64,000 bases of DNA. Origin: Candidatus Saccharibacteria bacterium CPR2 (GTDB taxonomy: Bacteria; Patescibacteriota; Saccharimonadia; Saccharimonadales; QWHN01). The DNA lies in the NCBI GenBank assembly GCA_021404905.1, contig QWHN01000002.1, positions 77,582 through 141,581 of the forward strand, written 5' to 3'. The notes below the pieces were generated by a model. It worked only from the letters and a program-made list of their open reading frames with translations, ran no database searches and had not been told where the DNA came from. Positions 1 to 64,000 of this stretch are shown here, piece by piece. Position 1 is the first letter of the stretch. Every line of letters begins with the position of its first letter. The translations under genes were made by a program, and so were the position numbers.

Positions 1-1
1 C

Positions 2-2572
2 AGACGTGTCAAATTAGTTGGCGAATTAGTCCAAAGACAGTTCAGAATCGGCTTGCTTAGGATGGAGCGTAACGCTAAAGACAGAATGTCGATGTCTGAA
101 ATTGAGACAGTCACTCCAGCCCAACTGATAAACGCAAGACCAGTTGTCGCGGCTGTTAGGGAATTTTTCGCAAGTTCGCAGTTATCTCAGTTTATGGATC
201 AAGTTAACCCTTTGGCGGAACTTGCCCATAAGCGAAGATTAAGTTCTATGGGTCCTGGCGGCTTAAGCCGTGAGAGAGCCGGATTTGAAGTTCGTGATGC
301 TCACGCAACTCACTATGGGCGCATGTGTACCGTTGAAACTCCGGAAGGTGCGAATATAGGCTTGGTACTTAACCTAGCCAGTTTCGCAAAAGTTAATGAA
401 TACGGCTTCGTTGAGACGCCATATCGTCAGGTCATAAACGCGGTCACTCCAAAGAATGCAGCCGGTCATATTACAAGAGATGATGTAAAAAGCGAATCTG
501 GAAAAGTTATCCTCAAAAAAGGTCATAAAATAACTCAGGCGGATCTAGGCAAGCTAAAAGATCTTAAGCAGAAAACTATCCCAGTCAAGGCAAAGGTGAC
601 GGCAAAGGTTGTTTATTTAGACGCGCATGAGGAAGAAAAAGCTGTTATCGCAAGTGCTGGAAGCGAAATAAATGACGATGGATATTTTGCGAATGACAGG
701 GTTTCAGCCCGAGTTCGATTAAAAACAGAGGAAATAGATGCTGATGGGGTTACGCATATGGATGCATCCAGGTCGCAAATTATCGGGTCATCAGCAGCTT
801 TGATACCTTTCCTTGAGAAAAACTATGTTTATCGATCATTGATGGGCGCAAATCAGCAAAGACAGGCTGTGCCCCTAATAACTCCCCAATCTCCAATTGT
901 CGGTACTGGAGTAGAATCTGTTGCTGCACTAAACTCCGGACAGTTAGTTGTAGCCGAAGATGACGGTGTGGTTGAAAAAGCTGAAGCCGGTGAAGTGGTT
1001 GTTAAATATGGCAGCAAAAGAAAGACTTATAAACCACTGCATTATATTAGAAGCAATGAAGGCTCGTGCATAAACCAAAAAGTTGTTGTGTCGCGCGGCG
1101 ATAAAATAAAAGCCGGAGCGCCAATCATTGAAGGTATGTCTATAGAAAATGGCGAGCTGGCTCTTGGTAAAGACGTGTTGGTTGCCTTTTCATCCTGGGG
1201 CGGATACAACTTTGAAGACGCTATTATTATATCCGACCGACTAGTCAAAGATGATGTGTTTACCTCTATACATATTGTTGATTACATGACAGAGGTCAGG
1301 GAAACCAAATTAGGACCTGAGATAGTCACCAGAGATATCCCAAATGTATCTGAAGAATCGCTTCGACATCTTGATGAGAACGGTATAGTTAGGATTGGAG
1401 CTGAAGTCCATCAAGGTGACATCCTTGTAGGTAAAATTACGCCTAAAGGCGAGCAGGAACTCTCAAGCGAAGAACGCTTACTACGAGCTATATTCGGTGA
1501 AAAAGCAAAAGATGTACGCGATACTTCCCAGAGAATGAGCAACGGCAAACATGGGAAAGTTGTCGGCGTGAAAGTTTTTTCAAGAGAAAGCGGGCACGAC
1601 TTGAAAGCCGGCGTGATTATGCAAATCCAGGTTTTTGTGGCTCAGATGCGCAAAATCGCTGTTGGAGATAAGCTCGGAGGCCGCCACGGTAACAAGGGCG
1701 TTATTGCAAAAATATTACCTCAAGAAGATATGCCGTTTATGGAAGATGGAACTCATGTTGATATACTTCTTAATCCCCTAGGCGTTCCAAGCCGTATGAA
1801 TATCGGCCAGCTGTTTGAAAATCATTTAGGTATGGCTGCCAGAGCTTTAGGGTATCGGGTCGCTTCGCCAGCATTTAACGGCGTACCGATTGAAACGATA
1901 AAATCTGAACTTAAAAAGGCTGGATTTACTGAAGATGGCAAAGTGTGGCTGCATGACGGCAGAACCGGTGAAAAGTTCAAGGAAAAAACAACGGTTGGCT
2001 CAATGTACATGATCAAACTCAACCACATGGTAGCTGACAAGATTCACGCCAGATCCATTGGTCCCTACACGATGGTTACCCAACAGCCACTGGGAGGAAA
2101 GGCTCAAAACGGAGGTCAGAGGTTCGGTGAAATGGAAGTGTGGGCTCTTGAAGCATACGGTGCGGCCAGCTCACTGCAGGAAATGTTAACTATCAAGTCA
2201 GATGACGTTTATGGCCGAAGCAAAGCCTATGAGTCAATTATTAAACAAGAGCCAATAATCGGTCCTAAAGTACCTGAGTCGTTTAACGTTTTAGTTAAAG
2301 AGCTTCAAGGTTTGAGCCTTAAAGTAGATCTCATTAGCAAAAAGCAAAAAGAATATGACGCAGAGGAGCTACTCGAAGAAGTCATCGAGGAAGAAGCCAG
2401 CAATATGCCAACGATCGCAGCTGATCAGAATACACTTGATGTTACCGAAGAAGCTGTTGCAGAAGAATTTGATGTTCTAGACATAGACGCGACCAAACCC
2501 GTAACAGTAGCTGCATCGTCTTCTTCTGATGACGATGATGATCAAGATGATACGGAGGAAAAAAATGAATAA
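2..2572 (+). CDS. rpoB: DNA-directed RNA polymerase subunit beta (5' end cut by window edge)
   Basis: Frame open from nt 2 ([23 protein letters not shown]). Conserved beta blocks [21 protein letters not shown] and [18 protein letters not shown]. Directly followed by rpoC. Has a 75-aa acidic tail. Confidence 0.97.
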
Positions 2573-5500
2573 GCGATATCACGGTACTGATATAGCCGAC
2601 TTTGATACAGTGAAGCTTACAGTTGCTTCACCGGAAGATATTTTAGATTGGTCTTATGGAGAGGTAACAAAACCCGAGACTATTAATTACAGGACTCAAA
2701 AACCGGAACGAGACGGATTATTCTGCGAGAAAATTTTTGGTCCTATCAAAGACATCAACCCTCATGACGCAAAATACAAAGGCATGCGTTACCGCGAAGC
2801 TGCTGTAGACAAAAACGGTGAAATAGTCACTCGTGCGATAGTGCGTCGGGAAAGAATGGGGCATATCAGCCTGGCGGCACCCGTAGCGCATATATGGTTC
2901 TTGCGCGGAACTCCATCTGCGATTGGTTTATTACTGGGAATGACAGTAAAAAGTTTGGAGAGAGTTGCATATTTTGCAAGCTACATCATTACCTCAGTTG
3001 ATGATGAGAAAAGAGAAAAGCTTCTGGCGGACATTGAAGCTGAATCTGAAGCGGCAAAAATAGCTATAAAACAACGGTACGAAAAACAAGCTGAAGATGA
3101 AAAAGCAGACATCAAAAAACTAGCCGAAGAACAAACAAAAGAAATGACCGAAACTATGGCTGAGTATGCAAAAAAGAAAAGCCAGCTTGATACCCTGGTA
3201 AAAAATGGGTTGTTATCTGAAGCTGAATACAGGAATCTCACAGATGAATATAAGGAGATTATAAAAGTAGGAATGGGTGGCAGCGCTTTGAAAACCTTGC
3301 TGGACGAAGTTGATCTGGAAAAAGTTATTAATGAGCTTAGCGAAGAAGCTGACCAATCAAAGGGCCAACGCCGCAAAAAATTGATGAAAAGGCTTAAAGT
3401 TTTGGAAGGCATGCAAAGGGCGGGCATTAAACCCTCTTCGATGATATTGAGTGTCTTGCCGGTTATACCTCCAGATTTACGACCAATGGTGCAGTTAACA
3501 GGCGGCAGATTTGCCACATCAGACTTGAATGATCTTTATAGAAGGGTAATCAATAGAAATAATCGATTAAAGAAACTTATTGACCTTAAAGCGCCTGAGG
3601 TAATAAGGCGCAACGAGCAAAGAATGCTTCAGGAAGCTGTCGATGCCCTGATAGACAACAGCAATACGCGCAGTGGCAGAGCTGTGTCTTCAACCGGCGG
3701 CAGAAGACGATTAAAGTCGCTCAGCGATATGCTCAAAGGTAAGCAGGGTAGATTCCGGCAGAATCTGCTTGGTAAAAGAGTTGATTATTCGGGGCGATCC
3801 GTTATTGTTGCCGGCCCTGAGTTAAATCTAAATCAGTGCGGTCTACCAAAAATGATGGCTCTGGAGCTATTTAAACCGCTCGTTATCGGTCATTTAATTG
3901 CAAATGAATATGCTCATAACATCAAATCTGCAACCAGAATGATTGAAACCAACGAAACAGAAGTTTGGGATGCGCTTGACGAAGTTATCAAAGGAAAATA
4001 CGTTCTTCTCAACAGAGCGCCTACGCTTCACAGGCTTGGTATCCAATCATTCCAGCCAAAACTTATTGAAGGTAAGGCAATCCAGCTGCATCCACTTGTA
4101 TGTAAAGGATTCAATGCGGACTTCGATGGCGATCAGATGGCGGTTCATTTGCCTCTTTCTGTCGCTTCGCAAAAGGAAGCAAAAGAAATTATGGCGGCGA
4201 ACAAAAACTTGCTCAAACCTGCTGATGGTTCCCCAATTCTTCATATTGAACAGGATATCGTTCTTGGATGTTATTTCCTTACATATGACAAGTTTAAAGA
4301 CGTCAAATCCAAAAAAACATTTAGCTCAATTTCTGAAGCTATATTTGCTTATGACAGCAAAGCAATAGAACTACAAGCTCCGATAATCGTCACTATCAAT
4401 GGGAATAAAACAGAGACAACCCTGGGCAGAGCTTTATTCAATGAGCTGTTCCCCGAAGATTTCGAATACCAAAACGAGCCTATGACTAAGAAAAAGCTAT
4501 CATCCGTCATGTCTAAGGTATACGAAAAATATGGTCAGGAAATCGCAGCGTCCGTAGCAGACGAGCTAAAAACTCTTGGATTCCACTTCGCGACAATCTC
4601 CGGTCTATCTACTGGCATGGATGACTATCATGATTTGGAAGGCCTGAAAGAAATTATAGAAAAAGGCGAGAATAGAACCGTTCAAATCAGCGAACAATAT
4701 GATCAAGGATTTATAACGGATGAAGAAAGATACAGGTTGACTGTCCAAACTTGGAAGTCGGTAGATAAAGAAATCTTGAATGCTCTTGAAGAACAGTTCA
4801 AGAAAGAAGATAGCAGCACTTCAGTTACACTACTTTCAGGTGCAAGAGGCAACATCAGTAACTTACGCCAAATTTCAGCAGCCATGGGTGTGGTTTCTGA
4901 TGCATCGGGTCGTGAAATTGAGCTGCCCATTAAGTCAAACTACAAAAATGGTTTCTCTCCGCTTGAATACTTTATCGCAACTAGAGGTGCGCGAATGGGT
5001 ATGATCTCAACGGCTCTAAAAACTGCTGACTCAGGATATCTTACCAGAAGATTGGTGGATGTTTCCCAAGACATGTTTACCACTAGCGAAGAATCAAAAG
5101 ATCCTGGTTTTGAAGTGTATCGTAAAGATACTGAAGAAATAGGCTTGAATTTTGCGCAAAGAATTACCGGAAGATATGCAGCCCAGCAAATAAAGGATAA
5201 AAAAGGCACGGTACTGGCTAAGAAAGGCGCGCTTATAACCAACGAAGTCGCTTCAGAAATTGATAATGCTGGCATGAATAGCATTAAGATCATGAGCGTC
5301 CTTTCGTGCGAAAACTTGCGAGGCGTAAGCAGGAAATCTTATGGTACGGATATGGCTACAGGTAAATTAGTTGAGCCGAATCAACCCGTTGGAGTAATCG
5401 CGGCGCAATCCATTGGCGAGCCAGGAACTCAGTTGACACTAAACGTCTTCCATGCCGGAGGAGTCGCCGGAGAAGACATCAACCAGGGTCTGCCTAGAGT

Positions 5501-6359
5501 CGAAGAATTATTTGAAGCCAGAGTTCCAAAAGGCCAGGCTATCATCAGCGAAAACAGCGGTATAGTTTCTTTGTGGGAAGACAAGAACTATTACGTAGTC
5601 CAGGTTGTCGGTGAAAAAGTCAAAGATACGGTCTTAAAACTTGAAGGCAGAAAACCAAAGGTAAAATCAGGCATTCAAGTAGAAGTGGGAGATGTTTTAG
5701 CTACAGCAGATAACGATCAAAAACCACTGGTTGCCAAAAAAGCTGGAACCGTTGAAGTTTTTGATGAAGAGATAGTCATCGTCAGTGGCGAGGGATCATT
5801 TAAAAGATACAATATTCCTAAGTACAAGCAATTGGTCGTAAGCGATGGCGACGTTATCGCAAAAGGCGACCGGCTCACCAGTGGACCAATTAATCTTCAT
5901 GATCTCATGCGCTTAAAGGGTATAGAAGCCACCCAGCGATACATCATGAATGAGGTTCTTGCGATATTCGCAGCTCAAGGGCAAACCATTGCTGATAAGC
6001 ACCTGGAAGTAGTTGTCCGACAGATGTTCTCAAGAGTCCAGATTGAAGACCCAGGCGACAGTTTGTTTGTTACGGGCGATATTGTTTCAAAGGCATCAGT
6101 TGTCGAAGCAAATGAAGAATTAAAACAGGCTGGAAAGAATCTTGCTGAGTATAATCAGTTACTTCTTGGTATAACAAAAGTGTCTACGTGGTCTGATTCA
6201 TTCCTCTCAGCTGCCAGCTTCCAGGACACAACTAGAGTTTTGATAAACGCGGCTACAAGCGGAAAAGTTGACCACCTGTACGGACTGAAAGAAAACGTAA
6301 TCATTGGCCGAAAAATTCCAGTTGGAACCGGCGTAAAGGATGTCGTTGACGAAAGTTGA
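2565..6359 (+). CDS. rpoC: DNA-directed RNA polymerase subunit beta'
   Basis: ORF 2529..6359. Start placed at ATG 2565, which has GGAGG just upstream and whose MNKRYHG...[13 protein letters not shown] aligns to beta' N-termini. Has the [12 protein letters not shown] catalytic motif. Overlaps the rpoB stop by 8 nt. Confidence 0.97.
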
Positions 6360-6385
6360 TGAATCTGTTTGAATAGAGGACTGTT

Positions 6386-6799
6386 ATGCCAACAATTAAC
6401 CAAATCATTCGTAAATCAAGGAAGTCTGGCCAGAAAAAGGCTAAGTCTCCGGCTTTGATGCGCGTCAACAACACATTAAAGAACAAAAATTATCTAAAAC
6501 CTTCGCCTTTAAAAAGAGGTGTTTGCGTTAAGGTTACTACTAAAACTCCAAGAAAACCTAACTCGGCGCTAAGAAAAGTTGCTAGAGTTCGTCTTACCAA
6601 CGGCGAGGAAGTTTGGGCTTATATTGGCGGCGAAGGGCACAATTTACAGGAGCACGCTGTTGTGCTGGTACGCGGTGGAAGAGTGCCGGATCTTCCCGGT
6701 GTTAGATACCACATAGTCAGAGGCGCTTTAGACTTACAGGGCGTTGAGGGCAGGACACAAAGACGTTCAAAATACGGCACAAAAAAGGCTTCTAAATAA
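6386..6799 (+). CDS. rpsL: 30S ribosomal protein S12
   Basis: [10 protein letters not shown]...[20 protein letters not shown] is a typical S12 sequence. Sits in str-operon position after rpoC. Confidence 0.98.
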
Positions 6800-6844
6800 T
6801 CGAATGGCAACCAATTAAAAAGTTACTTCACAGGAGAATAAATA

Positions 6845-7324
6845 ATGCCAAGGAAAAAAACCAAATCGCTGCAAAGAAAAATAGCTCCAGACAGGAGATA
6901 TAACAGTGTTTTGGTCGCCAAATTAATCAACAAATCAATGCTCGGCGGCAAGAAGTTATTGTCTGAACGTTTGGTGTATCAAGGCATGGAAACAGCAGCG
7001 AAGAAACTAAAAAAAGATAACCCTCTAGAGGTGCTTGAGGCTTCTTTGAAGAACGTTTATCCAGTTCTTGAAGTAAAATCAAGACGTATTGGTGGCGCTA
7101 ACTATCAGATTCCTTTTGAGGTTAGAGGGTCTCGTCAGGTTCACCTGGCTTTAATGTGGTTTGTGGCAGCTACCAGGGCGCGCAAGGGCAAGCCATATGA
7201 CGAGTGTTTAGCGGATGAAATCGTCGACGCGTTTAATAACACCGGCGCAGCCGTTAAGAAAAAAGAAGATACGCATAAGATGGCAGAAGCTAACCGCGCC
7301 TTTGCCCATTTTGCTAGATACTAA
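6845..7324 (+). CDS. rpsG: 30S ribosomal protein S7
   Basis: MPRK...VEVKSRRIGGANYQIPFEVR is an S7 signature. Lies between rpsL and fusA. Confidence 0.98.
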   Translation: MPRKKTKSLQRKIAPDRRYNSVLVAKLINKSMLGGKKLLSERLVYQGMETAAKKLKKDNPLEVLEASLKNVYPVLEVKSRRIGGANYQIPFEVRGSRQVHLALMWFVAATRARKGKPYDECLADEIVDAFNNTGAAVKKKEDTHKMAEANRAFAHFARY

Positions 7325-7352
7325 TTTAACTTAAGGAAAACTCAGCACAAAG

Positions 7353-9434
7353 ATGACAAACAACGCTCATGAACTTGGAAATATTAGAAATATTGGAATT
7401 ATCGCGCATATTGATGCCGGTAAGACTACTACTACTGAAGGCATTTTGTATCGCACTGGGCTGAAACATAAAATTGGCGCTGTTCACGAAGGCGAAACTA
7501 CTACAGACTGGATGGAGCAGGAGCGTGAGCGAGGCATAACCATAACCAGTGCAGCTGTAACCTGTTTTTGGAAAGGTAATAAAATCAATATTATTGACAC
7601 CCCAGGGCATATTGATTTTACGGCCGAAGTAGAAAGATCTCTCAGAGTTTTAGATGGAGCCGTCGTAGTTTTTGATGGTAAGATGGGCGTGGAATCACAG
7701 TCTGAAACAGTTTGGCGCCAGGCTGATAAATATAAAGTGCCTAGAATTTGTTTTATTAACAAAATCAACCAAACGGGCGGGGATTTTTATAAATCGCTCG
7801 AATCAATCCACAACAGGTTAAGTAAACGCGCGTTCGCACTGCATTTACCGATAGGGTTCGAGCAAGGCGTCAAAGGTGTAGTTGACCTGATAAGCATGAA
7901 GGCTTATACGTATAACGAATTCACCGACAAGAACCTGGTTGAAGGGGAAATTCCCGAGGATATGCTCGACCAAGCCAAGAAGTACCGCTCTCTGTTAATA
8001 GAAAACGCCGTTGCTGAAGACGAAGAAATGATTGAAAAATATTTTGAAGTCGGAGAAGAGGGCTTGAGCGAAGACGAGATTAAGCATGCCATCCGAACGG
8101 CTGTGCTTTCAGGTAATTTCTATGCGGTAACGGGTGGTGACGGACGAGGCGTGATAGTAGAGAAGGTCCTAGATATGGTCACTGATTTTCTACCCAGCCC
8201 CCTGGATAGAGGAAGCGTGTGGGGCAGGCATCCAAAAACAGATGATGAAGTTGAGAGAAAACCGGACATCACTCAACCATTCTCGTCACTTGCCTTTAAA
8301 ATAGCCACCGACCCATTCATGGGGAAATTGTGTTTCATTAGAGTTTATTCCGGAAAAGTCCAAGCGGGTAGCTATATTTTTAACAGCAGCACTGGAAATA
8401 AAGAAAGAATCGGTCGCTTAGTTCGCATGCATGCGGATAAAAGAGAGGATATAGACGTGGTTGAAGCGGGAGATATAGCCGCGATAGTTGGCATAAAAGG
8501 AACCACCACAGGAAATACGTTGTGCGACCAAGCGCATCCAATAACCCTAGAGAGTATTGATTTCCCCGAACCGCCTGTTTCTATCGCAATCGAGCCAAAG
8601 ACGAAAGCAGACCAAGAAAAGATGGCTTTAGCCCTGCAACGCCTGGCCGAAGAAGATCCGACATTTAGAATTCAGAGCAACGAAGAAACCGGGCAAACTA
8701 TCATTAGCGGCATGGGCGAACTTCATCTTGAAATAATTGTTGACAGAATGAAGCGAGAATTTAGCGTAGAGGCAAGCGTGGGCCAGCCTCAAGTAGCATA
8801 TCGCGAAACAATAAAGGGCACATCAGAAACGGAAGGTAAATTTATTAAGCAATCTGGTGGTAGAGGCCAGTACGGACACGTATGGCTTAAACTTGAGCCT
8901 CTTGAAGCCGGCAAGGGATTTGAATTTATTGATGCCATTAAGGGGGGCGTTGTTCCAAAAGAATACATTGCTCCTGTAAAAAACGGCGTAGAAGAGGCAA
9001 TGGCGAATGGCGTTATTGCGGGTTACCCGGTAGTTGACCTGAAATGTACTCTTTATGACGGTTCGTATCACGAGGTTGACTCCAGCGAAGTCGCGTTTAA
9101 AGTAGCCGCCAGCAAAGCACTTCAAGAGGGCGTTAGAAAAGCCAGTCCTGTTATACTCGAGCCTGTAATGAAGTTGGTTGTGGTTACGCCAGAGAGCTTC
9201 ATGGGGGATGTCATAGGGGATCTTAACTCGAAACGAGGCAGAATAGAGTCAATGGAAGATCTTCAATCGGGAGTAAAAGAAATAACCGCTTTTGTCCCCT
9301 TAGGGGAAATGTTTGGTTACACTACAAACCTTCGTTCAATGACTCAAGGGAGAGCCAGTTCCAGCATGGAACTAGACCATTATGGCGAAGTTCCGCCAAA
9401 CATAGCCGAAGCTATAATTGCCAAAAAATCTTGA
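7353..9434 (+). CDS. fusA: translation elongation factor G
   Basis: GTPase motifs [17 protein letters not shown] and NKID-like NKIN. 693 aa. Sits in str-operon position. Confidence 0.97.
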
Positions 9435-9440
9435 AAACAC

Positions 9441-9469
9441 TTTACAAACTCTAGTAGTTTATCTATAAT
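9441..9469 (+). promoter_or_regulatory. sigma70-type promoter for tuf: TTTACA-17-TATAAT
   Basis: TTTACA at 9441-9446 and TATAAT at 9464-9469 with a 17-nt spacer. Nearly the same promoter occurs at 22432-22460. Confidence 0.6.
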
Positions 9470-9545
9470 CTCACGAGTATAAATGCGCGAAACTACTTAT
9501 AAAGTAATCACGTAAATAATTTTAACTAAATATTAGGAGTAAATA

Positions 9546-10727
9546 ATGGCAGATTTTCAGCGAAACAAACCACACGTTAACGTAGGTACTATGGGTCATG
9601 TTGACCATGGTAAGACTACGCTTACGGCAGCTATCACTGCTACGCTTGCTAAAAAACTTCCATCAGATATAAATAAGGCTATTGCTTATGATCAGATTGA
9701 CAACGCTCCAGAAGAAAAAGAGCGTGGCATTACCATTGCAACTTCTCACCAGGAGTATGAAACAGAAAAAAGACACTACGCTCACGTAGACATGCCAGGC
9801 CACGCAGACTATGTTAAAAACATGATTACCGGTGCAGCTCAGATTGACGGAGCTGTGCTCGTAGTTTCCGCGGCAGATGGCCCTATGCCTCAAACTCGCG
9901 AGCACGTTCTTTTAGCCCGCCAGGTTGGTGTCCCTAAAATTGTTGTGTTCCTTAATAAAATGGATATGGCTGATCCGGAACTTGTTGAACTTGTTGAGAT
10001 GGATGTTAGAGAACTCCTTGCTAAATATGAGTTTGACGAGAACGCTCCGATTGTTAAAGGATCTGCGCTTAAAGCTCTTGAAGGTGATGAAAAAGAGCAG
10101 GACAACATTATGGAGCTCTTAAAAGCTATGGACGAATATATCCCAGAGCCAAAAAGAGAAATTGAAAAAGATTTTCTTATGCCAGTTGAAGACGTTTTCT
10201 CAATCAAGGGGCGGGGTACTGTTGCTACGGGTCGTATAGAACAAGGTGTTGTAAAAGTTAACGAAGAAGTTGAAATTGTTGGGCTGCGCGACACCAAAAA
10301 GACTGTTGTTACCGGCGTTGAAATGTTTAAGAAAAATCTTGATCAAGGTCAAGCTGGAGATAACGTAGGTGTGCTTCTGCGCGGTATTGAAAGAGATGAT
10401 ATTGAACGCGGACAAGTTCTTGCAAAACCAGGTTCAATCACACCGCATACAGAATTTGATGCAGAAGTTTACGTCCTTACTAAAGAAGAAGGTGGACGAC
10501 ACACCCCATTCTTTAAAGGATATAAACCGCAGTTTTATTTCAGAACTACTGATGTTACCGGTGAAGTAGAGCTTCCTGCTGATAAGGAAATGGTTATGCC
10601 TGGCGACACCGTAACCTTTAAGGTTAAGCTTCTGCAGCCTATCGCTATGGATGAAGGCCTAAGGTTCGCTATTCGCGAAGGTGGTAGGACAGTCGGCGCA
10701 GGTGTTGTCACCAAGATTAATAAGTAA
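9546..10727 (+). CDS. tuf: translation elongation factor Tu
   Basis: [23 protein letters not shown] and NKMD motifs. AGGAG SD upstream. Confidence 0.98.
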
Positions 10728-10762
10728 ATAAACAAATCAAGATAAGATTTAAATAGATTAAC

Positions 10763-11095
10763 ATGACTGAAAAACCCAAAGATATTTCTGGAAAGCAGAG
10801 AATCCGCATTAAACTCAAGGCATATGATCACAAGATTATTGATCAATCTGCTAAACAAATAATTGACACTGCCCTTAGAACCGGAGCACAAATAAGGGGC
10901 CCGATCCCTTTACCAACCAGAAAAAGTACTTTTACGGTCATCAAGAGCCCTCACGTATACAAAAAAGGTCGCGAGCAGTTCGAGATGAGAGTTCACAAAC
11001 GTCTTATTGATATATCTGAACCTACTGCTAAAACTATTGACTCGCTCATGAACCTTAGTCTTCCAGCTGGTTGCAACGCTGAAATCAAGATGTAA
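10763..11095 (+). CDS. rpsJ: 30S ribosomal protein S10
   Basis: [25 protein letters not shown]...[36 protein letters not shown] is canonical S10. Confidence 0.98.
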
Positions 11096-11144
11096 CTCTG
11101 GTCTTCAATAAATTGCTGCGCTTAAAGTTACAATTTGGTACACT

Positions 11145-11405
11145 ATGCTTATGCCACGCAAGAAAATTGAGCCAGACAGTGTCTTTTTTCTGAAAGTTTT
11201 ATTTTATTTTTTGATTGGGACTTTTTGGATAAGAATTAGTAATGATGGCATTAATGATACGTCCTTTAGCATACCCGCGGGGTTGTTTCTTGGTATATTT
11301 TTTGCCCATCATGATCATTTTAAGATAGATCGAAAAATTGAGTTTGCGATATTAATTATTTCGACTATTTTAAGCTACTATGTTCCCATTGGCTTAGTGT
11401 TATGA
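11145..11405 (+). CDS. small integral membrane protein (3 predicted TM helices), unknown function
   Basis: Three hydrophobic stretches. The stop overlaps the next start (ATGA). The extended -10 TGGTACACT ends at 11144, so the real start may be the second ATG at 11151 (leaderless). Confidence 0.55.
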   Translation: MLMPRKKIEPDSVFFLKVLFYFLIGTFWIRISNDGINDTSFSIPAGLFLGIFFAHHDHFKIDRKIEFAILIISTILSYYVPIGLVL

Positions 11406-12142
11406 GTAAAGTTTTGTTTTTTTCACGAAAATTCGCAAAAAGCTTACTAACTAAAATAAAAACAAAAAAAGTTGCCTATATGTTGGTGTCTTTGCTGCTG
11501 ATTTTTGCTTTTAGCGCCAAAACATATGCTAACTGGAATGAATTTTCGCGAAATCAGGAAGTAACCAGTTGCAATACTTTAATATCAGGATGCTCTCTGG
11601 CCTATATTGAAAAAACCTCTATAGAACAAAAATTTCAAGGTGAGTCGGTTCTGGGATTAGTCGCAACCAATAAAGTAATAACTTTTTCAGTGGAGACAAG
11701 AGGAGCAATTACCTCGGATTTAAATGAATTTATATCTCTTGCACTTGAATCATTGAATAGTCCCAATGGATGGAGTCGCGCCGGTTTGTCGTTTTCTCGG
11801 GTTCAATCAGGCGGCAATTTTACTTTAGTTTTAGCCACACCCCCGGAAGTAGCGGCGTTTTCTATTGGTTGTGATAGCTACTACAGCTGTAACGCAGGAA
11901 GGTATGTAATAATCAATGAAGATCGCTGGAAGCAGGGAACAACTACCTGGACTGGGTCGCTCAGAGATTACCGCCACATGGTTGTCAATCATGAAACAGG
12001 CCACTTCCTGGGTCATGGCCACAGAAACTGTCAATCTCCTGGTTCTCCTGCGCCTGTTATGCAACAACAGTCAATTGATTTGCAGGGATGTACTGCCAAC
12101 CCCTGGCCGCTTGATTATGAAATTTCTGCCACTTCAATTTAG
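11402..12142 (+). CDS. secreted/anchored zinc metalloprotease-like protein (HExxHxxGxxH; resembles DUF3152 family)
   Basis: N-terminal basic plus hydrophobic signal/anchor (KVAYMLVSLLLIFAFSAKTYA). NHETGHFLGHGH at 11987-12022. Downstream conserved-looking APVMQQQ...GC..NPWP block. Several Cys pairs. Confidence 0.7.
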   Translation: MSKVLFFSRKFAKSLLTKIKTKKVAYMLVSLLLIFAFSAKTYANWNEFSRNQEVTSCNTLISGCSLAYIEKTSIEQKFQGESVLGLVATNKVITFSVETRGAITSDLNEFISLALESLNSPNGWSRAGLSFSRVQSGGNFTLVLATPPEVAAFSIGCDSYYSCNAGRYVIINEDRWKQGTTTWTGSLRDYRHMVVNHETGHFLGHGHRNCQSPGSPAPVMQQQSIDLQGCTANPWPLDYEISATSI

Positions 12143-12175
12143 TTGCAAATTAGAACAAACCTAGCTCTTTATATA

Positions 12176-12205
12176 TTGACAACAGATGTGCCCATCTGTT
12201 AAGCT
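12176..12205 (+). promoter_or_regulatory. candidate promoter TTGACA-18-TAAGCT with embedded 8+8 palindrome
   Basis: TTGACA at 12176-12181 and TAAGCT at 12200-12205. The perfect inverted repeat AACAGATG-tgcc-CATCTGTT (12181-12200) fills the spacer. Confidence 0.4.
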
Positions 12206-12240
12206 CATACGGTAATATATGCATGCGCAAGCGGTGTATG

Positions 12241-12309
12241 TTTGGTGCGTCGATAGGCCTGGTTTTTAGTGTGCCTGAATACACTACAAGGAACCATCGA
12301 AATACCAAA
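12241..12309 (+). promoter_or_regulatory. structured 5' leader ahead of rplC (nested helices)
   Basis: 12241-12246 pairs with 12304-12309, and 12250-12254 with 12296-12300. These enclose the hairpin TAGTGT/ACACTA (12267-12272 / 12281-12286). Confidence 0.4.
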
Positions 12310-12343
12310 TTTTTTTAATACCATCTAAATAAGGGTCTGGTTT

Positions 12344-12955
12344 ATGAAGGCAATTATTGGCCGTAAGCTAGGAATGTCAGAAATTATTGACGATAAAGGC
12401 AGATTTATCCCTGTGACTTATATTCAAGCCGACCCATGTTCAGTGACACAGATTAAAAATATGGAAACCGATGGATATAGCGCTTTGCAAGTAGGATTTG
12501 AAAAATCAGATAAAATAAACAAACCAATGAGTGGGCATCTCAAGAAAATAAACGCCAAGTATAAGCACCTAAAAGAATTCAGAATCGATGCATCCAGCGA
12601 AGAATCAATCAAAGTTGGAGATTCGCTAGACGTATCGATGTTCAACCCAGGGGATAAGGTAACTGTTTCCGGTATTAGCAAAGGTAAAGGATTTGCCGGT
12701 ACGGTTAAGCGATGGAATTTTAATACAGGCCCAAAAACACATGGTTCCCGCAATTATAGAAAGCCGGGTTCTATTGGTTCTATGTATCCTCAGAAAATAT
12801 TTAAAGGCAAGAAGATGGCCGGACAAATGGGCAGCGAAAAAACAACTGTAAAAAATCTTGATGTCGTAATTGTAGATAGCCAGCAGCAAGTTATTGGACT
12901 GCGCGGAGCAGTTCCCGGACCAAGAAAAGGTTTAGTTACTATTATAGGAAATTAA
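12344..12955 (+). CDS. rplC: 50S ribosomal protein L3
   Basis: MKAIIGRKLGMS...FAGTVKRWNFNTGPKTHGS is an L3 signature. Confidence 0.98.
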   Translation: MKAIIGRKLGMSEIIDDKGRFIPVTYIQADPCSVTQIKNMETDGYSALQVGFEKSDKINKPMSGHLKKINAKYKHLKEFRIDASSEESIKVGDSLDVSMFNPGDKVTVSGISKGKGFAGTVKRWNFNTGPKTHGSRNYRKPGSIGSMYPQKIFKGKKMAGQMGSEKTTVKNLDVVIVDSQQQVIGLRGAVPGPRKGLVTIIGN

Positions 12956-12959
12956 CAAG

Positions 12960-13601
12960 ATGTCGATAAAAATGTTTACCAGTAGTGGTTCAGAATCAAC
13001 AAAGACCGTGTCTTTGCCTAAGTCTATTTTTGGTATTAAGACTCCTAATAATGAGTTGTTGAAAAAAAGTTACCTCAGACACCTCGCTAATTCCCGTTCC
13101 AACAGTGCGGTGACGCTTGATAGAAGCGAAGTGCGAGGTGGCGGTAGAAAGCCGTGGAGGCAAAAAGGTACGGGACGAGCAAGAGTTGGTTCGATTAGAT
13201 CACCTTTGTGGAGGAGTGGCGGCGTCACATTTGGCCCTACAAACCAGCGAAATTACTCTATAAATATGTCGAAATCTGAAAAAAGGTGTGCCCTAAAACA
13301 TGCTCTTAGCTTGGCAGCAACTGATAAGAAAATTAAGGTTATAGATGGCTTCAAACTCAAAGAAGGTAAAACCAAAGAGGTTGTGGCTTTGCTTGATAAA
13401 TTAGGCGCGCATAGAAATACATTAGTAGTTGACATTGAAAAATCACCCGAGTTAATAAGGGCAACAAGTAACATTCAAAGAGTGTTTCTTTGCACGGCTA
13501 AATACTTAAGTGTTTACCGAGTTTTGAACGCAGACGACATCATTATTACTAAACCAGCTCTTGAAGAAGTAGAGAAGATGCTAGGAGAAGACAATGGTTA
13601 G
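12960..13601 (+). CDS. rplD: 50S ribosomal protein L4
   Basis: GGGRKPWRQKGTGRARVGSIRSPLWRSGGVTFGP is an L4 signature. Confidence 0.97.
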   Translation: MSIKMFTSSGSESTKTVSLPKSIFGIKTPNNELLKKSYLRHLANSRSNSAVTLDRSEVRGGGRKPWRQKGTGRARVGSIRSPLWRSGGVTFGPTNQRNYSINMSKSEKRCALKHALSLAATDKKIKVIDGFKLKEGKTKEVVALLDKLGAHRNTLVVDIEKSPELIRATSNIQRVFLCTAKYLSVYRVLNADDIIITKPALEEVEKMLGEDNG

Positions 13602-13908
13602 TGAATCATCTCTCAGTCCAGTCGCAGCTTTGCCAAAAATCAGCGAGAAGGCTTATAAATCTTCAGATGCTAATCAATATGTATTTATATTTCCGACTAA
13701 CATCAATAAAAATCAGATTAAAAATATAGTCCAGAATCAGTTTAATGTTACGGTAACTGAGGTAAAAACAGCGATTATCAAAGGCAAGCCCAAACGAACC
13801 GTTTCAAAGAGACGAAGTCCGATGCAGGGTAAGCGCAAAGATGTGAAAAAGGCATACGTATCACTGAAAAAAGGCGATAAAATAGATATCTTTGAGGAAG
13901 GCAAATAA
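13594..13908 (+). CDS. rplW: 50S ribosomal protein L23
   Basis: Position between rplD and rplB. Has the L23-like core YVFIFPTNINKNQIKNIVQNQFNVTV. Overlaps rplD by 8 nt. Confidence 0.93.
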   Translation: MVSESSLSPVAALPKISEKAYKSSDANQYVFIFPTNINKNQIKNIVQNQFNVTVTEVKTAIIKGKPKRTVSKRRSPMQGKRKDVKKAYVSLKKGDKIDIFEEGK

Positions 13909-14745
13909 ATGGCAGTTAAAACTTACAAACCAGTTACGCCAGCAAGACGGGGAATGACAACACCCTCTACTGATGAAATTACCACAAAAAAACCACTTAG
14001 GTCTCTTATCGTTGCTAAAAAAAGATTGTCTGGCAGAAATAATCAGGGGCGTATTACCGTTAGGCATAGGGGCGGCGGTGCTAAATCTTACTATCGCCTC
14101 GTTGATTTTAAACTCAATGATAGTTTTGAAGGTATTATTGAGCACATTGAATATGACCCCGGGCGTTCTGCGCACATTGCCCGAGTAAAAGGAAAAGACG
14201 ATAAGCACCGATATATCCTAGCTGGTAATAACATGAAAATAGGCCAAAAAATTCACGGCGGGAACGAAGCGCCTATTTCCAGCCACAACAGAATGCCTTT
14301 GGAAAAAATTCCTGTTGGAAGCTTTATATATAATATTGAGTTGTCCAAAAATCGCGGCGGCCAACTGGCCCGCAGTGCTGGAGCTTACGCCCAGCTTATG
14401 GCCAAAGAAGGCAGCTATGCTAACGTAAGACTTCCGAGCGGTGAAGTCAGATTAGTTAATTTGGCATGTTATGCCACAATCGGCAGCGTTGGCAATGTTA
14501 GCCACCAAAATGTTAAAATTGGCAGCGCTGGACGAAAACGTCGCATGGGGCGACGTCCTCAAGTAAGAGGCAAAGTGATGAATGCTGTTGACCATCCTCA
14601 TGGTGGCGGTGACGGTGGTGCTCATGGAGTTGGACGTAACCCTAAAACTCCTTGGGGGCAAAAGGCGCTGGGATATAAAACGCGCCGACGCAAGTCGAGT
14701 AATAAACTAATTGTCCGTTCCAGACATATGAGTAAAAGGAAATAA
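13909..14745 (+). CDS. rplB: 50S ribosomal protein L2
   Basis: [15 protein letters not shown]...[14 protein letters not shown] is an L2 signature. Confidence 0.98.
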
Positions 14746-14747
14746 AG

Positions 14748-15023
14748 ATGAGTAGATCACTGAAAAAAGGACCGTTTATAGACCCCAAATTATCAACCAA
14801 AGTCGGAGCTCTATCAAAAGAAGATAGAACCGTTATTAAAACATGGGCACGAGCAAGTGTTGTTTCCCCGGAAATGGTAGGACGTACCATAGCTGTACAT
14901 AATGGAAAAGTGCACGTACCAGTGTTTATTTCAGAGAATATGGTTGGACATAAATTGGGCGAATTTGCTCCAACCAGAAAATTCAGAAGTCACGGCGGTA
15001 AATTAGCCAAGGAAAAGAAATAA
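14748..15023 (+). CDS. rpsS: 30S ribosomal protein S19
   Basis: [12 protein letters not shown]...[35 protein letters not shown]. Confidence 0.98.
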
Positions 15024-15027
15024 GTAT

Positions 15028-15462
15028 ATGAACAATAAAGTAACTGCTATCAGTAAAGGCGTATTATTATCTCCGCGAAAGGTTGGGGTGGTTGCGGATT
15101 TAGTTCGTGGCAGATCTGTAAAAGACGCTCTTGTCATACTTGAGCACACCCCACGTCGAGCCGCTATCCCTGTATCAAAGGCAATAGCAAGCGCTAAAGC
15201 TAATGCTCAAAACAATCTCAAATTAAGCGAAGATTCTCTAGTTTTGTCCGAAATTACTGTCAGTCACGGTGCGAGGATGAAAAGATACAGGCCGGCAGCA
15301 CATGGCCGGGCGTTGCCTTACAAAAAGCGTTCTTCACACATTAAAGTCGTGCTTGAAGGTACAGAAATAGTTAAGAAAAAATCCGCGGTAAAAAGCACTA
15401 AGACGAGCTCAGTTAAAGATAGCGACAATATCTCGTCAAAAGATAAGAAGGAGAAAGCCTAA
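15028..15462 (+). CDS. rplV: 50S ribosomal protein L22 (with Lys/Ser-rich C-terminal extension)
   Basis: SPRKVGVVADLVRGRSVKDALVILEHTPRRAA is an L22 core. About 35 extra C-terminal residues. Confidence 0.96.
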   Translation: MNNKVTAISKGVLLSPRKVGVVADLVRGRSVKDALVILEHTPRRAAIPVSKAIASAKANAQNNLKLSEDSLVLSEITVSHGARMKRYRPAAHGRALPYKKRSSHIKVVLEGTEIVKKKSAVKSTKTSSVKDSDNISSKDKKEKA

Positions 15463-16091
15463 TGGGCCAAAAAGTAAACCCCATCAGCATGAGACTTCAG
15501 GTTAATAAAGACTGGCGATCGAAGTGGTTTGCTGAAAAGAATATGTATCGCGAATACTTGGAACAAGATCTTAAAGTAAGATGTTTTATAGAAGAGAAAT
15601 TCAAAAGCAGAGCGGCTATTTCAAGGATCGATATTGAAAGGTCTCCAAATCTGGTTACTGTTACAATATTTACCGCCAAAGCCGGTGTTGTTATAGGACG
15701 CGGCGGAACGGGCGCTCAGGACATTAAAACTGAGGTTGAGAAGATTTTTAAAGTGCCAGTCAGGATCAATATCGAGGAAGTAAAGAAGCCGGAATTACAT
15801 GCTAAACTTGTTGCCGAAAATATAGCCCACCAACTAGAGAAAAGGGTTGCATTTAGGCGAGCTATGAAATCTGCGCTAGCGGCGTCTATAAGAGCTGGGG
15901 CTAAAGGGGTGCGAATTGAAATGGCCGGCAGATTGGGTGGTTCAGAGATGGCAAGAAGAGAAAAAGAAATTGAAGGTTCCGTTCCCTTGCACACGTTAAG
16001 AGCAGATATTGACTATGCTCTCGCTGTTGCAAAAACTGGCGCAGGAACAATCGGCGTAAAAGTATGGATTTATAAAGGTGAAAGCCAATAA
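15462..16091 (+). CDS. rpsC: 30S ribosomal protein S3
   Basis: MGQKVNPISMRLQVNKDWRSKWFA plus a KH domain and GRLGGSEMARRE. TAATG coupling to rplV. Confidence 0.98.
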   Translation: MGQKVNPISMRLQVNKDWRSKWFAEKNMYREYLEQDLKVRCFIEEKFKSRAAISRIDIERSPNLVTVTIFTAKAGVVIGRGGTGAQDIKTEVEKIFKVPVRINIEEVKKPELHAKLVAENIAHQLEKRVAFRRAMKSALAASIRAGAKGVRIEMAGRLGGSEMARREKEIEGSVPLHTLRADIDYALAVAKTGAGTIGVKVWIYKGESQ

Positions 16092-16124
16092 AAACAAGGG
16101 CTAATGAAAGTAGTGGAATAAATT

Positions 16125-16529
16125 ATGTTAATGCCAAATAAAACCAAATACAGAAAAGTCAGAAAGGGTCGTATTAAGGGCCCAGCTACTTCATGCACTG
16201 AAATAAGTTTCGGCAAGTACGGGCTGCAATCTCTCTCTGCTGAGAGAATTACCTCAAGACAAATAGAATCAGCCAGACAGGCAATGACTCGTTATGTAAA
16301 AAGAGGCGGAAGAATATGGATCAGAATATTTCCCCACACTCCTGTAACCAGAAAGCCTCAGGACGTAAAAATGGGTAGCGGAAAAGGAAATCCTGAATTT
16401 TTCGTTGCAAAAGTCAAACCGGGAACTGTCATGTTTGAAATGGATGATGTATCAGAAGAACAAGCACGAGAAGCTATGAGACTTGCATCGCATAAGTTAC
16501 CAGTAAAAACAAGGTTTATCGTAAAATAG
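16125..16529 (+). CDS. rplP: 50S ribosomal protein L16
   Basis: [19 protein letters not shown]...[16 protein letters not shown]. Confidence 0.98.
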
Positions 16530-16538
16530 GCTGTTAAT

Positions 16539-16751
16539 ATGAAAAAGATAACAATTAAAGACATCCGCAAAAAATCGCTCTCAGAAATTGAGAAGCAGAT
16601 ATCACAAAATCGCAACAAGCTTGTGTCCTTGAGGCAAGATTTATATTCTTCACAGGTTAAGAATATAAGACAAATAAGACAAGTGCGTAAGGATATCGCA
16701 AGATTGCTAACAATTGCTAACGAAAAAAAGCTGGAAAAGGAGAAAGAATAA
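16539..16751 (+). CDS. rpmC: 50S ribosomal protein L29
   Basis: 70 aa between rplP and rpsQ. Has the L29-like helical LRKKSLSEIEKQISQNRNKLVSLR. Confidence 0.92.
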   Translation: MKKITIKDIRKKSLSEIEKQISQNRNKLVSLRQDLYSSQVKNIRQIRQVRKDIARLLTIANEKKLEKEKE

Positions 16752-16752
16752 T

Positions 16753-17013
16753 ATGGCTCGCTCACTCACAGGAACAGTTACGTCCACTGCAAATGAAAAG
16801 ACTATAACGGTCTCTGTTGTTAGACATGTAACCCATCCTGTATACAAAAAGCGTTATCTGGTAACTAAGAAATATGCTGCTCATGACGAAAAGTCAGAAA
16901 GTGAGATTAATGATCTGGTTGAAATTATTGAAACCAGACCAATCAGCAAAACTAAAACCTGGAAATTATCCAAGGTTATTAAAAAAGCTCCGAAATTGCA
17001 TAAGGAAAAATAA
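16753..17013 (+). CDS. rpsQ: 30S ribosomal protein S17
   Basis: ORF 16714..17013 trimmed to ATG 16753, giving [34 protein letters not shown]. This is 2 nt after the rpmC stop. Confidence 0.95.
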
Positions 17014-17381
17014 TGATTCAGCAAGAAAGTAGATTACGAGTTACAGACAACAGCGGCGCAAAAGAAATACTTTGCATTCGAGTACTTGGCGGATCAAGAC
17101 GTCGCTATGCCCGAGTCGGAGATATTATAACCGCTACAGTTAAAGACGCCCTGCCAAACGGCAATGTCAAGAAAAAACAAGTAGTCAAGGCTGTGGTTGT
17201 AAGAACTAAAAATGCAATTAAAAGGGCTGATGGTACAATTGTCAAGTTCGACGATAACGCGGCTGTAATTATTGGTGATGACAAAATGCCTAAAGGCACA
17301 AGAATTTTTGGTCCTGTCCCTAGAGAGTTAAGAGATAAAGGCTATATGAAGATTATTTCACTGGCTCCGGAGGTGCTATAA
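17013..17381 (+). CDS. rplN: 50S ribosomal protein L14
   Basis: [28 protein letters not shown] is canonical L14. TAATG coupling. Confidence 0.98.
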
Positions 17382-17383
17382 AG

Positions 17384-17701
17384 ATGAAAATAAAAAAGGG
17401 CGATACTGTCGTTGTTATAACTGGAAAATACAAAGGTAAGAGCGGAAAGGTTTCTGAGGTCTTACCCAAGTTGAATAAAATCGTTGTAGATGGTATAAAT
17501 ATATCAAAGCGTCATAAAAAACCATCTGGGAATAAGAGCCCCGGAGGTGTATTTGAATTAACCAGGCCCATCGATGTCTCAAACGTCGGAATTATTCATC
17601 CAACAAACAAAAAGAGAACAAGCCGAGTTGGTTACAAGATTGACGATAAAGGTAAAAAACACCGAGTATATAAGCAAGTCGGTAACAAGGAGATAAAATA
17701 A
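17384..17701 (+). CDS. rplX: 50S ribosomal protein L24
   Basis: KOW motif MKIKKGDTVVVITGKYKGKSGKV. Confidence 0.97.
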   Translation: MKIKKGDTVVVITGKYKGKSGKVSEVLPKLNKIVVDGINISKRHKKPSGNKSPGGVFELTRPIDVSNVGIIHPTNKKRTSRVGYKIDDKGKKHRVYKQVGNKEIK

Positions 17702-18279
17702 TGCCAAGTCGTGAAGCGACTACAATGGACATGCCGAGACTGAAAAAGCTTTATAGTGAAAAGCTTGTTTTAGAGATTCAAAAAAAATTAGGACTTAAAA
17801 ATGTTAGTCAGGTTCCTAAAATTGAAAAAATAGTTGTGTCTGTAGGGTTGGGTAGATCAAAAGATGATAAAAGAATGTTTGAAGTAGCAAGCAACACGCT
17901 GGCAAAAATTACCGGCCAGCATCCTGTAACAACCAAGTCTCGAAAATCTATTGCCGGATTTAAATTGAGAGAAGGTCAGGCGATTGGTATGAAGGTAACT
18001 CTTAGAGACCAAAGAATGTATGAATTTTTAGATAGACTGATTCAAACTGTACTTCCTCGCGTTCGAGATTTCCACGGAGTATCAAACCATGGGTTTGACG
18101 GACATGGTAATTATTCTATTGGGTTTGCCGAGCAATCCGTTTTTCCAGAACTGAGTTATGATGACGTCTCCACGCCTCATGGTCTGCAAGTAACGATTAA
18201 TACGAACGCGAAAGACAGCGAACCTGCCAAAGTACTGCTAGAGAGTTTGGGAATGCCTTTTGCAAAGGAGAATAAATAA
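17701..18279 (+). CDS. rplE: 50S ribosomal protein L5
   Basis: [14 protein letters not shown]...FRGVS-like [28 protein letters not shown]. Confidence 0.97.
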
Positions 18280-18548
18280 TGCCAAGGAAATCCATCATCG
18301 AACGAGATAAAAAGAGGCAAAAAATGATCGCTAAATATGCCGATAAAAGAGCCCAGTTGAAAGAAATTGGCGATTATGATGGTCTTGCCAAATTACCGAG
18401 AAACAGTTCCCCTAGCAGATTAAAACACCGATGCTCTGAAACGGGGCGTACAAGAGCATATATGCGTAAATTTGGGCTTTCGCGTTTATCATTTAGAGAA
18501 CATGCGGCTAAAGGTGAGATCCCTGGCATAACAAAGTCGAGCTGGTAG
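18279..18548 (+). CDS. rpsN: 30S ribosomal protein S14, long cysteine-free (C-) form
   Basis: 89 aa ending [27 protein letters not shown]. No CxxC pairs. Confidence 0.96.
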
Positions 18549-18560
18549 GAGATAAATATA

Positions 18561-18629
18561 ATGAACACAGGACATGCCATAGATAAAAAATCCCGAATAT
18601 ATTGCTATGCAAGAAGGGAGCAAGCGTAA
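18561..18629 (+). CDS. candidate 22-codon upstream ORF coupled to rpsH
   Basis: AGGAG at 18547-18551 lies 9 nt before ATG 18561. Peptide is MNTGHAIDKKSRIYCYARREQA. Its TAA overlaps the rpsH ATG (TAATG). It was below the ORF-track size cut-off. Confidence 0.3.
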   Translation: MNTGHAIDKKSRIYCYARREQA

Positions 18630-19024
18630 TGGTTTCAACAGATCCCATATCAGATATGCTAACTAGAATTCGTAATGCTATCTTAGTCAATAAAACTGAG
18701 ATTGAGTTGCCCTATTCAAAAATCAAACTTTCCATAGCTCAGTTGCTAAAAAAGGAAGGTTTTCTTGAAGATGTCAGAAAACAAGATTCTGGAGAAAGAA
18801 AATCCATTGTTATAACCATAAATAATGAAGGTTCAAACCCTGCTATTACTCACATTGAGCGCGTTTCCAAACCCGGAAGAAGATTATATGCACCAGTCGA
18901 GAAAATCCCGCGAGTTAAGCAAGGCCGAGGTATTATGGTCTTGTCAACTTCAAAAGGAATAATTTCAGATAATGAAGCGCGTAAACTTCGTCTCGGCGGC
19001 GAATTAATATGTAAGGTTTATTAA
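18629..19024 (+). CDS. rpsH: 30S ribosomal protein S8
   Basis: ORF 18602..19024 trimmed to ATG 18629, giving MVSTDPISDMLTRIRNA, the canonical S8 N-terminus. AGGGAG SD upstream. Confidence 0.96.
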   Translation: MVSTDPISDMLTRIRNAILVNKTEIELPYSKIKLSIAQLLKKEGFLEDVRKQDSGERKSIVITINNEGSNPAITHIERVSKPGRRLYAPVEKIPRVKQGRGIMVLSTSKGIISDNEARKLRLGGELICKVY

Positions 19025-19030
19025 ATCAAG

Positions 19031-19576
19031 ATGAGTCGTATTGGAAAACTACCGGTTTCAATCCCTGATAATGTCAGTGTAGAGCTCTCGGGTAACATAG
19101 TTGAAATTAAAGGCCCTAAAGGCTCGCAAATTATAGACATTCCTCGCGGCATTAGTGTTGAGAGTAAAAACAATCAAGTAATTGTTGCCAGGGTTGATGA
19201 TACCAAAGTTAATCGTTCCAACCATGGTTTGGTGCGATCGCTGTTGCAAAATGCTGTCACAGGCGTAACTGATGGGTTTAAGAAGACCCTAGAGGTAAAC
19301 GGAGTTGGATTTAAGGTAAGTTTGAGTGGCAGTACAATTAATTTGTCTTTGGGATTTTCTCATCAAATCCAATATAAAGTCCCTGATGACCTAAAAGTTG
19401 GCGTAGAGGGCAATGTTATAACAATAGAAGGATATGACAAACAAAGGGTTGGTCAGGTTGCTGCTGAAATCAGGTCTTTGAAAAAACCAGAACCATACAA
19501 AGGAAAAGGCATTAAATATTCAGATGAAACTATAATCAGAAAAGCAGGCAAGACAGCTGCAGCTGGAGGAAAGTAA
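19031..19576 (+). CDS. rplF: 50S ribosomal protein L6
   Basis: MSRIGKLPVSIPDNVSV...EPYKGKGIKY. Confidence 0.97.
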   Translation: MSRIGKLPVSIPDNVSVELSGNIVEIKGPKGSQIIDIPRGISVESKNNQVIVARVDDTKVNRSNHGLVRSLLQNAVTGVTDGFKKTLEVNGVGFKVSLSGSTINLSLGFSHQIQYKVPDDLKVGVEGNVITIEGYDKQRVGQVAAEIRSLKKPEPYKGKGIKYSDETIIRKAGKTAAAGGK

Positions 19577-19933
19577 ATGAATCGTCTAAAGGCTAAAACG
19601 CATAACAAACTAATTAGAAAACAGCGAGTTCGCTCAGTTGTTAACGGTTCAAAAGATCGACCGCGGCTAAGTGTTTATATAAGCAACTTAAATGTCTCAG
19701 CTCAAATTATTAATGACGAAGAAGGAAAAACCATCGCTTTTGCTTCTTCGGTCGGGAATAAAAATGTAAAAGGTAGTTTAACTGATAAGGCCATTTGGGT
19801 CTCAAAAGAGATTGCGAAGAAAGCAAAATCTGCTAAAGTTAAGACCGTTATTCTAGATAGAAATGGTAAAAAATACCACGGTAGGATAAAGGCGTTTGCC
19901 GAATCTGCCCGCAAGGAAGGGTTGGAGTTTTAG
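19577..19933 (+). CDS. rplR: 50S ribosomal protein L18
   Basis: RPRLSVYISNLNVSAQIINDEEGKTIAFASS...YHGRIKAFAESAREGGLEF-like ending. Confidence 0.97.
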   Translation: MNRLKAKTHNKLIRKQRVRSVVNGSKDRPRLSVYISNLNVSAQIINDEEGKTIAFASSVGNKNVKGSLTDKAIWVSKEIAKKAKSAKVKTVILDRNGKKYHGRIKAFAESARKEGLEF

Positions 19934-19935
19934 TT

Positions 19936-20442
19936 ATGTCCAGTGATCACATGCAACCAGAAACTGAATTAGAAAAAGACCAATACGACGAGCAGGTTAT
20001 TAGTATTGATAGAGTTGCTCGTGTAGTTAAAGGAGGAAGGCGGTTCAGATTTAGGGCGCTTGTAGTTACGGGTGACCACAAGTCAAAAGTAGGAGTCGGT
20101 GTTTCCAAGGGCAGCGACGTACAAAGCGCTGTTTCTAAAGCTACCGCTAAAGCTCGAAAGAATTTAATCCACATACCTATAAAAAACGGTACTATACCTC
20201 ATGATGTTACTCTAAAACACTCCGGCTCTCACGTTGTTCTTCGTCCAGCTCTTCCTGGAACCGGACTAATTGCGGGAGGTGTAATTAGAACTGTTCTGGA
20301 ACTAGGCGGTGTGCAAAATGCTCTGTCTAAATCCCTTGGTTCATCAAACAAAATTAATACAGCATATGCAACTTATAAAGCGTTAGGTGATCTAGTGCCA
20401 TCGGAACAATGGGTAACCAGAAGGAAGGTTGCTAAAAAATGA
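19936..20442 (+). CDS. rpsE: 30S ribosomal protein S5
   Basis: VISIDRVARVVKGGRRFRFRALVVTGD and LRPALPGTGLIAGG. Confidence 0.97.
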   Translation: MSSDHMQPETELEKDQYDEQVISIDRVARVVKGGRRFRFRALVVTGDHKSKVGVGVSKGSDVQSAVSKATAKARKNLIHIPIKNGTIPHDVTLKHSGSHVVLRPALPGTGLIAGGVIRTVLELGGVQNALSKSLGSSNKINTAYATYKALGDLVPSEQWVTRRKVAKK

Positions 20443-20894
20443 AAATACACCAGTTAGATATAAAATCAAATCCAGACAAAAAACGTCGTGGACGAGGAAT
20501 ATCCGCAGGCCAGGGTAAAACTGCCGGAAGAGGAACGAAGGGACAAAGTTCCAGAAGCGGCGGCAAAGTAAGGCCTGGTTTTGAAGGCGGACAGAATCCT
20601 TATATCCTTAGAGTTCCCAAGAAAAGAGGATTTTCGTCCAGAAAAACTCCCGCTGTACAGGTCAGGACTTCACAATTAAATTTGGTCAAAGGTTCAGTAG
20701 TAGACAGAGAGAAATTATACGAAGCTGGCATCATAAATAATGAGTTTTGCAAAGTCAAACTTATAAAGAAGGGTGAGATAAAAAGTAAGCTCACAGTCAA
20801 GCTTGACGGCGCCAGTAAAGGTGCGATTGAGGTAATTGAGAGCAAAGGCGGTACTTTTATAGAAACATCATCCGCCAAGAGGAGCGAATCTTAA
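20439..20894 (+). CDS. rplO: 50S ribosomal protein L15
   Basis: RRGRGISAGQGKTAGRGTKGQSSRSGG. Overlaps rpsE by 4 nt, which leaves no room for rpmD. Confidence 0.97.
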   Translation: MKIHQLDIKSNPDKKRRGRGISAGQGKTAGRGTKGQSSRSGGKVRPGFEGGQNPYILRVPKKRGFSSRKTPAVQVRTSQLNLVKGSVVDREKLYEAGIINNEFCKVKLIKKGEIKSKLTVKLDGASKGAIEVIESKGGTFIETSSAKRSES

Positions 20895-20950
20895 TAAAAT
20901 TTTTGCGAATTCTTGTTTAGAAAATTTCTTATGTGGGGTAAGGTGAGAAC

Positions 20951-22351
20951 ATGAACTGGAAAACAATTGGAAAGTCATTCAAAAACAAAGATATGCTCAA
21001 GCGTATATTTTTCGTTTTGCTGGCCATGGTTATTTATCGGGCTCTTTCGCATCTGCCAATTCCACTGGGAGGAACTACTGAGTTAAAACAGGTTCTGGAA
21101 AGTATCTTTAATCAACAACAATTGCTTGGTTTCATTAACTTGCTCTCAGGTGGCGCTTTGGCGAACTTTTCTATAGTGCTTATGGGTCTTGGGCCCTACA
21201 TTAACGCATCGATAATCATGCAGCTGCTTACTAAGGCTATCCCAAAACTGGAAGAAATGTCTGAAGAGGGTGAACACGGCAGACAGAAAATTAACCAATA
21301 CACCAGATACTTAACGTTGCCCCTTGCTATATTACAATCTGTAGGGTTTATATTACTTATTCGCCAAACTGCTCAAAGTGCTACCGGACTGGAAGATTTC
21401 CTGGCACATCCATCAATATTCCAATGGGTATTAATGGGAAGCGCCCTTACCGGAGGTTCTATGTTGCTTATGTGGATTGGTGAGCTTATGACAGAGCAAG
21501 GTGTGGGGAATGGTATATCCTTATTGATTTTTGCTGGTATCGCAAGCCAGTTATTCAGTACTGGAGCCGGTTTGGTCCAGTCAGTAGTTAGCAGTGAAAA
21601 AGGGTTTGAGGTTTTTGGATGGTTTGCTTTGCCCTTTGACCCTAGAACCGTGGCAATAGCTTTGGCGTTTATTTTAGGAGGTATCGGACTAACTTATTTT
21701 GTAGTAAAAATCAATGAAGCCCAACGAGTAATTACCGTAAGCTATGCAAAAAGGGTGCGCGGAAACAGAGCGTATGGCGGAGTGGAAACAATCTTGCCTA
21801 TAAAATTAATCGCCGCCGGAGTTATCCCCATAATTTTTGCCGTTGCATTTTTAGCGGTTCCCAGTTTTGTTGGACAACTAATGATCAGTTCCGGCAAAGA
21901 ATGGATGGTAGATATTGGCAATAAATTAGTAACTTGGTTTCAAACAAACAGATCCGCCGGCCTCCCAAGTAATAATTTCAATACTTATGGATACCCGGCT
22001 ATATATTTTTTGTTGGTAGTTATGTTCACATATTTCTATACCGGAATTGTGTTTAACGCAAAACAAATAGCCGAAAATCTCCAAAAACAAGGAGGATTTA
22101 TCGCCGGAATCAGACCGGGACCTCAAACCGAATCATATTTAAAAAAGGTTGTTATTCGACTGACACTTTTTGGATCAATCAGCCTAGGCATATTAGCCAT
22201 ACTCCCCTTGATAGTTGAGAGAGTACTAGGGACTCAACAATTAACTATTGGCGGCACAGGGGTATTGATTGTTGTTTCGGTCGCTCTTGAAACCCTCAGA
22301 CAGCTTGAATCTCGAGCTCTCATGATTACTTACGACTACGACAACGATTGA
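20951..22351 (+). CDS. secY: preprotein translocase subunit SecY
   Basis: Ten-TM profile. LLSGGALANFSIVLMGLGPYINASIIMQLL and MWIGELMTEQGVGNGISL. Confidence 0.97.
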   Translation: MNWKTIGKSFKNKDMLKRIFFVLLAMVIYRALSHLPIPLGGTTELKQVLESIFNQQQLLGFINLLSGGALANFSIVLMGLGPYINASIIMQLLTKAIPKLEEMSEEGEHGRQKINQYTRYLTLPLAILQSVGFILLIRQTAQSATGLEDFLAHPSIFQWVLMGSALTGGSMLLMWIGELMTEQGVGNGISLLIFAGIASQLFSTGAGLVQSVVSSEKGFEVFGWFALPFDPRTVAIALAFILGGIGLTYFVVKINEAQRVITVSYAKRVRGNRAYGGVETILPIKLIAAGVIPIIFAVAFLAVPSFVGQLMISSGKEWMVDIGNKLVTWFQTNRSAGLPSNNFNTYGYPAIYFLLVVMFTYFYTGIVFNAKQIAENLQKQGGFIAGIRPGPQTESYLKKVVIRLTLFGSISLGILAILPLIVERVLGTQQLTIGGTGVLIVVSVALETLRQLESRALMITYDYDND

Positions 22352-22431
22352 AAAATCCTGGCGATTTGGTAAAATTTACCATGAAAGCTTTATTATAAAA
22401 AGCCATTGTTTTGTTTAGGCGTAAAAAACTC

Positions 22432-22460
22432 TTTACAAACACCTTAGTTATAGATATAAT
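22432..22460 (+). promoter_or_regulatory. sigma70-type promoter for infA-rpmJ-rpsM...: TTTACA-17-TATAAT
   Basis: TTTACA at 22432-22437 and TATAAT at 22455-22460. The flanks (cTTTACAAAC ... TATAATCT) match the tuf promoter. Confidence 0.6.
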
Positions 22461-22475
22461 CTACCCTTGATATTT

Positions 22476-22694
22476 ATGACAACGTCAAAAGAAGTTATTG
22501 AGTTGACTGGCACGATTACTGAAACTTTGCCTAGTGCTAAGTTTCGTGTCAAGCTCGAAAACGGCCATGAGATAATCGCTCATGTGGCAGGAAAAATGCG
22601 TAAGCACTATATACGTATTGTTCCGGGAGATGAAGTTACCGTAGAACTCACTCCTTACGATTTAACTAAGGGAAGAATTACTTATCGGAAATAA
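22476..22694 (+). CDS. infA: translation initiation factor IF-1
   Basis: ORF 22467..22694 trimmed to ATG 22476. 72 aa, S1-like: [43 protein letters not shown]. Confidence 0.96.
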
Positions 22695-22695
22695 T

Positions 22696-22812
22696 ATGAA
22701 AGTACAAGCCAGCGTAAAAAAAATTTCTCCCGATGATAAGATAGTCCGCCGCAAAGGCAGGTTATATGTTATTAACAAGAAAAAACCAAAGCACAAGCAG
22801 AGACAAGGGTAA
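22696..22812 (+). CDS. rpmJ: 50S ribosomal protein L36, cysteine-free (C-) form
   Basis: Not in the ORF track (38 aa). [38 protein letters not shown] aligns to L36, with the zinc-ligand Cys positions replaced by S/D/N. Confidence 0.9.
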
Positions 22813-22824
22813 AACGAGGTATTT

Positions 22825-23211
22825 ATGGCGAGAATTGCAGGAGTAACTGTTCCTACTACTAAACGTGTCGAAGTAGCGCTTACTTACATTTACGGTATAG
22901 GCCCATCCAGAAGCAAACAAATTCTAGAAACAGTTAACGTTGATCTCAATACACGAGTTAAGGACTTAACCGAATCCGAACTTACAAGGATAAGAGATGA
23001 AATCAACCAGAATTACACTGTAGAGGGCGAATTACAACGATTGGTCACTACCAACATAAAACGCCTTAAGGATATTGGTTCTTACAGAGGACTCCGCCAT
23101 AAAGTTAATTTGCCAAGCCGTGGTCAGAGAACCAGGACAAATGCTAGAACACGCCGCGGCAAAAAAATAACCGTCGGAGGAACTAAGAAAAAGGCACCAG
23201 CAAAGACATAA
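22825..23211 (+). CDS. rpsM: 30S ribosomal protein S13
   Basis: [26 protein letters not shown]...[24 protein letters not shown]. Confidence 0.98.
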
Positions 23212-23214
23212 TAT

Positions 23215-23622
23215 ATGAACGATACATTAGTTAAACCAACCAGAACCACGAAGAAGAAAAAGCAAAAGAAAAGTATCCCCGCAGGAAGAATGTATATTCA
23301 AGCAACCTTTAACAACACAATAGTTACTTTTACTGACAAAAACGGCAATGTTTTGACAGCATCAAGTTCAGGTGCCTGTGGTTTTAGAGGTTCAAAAAAA
23401 GGCACGGCATACGCTGCTCAGGTAGCTGCTGAAAAGGCCGGATCTGAAGTTAGCAGCCAATACGGACTAAAAAAAGTTGACGTGTTCGTCAGTGGAATCG
23501 GCTTGGGAAGAGACGCGGCTGTCAGAGCGCTTGGAAGTGTTAATATTTCTGTTGATTCAATTAAAGATACAACAGGTGTACCGCATGGCGGTTGCAGGCC
23601 AAGGAAAGCACGAAGAGTCTAA
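23215..23622 (+). CDS. rpsK: 30S ribosomal protein S11
   Basis: IQATFNNTIVTFTDKNGNVLTASSSGACGFRGSKKGT...TGVPHGGCRPRKARRV. Confidence 0.98.
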   Translation: MNDTLVKPTRTTKKKKQKKSIPAGRMYIQATFNNTIVTFTDKNGNVLTASSSGACGFRGSKKGTAYAAQVAAEKAGSEVSSQYGLKKVDVFVSGIGLGRDAAVRALGSVNISVDSIKDTTGVPHGGCRPRKARRV

Positions 23623-23638
23623 GCTTAAAGGATAAAAA

Positions 23639-24256
23639 ATGGCAAGAAACATAGCCCCAATCACAAAACAAAGTCGACGCGAAGGGTATGCGCTTCACCC
23701 TAAGGCCTATAAGATAATGGTTAAAAGAACGGGAATTCCAGGCCAACATTCCGGATCCAGACAATCAAAACCCAGCCAATATGCCCTACAGCTCCGTGAG
23801 AAACAAAAAGTAAAAAGACTTTACGGACTATTGGAAAAGCAGTTTGTTAAGCTGGTAAAAGAGGCCAGTAAATCAACTGGACAAACTGGCGAGTTACTGT
23901 TAATGTACCTTGAAAGACGTTTAGATAATGTTATTTACAGATCAGGGCTAGCACCTAGTCGCCAGGCAGCTCGTCAATTAGTAACTCACGGCCACTTTCT
24001 ACTTAATGGCAGAAGAGTCGACATACCGTCTATAAGAGTAAATAGTGGAGACGTTATTAATTTACGACCAAAAAGTTTAAAGAATAAATATTTCGCAAAT
24101 ATTAACGACTTAAGCCCGGGCACTGATAAAACAAGTAGTAGCTGGCTAAAGTGCGATCGTAAAAAATTTGAGATTAAAATAACCGGTTCACCTAAGAGAG
24201 AAGAGGCAGAACCAGATATAAACGAACAACTAATTGTCGAGTATTACTCGCGCTAA
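23639..24256 (+). CDS. rpsD: 30S ribosomal protein S4
   Basis: YALQLREKQKVKRLYGLLEKQF...RLDNVIYRSGLAPSRQAARQLVTHGHFLLNGRRVDIPS (S4 domain). Confidence 0.97.
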   Translation: MARNIAPITKQSRREGYALHPKAYKIMVKRTGIPGQHSGSRQSKPSQYALQLREKQKVKRLYGLLEKQFVKLVKEASKSTGQTGELLLMYLERRLDNVIYRSGLAPSRQAARQLVTHGHFLLNGRRVDIPSIRVNSGDVINLRPKSLKNKYFANINDLSPGTDKTSSSWLKCDRKKFEIKITGSPKREEAEPDINEQLIVEYYSR

Positions 24257-24272
24257 TAATAGGAGACTAGCA

Positions 24273-25199
24273 GTGTCTAAAACAATCCACACGCCAACAC
24301 TTTCTAATATAGATCAGCACAATAAGAATAGTGCAACATTTACAATCGAGCCCTTGCACAAAGGCTACGGTATGACTCTAGGCAACTCCTTACGCAGAGT
24401 TTTACTGTCAAGTATCGCAGGAGGAGCTGTAACGGCTTTCAAAGTCGAAGGCGCAACTCACGAATTTACAACAGTTCCAGGGGTCAAAGAAGATGTGGTT
24501 GATATTATGCTTAATCTTAAGAAAATTAGAATGAAAATTTTTTCTGATGAACCTCAAACCCTCAGAATCGAGAAAAAAGGCTCAGGAGTAGTTAAGGCAG
24601 GCGATATCAAAACAAGCTCAGATGTAGAAATTGTTAACAAGGATCAGCCAATAGCTACAATTGACGGAAAAGGACAGTTTGTAGCAGATTTATTGGTTGA
24701 AGCTGGGCGTGGTTACCGCACCGTTGAAGAAATGCAGGCTAAGCGCAAGCCATCCGATATGATAGCTGTTGACGCGCTTTTCAGCCCGGTTTTTAGAGTT
24801 CGATACCGCGTTGAAGATACTCGTGTTGGCCAAATTACTGACCTGGACAAACTGATTATAACTGTTGATACTGACGGCAGTATTTCACCGCAGGATGCAA
24901 TGGAAGAAGCTTCGGCAATTTTAGTCAACCAATATACAGCGCTCGCAGGAAAAACTAAAGTTGAATCTGCCCCGCCAGTCAGCAATAATGACGAAACTAT
25001 AGACGAACCTTCCGAACTGCTAACACCCATTGAAGATTTAAACCTCTCAGCACGAACAACAAACGCCTTGCTGAACAACGACATAAAAACAATCCGGGAT
25101 TTAGTAACGCTCAGTGATGTTGAGTTAAGAGATCTTAAGGGCTTTGGTTCAAAAGCACTTGATGAAGTTCGAGATAAACTCGCAGAGATGGAATTATAG
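24273..25199 (+). CDS. rpoA: DNA-directed RNA polymerase subunit alpha
   Basis: ORF 24234..25199 trimmed to GTG 24273 (AGGAG at 24261-24265). GYGMTLGNSLRRVLLSSIAGGAVT and the C-terminal domain LNLSARTTNALLNNDIKTIRDL. Confidence 0.95.
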   Translation: MSKTIHTPTLSNIDQHNKNSATFTIEPLHKGYGMTLGNSLRRVLLSSIAGGAVTAFKVEGATHEFTTVPGVKEDVVDIMLNLKKIRMKIFSDEPQTLRIEKKGSGVVKAGDIKTSSDVEIVNKDQPIATIDGKGQFVADLLVEAGRGYRTVEEMQAKRKPSDMIAVDALFSPVFRVRYRVEDTRVGQITDLDKLIITVDTDGSISPQDAMEEASAILVNQYTALAGKTKVESAPPVSNNDETIDEPSELLTPIEDLNLSARTTNALLNNDIKTIRDLVTLSDVELRDLKGFGSKALDEVRDKLAEMEL

Positions 25200-25217
25200 T
25201 CAAATCAGGAAGTTATA

Positions 25218-25694
25218 ATGCACAGACACGGATATAAAGGTCGAAAATTTGGACGTGAGCGGGATCAAAGACGCGCTCTTATTAAGGGTTTAGCCAGCTC
25301 GCTAATAGAACATGGTTCAATAACCACTACCAAGGCAAAAGCTAAAGAAATCCGACCTTACACCGAAAAACTTATTACAAAAGCAAAAAAAGGCGGCTTA
25401 GCTAACCAACGCTCAGTAATGAGTTCTCTAAGTTCACCAAAAGCTGTAAATAGACTCATTAACGAGGTAGTACCTTCTACGCAAAACCGAAATTCCGGTT
25501 ATCTAAGAATTAGTGACGCCGGATTAAGACGGGGAGACGGAGCAGAAATGGCAAAAATATCTTTTGTTGACTCTATTGAAGTTCCTAAAGTTGAGGGTAA
25601 AAAGACACTTAAAAAATCTGAGCAAAAATCACCAGCCAAAAAAACTGTTAAGAAGCCCGCCAAATCCGAAAAAAAGAAAGAGAAGGTGAAATAA
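25218..25694 (+). CDS. rplQ: 50S ribosomal protein L17 (Lys-rich C-terminal extension)
   Basis: MHRHGYKGRKFGRERDQRRALIKGLASSLIEHGSITTTKAKAKEIRPYTEKLIT. The tail is KKSEQKSPAKKTVKKPAKSEKKKEKVK. Confidence 0.96.
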   Translation: MHRHGYKGRKFGRERDQRRALIKGLASSLIEHGSITTTKAKAKEIRPYTEKLITKAKKGGLANQRSVMSSLSSPKAVNRLINEVVPSTQNRNSGYLRISDAGLRRGDGAEMAKISFVDSIEVPKVEGKKTLKKSEQKSPAKKTVKKPAKSEKKKEKVK

Positions 25695-25695
25695 A

Positions 25696-26211
25696 ATGAC
25701 ACCAGCCGCTAAAAAAAGTAAAAGCCCAGAGCAATCAGATAAGTCAATTGTTAGAAAAACTTATAGTGTAAGACCATCTGAAGTTGTTCGACAGTGGCAT
25801 CTTGTAAATGCTGCTGATGTACCTTTAGGTAGGCTCTCAACAGAAATAGCCAAACTTCTAACCGGCAAGCACAAACCTCAATTTAGCCCTCATATAGATT
25901 GTGGCGACCACGTCATTGTTATTAACTCGAGTAAGGTCGGAATCACAGGCAAGAAAGCGTCTCAAAAAGTTTATTATAGACACAGCCAATATCCCGGAAG
26001 CATTAAGGCAACCAAGCTCGAATATCAATTGGACACAAATCCTGATAAAGTTATACTTCAAGCCGTGCGCGGTATGCTTCCAAAAAATAAACTTCAGCCA
26101 GAAAGATTAAAGCGTCTAAAAGTTTACAGCGACGAAAATCACGCTCACCAGGCACAACAGCCCACTGAGCATAAGATTCAACTTAAGAAAGCAGCTAAAC
26201 TGGAGCGATAA
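25696..26211 (+). CDS. rplM: 50S ribosomal protein L13 (N- and C-terminal extensions)
   Basis: WHLVNAADVPLGRLSTEIAKLLTGKHKPQFSPHIDCGDHVIVINS...VRGMLPKN. Confidence 0.96.
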   Translation: MTPAAKKSKSPEQSDKSIVRKTYSVRPSEVVRQWHLVNAADVPLGRLSTEIAKLLTGKHKPQFSPHIDCGDHVIVINSSKVGITGKKASQKVYYRHSQYPGSIKATKLEYQLDTNPDKVILQAVRGMLPKNKLQPERLKRLKVYSDENHAHQAQQPTEHKIQLKKAAKLER

Positions 26212-26213
26212 AT

Positions 26214-26621
26214 ATGACGGTGAATCCCAAGAAAAATTACTATTACGGTCTGGGCAGAAGAAAATCTGCAACAGCACGAGCTAGATTGTTTAAGGGAAAG
26301 GGTAAAATTGAGATTAATAGCATTGACGCGCCTCAATTTGTTGATGGAAACGAAAGTTTACTCTGGCAATTGTCTCGCCCTCTTCAAACCGTTTCGAAAA
26401 ACAACGAATTCGACATTACTATCAAAGTAAGCGGCGGCGGAGTACACGGCCAAATTGGCGCTTGTCAATTAGCTATTAGCAACGCACTCGCAAGTATGAG
26501 CGATGATCTTCGCACTACGCTAAAGAAAGCAGGTTACCTAAAGCGTGATCCCAGAGAAAAAGAAAGAAAGAAATATGGTCTCAAGCGCGCACGCAAGAAA
26601 GAACAATTTTCAAAACGTTAA
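26214..26621 (+). CDS. rpsI: 30S ribosomal protein S9
   Basis: YYGLGRRKSATARARLFKGKGKIEIN...RDPREKERKKYGLKRARKKEQFSKR. Confidence 0.97.
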   Translation: MTVNPKKNYYYGLGRRKSATARARLFKGKGKIEINSIDAPQFVDGNESLLWQLSRPLQTVSKNNEFDITIKVSGGGVHGQIGACQLAISNALASMSDDLRTTLKKAGYLKRDPREKERKKYGLKRARKKEQFSKR

Positions 26622-26632
26622 ACCGCGGCAAA

Positions 26633-26660
26633 AAAGCCTTCTTCAAAAGAGGGCTTTTTT
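26633..26660 (+). terminator. rho-independent terminator after rpsI
   Basis: Stem GCCTTCT/AGAGGGC (one G-U pair) with A-tract and T-tract flanks (aaaGCCTTCTtcaaaAGAGGGCtttttt). Confidence 0.7.
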
Positions 26661-26661
26661 G

Positions 26662-26690
26662 TTGACAACACGAGATATTAAGTCTATATT
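26662..26690 (+). promoter_or_regulatory. promoter TTGACA-17-TATATT driving a short leader/sRNA
   Basis: TTGACA at 26662-26667 and TATATT at 26685-26690, immediately after the rpsI terminator. Confidence 0.55.
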
Positions 26691-26791
26691 GGTGCATTAT
26701 GTCAATTAGTAATGCAAATATATATTTTTGGTTTAACCGCTATTTTAGTGGCAGCTAGAGCCTATTTGCTAAATTTTTACTAATGGATTGG

Positions 26792-26815
26792 CCGCCGCTA
26801 AAAGGCGGTTTTTTT
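26792..26815 (+). terminator. terminator/attenuator hairpin CCGCC-gctaaaa-GGCGG plus T7
   Basis: 5-bp GC stem at 26792-26796 / 26804-26808 followed by TTTTTTT (26809-26815). It lies about 120 nt downstream of the 26662 promoter and 8 nt before the AAAGGAG SD of the next ORF. Confidence 0.55.
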
Positions 26816-26837
26816 AATTTGTAAAGGAGTTTAAAAA

Positions 26838-27038
26838 ATGATGGAGTCAAAAATAAGTGAAGCAGATGCGCGAGATTTGTTAAGAGAGCGCGGAGTGATA
26901 GTGGACATATGCGATAGTAGAAGCTACGAAGAGATCGCATCTTCCTTGGGGTTGGTGAGTATCGGCAACACAATTTCTACCGATGTAGACCAAAACGATG
27001 GTAATATTGATATAGTTGAGGCGAATGATGCAGACTAA
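26838..27038 (+). CDS. small acidic hypothetical protein (66 aa)
   Basis: Strong SD AAAGGAG at 26823-26829. Its end overlaps the trpS start by 11 nt. No family recognised. Confidence 0.5.
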   Translation: MMESKISEADARDLLRERGVIVDICDSRSYEEIASSLGLVSIGNTISTDVDQNDGNIDIVEANDAD

Positions 27039-28059
27039 AGAAGTAATTTTAACTGGACTGAGAGCTAACAACGACCTACATCTAGGTAACTACCTAGGTG
27101 CTCTTCTTCCAATTGTCAAAATGCAGAAAAAATATGCTGGTGAATTTCAAATTAATTTGTTCGTTCCAGACCTGCATAGTTTTACGACACCCATTGACCA
27201 CACAAAACTATATGAACAAACCATGCATAATTTAAAGCTTTATGTAGCATCCGGTCTTGATCTAAATAACAATGATACTTTTTTGTACAGACAAAGTTTT
27301 ATCCCCGCGCACAGCGAATTGACTGTAATACTAAATAACTTTTCTTACATGGGCGAACTTAGCCGAATGACACAGTTTAAAGAGAAAAAGACAAATCAAG
27401 AGAATGTAAGCGCTGGATTATTTGATTATCCCGTATTAATGGCTGCGGATATTCTTCTTTATGGGGCAAAATATGTGCCTGTTGGCGATGATCAGACTCA
27501 ACACGTCGAGCTTGCGCGCGATATCGGCATTAGATTCAACAACAAATTTGGCAAAGAAATATTTAAAGTCCCCGAAGACGAGAAAACACAGCTGGCTTTT
27601 ACTCACGAGCAGCAACGCCCCAGAATTAAAGACCTGCTAAGGCCTGAAAAGAAAATGAGTAAGTCTGACGCATCAGGCAAAGGCGTTATTTTTCTTGGTG
27701 ATACACCGGAAGTAGCAACAAAAAAAATAATGTCCTCAACCACCGATAGCGTTGGCAAAATTAATTACGATCAAAAAAACCAGCCCGGAATTAGCAATTT
27801 AATTGACATTTATTCCTTATTATCAGGTATTCCCGTTAGTGAGATCGTTGATAAATATAAAGCCGAAACCAGCTACAACACCTTTAAAACTGAAGTAGCA
27901 AGGAATGTCTCAAACTTTTTAGCCGATTTTCAGAAAAATCTAAACGCAGTCGATCAAGACTCGCTAAATAAGAAATTAGCTGAATCTGAAAAAGCCATGA
28001 ATGAAGTTGCAAATTCTAAACTACACGAAGTGCAAAAAGCAGTCGGACTGAGAGGTTGA
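27028..28059 (+). CDS. trpS: tryptophan--tRNA ligase
   Basis: ORF 27016..28059 with the start at ATG 27028 (GAGG 6 nt upstream). Class I motifs: HLGNYLGA, GELSRMTQFKEK, PVLMAADILLY and KMSKSD. Confidence 0.95.
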   Translation: MQTKEVILTGLRANNDLHLGNYLGALLPIVKMQKKYAGEFQINLFVPDLHSFTTPIDHTKLYEQTMHNLKLYVASGLDLNNNDTFLYRQSFIPAHSELTVILNNFSYMGELSRMTQFKEKKTNQENVSAGLFDYPVLMAADILLYGAKYVPVGDDQTQHVELARDIGIRFNNKFGKEIFKVPEDEKTQLAFTHEQQRPRIKDLLRPEKKMSKSDASGKGVIFLGDTPEVATKKIMSSTTDSVGKINYDQKNQPGISNLIDIYSLLSGIPVSEIVDKYKAETSYNTFKTEVARNVSNFLADFQKNLNAVDQDSLNKKLAESEKAMNEVANSKLHEVQKAVGLRG

Positions 28060-28934
28060 TGAAAAATATTATTTATTCGCCCGATAGCGAAGAGTTTTCC
28101 ATTCGGCTAGACCAATTTTTAGCCAAATCGGTTCCGAACCACAGTCGTTCTTACTGGCAAAAGCTGTGTGACAGGAGGCAAGTTTTAGTTAATGACAAAG
28201 TGAGCCCTGGCAATAAAAAGCTAACTTCGGGAGATAGAATCACCATTCATTTGCCGAAAGTAAAAATAGAACCGGTTGAAGTCCCGATAATTTATGAAGA
28301 TGAAAATGTAATAGTTTTTAATAAACCAAGCGGTATTTTAACGCACTCTAAGGGGTCGTTTAATGAGGAATTTACAGTTGCGGACCGTATGAAGCCGATC
28401 GTGAATGACGACGACACAAACAGGCCAGGCATAGTTCACCGACTTGATAGAGACACATCTGGAGTTATTATTTGCGCCAAAAATCAGGAAACTAAAAAAT
28501 ATTTACAAAAGCAATTTTCTTCAAGAAAAGTGTTCAAGGAGTATGTCGCTTTGGCGCAAGGTAGACTTGAACACAGAAAGGGCAGTATAAAATGGCCGAT
28601 CGAGAGAAACCCCAAGAAGCCTCAAACCTTCAGAGTTGGAATGAATGGTAAAAATGCCGAGACACAATATGAATTAATTAGCACGTCTAGCGATGGCAAT
28701 ATTTCTTTTATCAAGTTGACTCCAAAAACAGGCAGAACACACCAACTCAGAGTTCATTTGGCCCATCTTGGACACCCGATTATCGGAGATAGGGTTTACG
28801 CAAAAAATCAAAAAGAACCCAGGCTTTTTCTCCATGCAAGCAAGCTCAGTATTAATATCACAGGGTCTGGGGATAAAACTTTTGAAGCGAAAATTCCGCC
28901 AGATTTTAAAAAGAGATTAAAAGATGAACTTTGA
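28059..28934 (+). CDS. rluD: RluA-family pseudouridine synthase (RluD-like, N-terminal S4 domain)
   Basis: RLDQFLAK (S4-like), GIVHRLDRDTSGVIICAKN catalytic motif, TGRTHQLRVHLAHLGHPIIGD. Overlaps the trpS stop. Confidence 0.85.
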   Translation: MKNIIYSPDSEEFSIRLDQFLAKSVPNHSRSYWQKLCDRRQVLVNDKVSPGNKKLTSGDRITIHLPKVKIEPVEVPIIYEDENVIVFNKPSGILTHSKGSFNEEFTVADRMKPIVNDDDTNRPGIVHRLDRDTSGVIICAKNQETKKYLQKQFSSRKVFKEYVALAQGRLEHRKGSIKWPIERNPKKPQTFRVGMNGKNAETQYELISTSSDGNISFIKLTPKTGRTHQLRVHLAHLGHPIIGDRVYAKNQKEPRLFLHASKLSINITGSGDKTFEAKIPPDFKKRLKDEL

Positions 28935-29775
28935 CATACCCGTACACTCCTCGACAAAATCAGCGTCTGAGAATTTTATATCCAACCCTTCTCACGCGTT
29001 AATAATTTCAGGCCCTGAAGGGTATGGAGCACAAGAGCTAGGGTTTTTCATAGCAAACTCGATTGCTGGCAGTGAATCAAGCATTATTCCCATCCTCCCC
29101 AACGAAAAACAAATTATAACTCTAGAGACAATTCATGATTTAATAAGCTCCAGCAGATATAAGAATATCCAGGAATTTGGAAAATATTCTCGCATTTTTA
29201 TCATATGCACCGCCGAATCTATGACGAGTGAAGCCCAAAACGCATTCTTAAAACTGCTGGAAGAGCCTCCCTTGGGCACAATGTTTATTCTTGTGAGTCA
29301 TAACAAACAAAAGCTGCTGGAGACCATCACTTCTCGCGCTCAAGTTATTCACACACACCCAATCACAAAAAGCCAGGCAATGGAACACCTGACTTCAAAT
29401 CTAGGATATACAAACGATGAAGCCAATAATATTTATCTAGCCTTGGGCGGAAAAGTTGCTACCCTGGAACATAAAAATAAAGAACTCGATATATTCAAAA
29501 ATCTGCAGGAAGCAAAACGCATAATCTCTTTGCCTGTTTTCAAGAGACTGATAGCCGTAAAAAATCTTTCCAGCAACCGCGAACAAGCGATTAATCTTGT
29601 CAGTGATATCAGTGCAATAACTAAAATTGCCCTTGAAAAAACAGCTCTTGGCAACAACGCTAATTCGACTCTGCACTGGATTGACAGATCCGAAATAGTT
29701 GAAAAGACTTTATCAAACTTAAATTCAAATGGTAATGTTAGATTAAGCCTTGATTATTTGTTAATCAATTATTGA
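28924..29775 (+). CDS. holB: DNA polymerase III delta' subunit-like clamp-loader protein
   Basis: AQNAFLKLLEEPPLGTMFILVSHNKQKLLETITSRAQV is sensor/SRC-type. The Walker A is degenerate. Confidence 0.75.
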   Translation: MNFDIPVHSSTKSASENFISNPSHALIISGPEGYGAQELGFFIANSIAGSESSIIPILPNEKQIITLETIHDLISSSRYKNIQEFGKYSRIFIICTAESMTSEAQNAFLKLLEEPPLGTMFILVSHNKQKLLETITSRAQVIHTHPITKSQAMEHLTSNLGYTNDEANNIYLALGGKVATLEHKNKELDIFKNLQEAKRIISLPVFKRLIAVKNLSSNREQAINLVSDISAITKIALEKTALGNNANSTLHWIDRSEIVEKTLSNLNSNGNVRLSLDYLLINY

Positions 29776-29785
29776 TTAGTATTTT

Positions 29786-29794
29786 TGCTATAAT
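29786..29794 (+). promoter_or_regulatory. extended -10 promoter TGcTATAAT, 6 nt before ATG (leaderless geometry)
   Basis: TG at 29786-29787 and TATAAT at 29789-29794, with the ATG at 29801 and no SD between them. Confidence 0.5.
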
Positions 29795-29800
29795 TAACTT

Positions 29801-30454
29801 ATGTTCGCTACAGTAGCAATCGCCTTTCTGGGTGTGTTTTCCGTGATAGTTACGCACCGTACCCAAAGAAGCATTCAACCCCTTTCGCGTAAAGTCAGTT
29901 TGAGGCTCCAAAAACTCTGGGATGACGCGCACTTGAGCATAAGACAGCATAAGTACCTTAGAGCCGAAAAGGCTTTACTTATTATCTTGAAATTCGATCA
30001 AAAAAACGCTGCCGCTTATAGCAGGCTGGGTATTCTTTACACCAAACAACATGAGTTTAAAGATGCCATTCACTGCTTTGAAGTCGCTTCATCTCTGGCT
30101 CCAAATGCTTCGAGTTTTCATAACTTAGGCTTAGTTTATTTTGAGGCAGGTGAGTATGAAAAAGCTTATAGGGCATTCGAGCAAGCACTTGAAATTGAGA
30201 ATGATGTCGCTTCTCGTCACGTGGCCTTTGCAAAGGTACTCGAAAAATTGGGGCAGGAACGCCGCATGATAGAAGCCTTGGAAAAAGCCGTAGAACTCGA
30301 GCCAAATCCGCAAAGTTATATATTACTCGCCGATGCTTATGAAAGAACTGGCAACGATGATCTTGCTGCAGAAATCCGTAGGAAACTGAAAAAACTCATC
30401 ATGCCGGCAGGCCGGCCAAAACGCATTCAGCAACCTCGCAAGGTTGTAATGTAG
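29801..30454 (+). CDS. membrane-anchored TPR-repeat protein
   Basis: N-terminal TM helix (FATVAIAFLGVFSVIV). Tandem TPR-like 34-mers (AAYSRLGILYTKQHEFKDAIHCFEVA..., SFHNLGLVYFEAGEYEKAYRAFEQAL...). Confidence 0.8.
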   Translation: MFATVAIAFLGVFSVIVTHRTQRSIQPLSRKVSLRLQKLWDDAHLSIRQHKYLRAEKALLIILKFDQKNAAAYSRLGILYTKQHEFKDAIHCFEVASSLAPNASSFHNLGLVYFEAGEYEKAYRAFEQALEIENDVASRHVAFAKVLEKLGQERRMIEALEKAVELEPNPQSYILLADAYERTGNDDLAAEIRRKLKKLIMPAGRPKRIQQPRKVVM

Positions 30455-30469
30455 TTATTTATTAACTTA

Positions 30470-30498
30470 TTGTCTACCTCTGTAATTTTTGTTATTAT
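30470..30498 (+). promoter_or_regulatory. candidate tRNA promoter TTGTCT-17-TATTAT
   Basis: Hexamers at 30470-30475 and 30493-30498. The tRNA starts 16 nt downstream. Confidence 0.45.
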
Positions 30499-30513
30499 CA
30501 ACAGGTCATTTAT

Positions 30514-30589
30514 GCCACCTTAGCTCAGCGGCCAGAGCAACACTTTTGTAAAGTGAAGGTCATCGGTTCGAATCCGATAGGTGGCTCCA
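30514..30589 (+). tRNA. tRNA-Thr (anticodon UGU), CCA encoded
   Basis: Hand-folded cloverleaf: acceptor GCCACCT/AGGTGGC, anticodon loop TTTGTAA, T-arm ATCGG-TTCGAAT-CCGAT, 3' TCCA. Confidence 0.93.
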
Positions 30590-30668
30590 AGCCAACTAGC
30601 GGATGAGAACCGACGGTTCGGCATACGAGGAGCACAGTCAAGAAAAAGTGTTTACATTTTTTCTTGGC

Positions 30669-30729
30669 GAGCACCACAGGGAGGAGTGTGAGACCATTGG
30701 TCGAACACGATATCCGATAGGTGGCTCCA
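30669..30729 (+). pseudogene. degenerate copy of the 3' two-thirds of tRNA-Thr(UGU)
   Basis: The perfect 18-nt repeat ATCCGATAGGTGGCTCCA (30572-30589 = 30712-30729). Weaker similarity extends back to the D-arm (GAGCAcCAC...GTG..CATtGGTcGAA). No 5' acceptor strand. Confidence 0.6.
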
Positions 30730-30734
30730 TCTTC

Positions 30735-30869
30735 GCTTAGGCGAACATTTAACATTTTGCACTTATCATTAATCATTGAGTTGTCATTGATCACTAATGA
30801 TTGAACATTGATAATTTATTGAAAATTGATAATTGCACCTTGAAAATTGATTTTGCAAACCAAAATCTT
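30735..30869. repeat. AT-rich low-complexity spacer of ATTGA/AATGATT words
   Basis: TTGAAAATTGAT occurs twice, 21 nt apart (30819-30830 and 30840-30851). There are short inverted pairs AATCATT/AATGATT and TCATT/AATGA. It lies directly upstream of tRNA-Tyr. Confidence 0.6.
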
Positions 30870-30956
30870 GCTGGGGTAGCGAAGCGGCCAAACGCAGCAG
30901 ACTGTAAATCTGCCGGAATATTTCCTTCGGGGGTTCGAATCCCTCTCCCAGCACCA
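30870..30956 (+). tRNA. tRNA-Tyr (anticodon GUA), long variable arm, CCA encoded
   Basis: Acceptor GCTGGGG/TCCCAGC, anticodon stem-loop GCAGA-CTGTAAA-TCTGC, class II variable arm, T-loop TTCGAAT. Confidence 0.92.
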
Positions 30957-31058
30957 TTCTCTGTCGATCACCATTTGGTGAACTATGGAGGATTAGCTAC
31001 ACTATTGAGGGATGAGAAGCCCATCCGCAGGTACGTTATAATCTTTGAGCAGTTCGAT

Positions 31059-31559
31059 ATGGTAGAACGATTATTGATACAGCCAACCAAAATAGTTGAG
31101 ACTACGAGCCCAGTTATTTTTCTTGCAGGGCCAATACAAGGCGCACCAGATTGGCAGTCGCGAGCAGCTGAAATCATACACAATTCGGATGCATCAATCA
31201 CAGTAGCTTCTCCACGCAGAGCCCACCCAGAAGACACGTTTATATATGAAAAACAAGTCGATTGGGAAACGCATTTTTTGCGTCGAGCGGGAAGACTTGG
31301 AGTAATTGGCTTTTGGCTTGCAGCGCAAACTGAAGAGACGCCAGGTCGCGCATATGCCCAAACTTCGCGGTTTGAATTAGGTGAGTGGAAGGTACGGCAC
31401 GAATACGAGCAAACAAAACTTGCGCTGGGGATAGAGGATGGCTTTGGCAACGCGAGTTATATTCGAAGACGATTCAATCAAGATTGTCCGGATATACAAA
31501 TTGTTGATTCATTGGAAGAAATGTGCCGTAATGCCATTGATCTAGTCAGCAAAGCATAA
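31059..31559 (+). CDS. nucleoside 2-deoxyribosyltransferase-like protein
   Basis: ORF 30801..31559 runs through tRNA-Tyr, so it was trimmed to ATG 31059. PVIFLAGPIQGAPDWQ and TSRFELGEW resemble the Nuc_deoxyri_tr2-type fold. The start is uncertain. Confidence 0.5.
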   Translation: MVERLLIQPTKIVETTSPVIFLAGPIQGAPDWQSRAAEIIHNSDASITVASPRRAHPEDTFIYEKQVDWETHFLRRAGRLGVIGFWLAAQTEETPGRAYAQTSRFELGEWKVRHEYEQTKLALGIEDGFGNASYIRRRFNQDCPDIQIVDSLEEMCRNAIDLVSKA

Positions 31560-31560
31560 G

Positions 31561-31602
31561 ATACTCTACTTACTACATACTCCATACGTTATACTATGTA
31601 CT
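31561..31602 (+). repeat. tandem heptads of the ATACT family abutting the next start codon
   Basis: ATACTCT ACTTACT ACATACT CCATACG TTATACT ATGTACT, then ATG at 31603. The same word family recurs at 37159-37186 (inverted) and 37321-37362. Confidence 0.6.
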
Positions 31603-32142
31603 ATGAGGATTCTGGTTGACCTTGACGGCGTTATCGGCGATATAGACAAAGCTTTTATTGAGGTCTGGAAAGAACGATACCCAGACGCTCCAGCTCCAGA
31701 ACCTGGAACGAGAAAAGAATTTTACATCGGTCATGAGTTTGGTGATGATGCCGGGGAGAAAGCCTATGATATTTTTCGCGAGAAAGGCTTTTTTAGGCAC
31801 ACACCGCTTATGCCAGACGCAAAAGATGCACTTCAAAAGATGATCACAGCTGGACATGAAGTTTATATTGTAACCTCGGCTGGCAATGACATCCCATACG
31901 CCGCCAGCGACAAATATCAATGGATAGATAACAATTTTGGTAGAGAATGGGTAGATAGATTGGTTATTACCAGAAGCAAACATGTAGTCAGCGGAGACGT
32001 TTTAATTGATGACAAACCTGAAGTAAAAAACCATGATAAAGCCAATTGGGAACATATAATTTTTGACGCGTCATACAACAGGCACATTAAAAACAAGCGG
32101 CGATTGGGTTGGAGCAACTGGAAAGAGGTTCTTTTCCCATAA
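31603..32142 (+). CDS. 5'(3')-deoxyribonucleotidase (HAD superfamily, NT5C-type)
   Basis: MRILVDLDGVIGD (DxDGV nucleophile motif) and DVLIDDKPE. Size and layout match NT5C-type enzymes. Confidence 0.75.
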   Translation: MRILVDLDGVIGDIDKAFIEVWKERYPDAPAPEPGTRKEFYIGHEFGDDAGEKAYDIFREKGFFRHTPLMPDAKDALQKMITAGHEVYIVTSAGNDIPYAASDKYQWIDNNFGREWVDRLVITRSKHVVSGDVLIDDKPEVKNHDKANWEHIIFDASYNRHIKNKRRLGWSNWKEVLFP

Positions 32143-32149
32143 ACGATTC

Positions 32150-32178
32150 TTGTATTGGTCGTAAGTCATGGTTATATT
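32150..32178 (+). promoter_or_regulatory. candidate tRNA promoter TTGTAT-17-TATATT
   Basis: Hexamers at 32150-32155 and 32173-32178. The tRNA starts at 32198. Confidence 0.45.
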
Positions 32179-32197
32179 ATAATTTCTCGAGTATATT

Positions 32198-32273
32198 GCC
32201 ATCGTAGCTCAGTTGGCAGAGCGCATCCATGGTAAGGATGAGGTCACGGGTTCAAATCCCGTCGATGGCTCCA
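32198..32273 (+). tRNA. tRNA-Thr (anticodon GGU), CCA encoded
   Basis: Acceptor GCCATCG/CGATGGC, anticodon stem-loop CATCC-ATGGTAA-GGATG, T-arm ACGGG-TTCAAAT-CCCGT. Confidence 0.93.
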
Positions 32274-32297
32274 GACCAAGACAGGCCGTCACACCTG

Positions 32298-32325
32298 TTG
32301 AATAAATGTAGTGATCTGTTATAAT
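32298..32325 (+). promoter_or_regulatory. promoter TTGAAT-16-TGtTATAAT for rpmG
   Basis: TTGAAT at 32298-32303. Extended -10 with TATAAT at 32320-32325. Confidence 0.5.
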
Positions 32326-32350
32326 TACTTAGAATTTTAGAGGAAGCACT

Positions 32351-32539
32351 ATGGCAAAAAAAGGTGCCAAAAGAAAGATTGTAGGACTTGTTAGCGAGGC
32401 ATCCGGCCATCGTACGTATGTTACTACCAAAAACGTGATGAATACGCCTGATAAATTAGAGCTTCGAAAATACGACCCAATCGTTCGCCGACACGCGAAA
32501 TACGTTGAAACTAAAAAGAACCTGGGCCGCAACGAATAA
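32351..32539 (+). CDS. rpmG: 50S ribosomal protein L33, cysteine-free (C-) form
   Basis: HRTYVTTKNVMNTPDKLELRKYDPIVRRHAKYVETK aligns to L33. No CxxC pairs. Confidence 0.92.
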   Translation: MAKKGAKRKIVGLVSEASGHRTYVTTKNVMNTPDKLELRKYDPIVRRHAKYVETKKNLGRNE

Positions 32540-32542
32540 TTT

Positions 32543-34477
32543 CTAGTCCGTTAAATCCAAAACCGTATTCATAAATTCTGCCTGACTCCAAACTAATGGG
32601 GCAACGGAAAGATTATTCCCGCTGTTAGGATCGATCTGTTCAGACAAAACGCCGCTTCTGTACATATGGCTCATGCACCAATCTAAGATATAGTGGGCTT
32701 TTTCGATTTTGCCGGTTTCAATATAGTACTGAGCGTACCAAAGAGTCGTAACGAACCAAGGGTTACCCTTGGTGCCGTGATGAGTGGCATGATAATGGTC
32801 ATTTTCATATCTAGGCACACCTTTTGAAGGAGAATAATCAACCAATTCTTTCTCCAAAGTTCGCACGGAACGTTCGACATAGGCATCGTCAGTATCAAAA
32901 AGCTTGTACATAATCGCGCCAAATAAGCTGGAAGAGTCGATGGTAGCATCAAAGTTTAGCTTTCCACCATTGTCCAGTAAAAATCCTTTGTAAAAATATC
33001 CTTTTTCGTTATTAAAAAACACGTCTTTGGATTTAAACTTAATGTCCTCTGCCGTATTTTGCCAACGGATCGCATCGTCGGGGAATTCAAACAGCTCAGC
33101 CATGCGCGCGGAAGAAATTAGCGCGGCATACACTACCGAAGTAGTGTAGGTAGAAGTTAAAAACTTTTCCTCCCAAAGATCATAACTGGCATGGGGAAGC
33201 TTCGTAGAATCATCGATATATTTATCTAAAAAGTCAGCTGCCGGTTTTACGAATGTTCGGTACAAATTCCTAACAAAGTCTTCATCTTTAGATAAATTCA
33301 AATATTCACCAAGAAGAAAGAGCACGATCGCGGTTTCATCTTCTTGAATTGGAAGCTCCCGGTGGCGGTTATGAATATATGGGTGCCAGCTACTTCCCAG
33401 AGCTCTATCAGGCTGGTATTTATGCATTAAATAACCGTCCGGCTCCAAAACATCCCTCGCGAACTCAAAGAAACTCCTGGCCTCATCATAGAACCCTAGC
33501 CTGATGAAGGGCCACAAAACATAAGCCGCGTCCCTTGGCCAGCAATAACTATAATTGTCTCTTTCGTAATTCAGCATCGCGGAATCGCCAGAAGCCAATA
33601 CCGAGCCGCGCTTGTCGATGTGCGCCTTGGCGATAAACAAACAACGCACGAATTTATCTTTATATTTATCGTCGATTTTACTCATGATGGACGCGGTTTT
33701 ATGAAGCCATTTTTGCCAAAATTCTCTGGTTTTTTTCAGCCTCTCGCTAAAACCGTCTTTTTTAAACTTTTCAAACAGAGCAAAGGTGTCGACATTCGTC
33801 ACACCGCAGGATATGAAATAATTTATTTTTTCTGGCTGATGAGGCTCAACGTTTAATTTAAACCCGATTACAGTATCTACCGAACCATGCTCGACAGCGT
33901 TGCCCTCAAGATTGCCATCCTCGGCATCTTTGAAGGTTCCTTCTTTGCCTTCAATCCCATATATCCCAATGCTATATTGTTCAAATGGCTGGCCATCTTC
34001 AGTTTCTCCGTAAACAGCGAAAGTTCGATGACCCTTATAGTCAATGATTAAGTTTTCATCTGGAATAAACTGAGCTGTATCGCCGCGCGAAGACTGGGAA
34101 ATTATAAATACTTGGTGCATAAATAGCCTGATCTCGCGTTGTTTTTCGTCTTTATTTACTACGGCAACCTCGCGGCCGAACACATTGCTGTTTGCGTCAA
34201 CAAAATCAGTGAATTTTAGCTCCACTTTAAACTCTTTGTTTCGCGCTCTTACGGATCCGATCATCGCGTCATTTTCATAATCGAGCTCAGTTTCCCACGA
34301 GCCATCATCGAGCCAGCTAAATTTTCCATCCACCCACACACCTATCAAATGATGAATATTTTTCGCGGTACAATGGTTTTCCAAGCCTACATACGGGTAA
34401 TAAAAATCATGCACTAAACCGTATTTGTCCAGCCCCACCATCATAGACCCATTGCCGAGAACTATTTGGCGACTCAT
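32543..34477 (-). CDS. glycoside hydrolase family 15 (glucoamylase/glucodextranase-like)
   Basis: WPRDAAYVLWPFIRLG and LSEQIDPNSGNNLSVAPLVWSQAEF are typical GH15 (alpha/alpha)6 barrel blocks. Confidence 0.85.
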   Translation of the reverse strand: MSRQIVLGNGSMMVGLDKYGLVHDFYYPYVGLENHCTAKNIHHLIGVWVDGKFSWLDDGSWETELDYENDAMIGSVRARNKEFKVELKFTDFVDANSNVFGREVAVVNKDEKQREIRLFMHQVFIISQSSRGDTAQFIPDENLIIDYKGHRTFAVYGETEDGQPFEQYSIGIYGIEGKEGTFKDAEDGNLEGNAVEHGSVDTVIGFKLNVEPHQPEKINYFISCGVTNVDTFALFEKFKKDGFSERLKKTREFWQKWLHKTASIMSKIDDKYKDKFVRCLFIAKAHIDKRGSVLASGDSAMLNYERDNYSYCWPRDAAYVLWPFIRLGFYDEARSFFEFARDVLEPDGYLMHKYQPDRALGSSWHPYIHNRHRELPIQEDETAIVLFLLGEYLNLSKDEDFVRNLYRTFVKPAADFLDKYIDDSTKLPHASYDLWEEKFLTSTYTTSVVYAALISSARMAELFEFPDDAIRWQNTAEDIKFKSKDVFFNNEKGYFYKGFLLDNGGKLNFDATIDSSSLFGAIMYKLFDTDDAYVERSVRTLEKELVDYSPSKGVPRYENDHYHATHHGTKGNPWFVTTLWYAQYYIETGKIEKAHYILDWCMSHMYRSGVLSEQIDPNSGNNLSVAPLVWSQAEFMNTVLDLTD

Positions 34478-34500
34478 TGCTTAACCCACCCCTCAAGCAT

Positions 34501-35712
34501 TTACAAAGACACGCCTTTCTCGACCAATCTAAACTTCAGGTCATTAACTACATGCATAAAATTCATAAACGCTTCATACGGGGATTCATAAGGGCTGAAA
34601 TAGGCATGAATGTCACCGTCGTTGAACCATTTTGTGCACATATAGTAAAAATGGTCTGAAGTCTGAAGTTTTCTCCAGTCCTCGATTAAGGCCAAATCTT
34701 CGCTCTTATAAATTTTGTCCTGCAAACTGTATATGGCTTTAATTGCTTCTTGCTGCATGGCATTGCCCAGCCAAGCACTTAAATCTCTTTCCGTATCTGC
34801 CCAGGTAAGCGTATTTGGCACATCAACTTTATCGACTGGCTCAAATTTCTCTATAGCTTCAGACAAAGTTAGGAACGAATTTCCTTCACGCCGCAAAAAT
34901 TCATTAGGCAAATGATTCAAAAATTCGAATATTCCAGAATCCTCCCACTGGTGTTCGCCAAAAGTTTCATAATCCATGAACAGGTTTATAATCTGCTCAT
35001 TTTCTTCACCAGCATTCAGCCAATGAGCGAATTTCGAAGCAGTTAGCGGCCACTCGGCCCAATTTCTATCGGAAAATCTAAAAGCAATATCATCAGATAA
35101 CTTGTAGTTTTTTAGCAACAAGCGAATGTTATCGGTATAGGCTGGACGATACATGTAATTCGGGCTTCGCCAACCCAATATTGGGTCCCATCCTTCCGCC
35201 AAAATACCTTTATAGCCAGCCTTGTCAGCCCAATAGGCCAAGTCATTATTGTATGCTAGCTCCGTATTTCTGAATATTTGCGGTTTTTTATTGAAAACTC
35301 GAGATATAACTTCTTCATGCATTCTAACCTGGGTTTCGAATTCCTCGCGCGAATAAAAGAAAGCAAGTGAATGATGATATGTTTCACCAACTATTTCCAC
35401 TCTGTTTGTTTTAACCAGTTCCTTGAAGCTCTCGAGAGTTTCTTTGTCCCATTTCTCCAACTGCTCAATAATGGTGCCGCTAATGGACATGCTGAATCTA
35501 ACTTCCGGGTGTCTATGCAATAATTCAAGCAGTTTTTTGTTCGTTGGCCTGTATGATTTTTGAGCGACTTTCCTTAAAACGTTTTCATTATTTGTCTTTG
35601 ATTCGTTGTCGTTTACATAAAAATAATTGTGGTCATTGCCTGAATCAAAAGCCGTATAGTGTTTAACTCTAAACGGCTGGTGGACGTGGAAATACATGCA
35701 TACTGATTTCAT
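34501..35712 (-). CDS. glycoside hydrolase family 57 protein
   Basis: N-terminal MYFHVHQPFRV and FMDYETFGEHQW blocks are characteristic of GH57. Confidence 0.8.
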   Translation of the reverse strand: MKSVCMYFHVHQPFRVKHYTAFDSGNDHNYFYVNDNESKTNNENVLRKVAQKSYRPTNKKLLELLHRHPEVRFSMSISGTIIEQLEKWDKETLESFKELVKTNRVEIVGETYHHSLAFFYSREEFETQVRMHEEVISRVFNKKPQIFRNTELAYNNDLAYWADKAGYKGILAEGWDPILGWRSPNYMYRPAYTDNIRLLLKNYKLSDDIAFRFSDRNWAEWPLTASKFAHWLNAGEENEQIINLFMDYETFGEHQWEDSGIFEFLNHLPNEFLRREGNSFLTLSEAIEKFEPVDKVDVPNTLTWADTERDLSAWLGNAMQQEAIKAIYSLQDKIYKSEDLALIEDWRKLQTSDHFYYMCTKWFNDGDIHAYFSPYESPYEAFMNFMHVVNDLKFRLVEKGVSL

Positions 35713-36923
35713 GCGTTTACTCCCACATTATATTGCTTATAAATATCAATTAATTTGCCAGCCGATTTCGCCCAACTAAGTTTTTTATATTCCTTAAAAC
35801 TATTCTCATGAAGTTCATCTCGCAGAGAATCAAATTCCGCTATGGAAAGAATTTTATTTGCCATTTCTTTTGCATCCCAAAAATCAACACGCAAAAAATT
35901 ATTTACTGCTTCTTTGACGCCTGACTGGTAGGTAACTAAAGACGGGGTGCCATATCCTATCGCTTCGAGCGCTGTTAGTCCAAACGGTTCCGAAACCGAA
36001 GGAAGCACAAATAAGTCGGCGATTCTAAAAGCGTCACGTAATCTCTTGCCTCGTTGAAAATCGGCAAATATAACATTTTCACTAATACCGAGCTCAGCGC
36101 TTTTTGATACCAGTTCAAAATATTGTTCGCCAGAACCAACGATTAATAGCAATATTTTCGGATTTTTGCCAACCGCCAGTTTTATTGCTTCCAAGAGATT
36201 GATTAAGCCTTTTTGTATAGTTAAACGGCCTATAGAAGCCACCACCCTGTAGCCAGACCGCTTCATGGCGTCCAGGTATTTATAATCATTTTCTCCGCAA
36301 TCGTAACAATACGTATCAGCAATATCGATGCTGTTATGAACCACCTCGATTTTGTCTTCCGGAATTGAGTATTCTCTAACAATAATCTGTTTTGTAATGT
36401 CGCTCACCGCGACTATTTTATCGGCCATAATCATAGCGTTGTATTCAATATCTCGAACCATTGGATTACCTTGACCCCCGGCAGCTCTGTCATATTCAGT
36501 AGCATGGATGTGAAGAACCAAAGGCTTGCCAGTTCTCACTTTCGCTTTCATGGCCCCAGAGAAGGTGATCCAATCGTGAGCATGAATAATATCAAATTCC
36601 AAGGATTCAACTAGTTTCTCAACGCCATTTTCATACACCATCCTTTGTTCGTGTAGTGAACGATGCCCTTTGGCGCCAGCGTGCGTTTTAATCAGATAAC
36701 TATGCGAATCGTAGACACCATAGCTGTTATCGACGCTGACAATGGCTTCATCATCAGCTGACTTAACATTCATAAAGTTAATCTTTTGATTATGCTCATA
36801 TGGCAACACAAACTGTATAGAAACGCCTTGCTCAGCTAAAGCCTTGCACATTTTATAGCAAGCCACGCCCAACCCACCACTATTATGAGGAGGCAACTCC
36901 CATCCAAGCATAAGTATTTTCAT
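35709..36923 (-). CDS. glycosyltransferase (GT4/GT5, glycogen-synthase-like)
   Basis: The ORF extends to TTG 36932, but ATG 36923 gives MKILMLGWELPPHNSGGLGV. The EX7E region is LPSVSEPFGLTALEAIGYGTP. 4-nt overlap with the GH57 gene. Confidence 0.85.
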   Translation of the reverse strand: MKILMLGWELPPHNSGGLGVACYKMCKALAEQGVSIQFVLPYEHNQKINFMNVKSADDEAIVSVDNSYGVYDSHSYLIKTHAGAKGHRSLHEQRMVYENGVEKLVESLEFDIIHAHDWITFSGAMKAKVRTGKPLVLHIHATEYDRAAGGQGNPMVRDIEYNAMIMADKIVAVSDITKQIIVREYSIPEDKIEVVHNSIDIADTYCYDCGENDYKYLDAMKRSGYRVVASIGRLTIQKGLINLLEAIKLAVGKNPKILLLIVGSGEQYFELVSKSAELGISENVIFADFQRGKRLRDAFRIADLFVLPSVSEPFGLTALEAIGYGTPSLVTYQSGVKEAVNNFLRVDFWDAKEMANKILSIAEFDSLRDELHENSFKEYKKLSWAKSAGKLIDIYKQYNVGVNA

Positions 36924-37072
36924 TGGTCCCAACTAATTTATCTGGGTTCAAGTATAATGACGCTAAAGCTAAAATTCCACTGTTTTTCCACCAAAAATAC
37001 GAGAGCAATCAGGTTTCATTTTTTTCTCAGAGAATTACAGTTCAGCTTGGCAGGGGATATCCTGCGCTCTTT

Positions 37073-37147
37073 TGGCAGGGGCACGTGGAATCGAACCACG
37101 ATCTGCGGTTTTGGAGACCGCTATACTAGCCGTTGTACTATGCCCCT
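37073..37147 (-). tRNA. tRNA-Trp (anticodon CCA), CCA end encoded
   Basis: The reverse complement folds as AGGGGCA-TA-GTAC..GTAT-A-GCGGT-CTCCAAA-ACCGC-AGAT-CGTGG-TTCGATT-CCACG-TGCCCCT-G-CCA. Confidence 0.92.
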
Positions 37148-37150
37148 ATA

Positions 37151-37391
37151 CAGTAAATAGTATACAGTATGGAGTATGGAGTATAAAAAATCACAAATTC
37201 CAAACAACTATAGGAGTTGGGAATTAGCAACTAGAAACTAGCAATTGGGAAATAGAAAATAGTATATTTTTAAAAACTAATTCCTACTTTCTAATTGCCA
37301 ATTGCTGTTTCCTAATTTCTATACTCTATACGCCATACTGCATACTGCATACTTCATACTCTATTTCCTAGTTGCAAATTGCTATTTCCCG
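37151..37391. repeat. composite inverted-repeat / tandem-heptad region
   Basis: Four AGTATNN heptads at 37159-37186 face six ATAC(T/G)NN heptads at 37321-37362. The inner arms 37210-37266 and 37277-37330 are imperfectly complementary around 37271. A third related block lies at 37361-37391. Confidence 0.7.
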
Positions 37392-37436
37392 GCAAGCATT
37401 TTCCATCTTGCACCTCTTGTGGTATAACATACTGTA

Positions 37437-38099
37437 ATGGCTAATCTGAAACTAACCAGTACTACTATTTTTGCCATGCTAGGTCTTCCTGGGGCAGGTA
37501 AGACATATTTCGCACGACAATTTGCTGATCAACTTGATATAGCTCATATTAGCGAAGATAGAATTCGCTATGAATTGTTTGATGAATCATCATATTCTGA
37601 TCAAGACAATCGCGTAGTCGGCTCCATTGGCAACTACATGGCAGATGAGTTTCTTGCTCGAAATGTAAGCATTGTATATGACTCAGAAAATCACACTAAG
37701 AAATCCCGGCAAGAACTCGTTGATTTAGCTAAAAAGCACCGTGCCAAACTGCTGTTTATTTGGGTGCAGACAGACGTAAATACTTGCATGGATCGAGCTT
37801 CTTCCAGAGATAGGCGCAAGATTGAGGATAAATATACTCATGAAATTGATGAAGCTATTTTTGACGTATATAAGAGAAATATTTCCAAACCAGAACGTGA
37901 AGATTATGTAGTAATCAGCGGTAAGCACTTATTTAAAACGCAGTTTTTGACGGTTTTGAGAAAACTGCGGCTGCTCAACCTTGTTGAGCTAAACATATCG
38001 ACAGAAAATGTCAGTCAGACCACAAATAAAAACGAAAATAAAAAACCAAGGGTAGATCTTGGCCGACGAATGACTCCGTCCCGCCAAAATATCCTTTAA
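37437..38099 (+). CDS. P-loop kinase/ATPase (AAA_33 / zeta-toxin-like fold)
   Basis: Walker A GLPGAGKTYFA. About 160-aa kinase-sized core plus a basic tail. Extended -10 TGgTATAAC ends 8 nt before the ATG. Confidence 0.6.
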   Translation: MANLKLTSTTIFAMLGLPGAGKTYFARQFADQLDIAHISEDRIRYELFDESSYSDQDNRVVGSIGNYMADEFLARNVSIVYDSENHTKKSRQELVDLAKKHRAKLLFIWVQTDVNTCMDRASSRDRRKIEDKYTHEIDEAIFDVYKRNISKPEREDYVVISGKHLFKTQFLTVLRKLRLLNLVELNISTENVSQTTNKNENKKPRVDLGRRMTPSRQNIL

Positions 38100-38109
38100 C
38101 AGGGTTAGC

Positions 38110-38799
38110 ATGCCTGTCTTGCCAGACAATACTAATATAAAAAAGTCAAAACGTGCCAGACGCATGAGTATAAGAGTCAGACACGACGGCTCTGTAACTA
38201 TGACGGTACCTTATTTTACGCCCACGAGTCTGGCAAGAAAATTTTTGAATTCGAAATCCGACTGGGTTAATCAGCAATTATCTCAAATTAAAAGTGAACA
38301 ACACTCATTTGCAAACGGACAAGTAATCGGTAAAGCGCATCGCATTATTTTTCAATGTCATGAAGGCCCGCTAAAATCAACTGTAAGGAATAATCTAGTA
38401 ATAATTTCAATGCCTCATGGTGCAGAAATAGACGATCCTCTATTACAGAAGACAGCGAAAAACGCGGTATTTCGCGCTCTACGTAAAGAGGCCAGGGCAT
38501 ACTTACCAAAACGCCTTGACACGCTTGCGGGCCGCTTTGGTTTTATATATGAGGAAATACGTTTAAAAAATGCCTCTACAAGATGGGGTAGTTGTTCTAA
38601 CGCAAAAAACATCAACCTCAATATTCAGCTAATGCGCTTGCCACACCACTTAATTGATTATGTAATTGTCCACGAGTTGTGCCACTTAAAACACCAGAAT
38701 CATTCCCAGGATTTTTGGTATTTACTGGAAACTATTCTTCCTGAAGCAAAAGAACACAGAAGAGAACTTAGAAGTTATAGCATCCTTTATAGAGATTAG
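38110..38799 (+). CDS. YgjP-like metal-dependent hydrolase (DUF45/WLM-type HExxH)
   Basis: TRWGSCS...IDYVIVHELCHLKHQNHSQDFW is the signature of the family. Confidence 0.8.
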   Translation: MPVLPDNTNIKKSKRARRMSIRVRHDGSVTMTVPYFTPTSLARKFLNSKSDWVNQQLSQIKSEQHSFANGQVIGKAHRIIFQCHEGPLKSTVRNNLVIISMPHGAEIDDPLLQKTAKNAVFRALRKEARAYLPKRLDTLAGRFGFIYEEIRLKNASTRWGSCSNAKNINLNIQLMRLPHHLIDYVIVHELCHLKHQNHSQDFWYLLETILPEAKEHRRELRSYSILYRD

Positions 38800-38870
38800 A
38801 ACTCATCTTGAGTCCTAAATGCTTATGTTACGGGCGCTGGTGTGTAATAATGTAAATGGTTTATTAAGTT

Positions 38871-40502
38871 ATGGGTAGGAAATTAAGAGAATTTTTGGAA
38901 CAAATTAAGAATATGGAGCCCTTAAAGCATCCGGCATTTATTGTGGCTTTAATATTAGTTGGTTTCTCTACCACGATGGGCTTCCTCTTTACTGGAGAGT
39001 TTAATACAGATTATTCAGCCGTCTATTACGGAACGCTCGCGGCTACACTGGTTACTGTTTTTGCACACTACTTGAATGTTACCAAGCCAATTATTTACAT
39101 ATTGCTTTACCATATAATTGCAAGCATATTTTTAATCTTTGTTGCTCCTATAGGAGGCCCATATATTTTTATATGGATGCTCAATATCTATATAACTCAT
39201 TATTTGTATGGCATCAGAGGAACAATAGTAAGTCTTTTATGGCTTGCTATAACCGTTGAGTATGCGCTGTTATTGCAGCGTAGTGTCATCAGCAAAGACG
39301 TTGTTGTGCCGACTATAATTCAAATATTTATCATCGGATTTACTGGTGTATTTATGTCTAACATCAGCAAACGGTCCCACAAAGAACGCCGTCTTTTAAA
39401 GGAAACCATGCAAAAGGCGCAAATTGAACATCAAAGGCTGTTGTCACTGGTTAATAGCATGGGGGATGCTGTTATTGCTACAGATACTGACGGACAAATC
39501 CTTATTTATAATGCCGCGACTTTGGATTTGCTAAATACTAACGACAGCTTGGCTCTAAAACCAATTCAAAAGCTTCTTAATTTATACGACGACAAAAATA
39601 AAAAAGTTAACCTTATAAGTGAGGCAAAAAAAGTAAGAACATCAACCAAACGCACAGACTTGAAACTTAAGTTTTCTGACAATGATTACATGAATCTATA
39701 CATCAATATTTCTCCTATTGGCGTTTCTTACGATCAGGATCAGGAGGGCGGTTATACCTTTTTAATGAGAGATATTACCAAAGAAAAATCTCTTGAAGAG
39801 GAAAGGGATGAATTTATTTCAGTAGTCTCCCATGAGCTGCGCACACCAGTGACTACAGCCGAAGGAAATGTTGGTAATGCTCTGTATTTGAGCCAAAAAA
39901 GTAAAAACAAAAAGCAAGTTACTGATGCGCTTGAATTTGCTCACGAAAATATTATGTTTTTGTCCAATTTAATCAATGATCTATCAACATTAGCTAGAGC
40001 AGAGCGAGCAAAAGTCGACGCAGAAATTACAAAAATTGACGGTAAACACATAGTTGAAGAAATGGATAAGTCTTATAGTATAAGCGCCAAATCAAAAAAA
40101 CTTGAGTTTGAATCTGTTGCCTCAGACGATCTACCAGTTATACTTTCCAGCCAGCTTTACATAGAAGAAATACTGCAAAATTTTATAACCAATGCTATTA
40201 AATACACTAAAAAAGGTAAAATTATCCTCAGCGTAGGAACAAGCGGCGAAAACTTAAAATTCAGCGTAAAAGATACTGGGATAGGCATCTCTACCAGTGA
40301 CCAAAAACGACTATTTGAGAAATTCTTTCGCTCTGAAGATTACCGCACCAGAGAGACAACCGGAACCGGTCTTGGTTTGTATATAGCCAATAAACTCGCC
40401 GTTAAAATAAAGGCCAAGATCTACATAAACAGTAAAATTAATGAGGGTTCTGAATTTATTCTGGAAGTTCCCTCGCTTCATGTACACAAAAAGCACAGCT
40501 AA
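38871..40502 (+). CDS. membrane sensor histidine kinase (multi-TM, PAS, HisKA, HATPase_c)
   Basis: H-box SHELRTPVTT, N-box ITNAIKYT, G1 DTGIGI and G2 GTGLGLYI. About 5 N-terminal TM helices. No response regulator in the window. Confidence 0.9.
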   Translation: MGRKLREFLEQIKNMEPLKHPAFIVALILVGFSTTMGFLFTGEFNTDYSAVYYGTLAATLVTVFAHYLNVTKPIIYILLYHIIASIFLIFVAPIGGPYIFIWMLNIYITHYLYGIRGTIVSLLWLAITVEYALLLQRSVISKDVVVPTIIQIFIIGFTGVFMSNISKRSHKERRLLKETMQKAQIEHQRLLSLVNSMGDAVIATDTDGQILIYNAATLDLLNTNDSLALKPIQKLLNLYDDKNKKVNLISEAKKVRTSTKRTDLKLKFSDNDYMNLYINISPIGVSYDQDQEGGYTFLMRDITKEKSLEEERDEFISVVSHELRTPVTTAEGNVGNALYLSQKSKNKKQVTDALEFAHENIMFLSNLINDLSTLARAERAKVDAEITKIDGKHIVEEMDKSYSISAKSKKLEFESVASDDLPVILSSQLYIEEILQNFITNAIKYTKKGKIILSVGTSGENLKFSVKDTGIGISTSDQKRLFEKFFRSEDYRTRETTGTGLGLYIANKLAVKIKAKIYINSKINEGSEFILEVPSLHVHKKHS

Positions 40503-40504
40503 AT

Positions 40505-42031
40505 TCACTTATATGGCAGGCAAACATTGCGGCCTTTCCAATATATTTTTCCAAACTCATACATCAGCATAGACCAGCAAAGAACTCCAATCTCAATTAT
40601 TGATACCAGCGGGATATTTATTAGCGACATTAACCAGTTGGCATGATTAATTTTTATTGAAACAGTAATGTGCAGTAAAATCGCCAAGAAGAACGAAAAT
40701 ATCATCCAAAGTGAAATAGCGGAGGGCTTAATAATAAATAGTTCTGCTAAATAGAAAAATGGAATAATAAAACAAATGAGAATCGTGATCGCCGCGCTAA
40801 GAGCATGGTTTAAATTTTTTCCCATCTGCGGATACCAGTTTCTAACTGACGTTTCAAGTTGAGAGCCAAATTTTTTTCTGGTTGTAATCCCAAGCGTGTG
40901 ATCGCTAATTAAAAACTTATATTTTTTATTATTAGCCGCAACTTTAGCGAAATATTCTTCGGGGATCACTTGGCTATAAACTCTTTTGAAATCACCGCAA
41001 TTACTCAAAAACTTTTTATTTATTGCCCAGCAAGAACTCAAAACCGGTTTACCGCCGAATAGCTCATGAGGAAACACAATTTGCCAAAAATACCTTAAAG
41101 ATGAAAATAGGTTTGGCAATAAGTCTCTTTTCCGTCTCTCTGGCATAACAGAGATCATAGATAAATTTGAATCAATCATATATTCTATAATTCTTCTCAA
41201 GGAATTTGGCGAGAAATGCACATCCACTCCGCAAAAAACTATAATTTCTCCGCTTGCTTCCTCAGCCAAAAGTTTATAAGCGTAATTTTTACCGAGCCAC
41301 CCCTCGACCGGTCTTTCTCCCTTGATAAAACGTATGCCGCTATGTGCGTATTCGCGAATTGTGCCGCTGGTATCATCCTGAGAACAATCATCCAAAACTA
41401 AAATTTCCAGTTTTGGATAATTACTGGTTAGCGCGCAATCAAGGGCTTCTTTAAGAGCATGGTTCTCATTACGAGCTGGAATCGCCAAAGTTACTGTTGG
41501 CAGTTTGTCGTTGTTTATTTTATTTATTTTGCCAATATGTGATTTGCCCAGTCGAATAATTACAGTAACTATGAAAACAATATTTATTAGCACTGAAAAA
41601 ATTCCAATTGCATCAATAATCTGATTTTGCGCCAGATTAAGGTAATTAACTAAATAGTAAATTATTGCAGCAATCAGTTTGATCGCAACCAGCTCAGCCC
41701 AAGCTGAGGCCACTTTTTTTATAAGTACGATATCTTCCATGCGTCTTTCAAATAAGCGCATTGCGTTTAGTAAATCCCAAAACAATATGATTGCCAGCCA
41801 GAGAATATTAATGGACGTGATAACACTTCCCGCAAGTATGGTTATGGGTACTAAACTTAGATATTTAGTCACCCTTTCGCTGGGACCAAACTCTATAATA
41901 TAGATCTCCAGCACTAGCATAAGAACAGATCCAATAGCCCATAGCCCAAGCGGTAACGATAAATCAGAAATCATTATGCTTATACTAGCATATGCGTTCG
42001 TTGAAGCCATAGCAGTGATTAGTGTTGACAT
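40505..42031 (-). CDS. polytopic membrane glycosyltransferase family 2
   Basis: Central GT-A domain (TLAIPARNENHAL, LVLDDCSQDDT, FCGVDV) flanked by about 5 N-terminal and about 4 C-terminal TM helices. Confidence 0.8.
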   Translation of the reverse strand: MSTLITAMASTNAYASISIMISDLSLPLGLWAIGSVLMLVLEIYIIEFGPSERVTKYLSLVPITILAGSVITSINILWLAIILFWDLLNAMRLFERRMEDIVLIKKVASAWAELVAIKLIAAIIYYLVNYLNLAQNQIIDAIGIFSVLINIVFIVTVIIRLGKSHIGKINKINNDKLPTVTLAIPARNENHALKEALDCALTSNYPKLEILVLDDCSQDDTSGTIREYAHSGIRFIKGERPVEGWLGKNYAYKLLAEEASGEIIVFCGVDVHFSPNSLRRIIEYMIDSNLSMISVMPERRKRDLLPNLFSSLRYFWQIVFPHELFGGKPVLSSCWAINKKFLSNCGDFKRVYSQVIPEEYFAKVAANNKKYKFLISDHTLGITTRKKFGSQLETSVRNWYPQMGKNLNHALSAAITILICFIIPFFYLAELFIIKPSAISLWMIFSFFLAILLHITVSIKINHANWLMSLINIPLVSIIEIGVLCWSMLMYEFGKIYWKGRNVCLPYK

Positions 42032-42065
42032 ACAGAGGTAGCTTGTAATATACTTGACACAGTTT

Positions 42066-42087
42066 CAGCCAAATTAGGCTGTTTTTT
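42066..42087 (+). promoter_or_regulatory. hairpin plus T6 in the secE 5' leader (terminator-like)
   Basis: CAGCC-aaatta-GGCTG followed by TTTTTT, 7 nt before the AGGGAG SD of secE. A possible promoter TTGACA (42025-42030) / TAATAT (42046-42051) lies upstream. Confidence 0.35.
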
Positions 42088-42104
42088 GTTTTAAAGGGAG
42101 AACT

Positions 42105-42410
42105 ATGCCAAAAGGTAAGAAAAAATCCAGAGATATCAAGGGGTTTTTGAAAAAGGAATTTCATATGCCCATGCCAAAAAACAAGTTTGGTAACTTTTTG
42201 TCTCACCGAATCAGGCTCCCTAAATTCATCAGAAAGATTGGCAGCTATTTTAAATATTCCTGGCGTGAACTAAAAAAAGTAAATTGGCCCAAGAGAAAAG
42301 AAACATGGAAACTTACATTTGCTGTAATTATATTTACCGTAATATTTTCGTTTTTACTAACTCTGCTTGATGCAGGATTCGAATTAATAGCAGAAAGGAT
42401 ATTTCTATAA
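42105..42410 (+). CDS. secE: preprotein translocase subunit SecE (extended basic N-terminus)
   Basis: C-terminal KKVNWPKRKETWKLTFAVIIFTVIFSFLLTLLD matches the SecE TM segment. Followed by nusG. Confidence 0.88.
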   Translation: MPKGKKKSRDIKGFLKKEFHMPMPKNKFGNFLSHRIRLPKFIRKIGSYFKYSWRELKKVNWPKRKETWKLTFAVIIFTVIFSFLLTLLDAGFELIAERIFL

Positions 42411-42413
42411 AAA

Positions 42414-42959
42414 ATGAGTAAAAAAAGATACGACTCCAGCCGAAACTGGTACGCAATTCACACCTATTCCGGTTACGAAGAAAAAGTGGCCGAATCCATA
42501 CGCCAACGCGCAGATTCGCTTGATATGGCAGATAAAATTTTCAGCGTATTGGTGCCGAAGGAAAAGCAAATTGAAATTAAGAACGGCAAAAGAAAAGTCG
42601 TAGAGAAAAAGATTTTTCAAGGTTATGTCCTAGTTGAGATGGCTATGACTGAAGACGCATGGTACATAGTGCGCAACACACCGAACGTTACCGGATTTGT
42701 AGGTACTGGAACAGAACCCACCCCAGTTTCTGATGAAGAGATGCAAAAGATCCAAAAACGCATGGGCGTAGAGCAACCTAAACATAAGATTGACTTTAAT
42801 GTTGGAGAAGTAGTCAGCATTGTTGACGGACCGTTTAAAGGTTTTGACGGCGCAATCAATGAGATCGATCAGCAAAAAGGTAAGATCAAAGTTCTGGTTA
42901 ACATGTTTGGCCGCGAGACACCAGTTGAGCTGGATGGACTTCAAGTAAAGAGATTATAA
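42414..42959 (+). CDS. nusG: transcription termination/antitermination factor NusG
   Basis: NWYAIHTYSGYEEKV (NGN domain) and VSIVDGPFKGFDGAINEID (KOW domain). Confidence 0.96.
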   Translation: MSKKRYDSSRNWYAIHTYSGYEEKVAESIRQRADSLDMADKIFSVLVPKEKQIEIKNGKRKVVEKKIFQGYVLVEMAMTEDAWYIVRNTPNVTGFVGTGTEPTPVSDEEMQKIQKRMGVEQPKHKIDFNVGEVVSIVDGPFKGFDGAINEIDQQKGKIKVLVNMFGRETPVELDGLQVKRL

Positions 42960-42978
42960 GATAAGGAGAAGACTAAAA

Positions 42979-43422
42979 GTGGCAAAAGGCGAGAAAAAAG
43001 TTATAGCAAATGTAAAGATGCGGATTCCTGCAGGACGCGCATCGGCGGGACCCCCTGTTGGTTCTGTTCTTGGCCAATATGGCGTAAACATGATGGATTT
43101 TGTTAACCCGTTTAACGAACAAACCAAAGACCTTCAGGGCCAGGACGTAGGAGTTAAAGTTAAGATTTACGATGACAGATCTTTTGAATTTACTGTGTCA
43201 GCAGGCCCGCCAGCAGACGACCTCATCCGAAAGGCAGCAGGTATAGATAAGGGCTCAGGCAAGCCTCACGAAGAAAAAGTGGCCAAAATTACAAAGAGCC
43301 AGGTGGAAGAAATCGCTAAAGTAAAAATGAGTGATTTAAACACGGATGATTTAGAACAAGCCTGCAAAGTTATCGCAGGAACAGCCCGGTCAATGGGCGT
43401 TGAAGTCGATTGGGAAAAATAA
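42979..43422 (+). CDS. rplK: 50S ribosomal protein L11
   Basis: GTG start with AAGGAG at 42963-42968. MRIPAGRASAGPPVGSVLGQYGVNMMDF. Confidence 0.96.
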   Translation: MAKGEKKVIANVKMRIPAGRASAGPPVGSVLGQYGVNMMDFVNPFNEQTKDLQGQDVGVKVKIYDDRSFEFTVSAGPPADDLIRKAAGIDKGSGKPHEEKVAKITKSQVEEIAKVKMSDLNTDDLEQACKVIAGTARSMGVEVDWEK

Positions 43423-43487
43423 TTTATTTTAAAGTGTGGGAGTTGCTGGACAGAATTCAGGACGCTTGAACCACAAAGGAGAAAATT

Positions 43488-44456
43488 ATGAGTAAGGCAA
43501 AGGTTGAAAATCAGTCGGAAAACAACCAAAAGAAAGAAGACGAAAAAGAGAAACAGGCACCAAAAAACGTCGAAAATACTACAGATGACACGAAACCTGT
43601 TGATGCAGATAAGCCACTGGCAAAGGCAGGAAAACGCAGCGCCAAAGCCATAAAAGAGGCTGAAGAAAAAGCCGATAAAGAAGCCAGAAAAGCAAAATCT
43701 GCCCAAACTGAAGATGAAAAAAGCGTTAAAAAAGCTCCCGTTCAGAAAACTCGCTCAAAACTCGAGCGCAGAAGCAAAAATTACCGAAACAGCGCGAAGA
43801 AGATCGATTCGAACAAATATTACAATCTTAGCGATGCTATTGCTCTTGCCGCTCAAACATCCACGGTAAAATTTGATGCAAGCGTAGAGATCCATCTAAA
43901 TCTTAACGCTGACCCGAAACTGGCTGACCAAAATATTCGCGGCAGCCTGGTTTTGCCTCACGGAACTGGGAAAACAATGAGAGTAGCGGTATTCGCACCA
44001 AGCGAAGAAGCAGCCGCGCTCAAAAACGCTGGAGCTGATATAGCCGGAGAAGACGAAGTTATAAACTTGCTCAGTAAGGAAAATCTGGACCTTGATATTT
44101 TGATCGCGCATCCAAAATTAATGAGCCAACTTGCACGATTTGCTAAACTCCTGGGCCCCAAAGGATTAATGCCTAATCCAAAAAGCGGTACTGTCACCGC
44201 TAACCTCGCCAAAGCAGTAAAAGAAGCAAAAGGCGGCCGGGTTGAATACAGAGTAGACAAGCAGGGGATTATCCACGCCTCAATCGGGAAAGTAAGCTTC
44301 AAGCAAGATCAGTTAGTCGAAAACGCCAAAGCTCTGATTAACTCAATTTATTCCGCAAAACCGGCAAGCGTTAAAGGAGCTTTAATTTCATCTATCAGCG
44401 TAACCTCAACTATGGGGCCTGGTATCAAAGTAGATGTCTCCAGCGCTAAGAGCTAA
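43488..44456 (+). CDS. rplA: 50S ribosomal protein L1 with ~95-aa K/E-rich N-terminal extension
   Basis: The L1 core starts near RSKNYRNSAKKIDSNKYYNLSDAIAL...VLPHGTGKTMRVAVF. The preceding ~95 residues are low-complexity KEKQ/AEEKADKE. Confidence 0.93.
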   Translation: MSKAKVENQSENNQKKEDEKEKQAPKNVENTTDDTKPVDADKPLAKAGKRSAKAIKEAEEKADKEARKAKSAQTEDEKSVKKAPVQKTRSKLERRSKNYRNSAKKIDSNKYYNLSDAIALAAQTSTVKFDASVEIHLNLNADPKLADQNIRGSLVLPHGTGKTMRVAVFAPSEEAAALKNAGADIAGEDEVINLLSKENLDLDILIAHPKLMSQLARFAKLLGPKGLMPNPKSGTVTANLAKAVKEAKGGRVEYRVDKQGIIHASIGKVSFKQDQLVENAKALINSIYSAKPASVKGALISSISVTSTMGPGIKVDVSSAKS

Positions 44457-44502
44457 AACTTACCCTAAACATTTGTAAGCAAACACCGAAAAACCATATA
44501 AT

Positions 44503-45276
44503 ATGCTTATGCATGTTATTGGGATTACGGGCGCCATAGGGCATGGCAAGTCTACGCTGGCAAAATATCTACTGGACGACGTGGGTAGTGGCCGAATCAT
44601 TGAAACTTCTGAAGATATTGTTTCGGTTGCAAATAATTGGCTTAGATTTTTGCCAGAATCACTCAAAACCAATCCTCCCGGCTATGAGTTACTAAACGAC
44701 TGGATAGACTCACTCGCGGACGTCATAAGGAGAGAAGGTTTAGGCGATATAAATGCGAAAAAACTCCACGTAAGTGAGCTGCAAATTGAATCGAGAGAGC
44801 AATCGATCTTAAAATTATTAGAATATCTCGAAAATATTAGAACTGGAACAGTAGCGTCGAATGAAATTATTGGCGCCCATAATAAAGACAACCATAGGCC
44901 CATTCTACAGTGGATTGGCGGTTATTTAGTAAAACACTATCACGAGGGAATATGGTTCGATGCAATAAATAAAAAGATTCAACAAGCTGGCTCTGATGGT
45001 TTAAAGCTCACGCTCGTGTGTGGTGTACGATTTTTATATGACATGAAAGTCATAAAAGATAATCAAGGCGTAGTTGTAAAAATTGAGAGACCTTCCACTA
45101 TGGTGGCCGATAGCAATGAAGTCACTGAAAAGGAACGCGCCTACTTAACACCAGACACCACGGTACTCAACGACTCCGGTCTAAACGCGCTCCACGAAAC
45201 TGCGAAAGTACTCTATGACGACATCTCAAGCAAGCATCTTTTAGAAAAATACGTTTGCTCCGATTTTGCAGATTAG
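44503..45276 (+). CDS. P-loop nucleotide kinase-like protein (CoaE/dNMP-kinase-like N-terminus)
   Basis: VIGITGAIGHGKSTLAKYL is a Walker A at the extreme N-terminus. TATAAT (44497-44502) abuts the first ATG, so the second ATG at 44509 is the likely leaderless start. Confidence 0.55.
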   Translation: MLMHVIGITGAIGHGKSTLAKYLLDDVGSGRIIETSEDIVSVANNWLRFLPESLKTNPPGYELLNDWIDSLADVIRREGLGDINAKKLHVSELQIESREQSILKLLEYLENIRTGTVASNEIIGAHNKDNHRPILQWIGGYLVKHYHEGIWFDAINKKIQQAGSDGLKLTLVCGVRFLYDMKVIKDNQGVVVKIERPSTMVADSNEVTEKERAYLTPDTTVLNDSGLNALHETAKVLYDDISSKHLLEKYVCSDFAD

Positions 45277-45366
45277 CTCTTAGTTCCTAAAAATAACGCT
45301 TGTGCTTGCTCATAGTTTCTGGTTTAAAGTAGACTATTCTTAGTATTTATGGGGGAGTATCGCGCC

Positions 45367-46056
45367 ATGCCGGGGGTGTATAGTAATATCGAAATAAAAA
45401 ATGCCATTAGAGAAGGCCACATAGTATTTCATCCTTATATAGAAGAAAATATTAATGGCAGCAGCATAGACGTTACTCTGGGTTATTGGTACTACAGAAC
45501 AGAGCGTACCAGTAACAAAGGCGTGTATAATCCGCTTGATGAAGACGATGTTTACAGATATTTTGAAGGGCCACACCACGCTGAAACTCATAGTCTTTGG
45601 TGTGAAAAAAATCAGCGCTCACTTTTTAAAAATATTCCCGAAGACCACCCAATTATAGTTTTGCAACCAGGCGAGAGAATTCTTGCCCACACACATGAAT
45701 TTATCGGGATCCGTGCGCCAGGCACCAGTACAATGCAGGCTCGCTCTACGTGGGGTAGAAATGGTGTTGCCGTTTGTCTTGACGCGGGCTGGGGCGACCC
45801 GGGGTATATCAACCGTTGGACTATGGAAATTTATAATATGAACCAGCACGAATGCGTTGTGCTGCCGGTAGGCGAAAGAGTAGCGCAAATGGTTTTTTAT
45901 CAAACAGGACCGGTTGAGGGAGAGTACAGTCAACTCAGTGGTAAGTATCAAGCCAGTAAAGATTCTGATTTAAAAGAAATTATCCGCACCTGGAAACCGC
46001 AGCAGATGTTACCACGCGCGTATAAAGACAAAAGAATGAGGCCGCTAGATGTCTGA
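45367..46056 (+). CDS. dcd: dCTP deaminase / dUTPase-superfamily protein
   Basis: ORF 45349..46056 with the start at ATG 45367 (GGGGGAG SD 9 nt upstream). NGSSIDVTLG and GWGDPGY..RWTMEIYN resemble Dcd blocks. 8-nt overlap with the next gene. Confidence 0.75.
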   Translation: MPGVYSNIEIKNAIREGHIVFHPYIEENINGSSIDVTLGYWYYRTERTSNKGVYNPLDEDDVYRYFEGPHHAETHSLWCEKNQRSLFKNIPEDHPIIVLQPGERILAHTHEFIGIRAPGTSTMQARSTWGRNGVAVCLDAGWGDPGYINRWTMEIYNMNQHECVVLPVGERVAQMVFYQTGPVEGEYSQLSGKYQASKDSDLKEIIRTWKPQQMLPRAYKDKRMRPLDV

Positions 46057-48325
46057 CAATGCGTTGAGAGGGAAGTATATAGTTCTCGAGGGTGGTGAAG
46101 GTGTTGGGAAAAGTACCCAGATAGATATGCTTTCTAAAGCCCTTTCGATACTTAATATTCCAAATGTTGTAATGCGCGAGCCTGGTAGCGCTCCTTTTGC
46201 CGTAGAACTTAGAAAAATTTTAAAAACCGGCCCAAAACGCAGTTCTACGGCGAATCTATTCGCATTTAACGCCGCCAGGGCGGAATCTTTATTGGAAATA
46301 TCCAAACACCTGGACCAAGGAACATGGGTCTTAAGTGATCGAAGTTATTTATCAACCATAGCTTATCAGGGACATGCTGAAGGCTTACCCCTGGGCGAAG
46401 TGCGCCAGATATGCGAGCTAGCGGTAAAAGACACTCACCCAGATTTAACGCTAATTCTTGACGCGGATCCAAAAGAATTAGCTGATCGTTTGCGAGATAG
46501 AGATAATCATGATGATTATTTCGAAAGCCTGGGGCTGGATTTTCACAGAAAAGTGCGTAGCGGTTATATCACCGAAGCGAGTAGGTTGGAACTACCCATT
46601 GTAAACGCGCTCAATAACACCCAGCAAGTACATGAAGATATCTGGAAACACGTTTTTAAAATTATTCCCAAATCTACTTTAATGGCCCACAATCCCGACA
46701 TAAAGCCAAGCAAAAAAGACTCGGATGTAAATTATGTTATTAAAGATGAGAATGGTAATTTCCAAATTACCCCTGAAGGCCATCAATATCTAGAGAAAGT
46801 TGTTACTAACACTTCCGACAACGTCTATGCGTTTACGGATGAGCTAAGCAACGTAACAGTTGCTGCCGCTATGGCAAGATTGTCTCGTCGTCAAGACGAT
46901 ATGAGGGTGACGATTTTAGATGAGTTTGTTGGCAGAAAAGGTAAAGATGAAGACCTGCTAAAACGTGTTATTACGGCATACGGTGATGACTCGGTGCAAC
47001 AACTTACCGGAATTCATGTGGTTGTAGAGTCGGCATCAAATCTTCTGACGAAAAAGCTTGAATGGGGCAGACTGGCAGCATACCTCGAGCAATCAACAAG
47101 ATACATTTATTTTGATCAAAAAGACGAACGGGGCAATTTTAAGTACTACACGCCAGTCAATCTCGATGCAAAATTGGCGAAAGAATACGAAGCAAAAATG
47201 AACAAAATTTTTGAAAAATATTCGATTATAGTACATAAGCTTACCGAATTTGTTCGTTCCAGCTCTGACGTCCCCCAAGACGAACGCGATATGGCCTGGA
47301 AGGGCGCTACTAAAGCGCAGGCTTGCGACGCTGCCAGAGGGCTGCTTCCTGTGGCTACCAAGTCTACCGTGGGCATATTCGCGTCCGGCCAGGCAATCGA
47401 GAGCTTAATTATGCACCTTCAAAGTGAAAAATTAGATGAATTTAAAATCACCGGAGATAAAATACTCACAGAGGCTAGAAAAGTAGTTCCTTCTTTTCTC
47501 GAACGAGCCGATAAACCTGACAGGGGCGGAGCGATGATAGCTTACAAGGCAGAAACTTTCGCTAAAGTACGAAAACTTTCCCGAGAATATTTGCCTCAAT
47601 CTCTCAGCCCATCTCCAACACAGGACGCTCTGCTCATAAACTACACACCAAGAAATGAACTTGAGCTTATACCATATATGCTCTACGAGCACAGCAATCT
47701 ATCCATACCAGAGCTTGAACACGAGATATCAAACTGGCCGTATGAACGTAAACTAAAAGTGTTTAAGACATACATTGGCGAACGATTGAACCGTCGCCAC
47801 AAACCAGGGCGAGCTTTTGAGCAAGCGCATTACAGTTGGGATCTTGTTTGCGACTACGGCATATTCCGAGATCTCCAGAGACATAGGATGGTCGACGACT
47901 TAGCCTGGCAGGAACTCACACCGAGATACGGCTATGACATTCCAAAGCTAATTGAGGATGCGAACTTGAGCGAATTATTTGAAGATTGTTTTGATATCAG
48001 CTACCAACTTTACAGCCAAATGCAGGAAGCAGGCTATGAACTTGAGGCTCAATACGCAACGCTACTGGGGCATAGAATGCGCTGGAAAGTTACCTATAAT
48101 GCCAGAGAAGCCTTTCATTTGCACGAACTAAGAACCGCTCCGCAAGGGCACCCTGGTTATCGCAAACTTGTTAAAACCATGCATGACAAAATCGCTGAGA
48201 TCCATCCGCTCACAGCATCAGGCATGAAGTTTATAAATAAGGATGAAGACCCCAAGCTAACCAGACTCGCAGCCGAGCGTTACAGCCAATTTAAATTAAA
48301 AGAGCTTGACAGAAAGACTAAATAG
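46049..48325 (+). CDS. apparent fusion: thymidylate kinase (N-terminal ~205 aa) + long ThyX-type flavin-dependent thymidylate synthase
   Basis: N-terminus KYIVLEGGEGVGKSTQ...DRSYLSTIAYQG (Tmk P-loop and DRY-like). C-terminus FRDLQRHRMVDD...LTPRYG (RHR at 47879-47887) and FHLHELRTAPQGHPGYR (ThyX blocks). One uninterrupted 758-codon frame. Confidence 0.75.
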   Translation: MSDNALRGKYIVLEGGEGVGKSTQIDMLSKALSILNIPNVVMREPGSAPFAVELRKILKTGPKRSSTANLFAFNAARAESLLEISKHLDQGTWVLSDRSYLSTIAYQGHAEGLPLGEVRQICELAVKDTHPDLTLILDADPKELADRLRDRDNHDDYFESLGLDFHRKVRSGYITEASRLELPIVNALNNTQQVHEDIWKHVFKIIPKSTLMAHNPDIKPSKKDSDVNYVIKDENGNFQITPEGHQYLEKVVTNTSDNVYAFTDELSNVTVAAAMARLSRRQDDMRVTILDEFVGRKGKDEDLLKRVITAYGDDSVQQLTGIHVVVESASNLLTKKLEWGRLAAYLEQSTRYIYFDQKDERGNFKYYTPVNLDAKLAKEYEAKMNKIFEKYSIIVHKLTEFVRSSSDVPQDERDMAWKGATKAQACDAARGLLPVATKSTVGIFASGQAIESLIMHLQSEKLDEFKITGDKILTEARKVVPSFLERADKPDRGGAMIAYKAETFAKVRKLSREYLPQSLSPSPTQDALLINYTPRNELELIPYMLYEHSNLSIPELEHEISNWPYERKLKVFKTYIGERLNRRHKPGRAFEQAHYSWDLVCDYGIFRDLQRHRMVDDLAWQELTPRYGYDIPKLIEDANLSELFEDCFDISYQLYSQMQEAGYELEAQYATLLGHRMRWKVTYNAREAFHLHELRTAPQGHPGYRKLVKTMHDKIAEIHPLTASGMKFINKDEDPKLTRLAAERYSQFKLKELDRKTK

Positions 48326-48456
48326 AGTAATATATCCTGGTATGTTAAAAATCCATAACTACATGCTTTTTGAGGTGATTATTTTTAGCCTACTAGTGAG
48401 GCCTTGCATGGAGTTTGGAAAAGTTAACTAAATAAATAGAAATCATCAAAACTAAA

Positions 48457-48485
48457 ACCGGACTCCACGCAGGGGTCCGGTTTTT
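48457..48485 (+). terminator. rho-independent terminator
   Basis: ACCGGACTCC-acgca-GGGGTCCGGT stem (10 bp, one G-U) followed by TTTTT. Confidence 0.8.
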
Positions 48486-48508
48486 CGTTAAGACCCATTT
48501 AACCAATT

Positions 48509-49750
48509 ATGAATAGAGTTGAACAACAAATATATCCCGAACAACAAGTGGCAAACACTGACAGCTTTCAGATATCAGTGGATGATTCTATGACTTTGCC
48601 GGAACTAAGGGATATGGATGAAAAATTCGCAGTTTTCAGAACCAGCCACGTTGGCAACCATTACCCTGCGAACCTCGCTTGGTATGGACTAGGGGGAAGA
48701 ACATACACATATGACCGCACCATCAACGGTGTAGATAACAATTACCATCCCGACATGTTAATAAAGAACAACGCCGCACAAAGGTTATATGGTTCCTCGG
48801 ACCAAGAAGTTGGTATTCTGACAACACACGCTCGTATTGAGAATATTTTGCAAGATTCTCCCGTAGAAATTCGCTTGGGAATGTTGGCGCTTCAATTACA
48901 CACCGAGTCGTTACAATCGGCTTTTCCATACACAATTATCAAAACACACTCTGATCACATACGAGACAATCAGGACGTAATTGATGAAACCATAACATTA
49001 CTGCACAATGCAGGCTACAGTGATCAATACAGACGCTGCGTTAATGAATTTGGTGAAGTTAGCGATATAGCGAACCCCGAGGAAGCCATCCGTAAACAAG
49101 GTATTTACTCAGTTAATGGACGTGATGAAACCGGAGTTTTAATGTCCAACGAGCACAATTTTATCATCTATGGTATTACCGAGGCTCTGCGAACAGGCAA
49201 CGGAACTATGTACCATCTTTCAGGTCCAGACATGGTAAAGTACGCGTCGTCGCTATCCGACAGATTAGGCCAGCAATATACCTATCTTCGTGAGAAGGCC
49301 AGTTTTGGTAAAGATTTGCCTGAAAAAATAGATATGCGAATAGTGCCTACTGCGGGAGCTCGTTTTGTTGTACGCGCTGCCCTGAAAGATCAACTGGACG
49401 CATTGGTAGATACTTATGAGACGCATAGTATTGAAGAGGAAATTGCTCAAGAACAAGCACGTGCCGTATTTACTGATCCTGATCTCTCCGAAGAAGAAAA
49501 AAAATTATACGCAAAAAGAAGTAGAGAGGAAAAACAAGTCCGCATACTTGAGTTCGATAGCTTAATCCAGGCCAATGCCGATATATTTACCGGGATCCAA
49601 AATGCAAATTTCGTTTCGCATTATGATCATCTGAAAGAAGATGGCGTATATGTGCACCCGGTCATATATGAAAAACCGCTTAGTAAACTAAACGCCATGT
49701 ATGACACACTCGCCAAACGCGCAAAAAAATTGTTGAAAAATAGAGAATAA
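48509..49750 (+). CDS. hypothetical protein, 413 aa, no family recognised
   Basis: Long clean ORF and the first gene of a tightly packed three-gene unit. No signal peptide, TM helix or catalytic motif that I can name. Confidence 0.7.
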   Translation: MNRVEQQIYPEQQVANTDSFQISVDDSMTLPELRDMDEKFAVFRTSHVGNHYPANLAWYGLGGRTYTYDRTINGVDNNYHPDMLIKNNAAQRLYGSSDQEVGILTTHARIENILQDSPVEIRLGMLALQLHTESLQSAFPYTIIKTHSDHIRDNQDVIDETITLLHNAGYSDQYRRCVNEFGEVSDIANPEEAIRKQGIYSVNGRDETGVLMSNEHNFIIYGITEALRTGNGTMYHLSGPDMVKYASSLSDRLGQQYTYLREKASFGKDLPEKIDMRIVPTAGARFVVRAALKDQLDALVDTYETHSIEEEIAQEQARAVFTDPDLSEEEKKLYAKRSREEKQVRILEFDSLIQANADIFTGIQNANFVSHYDHLKEDGVYVHPVIYEKPLSKLNAMYDTLAKRAKKLLKNRE

Positions 49751-49753
49751 AAA

Positions 49754-50542
49754 ATGAGCCAACAAAACGCTGTATTTCAAAAAAAATTCATTAATACTTT
49801 CGAGGAACTCAAAAAAATACCCGTTCGCGAAAGATGGCAATATTATTTGGCCAGGTCTTTACTTTCTCAAAAAAAGGGATTCATTTTACAGAACGAAGCA
49901 CTCGTTACTCGAAAAGAGATTGAAGCCGGCGGCGTTCTTTGCCAGCCTTTTTGGGAAGATTCCACATTAAATATTGACAGCGAGGGCAGGGCATTTAGCC
50001 GCTACCGCTCTCTTCATAAAGATTTTGACATTATGCTGCGCAAAACTGCTTTTGAAAAGCTGCTGCGCGCTAATGAGCTATTACCAAACCATATAAAAAT
50101 AGTTTTAAAAGCTTCACTTCGGCCAATTTCCGTACAGCAAGAAGTTTTTGATGAAGAATTTAAAAATGCCAAAATTAAATTTCCTGATAAAAGCTACGAT
50201 GAAATTTACAATTATACGCTTCAGTTCGTAACAGACCCGAAAGTCAACATTCCGCCTCATGCAACTGGAGGAGCTATTGACATTGTGCTTTATGATACAA
50301 AAGCTAAAAGCTATCTTGACATGGGTAATCCGGTGAATAGTATAGACGATCTTTCCTGGACATCGAATTTTATAGGATTAACAGATGCTCAAATCTCAAA
50401 TCGAAAGCTAATAACAACTACAATGCTTGAAGCTGGTTTTGCCAGTTTAGCTTCCGAATGGTGGCATTACAGCTACGGTGATCAACGCTGGGCAGTATAT
50501 TATGATCAATCGCAAGCATCATATGGAGCCGCAAATGTTTAG
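49754..50542 (+). CDS. D-alanyl-D-alanine dipeptidase-like (VanX/DdpX, peptidase M15D)
   Basis: PPHATGGAIDIVLYD and SEWWHYSYGD correspond to the VanX zinc-ligand/catalytic blocks (SxHxxGxAxD ... EWWH). Confidence 0.8.
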   Translation: MSQQNAVFQKKFINTFEELKKIPVRERWQYYLARSLLSQKKGFILQNEALVTRKEIEAGGVLCQPFWEDSTLNIDSEGRAFSRYRSLHKDFDIMLRKTAFEKLLRANELLPNHIKIVLKASLRPISVQQEVFDEEFKNAKIKFPDKSYDEIYNYTLQFVTDPKVNIPPHATGGAIDIVLYDTKAKSYLDMGNPVNSIDDLSWTSNFIGLTDAQISNRKLITTTMLEAGFASLASEWWHYSYGDQRWAVYYDQSQASYGAANV

Positions 50543-51320
50543 TTTTAAGAAAGAAACAATAGTTGGCATAGTCGGCGGAATGGGTCCAGCCGCGAGTAAT
50601 AAACTTCTGGAACTAATAACTGATAACACTAATGTGCATTCCGATCAGGAACATATAAAGTTGCTTATGTTTAGCAATCCGCAAATTCCTGACAGAAGTG
50701 CATATTTGTTGGAAAATCAAGAAAATCCTAGCAACGAAATAATTAAAAGTATAAAAAAACTCAAGAAAGCTGGAGCAACTCACGCAGCGCTTGCGTGCAA
50801 TACTGCACATGCGCCAAAAATTTTTAATAAAGTATTGTGTCGCAGCCCTATCCCAATAATTAACATGGTTGAGTTAACAGTTGAAAAACTACGCAAACAA
50901 CATGGCGATTTGAAAACTAAAGTTTGTGTGCTTGGGACAACGGGAACTATTAAATCTGAAATTTATGATTGTTACCTAAAGCAGTTCAATTTCCAACCCG
51001 TGAAGCTTTCATCTGATGATCAGGATTCAATAATGAGAACCATATATGAAATTAAGCGAACTGGTGTTATGAGGATTCATGAAAAGACGCTTGAAGATAT
51101 CATGAAACGCGTTCAAGCTAATGAAAATTGTGACAACTTTATTTTGGGATGCACGGAACTTAGTTTGCTCAATATATCTCAACCCATTCAAATAATAGAT
51201 CCGCTCAGGATATTAGCTGAAGATATCGTCTATCTTTCACGCGCCAAAGAAAAGAAGCAACCACATAAACGTGTAGCTCGACTTTTTTCTTCAGTTATGA
51301 GAGAGAAGATAGTTCGATAG
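50535..51320 (+). CDS. aspartate/glutamate racemase family protein
   Basis: ORF 50478..51320 trimmed to ATG 50535 (GGAG upstream, 8-nt overlap with the previous gene). GIVGGMGPAAS, LACNTAHA and LGCTELS (two catalytic Cys). Confidence 0.85.
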   Translation: MFSFKKETIVGIVGGMGPAASNKLLELITDNTNVHSDQEHIKLLMFSNPQIPDRSAYLLENQENPSNEIIKSIKKLKKAGATHAALACNTAHAPKIFNKVLCRSPIPIINMVELTVEKLRKQHGDLKTKVCVLGTTGTIKSEIYDCYLKQFNFQPVKLSSDDQDSIMRTIYEIKRTGVMRIHEKTLEDIMKRVQANENCDNFILGCTELSLLNISQPIQIIDPLRILAEDIVYLSRAKEKKQPHKRVARLFSSVMREKIVR

Positions 51321-51339
51321 GCATAGAGATTTTCTAGGT

Positions 51340-51492
51340 CTATTCTCCAGTTTTGCGCTCTTCCTTGTCCGCATACATTCTTTGATCAGCTTCGCGTAAG
51401 ATTTTTGATAATCCTCCGTCGGGGCTATTAAGATCTTCTGGAGTCAACTCGGAAAAATTAGCCCCACCAAAACATTGCAAAGGTTTTGAGTT
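51340..51492 (-). pseudogene. orphan GGDEF-domain C-terminal fragment, in frame directly behind the stop of the cyclase gene
   Basis: The hand-translated minus strand reads NSKPLQCFGGANFSELTPEDLNSPDGGLSKILREADQRMYADKEERKTGE*. Its xADxxMYxxK ending parallels the ISEADDMMQYHKTKRKEE ending of the intact gene. Confidence 0.55.
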
Positions 51493-52254
51493 TTATACAT
51501 CCTTATTCTGTTCTTCTTTACGCTTTGTTTTGTGATATTGCATCATATCATCAGCTTCGCTTATACAGCCTTTTAACGTCTCGCCGGATTTTTTTACTGC
51601 GAATCCCATAGATACACCGGGTTGAAAGTACCTTGGATCTTTCCCGGACTCTATTATTCCCCGTCTAACTTCTTCCAGCTCGGAAAATTCCTCGACATCC
51701 ACCGCCTTCTCATACCTTTCAAAAACAACATTTATCGTATCTTCATCAACCCCAAGCAAAACAACCAAAAATTCGTCTCCCCCGTATCGCGCAACTATAT
51801 CGCCTTGACGAGTGACCTCCGCAATTTTTTGAGCGACAGTCCGCAAGTAAGCGTCGCCGTGTTTTGACCCGCATTTTTTATTCAATATCCCTAAGCTGTC
51901 AACGTCTATAAAAATAATTGAGACGGCATCACCGGTTCTACTTCCGGATTCAAGCGGATATACGCTTTCCAGGCGGGATAATTCGTATTGCCTGAAGTAC
52001 TGGTTTGACATAACACCGGTAGTCGGATCTATGGATGCCTCTTCAAGAATCATTTCTTGCATCTTTACTAGAGCGGTCGTTATCGCATGAACTCCTTCAG
52101 GACCTTCATTCTCTACTAAATGCTTAATGAATTTTTTCCTAGCTTCTGGTTCTAATTTGGTAAATTCATCCGCTAGCACCTGTAAGGCACCCTCAACACT
52201 TATGGCTTCTAATGCCTCTTCTTCTGCCGCGTTTTTTTCAGGAATATCGAGCAT
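51493..52254 (-). CDS. diguanylate cyclase (GGDEF domain with RxxD I-site)
   Basis: RQGDIVARYGGDEFLVVL, DPTTGVMSNQYF and ~85-aa acidic N-terminal region. Confidence 0.9.
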   Translation of the reverse strand: MLDIPEKNAAEEEALEAISVEGALQVLADEFTKLEPEARKKFIKHLVENEGPEGVHAITTALVKMQEMILEEASIDPTTGVMSNQYFRQYELSRLESVYPLESGSRTGDAVSIIFIDVDSLGILNKKCGSKHGDAYLRTVAQKIAEVTRQGDIVARYGGDEFLVVLLGVDEDTINVVFERYEKAVDVEEFSELEEVRRGIIESGKDPRYFQPGVSMGFAVKKSGETLKGCISEADDMMQYHKTKRKEEQNKDV

Positions 52255-52302
52255 GTTAAGTATAGTAAGCCATTACCTAATACACGGCAACTTAATTTAC
52301 CG

Positions 52303-52331
52303 TTGACGGAGTTAAGCATGTCGTGTACACT
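52303..52331 (+). promoter_or_regulatory. promoter TTGACG-17-TACACT for rplJL
   Basis: Hexamers at 52303-52308 and 52326-52331. Confidence 0.5.
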
Positions 52332-52534
52332 TTTTTGGACATTGCCAAAGACCGTAGCTGTCGCCAAAGCGACTTAATCTGCTACCGAGGAATGCATCAG
52401 CTGTTTGTTGTGTAGTAAATAGAATTCGGTCGTTGGCATTGCGAGAACCAAGGACCGTTTTTTTATTTTGGTCACATGGTTTCAAATCAGAACATTAAAA
52501 ATTGAGTTAATTTGTTTAAATAAAGGAGTAATAC
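52332..52534 (+). promoter_or_regulatory. ribosomal protein L10 (rplJ) leader with terminator-type attenuator
   Basis: Nested helices GTAGC/GCTAC around GTCGC-caaa-GCGAC (52354-52385). Attenuator hairpin at 52427-52457 plus T7 (52458-52464). Position and architecture match L10-leader class elements. Confidence 0.6.
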
Positions 52535-53065
52535 ATGGCAATTAGCAAAGATAAGAAACAAGAGATTGTCAGCGATCTAAGCGATCTATTCTCCTCGTCT
52601 AAAATGACTGTTTTTGCTCAGTATAAAGGTGTAAGCGTAAAAGAACTTCAGGAACTTAGGAAATCCGCGAAAGAAGGCTCAACCTTTTTAAGAGTTAGCA
52701 AAAACAGACTGGTTAAACTTGCTCTAAAGGATGTCGACAACCTAAAAGACACTGAAGCGGATATCTTGAGCGGACAGTTGCTCTATGCGTTTAACGCCGA
52801 AGATGAAGTAGCTCCGGCGCAAACATTGGCGCAGTTCGCAAAGAATCATCCCAACTTAATGTTAAGGGGCGCGATCGATAGCCATGGGGTAGTTTTAGAC
52901 GAGCAGGCAGTTAAACAACTTGCGGACCTCCCAACTAAGGATCAACTCAGGGCTCAGGTTGTCGGCACTATCGCGGCACCGCTTAGCAGCTTCGTCCAAG
53001 TTCTTTCTGGTAACTTGCGCGGGTTCATAACGGTCTTAAACGCAAGAGCGGAAAAAATTCAATAA
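52535..53065 (+). CDS. rplJ: 50S ribosomal protein L10
   Basis: The N-terminus KDKKQEIVSDLSDLFSSSKMTVFAQYKGVSVKELQELRK is typical L10. Followed by rplL. Confidence 0.96.
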   Translation: MAISKDKKQEIVSDLSDLFSSSKMTVFAQYKGVSVKELQELRKSAKEGSTFLRVSKNRLVKLALKDVDNLKDTEADILSGQLLYAFNAEDEVAPAQTLAQFAKNHPNLMLRGAIDSHGVVLDEQAVKQLADLPTKDQLRAQVVGTIAAPLSSFVQVLSGNLRGFITVLNARAEKIQ

Positions 53066-53089
53066 AATTTAATCTATAAGGAGAAACTA

Positions 53090-53521
53090 ATGTCTGAAGA
53101 AGATAAGAAAGTTAAAGAAGAAAAAACCCAAATTCCAAAAAAATTTGAAAAATTAGTTAAAGAAATTGAATCCTTAAGCGCGCTCGAACTTAGCGAGCTC
53201 GTAAAAGTTCTTGAAGACCACTTTGGCGTTTCCGCAGCCGCACCCGTAGCCGTAGCAGCTCCCGCAGCCAACGGCGGCGCGGATGCAGGCGACGGCGCAG
53301 CTGAAGCTAAAAGCGAGTTTGATTTGGTTCTTAAGGACGCAGGCGCTCAAAAAGTTGCCGTTATCAAGGCTGTCAAAGAAATTACCGGCCTTGGACTAGG
53401 CGAGAGCAAAGCAATCGTTGATGGCGCGCCAAAGACAGTTAAAGAATCAATGAGCAAGGATGAAGCTGAAGCTGCCAAGAAAAAACTTGAAGAAGCTGGC
53501 GCTACAGTCGAATTGAGCTAA
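53090..53521 (+). CDS. rplL: 50S ribosomal protein L7/L12
   Basis: Ala-rich hinge, then [43 protein letters not shown]. Confidence 0.97.
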
Positions 53522-53545
53522 TTAGAAAGCTTCAACATACACAAA

Positions 53546-53577
53546 AAGTCTTCTCGTAAAACACGGGGAGGCTTTTT
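53546..53577 (+). terminator. rho-independent terminator after rplL
   Basis: 11-bp stem AAGTCTTCTCG/CGGGGAGGCTT (three G-U pairs), loop taaaaca, T-run. Confidence 0.6.
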
Positions 53578-53626
53578 GATTTATGAGGATATTATTGCTA
53601 CCTGTGGGTAAATATGGTTAAAACTT

Positions 53627-53655
53627 TTGACCTTGGCACTATTTGATGATACTCT
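53627..53655 (+). promoter_or_regulatory. promoter TTGACC-17-TACTCT flanked by a ~25-nt direct repeat
   Basis: Hexamers at 53627-53632 and 53650-53655. The repeats CCTGTG..GGTAAA..GGT.TAAAA lie at 53601-53623 and 53659-53687. Confidence 0.45.
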
Positions 53656-53724
53656 AGCCCTGTGTAGGTAAAGTAAGGTGTTAAAAAGATAAAGTTACAT
53701 AAAAAAACACCAGGAGAAACTAAA

Positions 53725-54234
53725 ATGTCAGAACTTCCCGAAAAACAAATCAAAAGACTTAAATCTCTTATTCAGGATGCAGAAACATCTTTAGGCGCAG
53801 CAAAAGAGCTGCTAATTAGCTTAGTCGGAGAGGATCCGGTAGTTACAGAAGCTGCTATTGAAGAAAATGCGGGCAAAATAATTGAAGGCGTATTTGACGG
53901 TCAGGCTATGGTTGGGCCAGACGGGAAAAACTATCCAGTTCCAGCCAATTACGCGTCAAAATCAAAACTTGTTCAAGGAGATATTCTTAAACTGACTATC
54001 GCTGATGACGGAGGTTTTATTTACAAGCAAATCGGTCCTGTACCACGCAAACAGTTGATTGGCACCCTAGTCCAAAAAGAAGGCAATTTTTATGTTGAGG
54101 CAAACGCAAGGGAATATAGAGTTCTGCTCGCAAGCGTAACATACTTCAAAGCAAAGCCGGGAGATCAAATCAGTATTATTATCCCCGAAGATGGCGATGA
54201 GGTTGAGTGGGCGGCGATAGAAGCCTCACTGTAA
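53725..54234 (+). CDS. hypothetical protein (169 aa), N-terminal helix plus beta-rich C-terminal domain
   Basis: AGGAG SD upstream. No family recognised. Confidence 0.65.
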   Translation: MSELPEKQIKRLKSLIQDAETSLGAAKELLISLVGEDPVVTEAAIEENAGKIIEGVFDGQAMVGPDGKNYPVPANYASKSKLVQGDILKLTIADDGGFIYKQIGPVPRKQLIGTLVQKEGNFYVEANAREYRVLLASVTYFKAKPGDQISIIIPEDGDEVEWAAIEASL

Positions 54235-54318
54235 TTTTTTAAGCATATTAATGACGACTAACTGGTACTAGTTTGGTTGTTTGAGTTATACTATTAACTG
54301 CTTACTTAGGGGGATATT

Positions 54319-55791
54319 TTGGCTGGTTATTTAGCCCTGTACCGAAAACATCGCAGCCGATCACTGGATGATATCGTCGGGCAGGAACATATAACAAAAA
54401 CTATAAAAAATGCGCTCAAGCACGGCAAGATTAGTCATGCGTATCTTTTTACTGGCCCAAGAGGAGTTGGGAAAACCAGTGTTGCTAGAATCTTGGCTCA
54501 CGAAATTAATGAACTGCCTTATGATCCTCTAAAAACTCCCCCTGTAGACATTATTGAAATTGACGCGGCATCAAACCGTAGAATAGACGAGATCCGGGAT
54601 CTTCGCGAAAAAATTCATATCTCTCCAACAAGCTCGAAATATAAAGTCTATATAGTGGACGAAGTGCACATGTTAACAAAAGAGGCATTTAATGCCTTAC
54701 TAAAGACGCTCGAGGAACCGCCGAGTCACGTAATCTTTATCTTGGCAACAACCGAATCGCATAAGCTTCCCGAAACAATTATTTCCAGAACTCAACAATA
54801 CAGTTTTAAACCTATATCAGTTGCCCTAATCGCAGAGCACTTGTCAAATATCGCGAAAATTGAAGGGATAAATATTGATCAAAACGCGCTCGAACTAATA
54901 GCCAAACATGGCAATGGCAGCTTCAGGGACAGCATTAGCATGCTTGATCAAATTAGATCTATTGCCAGCAATACAAAAAAAATATCCCCTGGTGACGTCC
55001 AAAGAGCTTTGGGATTGGCGCCGGCGCAGTTAATTGAAAGCTTGATTGATGCTGTGTTTACTGGGCAAAGTTCAGATGTACTACATTTACTCCACAGCTT
55101 GATTGACCGGGGAGTGGCTTCACAGCAAATCGCTATGCAATGCATGAGTTATTTACAAACCTCGATTCAAAATGGTGATCAAAATATTGATGTTTCTTCC
55201 GGACTCAATTTGCTTGATAATTTAATGGGTGTGTCGGTGTCTAACTTTCCGGACTTAAAGCTTCAGACGGTACTGTTAAGAGAAAACTTAAATGCCAATC
55301 AAACTAGTGATGTAACTGTCGAGGAAATAACACCGAAAATCAGTAATGTAAAGCAAGCTAAAAAAGCTGTAAATAATAGCTCGAATGCAGACAGCAAGCA
55401 AGTGAAAAAGGTAGCAAAACAAGATTTATCTTCTAACCTTGACCCAGATATTTGGAACGATGTGCTCAGCGATATTAAAAAACACAATAATCCGCTTTAT
55501 GCGATTTTGCGTCTCGCAAAAGTTGAAAGTAAAAATGGAAGCATCATGCTTGGTTTTAAGTTTCCGTTTCACCAACAAAGAGTAAATGAACAAAAAAATA
55601 TGAATCTGATTCGTAAATCCCTTCAAACTCATATTGCGAGCGAGATACAAATAGAAACTTCGGTTGACGAAAACCATGATATTAAGTTGCCCGAGCGTAT
55701 TCCTGATATCATTAATGCAGACTCTAATGATCCTAAGATTAGTGCTATCATCGACATTATGGGTGGAGGCGAGGTTGTGACAAATGTGTAA
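54319..55791 (+). CDS. dnaX: DNA polymerase III subunit gamma/tau
   Basis: TTG start. LALYRKHRSRSLDDIVGQEHI, GPRGVGKTS, VYIVDEVHMLT and ETIISRTQ. Confidence 0.93.
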   Translation: MAGYLALYRKHRSRSLDDIVGQEHITKTIKNALKHGKISHAYLFTGPRGVGKTSVARILAHEINELPYDPLKTPPVDIIEIDAASNRRIDEIRDLREKIHISPTSSKYKVYIVDEVHMLTKEAFNALLKTLEEPPSHVIFILATTESHKLPETIISRTQQYSFKPISVALIAEHLSNIAKIEGINIDQNALELIAKHGNGSFRDSISMLDQIRSIASNTKKISPGDVQRALGLAPAQLIESLIDAVFTGQSSDVLHLLHSLIDRGVASQQIAMQCMSYLQTSIQNGDQNIDVSSGLNLLDNLMGVSVSNFPDLKLQTVLLRENLNANQTSDVTVEEITPKISNVKQAKKAVNNSSNADSKQVKKVAKQDLSSNLDPDIWNDVLSDIKKHNNPLYAILRLAKVESKNGSIMLGFKFPFHQQRVNEQKNMNLIRKSLQTHIASEIQIETSVDENHDIKLPERIPDIINADSNDPKISAIIDIMGGGEVVTNV

Positions 55792-55812
55792 AGGCAATAA
55801 TGGTGAGAAAAA

Positions 55813-57174
55813 ATGAATACTGATAACCAAACCGGTATTATTCCGCCCCATAACAGCGATGCTGAGGCCTCTTTGCTAGGCTCAATACTAATCGATGAGG
55901 ACGCGATCACTAAAATTGCAGACAAAATCTACCCGCCAGATTTTTATGAGAAAAAGCACCAGACAATATACGAGGCTATGTTGAGTTTGTACGAAAAAAG
56001 AAAACCCATCGACCTTTTGACTTTGTCGGACAAACTTCGCTCAGATTCTAGCCTTGACGAAGTTGGAGGCGCCACTTATTTAACTGAACTCACAAATATG
56101 GTTCCCTCGGCAGCCCACGTAGAGCACTACGCCGATATCGTCCGTACAAAATCAATTAGAAGACGCTTAATAAAAGTGTCTGAGGAAATGGCGAAACTGG
56201 GCTATACAGACAACAAGCCGCTTCCAGAATTGCTCGAGGAGGCAGAAAGCAGCTTGTTTGGAGTGTCTCAAACATATGTTAAGCAAGATCTAGTATCATT
56301 AGAACGCATCTTGTCTGAAAGCTTTGATAGATTAGACGAGCTACATAAAGATCGCTCAAAAATCCGAGGTTTGCCGACGGGATATCGAGATGTCGATAAT
56401 CTCCTTGCCGGCCTTCAACCATCTGATTTGATAATATTAGCTGCGCGTCCTTCAATGGGAAAGTCGACTCTCGCCATGAATATAGCCCATCACGTAGCAA
56501 CTAAAGAGAAGCAATCCGTATTGGTTTTTAGTTTGGAAATGAGCAAAGAGCAACTTGTTGACCGTTTGCTGGCAGCCGAAGCTGGCATCGATGCCTGGAA
56601 TATCCGTACCGGAAATTTGTCTGATGAAGACTTTGAAAGGCTCGGCCATGCTATGGGAACATTATCGGAAGCGCCAATTTACATTGACGACACACCAGCG
56701 ATTAGCGTTATGGAAATGCGCACCAAAGCCAGAAGGGAACAGCACACCCATCCTTTAGGATTAATAATTGTCGATTATTTACAGCTCATGTCCAGCAACA
56801 TAAGATCTTTCTCTGATAATCGCGTGCAGGAAGTATCAGAGATATCACGCGGTCTAAAGGGTATTGCCAGAGAGTTGAATGTGCCCGTAATCGCACTTTC
56901 GCAGCTTTCAAGAAGCGTAGAAAGCCGTACTCCGCCAGTACCTCAGTTGTCTGACTTAAGAGAATCCGGCTCTATAGAGCAAGACGCGGATGTTGTTGCC
57001 TTCATCTACCGTGAAGAATGGTACAATCCGGAAACGGACAGGCAACACATAGCAGATATTCTGATTAAAAAACACCGAAATGGGCCTACCGGATCAGTAG
57101 AGTTATTCTTCCACCCGGAAACCTTGCAGTTCAGGACAATTGATAAACGGCACGAAGCACCTATTGAGGTATAG
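55813..57174 (+). CDS. dnaB: replicative DNA helicase
   Basis: PPHNSDAEASLLGSILID, ARPSMGKSTLAMNIA, SLEMS, LSQLSR and IIVDYLQLM. Confidence 0.96.
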   Translation: MNTDNQTGIIPPHNSDAEASLLGSILIDEDAITKIADKIYPPDFYEKKHQTIYEAMLSLYEKRKPIDLLTLSDKLRSDSSLDEVGGATYLTELTNMVPSAAHVEHYADIVRTKSIRRRLIKVSEEMAKLGYTDNKPLPELLEEAESSLFGVSQTYVKQDLVSLERILSESFDRLDELHKDRSKIRGLPTGYRDVDNLLAGLQPSDLIILAARPSMGKSTLAMNIAHHVATKEKQSVLVFSLEMSKEQLVDRLLAAEAGIDAWNIRTGNLSDEDFERLGHAMGTLSEAPIYIDDTPAISVMEMRTKARREQHTHPLGLIIVDYLQLMSSNIRSFSDNRVQEVSEISRGLKGIARELNVPVIALSQLSRSVESRTPPVPQLSDLRESGSIEQDADVVAFIYREEWYNPETDRQHIADILIKKHRNGPTGSVELFFHPETLQFRTIDKRHEAPIEV

Positions 57175-57181
57175 TCTGAAT

Positions 57182-58660
57182 ATGCAAAGATCCGCGCAAA
57201 TACAACATTTATTCGTTTATCGATATAGATACGTTATTGGCTATAGTGTTTTAATCGCGCTAGGTCTATACATGACGCTATATAAATTAGGCGGTTTGCT
57301 GCCTGGTATACATAATGATGAAGCAATTTCTGCTCTCAACAATGCGTCGCTAAGTAAAATTATTGAAAACCCAATAAATTTTCCTTACAAATTAGTCCAG
57401 TGGTCTTTAATTTCAGTTTTTGGGCCAAAAATATTGATACTGCGAATTCCTTCAGTAATCTTCGGCTTGCTTGCGGTTTTCCTGCTTTATCATTTGCTTA
57501 GAACTTGGTATTGGCCCAGAGTAGCTATACTAGGCAGTTTGCTATTTGTCACCTCAAGTTGGTTCCTCCATTTCGCCAGGTTCGCCAACCCTGCAATTTT
57601 AGTGGCGCCAACAGTGCTGGGGTTTTTCTTAACCCTGTCGCGGTTTCGCTTAACGAAAAAATTTTACTGGATTTTTCTGGCAGCTATATTTTTTGTCATT
57701 GGAATGTATACCCCATATTTTTTGTACTTCGCAGCTGCTTCAATTCTGGTAAACTTATGGGCTATAAAAACAACGCTCCGCCAATCCAAAGCCTGGATTA
57801 TGCCTGTTCTAATAATTATCGTCATATTGGCACTGGCTCCATTAGGTTATGCTATATATATTAAGCCCCCAGTTGCAAAAGAACTTCTTGGGATTCCCGA
57901 TAATTTCATAGGTATTAAAGCCTTGTTGGTAAATTATTGGGGCACTATCGCACATATTTTTTGGACTTCTCGGGAGAATTGGGGATATCACTTGGGGACA
58001 TTGCCAATGTTCGACATATTTACAGCCAGCATGGTTGGCTTGGGACTGTACCACTATGAAAGGCATTGGCCTTCAATAAGATCGAAAACATTATTTATTG
58101 CTTTGCCGGTCATAACGCTTGCTGTAAGTTTAAAAGCTCTGCCAACATCGTTTGTAATTCTAATTCCACTTTTTTATATCCTTGCTACTAGTGGTGCCAG
58201 TACATTACTCGGCCAATGGTACGGAATATTTCCTAAAAACCCAATAGCAAGAACAGTGGGGATCATACCTTTCGCGCTTTTGTTGGCAACAGTTTTTTAT
58301 TATCACCATCAAAGATATTTTGTCGCTTGGCCTCAAACGCCGGAAGTCAGGCAGGAGTTCCACGAGGATTATCCAAAGCTAATGGAAATCTTCGAGCAAA
58401 CAAACTCAAAAATTTTAGTCGTTGGTAGCGAATCGCAAATTCCAAGATATCAGCTTGCAGGTCTTGAGTTTAAAAATGTATCTGTCAGTAGCACAATCAA
58501 CCAAACCAGCTTAAAGAACTATGACATTGTGTATCTATCTTCATCAGCTCAGAAGGAAATTAACGCGAGCGAAATGCTAAACGACCATAATGTGGACTAT
58601 ATCCCAAGCAATGAGCCGACCAGCGACTCTATGCTATTCATTAGATACACCAAAAAATGA
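57182..58660 (+). CDS. polytopic GT-C-fold glycosyltransferase (ArnT/PMT family 39-like)
   Basis: ORF 57140..58660 trimmed to ATG 57182. More than 10 TM helices. First-loop GIHNDEA (DE motif). Soluble C-terminal domain. Confidence 0.6.
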   Translation: MQRSAQIQHLFVYRYRYVIGYSVLIALGLYMTLYKLGGLLPGIHNDEAISALNNASLSKIIENPINFPYKLVQWSLISVFGPKILILRIPSVIFGLLAVFLLYHLLRTWYWPRVAILGSLLFVTSSWFLHFARFANPAILVAPTVLGFFLTLSRFRLTKKFYWIFLAAIFFVIGMYTPYFLYFAAASILVNLWAIKTTLRQSKAWIMPVLIIIVILALAPLGYAIYIKPPVAKELLGIPDNFIGIKALLVNYWGTIAHIFWTSRENWGYHLGTLPMFDIFTASMVGLGLYHYERHWPSIRSKTLFIALPVITLAVSLKALPTSFVILIPLFYILATSGASTLLGQWYGIFPKNPIARTVGIIPFALLLATVFYYHHQRYFVAWPQTPEVRQEFHEDYPKLMEIFEQTNSKILVVGSESQIPRYQLAGLEFKNVSVSSTINQTSLKNYDIVYLSSSAQKEINASEMLNDHNVDYIPSNEPTSDSMLFIRYTKK

Positions 58661-58720
58661 GATAATCCGAACCTAGAATTAACTGGGACTGAAGCGGATT
58701 ATGAAATGATTTCTAAAAAT

Positions 58721-58729
58721 TGGTATAAT
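58721..58729 (+). promoter_or_regulatory. extended -10 promoter TGgTATAAT for ybaB-recR
   Basis: TG at 58721-58722 and TATAAT at 58724-58729, 27 nt before the ATG, which has a GAGGAG SD. Confidence 0.5.
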
Positions 58730-58756
58730 GTCATTTGGTAACTTGAGGAGAAGCAG

Positions 58757-59044
58757 ATGCTAGACCAAGCAAAAATGATAATGAAAATGAAAAAACTCCA
58801 AAAGCAACTTGCCAAGGAGATTATTGAAGTTGAAGCAGGCGATGGAGCGGTTGTTGTGAAAATTACGGGCGAGCAAAAAATTAAAAGTATTGAAATCGAT
58901 CCTGATAGTGTTGATCTTGATGATATTGGCCAACTCGAAAAATGGCTGGAAATCGCCGTTAAGGACGCAATTGCGCAAAGTCAAAAAGTAGCCGCCGAAA
59001 AAATGCGCCCAGTCATGGGTGGACTTGGAAACTTAGGTTTTTGA
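58757..59044 (+). CDS. ybaB: YbaB/EbfC family nucleoid-associated protein
   Basis: 95 aa. MKKLQKQLAKEIIEVEAGDGAVVVKITGEQKIKSIEIDP. Sits in the conserved position before recR. Confidence 0.9.
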   Translation: MLDQAKMIMKMKKLQKQLAKEIIEVEAGDGAVVVKITGEQKIKSIEIDPDSVDLDDIGQLEKWLEIAVKDAIAQSQKVAAEKMRPVMGGLGNLGF

Positions 59045-59059
59045 TTTTTGTATTAGCGT

Positions 59060-59665
59060 ATGCAGGTTCTGCCTTCAGCACTCGAAAATTTAATAGAAGA
59101 ACTTGGCAAACTGCCAGGAGTAGGGCCGAGAACTGCCGAAAGATATGCGTTTTTTTTACTAAAGCGAGGACCAGACCAGGTAAGCTCTTTATCTGCAGCC
59201 TTAAAAGATATTCATAGTAAAATTGCCTATTGCCCAAAGACTTTCGCATTGATAGAAAAAGGCGAAATTATATCAAATCTTTACAAGGCGCCAGGGCGTG
59301 ACAAAAAGTTGGTCGCCGTGGTTGAAGATCCACTGGACATTGCCGCGATTGAAAAGACAGGGTATTACAAAGGAACATACCACGTACTTGGCGGTGTTCT
59401 CTCGCCAATAGACAATATTGGGCCGGATGAGCTACACATCAAAGAGTTGATTGGGCGCATCAAAGAGGACAAAGTTAAAGAAGTAATCATAGCGACTAAC
59501 CCGACGATTGAAGGTGAATCAACCGCTCTTTACATTCAAAAATTACTAGCTGGAAAGTCCGTAAAAATAACTCGTCTTGCCAGAGGTCTACCGGCAGGAG
59601 CAGACATTGAATACGCTGACCAAATTACACTTTCTAGAGCTCTGCAGGAACGACAACTTTTCTAA
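59060..59665 (+). CDS. recR: recombination protein RecR (zinc-finger cysteines absent)
   Basis: LIEELGKLPGVGPRTAERYAFFLL (HhH motif). Toprim region VVEDPLDIAAIEKTGYYKGTYHVLGG...IIATNPTIEGE. Only 1 of the 4 canonical Cys is retained. Confidence 0.93.
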   Translation: MQVLPSALENLIEELGKLPGVGPRTAERYAFFLLKRGPDQVSSLSAALKDIHSKIAYCPKTFALIEKGEIISNLYKAPGRDKKLVAVVEDPLDIAAIEKTGYYKGTYHVLGGVLSPIDNIGPDELHIKELIGRIKEDKVKEVIIATNPTIEGESTALYIQKLLAGKSVKITRLARGLPAGADIEYADQITLSRALQERQLF

Positions 59666-59685
59666 AAAAAGATATACTGGTTTTA

Positions 59686-60675
59686 ATGAACAAAGAAAAA
59701 CTAGGAATATTTAAAGAAACAATTGCAAACGCACACTCTATTTTAATTATCCAGGCAGATAACCCGGATGGCGACAGCCTTGCTTCAGCTCTTGCTTTAG
59801 AGTCACTCTTTCATGGCCAAAATAAAGAAACCAAACTTTTTTGTAGAGTTCAAATCCCCAAGCATCTTAGGTACTTATCAGGCTGGGACAGAGTAGAAAA
59901 CGAGATACCAAACAATGTAGATACGGCAATTATAGTAGATGCATCTCAATGGTCACTTTTAGAGGCTTTTAATAATCCTCTCAATCTATCCAAAATAAAA
60001 AATAAGCCCGTGTTTGTCCTCGACCATCATGATTATGAGAGTGACTTGCCGTTTAAAACTATAAGCGTAATTGACAGCAAAGCTGTTGCAACAGGAGAAA
60101 TTATATATGAGCTTGCCCAAAAGCTCGATTGGGATTTAGGTGACATTGGCAGAGAGATGATAGCAATTTCTATACTTTATGACTCTTTGGGCCTTAGTAC
60201 CGAATCTACCACGCCCCGCAGCATTAGAATAATTGCCGACTTGGTAGAAAAAGGAGTAAGCCTTGCAAAAATCGATGCTGATCGAAGGGAAACGATGAAA
60301 CGCTCGGCAGAAATAATGAGGTACAAAGCTGCCCTTATGAACAGAATTGAGTTTTATAACGATGGCAAATTGGCACTTATTGAAATCCCTTGGGAGGAAA
60401 TCGAAAAATTTGGTGATCAATACAATCCGCCGATGCTGGTACTGGATGAAATGAGGTTGGTAATTGGAGTAGAAATAGCAGTTGCTCTGAAGTATTACAA
60501 CAATAATAAGGTTACTGGCAAAATAAGATCCAGTTTTGGCAGCCCAATATCCGCAAAACTCGCTGAAAATTTTGGCGGTGGAGGCCATAGTTATGCGGCC
60601 GGTTTTAAAATCATTGACAGATCAAATAAAAATATTAAGCAGGAAGTGATAGACTATACAAAACAATTACTTTAG
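59686..60675 (+). CDS. nrnA: DHH/DHHA1 phosphoesterase (NrnA-like)
   Basis: DNPDGDSLAS, VLDHHD and GGGHSYAAGF motifs. Confidence 0.8.
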   Translation: MNKEKLGIFKETIANAHSILIIQADNPDGDSLASALALESLFHGQNKETKLFCRVQIPKHLRYLSGWDRVENEIPNNVDTAIIVDASQWSLLEAFNNPLNLSKIKNKPVFVLDHHDYESDLPFKTISVIDSKAVATGEIIYELAQKLDWDLGDIGREMIAISILYDSLGLSTESTTPRSIRIIADLVEKGVSLAKIDADRRETMKRSAEIMRYKAALMNRIEFYNDGKLALIEIPWEEIEKFGDQYNPPMLVLDEMRLVIGVEIAVALKYYNNNKVTGKIRSSFGSPISAKLAENFGGGGHSYAAGFKIIDRSNKNIKQEVIDYTKQLL

Positions 60676-60679
60676 ATCA

Positions 60680-62098
60680 ATGATAAAACCCCGAATATTC
60701 AACACCCTTTCAAAAAAAATTGAAGAGATCGTTCCATCAAGCAGCGACCATATAAGAATATATACTTGCGGGCCAACTGTTTATGACAGCGCTCATATTG
60801 GCAATCTTTCTTCATATATATACGCCGACACTCTTCGGCGTGCGTTAAATGCTTGGGGTTTTAATGTTGACCACGTTATGAATTTTACGGATGTTGATGA
60901 TAAGACAATCAACAAATCACAGTCGCTTTACCCAGATTTGACACCAATGGAAGCCCTCAAGAAAACAACCAGAAAATACGAGGAGTTATTCAGGCAAGAT
61001 TTTTCTTCTGTAGGCTGCGATTTATCTTCCATAAAATTTTACCGAGCTACTGAAAGCATTGAATTTATGCAAGATTTAATATCCCGGCTTTGCAAAGAGA
61101 AAATTGCTTATATTGCCAGTGACGGGGTTTATTTTTCAATAGAAAATTATAAGGCAAAAGGTAGAAAATATGGCCAGCTTACTAATATAACCGCCCAGAG
61201 TACGGGCAGGCAAAGAGTAAATAACGATGAATACGATAAAGACAATATACATGATTTTGCGCTCTGGAAAACTAAAAAAGAAGGTGAGCCATATTGGGAG
61301 TTTGAACTTGAGAGCAATAAATTAGACGGAAGACCTGGCTGGCACATTGAATGTTCGGCAATGTCCGAGCATGCGCTTGGGGTGCCATTTGATATTCACA
61401 CAGGTGGAGTAGACCTCATTTTTCCCCATCACGAAAACGAAATAGCTCAAAGCACAGCAGCGGGAGAGAACACTATTTTCGCAAAGTATTTCATGCACAA
61501 TGAACACATGCTCGTTGACGGTAAAAAAATGAGCAAAAGCCTAAAAAACTTTTTTACATTGAGCGACATAAAAAACAAAGATTTTGACCCGCTAGCCTTC
61601 CGATTGCTGGTTTTGCATTCACATTATCGATCGCAAACCAACTTTACTTGGAGCAGCCTCGAAGCATCACAGAATCGACTAAAAACATACCGCGCTTTTG
61701 CGGCTTTAAAGTGGCAAACCGTCAAAAAACAATCAAAAGGAAAAATTGATTTTGATAAATATTACTATGAGATTAAAAATTCACTAGCTGAGGATCTAAA
61801 TACTGCAATGGCGCTAACGCAATTTGATGCATGTGTTGATCAAACAATAGATAGTCTACTAGACACAAGTGAAAAACAAATATTCGATAATTTTCTGAAG
61901 CAAATTGACGATATTTTCGGCCTGAACCTTTCTGGAGTAAAAAATATTAGTTTAGAACAAAAACAATTGATTCAAAAAAGAGAAGAACTTAGAGCATCCA
62001 AAAAATTTGATGACGCTGACGTAATTCGTAAAGATTTGTTGAATACGGGTATAGAAATAAGAGACACTCAATACGGTGCTATTTGGAACCCAGTTTAG
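60680..62098 (+). CDS. cysS: cysteine--tRNA ligase
   Basis: CGPTVYDSAHIGN (HIGH-type motif), WHIECSAM and KMSKSL. Confidence 0.95.
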   Translation: MIKPRIFNTLSKKIEEIVPSSSDHIRIYTCGPTVYDSAHIGNLSSYIYADTLRRALNAWGFNVDHVMNFTDVDDKTINKSQSLYPDLTPMEALKKTTRKYEELFRQDFSSVGCDLSSIKFYRATESIEFMQDLISRLCKEKIAYIASDGVYFSIENYKAKGRKYGQLTNITAQSTGRQRVNNDEYDKDNIHDFALWKTKKEGEPYWEFELESNKLDGRPGWHIECSAMSEHALGVPFDIHTGGVDLIFPHHENEIAQSTAAGENTIFAKYFMHNEHMLVDGKKMSKSLKNFFTLSDIKNKDFDPLAFRLLVLHSHYRSQTNFTWSSLEASQNRLKTYRAFAALKWQTVKKQSKGKIDFDKYYYEIKNSLAEDLNTAMALTQFDACVDQTIDSLLDTSEKQIFDNFLKQIDDIFGLNLSGVKNISLEQKQLIQKREELRASKKFDDADVIRKDLLNTGIEIRDTQYGAIWNPV

Positions 62099-63147
62099 GT
62101 ACTCGGGCTTGCGAGCCTTTTTCTATCTATATAATCCAGCACCAAAATTCTCAAAGAAGCAGCAATTGGAATAGCAACAATTGCGCCGATAAAACCAGCC
62201 AGCGATACTCCAATTATCGCCGCCACCAAAACAGTTAGGGGAGATACATCCACTGTTTTTGACTGGACAATTGGCTGAACTACATTATTTTCTATTTGCT
62301 GATAAATAATGAAAAATATCAACATGATTATCGCTGCAGTTAAGGATTTAAATAGAGACACCGTAACCACAACCACCGCAGCTAATGTTGCGCCTATGAG
62401 AGGAATAAGACCAAACAGGCCGACAATGGTAGCGAGTGGGATAGCAAACGGGATGCCGACAATCGACATTACAACCAAAGAAGTAGTCGCTGATAAAACT
62501 GCGATCAGAAGCTGACCGTTAACATAGCCTGTGACTGTGCGATACATTTTGTATGCAAGTTTTTTACGATGAGCACGGTTATTTTCCGGCATTAGAGTCC
62601 AAAACCGATCCAACCAATCCGGGCCCTCAACCAGCATGAAAAACGCCAGTACCAGAATAGTTAAAACTGTAACAAAACTTGAAGTTACCCGTTCAAAAAG
62701 AGCTATTAAGGGATTGCTCGCAAAACCTAATCTTTGAGTTAGTTCCGATTGCATTGCTTTGATATCATCCTGTAGTTCATATCTTTGTACTGTTCGCGAA
62801 ACCACATCGTTGCCCCTTGATAAATTCTCTACATAAGAAGGGGCTTTTTGGGAAAGGTTTCTTGATTGTTCTACAATAGTTGGTATCGTTACATAAAGCA
62901 TCGTTGCTAAAATTAGCAAAACTACTGTATAGGCAACACCTGTGGCTAACCCTCTGCTATCTTTGGGCATCTTTTTAGCCAGGTAACTAACGGGCGGATT
63001 AAGAGCCATGGCTAAGAAGATGGACATTGCGATAATCACTAGAGGTTGTTTAAGTGTATGGACTAACCAAACTCCAACTACAAACGAACCTATTATTACA
63101 ACGATTCGCACGATTGTTCTGTTGTCTATCTGCAGCTGTGTTGCCAT
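62095..63147 (-). CDS. AI-2E family transporter (PerM/UPF0118)
   Basis: Eight-TM profile with the conserved LIPLIGATLAAVVV and QQIENNVVQPIVQS blocks. Its stop overlaps the cysS stop (TTAG). Confidence 0.8.
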   Translation of the reverse strand: MATQLQIDNRTIVRIVVIIGSFVVGVWLVHTLKQPLVIIAMSIFLAMALNPPVSYLAKKMPKDSRGLATGVAYTVVLLILATMLYVTIPTIVEQSRNLSQKAPSYVENLSRGNDVVSRTVQRYELQDDIKAMQSELTQRLGFASNPLIALFERVTSSFVTVLTILVLAFFMLVEGPDWLDRFWTLMPENNRAHRKKLAYKMYRTVTGYVNGQLLIAVLSATTSLVVMSIVGIPFAIPLATIVGLFGLIPLIGATLAAVVVVTVSLFKSLTAAIIMLIFFIIYQQIENNVVQPIVQSKTVDVSPLTVLVAAIIGVSLAGFIGAIVAIPIAASLRILVLDYIDRKRLASPST

Positions 63148-63192
63148 CCTTGCCTCAAAAAAGTAAACATATAAATTTTGACCTTAGTTCAA

Positions 63193-63201
63193 ATTATAAC
63201 A
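63193..63201 (-). promoter_or_regulatory. extended -10 promoter TGtTATAAT (minus strand)
   Basis: The reverse complement of 63193-63201 is TGTTATAAT, 45 nt upstream of ATG 63147, which has a GAGG SD. Confidence 0.45.
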
Positions 63202-63222
63202 TTTCTACTAAATTGGCATATC

Positions 63223-64000
63223 TCATTTAAGAACATCTTGATAGGCTTTAAGTATCTTCGGCCCCACCGTGTTTATGTCGTATTTTTTTAGAATTAGCGG
63301 CAAAGAATTGTTTAGGTCGTTAATATCCTTATCATTCTCTAGTAGATTTGCAATTTTTTCGGCAAAATTAGCAATATTGCGCGGATCAACCAAGATGCGC
63401 TCGTCATTTTCTAAAACCTCGCTATATCCCGGATTATTGCCGCCAATGATGATTGAACCAGCAGCGATAGCCTCAAGCAAAACTATACCAAAGCTTTCCC
63501 CGTGTAGTGATGGAAATACGCATATATCAGCATCAGCCAATATTTCCGGCTTCTTCTTTTCATCAACGTAACCTAGAAACGCCACATCTTTTCCAAGTTT
63601 ATATTGTTTGACGAGATCACGGGCATACACCTCTCTGGGGCCTGTACCTGCAATCACAAGCCGTAGATTTTGATAATGGCCCTGGCGCTTTAAATAACTA
63701 AACGCGTGTATTAAATACTCACAGCCCTTGCGCTCTACAAGCCTGCCCAAAAATACAATTTTATTCTTTTTTTTCTGCTTATTTTTTACGTTTTTTACTC
63801 GAAATTTGGATACATCAACCGCGTTTGGAATAATTTCCCCGGTAACATTTTTAAAGTAATTCCCGGCAAAATTTTTGGCGGCATTTGAAACAAAAATATG
63901 CTTGTCAATAAGCGATTGCTGCTTTCTTTGTGATGCTCCTAAAATTTGCGTGCCGATTTTATCTATCCAACCGGCTCCGACAATATGGAATGTGCTTACA
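63223..64000 (-). CDS. glycosyltransferase family 4 (N-terminus beyond window edge)
   Basis: The frame stays open to nt 63999 (hand translation ...GEIIPNAVDVSKF...NKIVFLGRLVERKG). EX7E region FPSLHGESFGIVLLEAIAAG. Confidence 0.85.
   Translation of the reverse strand, partial: VSTFHIVGAGWIDKIGTQILGASQRKQQSLIDKHIFVSNAAKNFAGNYFKNVTGEIIPNAVDVSKFRVKNVKNKQKKKNKIVFLGRLVERKGCEYLIHAFSYLKRQGHYQNLRLVIAGTGPREVYARDLVKQYKLGKDVAFLGYVDEKKKPEILADADICVFPSLHGESFGIVLLEAIAAGSIIIGGNNPGYSEVLENDERILVDPRNIANFAEKIANLLENDKDINDLNNSLPLILKKYDINTVGPKILKAYQDVLK

Follow-up and report, generated by a model that had tools for sequence, protein, structure and literature searches.

A Saccharibacteria gene encoding a fusion of thymidylate kinase and tandem ThyX

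The 758-codon frame at positions 46049-48325 (+ strand) of the window, that is, of the whole 64,000-nt stretch of DNA analysed here, is a genuine Saccharibacteria gene, ancient and conserved, and both a thymidylate kinase (Tmk) fold and a ThyX fold are present in its product. The protein is predicted to be a bifunctional enzyme of environmental Saccharibacteria, made up of Tmk, a linker and a two-repeat ThyX, which together with a dCTP deaminase (Dcd) and a deoxynucleoside-monophosphate (dNMP) kinase would, with good probability, form a route from deoxycytidine nucleotides to dTDP. In the proposed scheme, Dcd would turn dCTP from salvaged deoxycytidine nucleotides into dUMP or dUTP, ThyX would convert dUMP to dTMP using CH2-THF, NADPH and FAD, and Tmk would phosphorylate dTMP to dTDP. 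Repeat 2 of the ThyX part would supply the FAD-binding and uracil-binding arginines and repeat 1 the dUMP loop, with a flexible linker tethering the N-terminal Tmk to both. The fusion gene is presumably coupled to dcd in translation, and a putative dNMP kinase gene, related to gp1 of phage T4, precedes them in the present genome. An earlier note had read this locus as a dTTP-supply module (a P-loop kinase, possibly for dNMPs, a dCTP deaminase and a Tmk-ThyX fusion), a prediction for which homology, gene order and a confidently modelled fold all speak.

Locus, linker and channelling

As the earlier note had described, three co-directional genes lie on the + strand at 44503-45276 (257 aa), 45349-46056 (235 aa) and 46049-48325 (758 aa), with an 8-nt overlap between the second, dcd, whose TGA stop occupies 46054-46056, and the fusion gene, whose ATG starts at 46049. 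The 758-codon frame is uninterrupted by inspection of the open reading frames. The block separates rplA from rplJ: its upstream boundary is rplA (ribosomal protein L1; 43488-44456, +; Pfam Ribosomal_L1, 2.3e-59, residues 123-311) and its downstream boundary is rplJ (L10; 52535-53065, +; Pfam Ribosomal_L10, 3.2e-21), rplJ/rplL together spanning 52535-53521. The rplA product carries an N-terminal extension of ~120 aa. This order recurs in the 80 related loci: dcd is immediately 5′ of the fusion gene in every one, mostly overlapping it, L1 is upstream of dcd in 74 and L10 is downstream of the fusion block in 65.

The dcd product belongs to the dCTP deaminase family (45349-46056, +; Pfam DCD PF22769, 2e-34, 119.3 bits against a cut-off of 27) and scores 1.8 bits below the cut-off of TIGR02274 (91.0 vs 92.8). 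Its best PDB matches are 4xjc (1.1e-14) and 2qxx (1e-7), both of which we take to be bifunctional enzymes; 1xs1 (3.5e-5) ranks below them, and 1ogh (1.7e-5) is labelled 'dUMP-forming'. Judged by homology, the protein is possibly of the dUMP-forming bifunctional type.

Between the Tmk and ThyX parts, the family alignment places an interdomain linker at approximately residues 206-227 (46664-46729, +), the length and sequence of which vary between genomes. Across the family it measures ~25 to 90 residues and is variable in composition, with insertions and deletions that keep the frame, and two distinct proteins (P0022 and P0088) carry an entire inserted Dcd domain of ~230 aa at this point, giving triple Tmk-Dcd-ThyX fusions. 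AlphaFold2 (AF2) confidence falls below pLDDT 50 at residues 215-225, within the linker, and the full-length model is poor (pTM 0.35), shows no confident packing of kinase against synthase and hence does not support an interface between the two. The variability of the linker speaks against a fixed channel.

In a genome this small, the fusion most likely pays by keeping the two enzymes close together and co-expressed at a fixed 1:1 ratio. dTMP might also be truly channelled; yet in its full form, in which composite ThyX sites would pass dTMP directly to the tethered kinase and Dcd would complete a dCTP-to-dTDP metabolon, such channelling seems to us unlikely. The points that speak for such a device are that the fusion has been kept across deep divergence (the ThyX part down to ~32-47% identity), that dcd overlaps the fusion gene, that triple fusions exist, and that protozoan DHFR-TS provides a precedent. 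They are weighed against a linker that tolerates a 230-aa insertion, the lack of confident interdomain packing in the full-length model, the stand-alone Tmk found beside ThyA in some Saccharibacteria, and the fact that co-expression and stoichiometry are sufficient to explain why the fusion has been retained. The comparison with the bifunctional DHFR-TS of protozoa and plants concerns logic only: there too, two consecutive enzymes of thymidylate metabolism share one polypeptide, but the enzymes (ThyA and DHFR) are unrelated to those of the fusion and catalyse a different pair of steps. ThyX yields THF, not DHF, and hence needs no DHFR partner.

The fused thymidylate kinase and the upstream P-loop kinase

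The first ~205 residues of the fusion protein (46049-46663, +) are a thymidylate kinase domain, as the earlier note had it. Pfam Thymidylate_kin (PF02223) matches residues 13-198 with 119.4 bits against a cut-off of 27 (185-position profile), TIGR00041 gives 127.6 bits against 83.25, and the P-loop LEGGEGVGKST lies at residues 13-23. Thymidylate kinases are recognised by a GxxxxGK[ST] P-loop, a DR[YHS] motif and arginines of the LID. All of these are conserved in an alignment of 14 Saccharibacteria family sequences, in which G15, G18, G20, K21, R147 and R151 do not vary and R98 hardly does. Tmk structures in the PDB match residues 1-205 at ~1e-22, and AF2 pLDDT is ~90 over the domain. The fused domain resembles bacterial thymidylate kinases such as those of E. 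coli (4TMK) and S. aureus (4DWJ) from end to end and with catalytic motifs intact, but differs from them in being covalently joined to a thymidylate synthase.

The gene at 44503-45276 (+) encodes a P-loop protein, probably a kinase of the T4 gp1/DNMK deoxynucleoside-monophosphate kinase type. It is matched over its full length (residues 1-252) by phrog_139, 'deoxynucleoside monophosphate kinase' (2.8e-18), and the best PDB match of its family profile is the T4 dNMP kinase 1DEK (3.4e-5). Its own score against Pfam DNMK (PF21448) is 26.0 bits, 1.1 below the cut-off of 27.1, and precomputed PF21448 assignments are present on most of its homologues. Unlike gp1 it is a cellular gene, labelled 'hypothetical protein' in the database. 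The suggestion in the earlier note that this protein could be a further (d)NMP kinase is in keeping with its predicted kinship to gp1. Of the 80 related loci, 17 have this protein at the corresponding place. The start codon is probably at 44509 rather than 44503, since the NCBI protein model is 255 aa long. A consensus scan found a promoter-like TTGTAA-18 nt-TATAAT (44473-44502, +; 10 of 12 matches) abutting the first ATG, which may drive a leaderless transcript from the ATG at 44509; consensus-type sites were no commoner than in shuffled sequences (5 found vs 8.8 expected), and the site is for that reason weak evidence.

An alternative is that the fused Tmk has a narrower or regulatory role, most dTMP phosphorylation being done by the gp1-like dNMP kinase in the present genome or by a stand-alone Tmk paralogue in others. 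Three loci (L004, L014 and L036) do encode such a paralogue of 209-215 aa right after rplA, 17 of 71 loci have two separate Tmk-like places, and in the present genome the position after rplA is taken by the gp1-like kinase; T4 gp1 phosphorylates dTMP, and tmk is non-essential in Southlakia (see below). We nevertheless find this account improbable, as the fused domain retains its P-loop, R98 and LID arginines and scores far above the dTMP-kinase equivalog cut-off.

Two ThyX repeats and the division of active-site residues

The remainder of the protein had been taken for one long ThyX. Membership of the ThyX family (Pfam Thy1, PF02511) stands, but not the single domain: Thy1 matches the whole fusion protein in two stretches (122.2 bits against a gathering threshold of 24.8), and each half scores alone, with 61.4 bits for residues 211-484 and 66.5 bits for residues 485-758. 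Repeat 1 with its N-terminal lead-in (approximately residues 228-484) is encoded at 46730-47500 (+), and its profile matches M. tuberculosis (Mtb) ThyX (3gwc/2af6) at 7e-13. Repeat 2 (residues 485-758 and the stop codon; 47501-48325, +) matches T. maritima ThyX by profile at ~1e-4. The equivalog cut-off of TIGR02170 (thyX) is not reached (51.4 vs 87.9), that is, this is not a canonical single-domain ThyX, and a single-sequence search matched no solved ThyX structure; on both counts, the ThyX part is far from the characterised enzymes. An AF2 model of residues 211-758 is confident (pLDDT 93.4, pTM 0.89), and when it was compared with the PDB by Foldseek all 50 matches listed were ThyX (target TM-score 0.61-0.74), the best ones with a probability of 1.00. 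Read from its sequence, the ThyX part is a domain duplicated in tandem, whose two copies have degenerated in complementary ways.

In Mtb ThyX, three subunits build each active site: A contributes RHR and Arg199, B contributes Arg190, and C contributes Ser105, Arg107 and Tyr108 (PMC6514825), and the active-site residues of PBCV-1 ThyX are likewise split between monomers (PMC3498832). The motifs quoted in the earlier note, RHRMVDDLAWQELTPRY at residues 611-627 and HELRTAPQGH at residues 692-701, are both present, and both lie in repeat 2. The first of them (47879-47929, +) is the RHR region, which by translation and alignment column counts has the form RHR-X10-Thr in place of the canonical RHR-X7-Ser. 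The corresponding motif of repeat 1, LEWGRLAAYLEQSTRY (47057-47104, +), aligned to residues 93-108 of Mtb ThyX, is degenerate, with WGR for RHR, and keeps X7-Ser-x-Arg-Tyr. Strict RHR-X7-S is therefore found in neither repeat (WGR-X7-S in repeat 1, RHR-X10-T in repeat 2) and is complete only across the two.

The same division was seen among 44 diverse tandem ThyX sequences. Repeat 1 retains the dUMP loop (Ser-x-Arg-Tyr) and a counterpart of Mtb Arg172 and has lost RHR; its residues E347, S349, R351, Y352 and R430 show little or no variation. In repeat 2, R611, R613, R686 and R695 never vary, and 42 of the 44 sequences have H612; there the dUMP loop is lost, the positions that correspond to Ser105, Arg107 and Tyr108 are variable, and the one for Arg172 is mostly Gln. 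Counted over both repeats, every dUMP and FAD contact described for the Mtb enzyme, Arg87 apart, is invariant or almost so. One placement is left unexplained by a simple two-role split: the counterpart of Mtb Ser71, which contacts FAD from subunit B, is invariant in repeat 1 and not in repeat 2.

The repeats thus appear to have divided between them roles that are drawn from different subunits in the canonical homotetramer, and this pattern of conservation suggests a homodimer (pseudo-tetramer) with two composite active sites, not four. Compared with canonical homotetrameric ThyX (T. maritima TM0449, 1O26; Mtb, 2AF6/3GWC), the fusion shares the fold, PF02511 and, over both repeats, the FAD and dUMP contacts. 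It differs in having two ThyX domains per chain, each having lost contacts that the other retains, in its split motif (RHR in repeat 2, X7-S-x-R-Y in repeat 1), in scoring below TIGR02170, and in the predicted dimer with two sites instead of a tetramer with four. Bacterial Tmk is dimeric, a state that the predicted dimeric ThyX would fit.

A bolder version of the model would make the fusion a homodimeric synthase-kinase with two composite ThyX sites (repeat 2 for FAD, repeat 1 for dUMP) that hands dTMP from each site directly to a tethered kinase and, with a coupled and sometimes fused Dcd, acts as a dCTP-to-dTDP metabolon serving as the sole de novo thymidine nucleotide route in environmental Saccharibacteria. 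Taken as a whole, we hold this to be improbable; if it were true, there would be half the usual number of ThyX sites per synthase-kinase.

Very improbable, in our judgement, is that the ThyX-like part is no thymidylate synthase at all, being instead a flavin-dependent methylase of another nucleotide, similar to the UMP methylase PolB, or a dead scaffold. The sub-threshold TIGR02170 score and the lack of strict RHR-X7-S in either repeat could be read this way, as could the loss of the T. maritima residue His53, whose place is taken by Asp in repeat 1 and, on a tentative alignment, probably by Arg588 in repeat 2, and PolB-type homologues of ThyX do exist, 4p5a being one of the weak profile matches. 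However, the Mtb dUMP and FAD contacts other than Arg87 are kept across the repeats, the gene invariably follows dcd and carries the fused Tmk, ThyA and DHFR are found in this neighbourhood where the ThyX part is missing, and several sources annotate the stand-alone tandem forms as ThyX.

Distribution of the fusion and related systems

Relatives of the fusion protein were found in at least 581 species genomes, and all 80 examined carry the fusion. In each of these 80, which are related species-level genomes, a single frame without internal stop runs through Tmk and ThyX, three seeming exceptions being the terminal stop codon, which excludes the missed stop or frameshift that the earlier note had considered. 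Nearly all of the best 120 protein matches are full-length fusions. That an assembly or annotation artefact joined separate tmk and thyX genes, a prior possibility to which the poorly conserved linker at 46664-46729 might lend itself, is effectively refuted by this shared frame, by the recording of exactly the same 758-aa protein on 13 contigs (NCBI and Logan assemblies), by the combination of PF02223 with tandem ThyX in 36 separate 50%-identity clusters, and by linker length differences that are all in frame. The earlier note knew of no description of a Tmk-ThyX architecture. Our literature search likewise found no paper describing the fusion and no experimental study of it, but in sequence databases the architecture is abundant, under the name 'dTMP kinase' only; by the note's own standard, it is for this reason real but not novel.

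Stand-alone, domain-duplicated ThyX proteins of ~505-560 aa have been noted in Chloroflexi as 'not characterized' (Valas & Bourne 2009, PMC3224940). The ThyX part of the fusion is homologous to such proteins over its full length, at 32-54% identity and with the same complementary residue pattern; unlike the fusion, they have no N-terminal kinase. In databases they go under ThyX or FAD-dependent thymidylate synthase, Candidatus Dormibacteria being one example. The Chlamydia ThyX of ~529 aa, a biochemically assayed enzyme, may belong to this long type.

A further relative of the locus is found in Southlakia epibionticum ML1, where SEML1_0409-0412 include overlapping dcd and tmk genes near rplJ, with one hypothetical gene between (PMC10633639, supplementary table). 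The dcd-tmk pair with overlapping ends near rplJ is thus common to both loci, whereas in Southlakia Tmk is stand-alone (654 nt) and the thymidylate synthase is ThyA, adjoined by DHFR (PMC10633639). In co-culture Tn-seq, tmk, dcd, thyA and folA were all non-essential (PMC10633639), so that related bacteria can obtain thymidine nucleotides by another way. The Southlakia arrangement looks like a displacement of ThyX by ThyA, which in turn argues that the ThyX part of the fusion makes thymidylate.

The tmk::thyX-thyX fusion and its spread

The block that separates rplA (window 43488-44456) from rplJ/rplL (52535-53521) begins with three plus-strand ORFs, encoding a 257-aa gp1-like P-loop protein (44503-45276), a 235-aa member of the dCTP deaminase family (dcd, 45349-46056; Pfam PF22769, 2e-34) and a 758-aa protein with Pfam Tmk and Thy1 domains (tmk::thyX-thyX, 46049-48325). 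The co-directional arrangement, the splitting of rplA from rplJ and the 8-nt overlap between the dcd stop codon (TGA, 46054-46056) and the ATG of the fusion gene (46049) had all been described in the earlier note, and were borne out. Pfam places a complete Tmk domain at residues 13-198 (119 bits, cut-off 27), and the protein also passes the NCBIfam dTMP-kinase equivalog (127.6 against 83.25). Thy1/ThyX is matched in two stretches (Pfam, 122 bits against 24.8), and the NCBIfam thyX equivalog is failed (51.4 against 87.9). NCBI has an identical 758-aa protein under the name 'dTMP kinase [Candidatus Saccharibacteria bacterium CPR2]', recorded on 13 contigs. Apart from one identical fragment, the best 120 protein matches show 55-83% identity, and nearly all of the 120 combine PF02223 with PF02511 and align to 98-100% of the query.

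A scan using one genome per species found relatives in at least 581 genomes, and the best 80 of these, mostly MAGs titled Saccharibacteria or Saccharimonadales, were examined. Tmk and ThyX lie in one frame, with no internal stop, in all 80; an in-frame stop apparent between the two parts in three loci proved on inspection to be the terminal stop codon in each case. The interdomain linker differs between genomes in both length and sequence, while the frame is always kept. A missed stop or frameshift, which the earlier note had raised as a possible source of the fusion, is excluded by the open frame in 80/80 relatives and by linker indels that are all in frame, and for the same reasons read pile-ups are not needed. 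The note had also allowed that the architecture might already be common in databases, and this is what we found: the fusion is genuine but was already widespread in databases. An exhaustive search of 1.84 billion cluster representatives returned 3425 clusters at E ≤1e-3 and 677 at E ≤1e-30. Most of the best 150 representatives are stand-alone proteins of ~505-560 aa, the named ones being ThyX or FAD-dependent thymidylate synthase (e.g. from Candidatus Dormibacteria). Extra terminal sequence, mostly N-terminal, occurs in 41 representatives and includes a Tmk domain in 36, and identity of the ThyX part to the CPR2 protein falls to ~32-47%. Judged from these sequences, the fusion is old and diversified, not a one-off. 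Dcd can be part of it as well, two proteins (P0022, 1007 aa; P0088, 999 aa) being triple Tmk-Dcd-ThyX-ThyX fusions with the whole Dcd domain inside the linker; the two are distinct sequences from different sources. Some tandem ThyX representatives (P0126, 729 aa; P0125, 667 aa; P0186, 717 aa) have N- or C-terminal extensions of 130-200 aa in which no Pfam domain was found, and which may be other fusion partners. The full Saccharibacteria-type locus (nusG-rplK-rplA...dcd-tmk::thyX...rplJ-rplL) was also seen on four contigs (L030, L034, L056 and L074) from MAGs whose labels are Burkholderiaceae, Dormiibacterota, Sulfotelmatobacter and Chlamydiae; these contigs are probably mis-binned.

The Tmk-ThyX architecture is abundant in public databases, and it is unstudied and built of known kinds. 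DHFR-TS is a precedent, as both it and the CPR2 protein join neighbouring enzymes of the thymidylate cycle. A domain-duplicated ThyX of Chloroflexi was remarked on in 2009 and left uncharacterised (PMC3224940). No description of a Tmk-ThyX fusion was found in a full-text collection that takes in only a minority of subscription journals. Current understanding is not overturned, since both enzymes, a duplicated ThyX and the fusion of pathway neighbours were already known. There is a practical consequence, though: thousands of the fusion proteins are labelled 'dTMP kinase' only, and metabolic reconstructions based on names will wrongly score such genomes as having no thymidylate synthase.

Two diverged ThyX repeats

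The region following Tmk, which had been taken for a single long ThyX, instead consists of two ThyX domains in tandem, each half of residues 211-758 being matched separately by Pfam Thy1 (61 and 66 bits). A single-sequence search of this region against PDB sequences found no solved ThyX, whereas a profile built from 44 diverse tandem relatives does find solved ThyX structures, repeat 1 matching M. tuberculosis (Mtb) ThyX at 7e-13 and repeat 2 T. maritima ThyX at ~1e-4. For residues 211-758, AlphaFold gave a confident model (pLDDT 93.4, pTM 0.89) based on the same diverse alignment of 44 relatives. Its best Foldseek matches in the PDB are all single-domain ThyX, aligned over ~220 columns each with a target TM-score of ~0.7; no tandem ThyX structure is among the matches listed, and every solved ThyX chain among them and the profile matches has 216-270 residues. 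Compared directly by hhalign, the repeats match weakly but in register (E 9e-4, probability 23%). What supports a duplication is accordingly that each repeat separately resembles ThyX, rather than any likeness of one repeat to the other; that likeness is slight, which indicates that the duplication is old. In an AF2 model of the full fusion, built on a shallow alignment of 14 sequences, the ThyX part was poor (pLDDT 61.8, pTM 0.35), and this model was left out of any interdomain claim.

Both repeats were placed on the Mtb and T. maritima enzymes by profile alignment, and residues were counted in the 44 diverse tandem proteins. At the positions of the Mtb RHR motif (Arg95-His96-Arg97), repeat 2 has invariant R611 and R613, with H612 kept in 42/44, whereas in repeat 1 the first two positions are variable (W339 and G340 in the CPR2 protein) and only R341 is invariant. 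Likewise, the equivalents of Arg190 and Arg199 are invariant in repeat 2 (R686 and R695), repeat 1 having Q448 in the CPR2 protein at the former and a variable residue, here H456, at the latter. The dUMP loop shows the reverse pattern: the counterparts of Gln103, Ser105, Arg107 and Tyr108 are conserved in repeat 1 (E347, S349 and R351 invariant, Y352 in 43/44) and variable in repeat 2. Similarly, Arg172 corresponds to invariant R430 in repeat 1 and mostly to Gln in repeat 2 (Q668 here), and Ser71 corresponds to invariant S315 in repeat 1, with no Ser aligned in repeat 2.

Three subunits build each ThyX active site, as reviewed for the structures from Mtb and H. pylori; in the Mtb enzyme, subunit A gives RHR and Arg199, B gives Ser71 and Arg190, and C gives Ser105, Arg107 and Tyr108 (PMC6514825). 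The PBCV-1 structure shows a like division of contacts between monomers (PMC3498832). Residue conservation, taken together with these structures, is most simply read as a division of labour in which repeat 2 would bind FAD and uracil and repeat 1 would provide the dUMP loop. The invariance of S315, the Ser71 equivalent, in repeat 1 is a poor fit to this division. If it holds, two tandem chains would pair into a pseudo-tetramer in which two sites work and two are dead, and one FAD per chain is predicted. The tandem ThyX could thus be regarded as a natural experiment, in which the roles of three identical subunits have been assigned to two diverged repeats, and which could help to tell which ThyX subunit gives what. 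This apparently clean division of active-site roles would be the fresh point of the tandem enzyme.

Genomic setting and proposed route to dTDP

In all 80 loci examined dcd lies directly upstream of the fusion gene, usually overlapping it. L1 is encoded upstream in 74/80 and L10 downstream in 65/80, which indicates that placement between rplA and rplJ is ancestral for the group. A recent horizontal acquisition of the block was considered and rejected, its base composition being unremarkable and its position common to most of the 80 relatives. Among PDB entries, Dcd matched 4xjc (1.1e-14) and 2qxx (1e-7) ahead of 1xs1 (3.5e-5). The first two we take to be bifunctional dUMP-forming enzymes; if Dcd were of this type it would feed ThyX directly, which provides a lead.

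A different arrangement is found in Southlakia epibionticum ML1 (SEML1_0409-0412), where a stand-alone tmk of 654 nt overlaps dcd, the pair lies near rplJ with one hypothetical gene between, and ThyA and DHFR genes adjoin; all four genes (tmk, dcd, thyA and DHFR) were non-essential by Tn-seq in co-culture (PMC10633639 supplement). Tmk stands alone beside ThyA/DHFR in this species, whereas in CPR2 it is fused to tandem ThyX, and it looks as if ThyX had been replaced by ThyA and DHFR at the same place. This apparent replacement is good indirect evidence that the ThyX part makes thymidylate. The dispensability of all four genes in co-culture indicates that salvage can substitute in Southlakia.

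Together, dcd and tmk::thyX-thyX form a conserved, co-transcribed unit, probably coupled in translation, in which both enzyme folds and the catalytic residues are conserved. In the proposed route, salvaged deoxycytidine nucleotides would be converted to dCTP with help of the gp1-like kinase, and deamination by Dcd would yield dUMP or dUTP. The dUMP would be methylated by the tandem ThyX with CH2-THF, NADPH and FAD, and the resulting dTMP would be turned into dTDP by the tethered kinase. The fusion would secure 1:1 production and proximity of kinase and synthase. True channelling of dTMP, as envisaged in the earlier note, is possible, but a fixed tunnel is disfavoured by a linker that is variable and can even accommodate a whole inserted Dcd domain. 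The fusion reported in that note is confirmed and its interpretation partly supported. Saccharibacteria and other Patescibacteria have been reported to be without de novo nucleotide synthesis (PMC10633639; PMC12592800), and the block would represent what Saccharibacteria keep, that is, a compact pathway by which dTDP is made from deoxycytidine nucleotides, encoded inside the rplKA-rplJL ribosomal protein cluster.

The upstream P-loop protein and flanking genes

Along its whole length, the P-loop protein upstream of dcd aligns with phrog_139 'deoxynucleoside monophosphate kinase' (2.8e-18). Its Pfam DNMK score is 1.1 bits under the cut-off, PF21448 is precomputed on most of its homologues, and the top PDB match of its family profile is T4 gp1 (1DEK, 3.4e-5). 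NCBI models it as a 255-aa 'hypothetical protein', a length that places the start at the ATG at 44509. A TTGTAA-18-TATAAT site (44473-44502) ends one base before the first ATG, at 44503. This abutment favours the proposal that the dNMP-kinase-like gene is transcribed without a leader, but in a promoter/terminator scan such sites were no commoner than in shuffled sequence; given this lack of excess, no operon boundary is claimed from the scan. A gp1-like protein occupies the post-rplA position in only 17/80 loci. In three loci checked, from other Saccharibacteria, the slot is filled instead by a stand-alone Tmk paralogue (PF02223, 209-215 aa; L004 2765-3394, L014 2747-3388, L036 1808-2455), so that these genomes have two Tmk-type domains each.

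Directly 3′ of the fusion gene is a 413-aa ORF (48509-49750) with no Pfam or PHROG match at E 0.01 and no NCBIfam match. It is followed, before rplJ, by genes for an M15 D-Ala-D-Ala dipeptidase-like protein (49754-50542), an Asp/Glu racemase (50478-51320) and a short GGDEF protein (51493-52254, minus strand). The content of the thyX-to-rplJ interval differs between loci, the racemase being present in only 1/80 related loci. On the other side of the block, L1 (43488-44456) has 322 aa, of which ~120 at the N terminus form a Lys/Glu/Ala-rich extension, so that its Pfam domain does not begin until residue 123; the L1 ORFs of L004, L014 and L036 are likewise long (324-360 aa).
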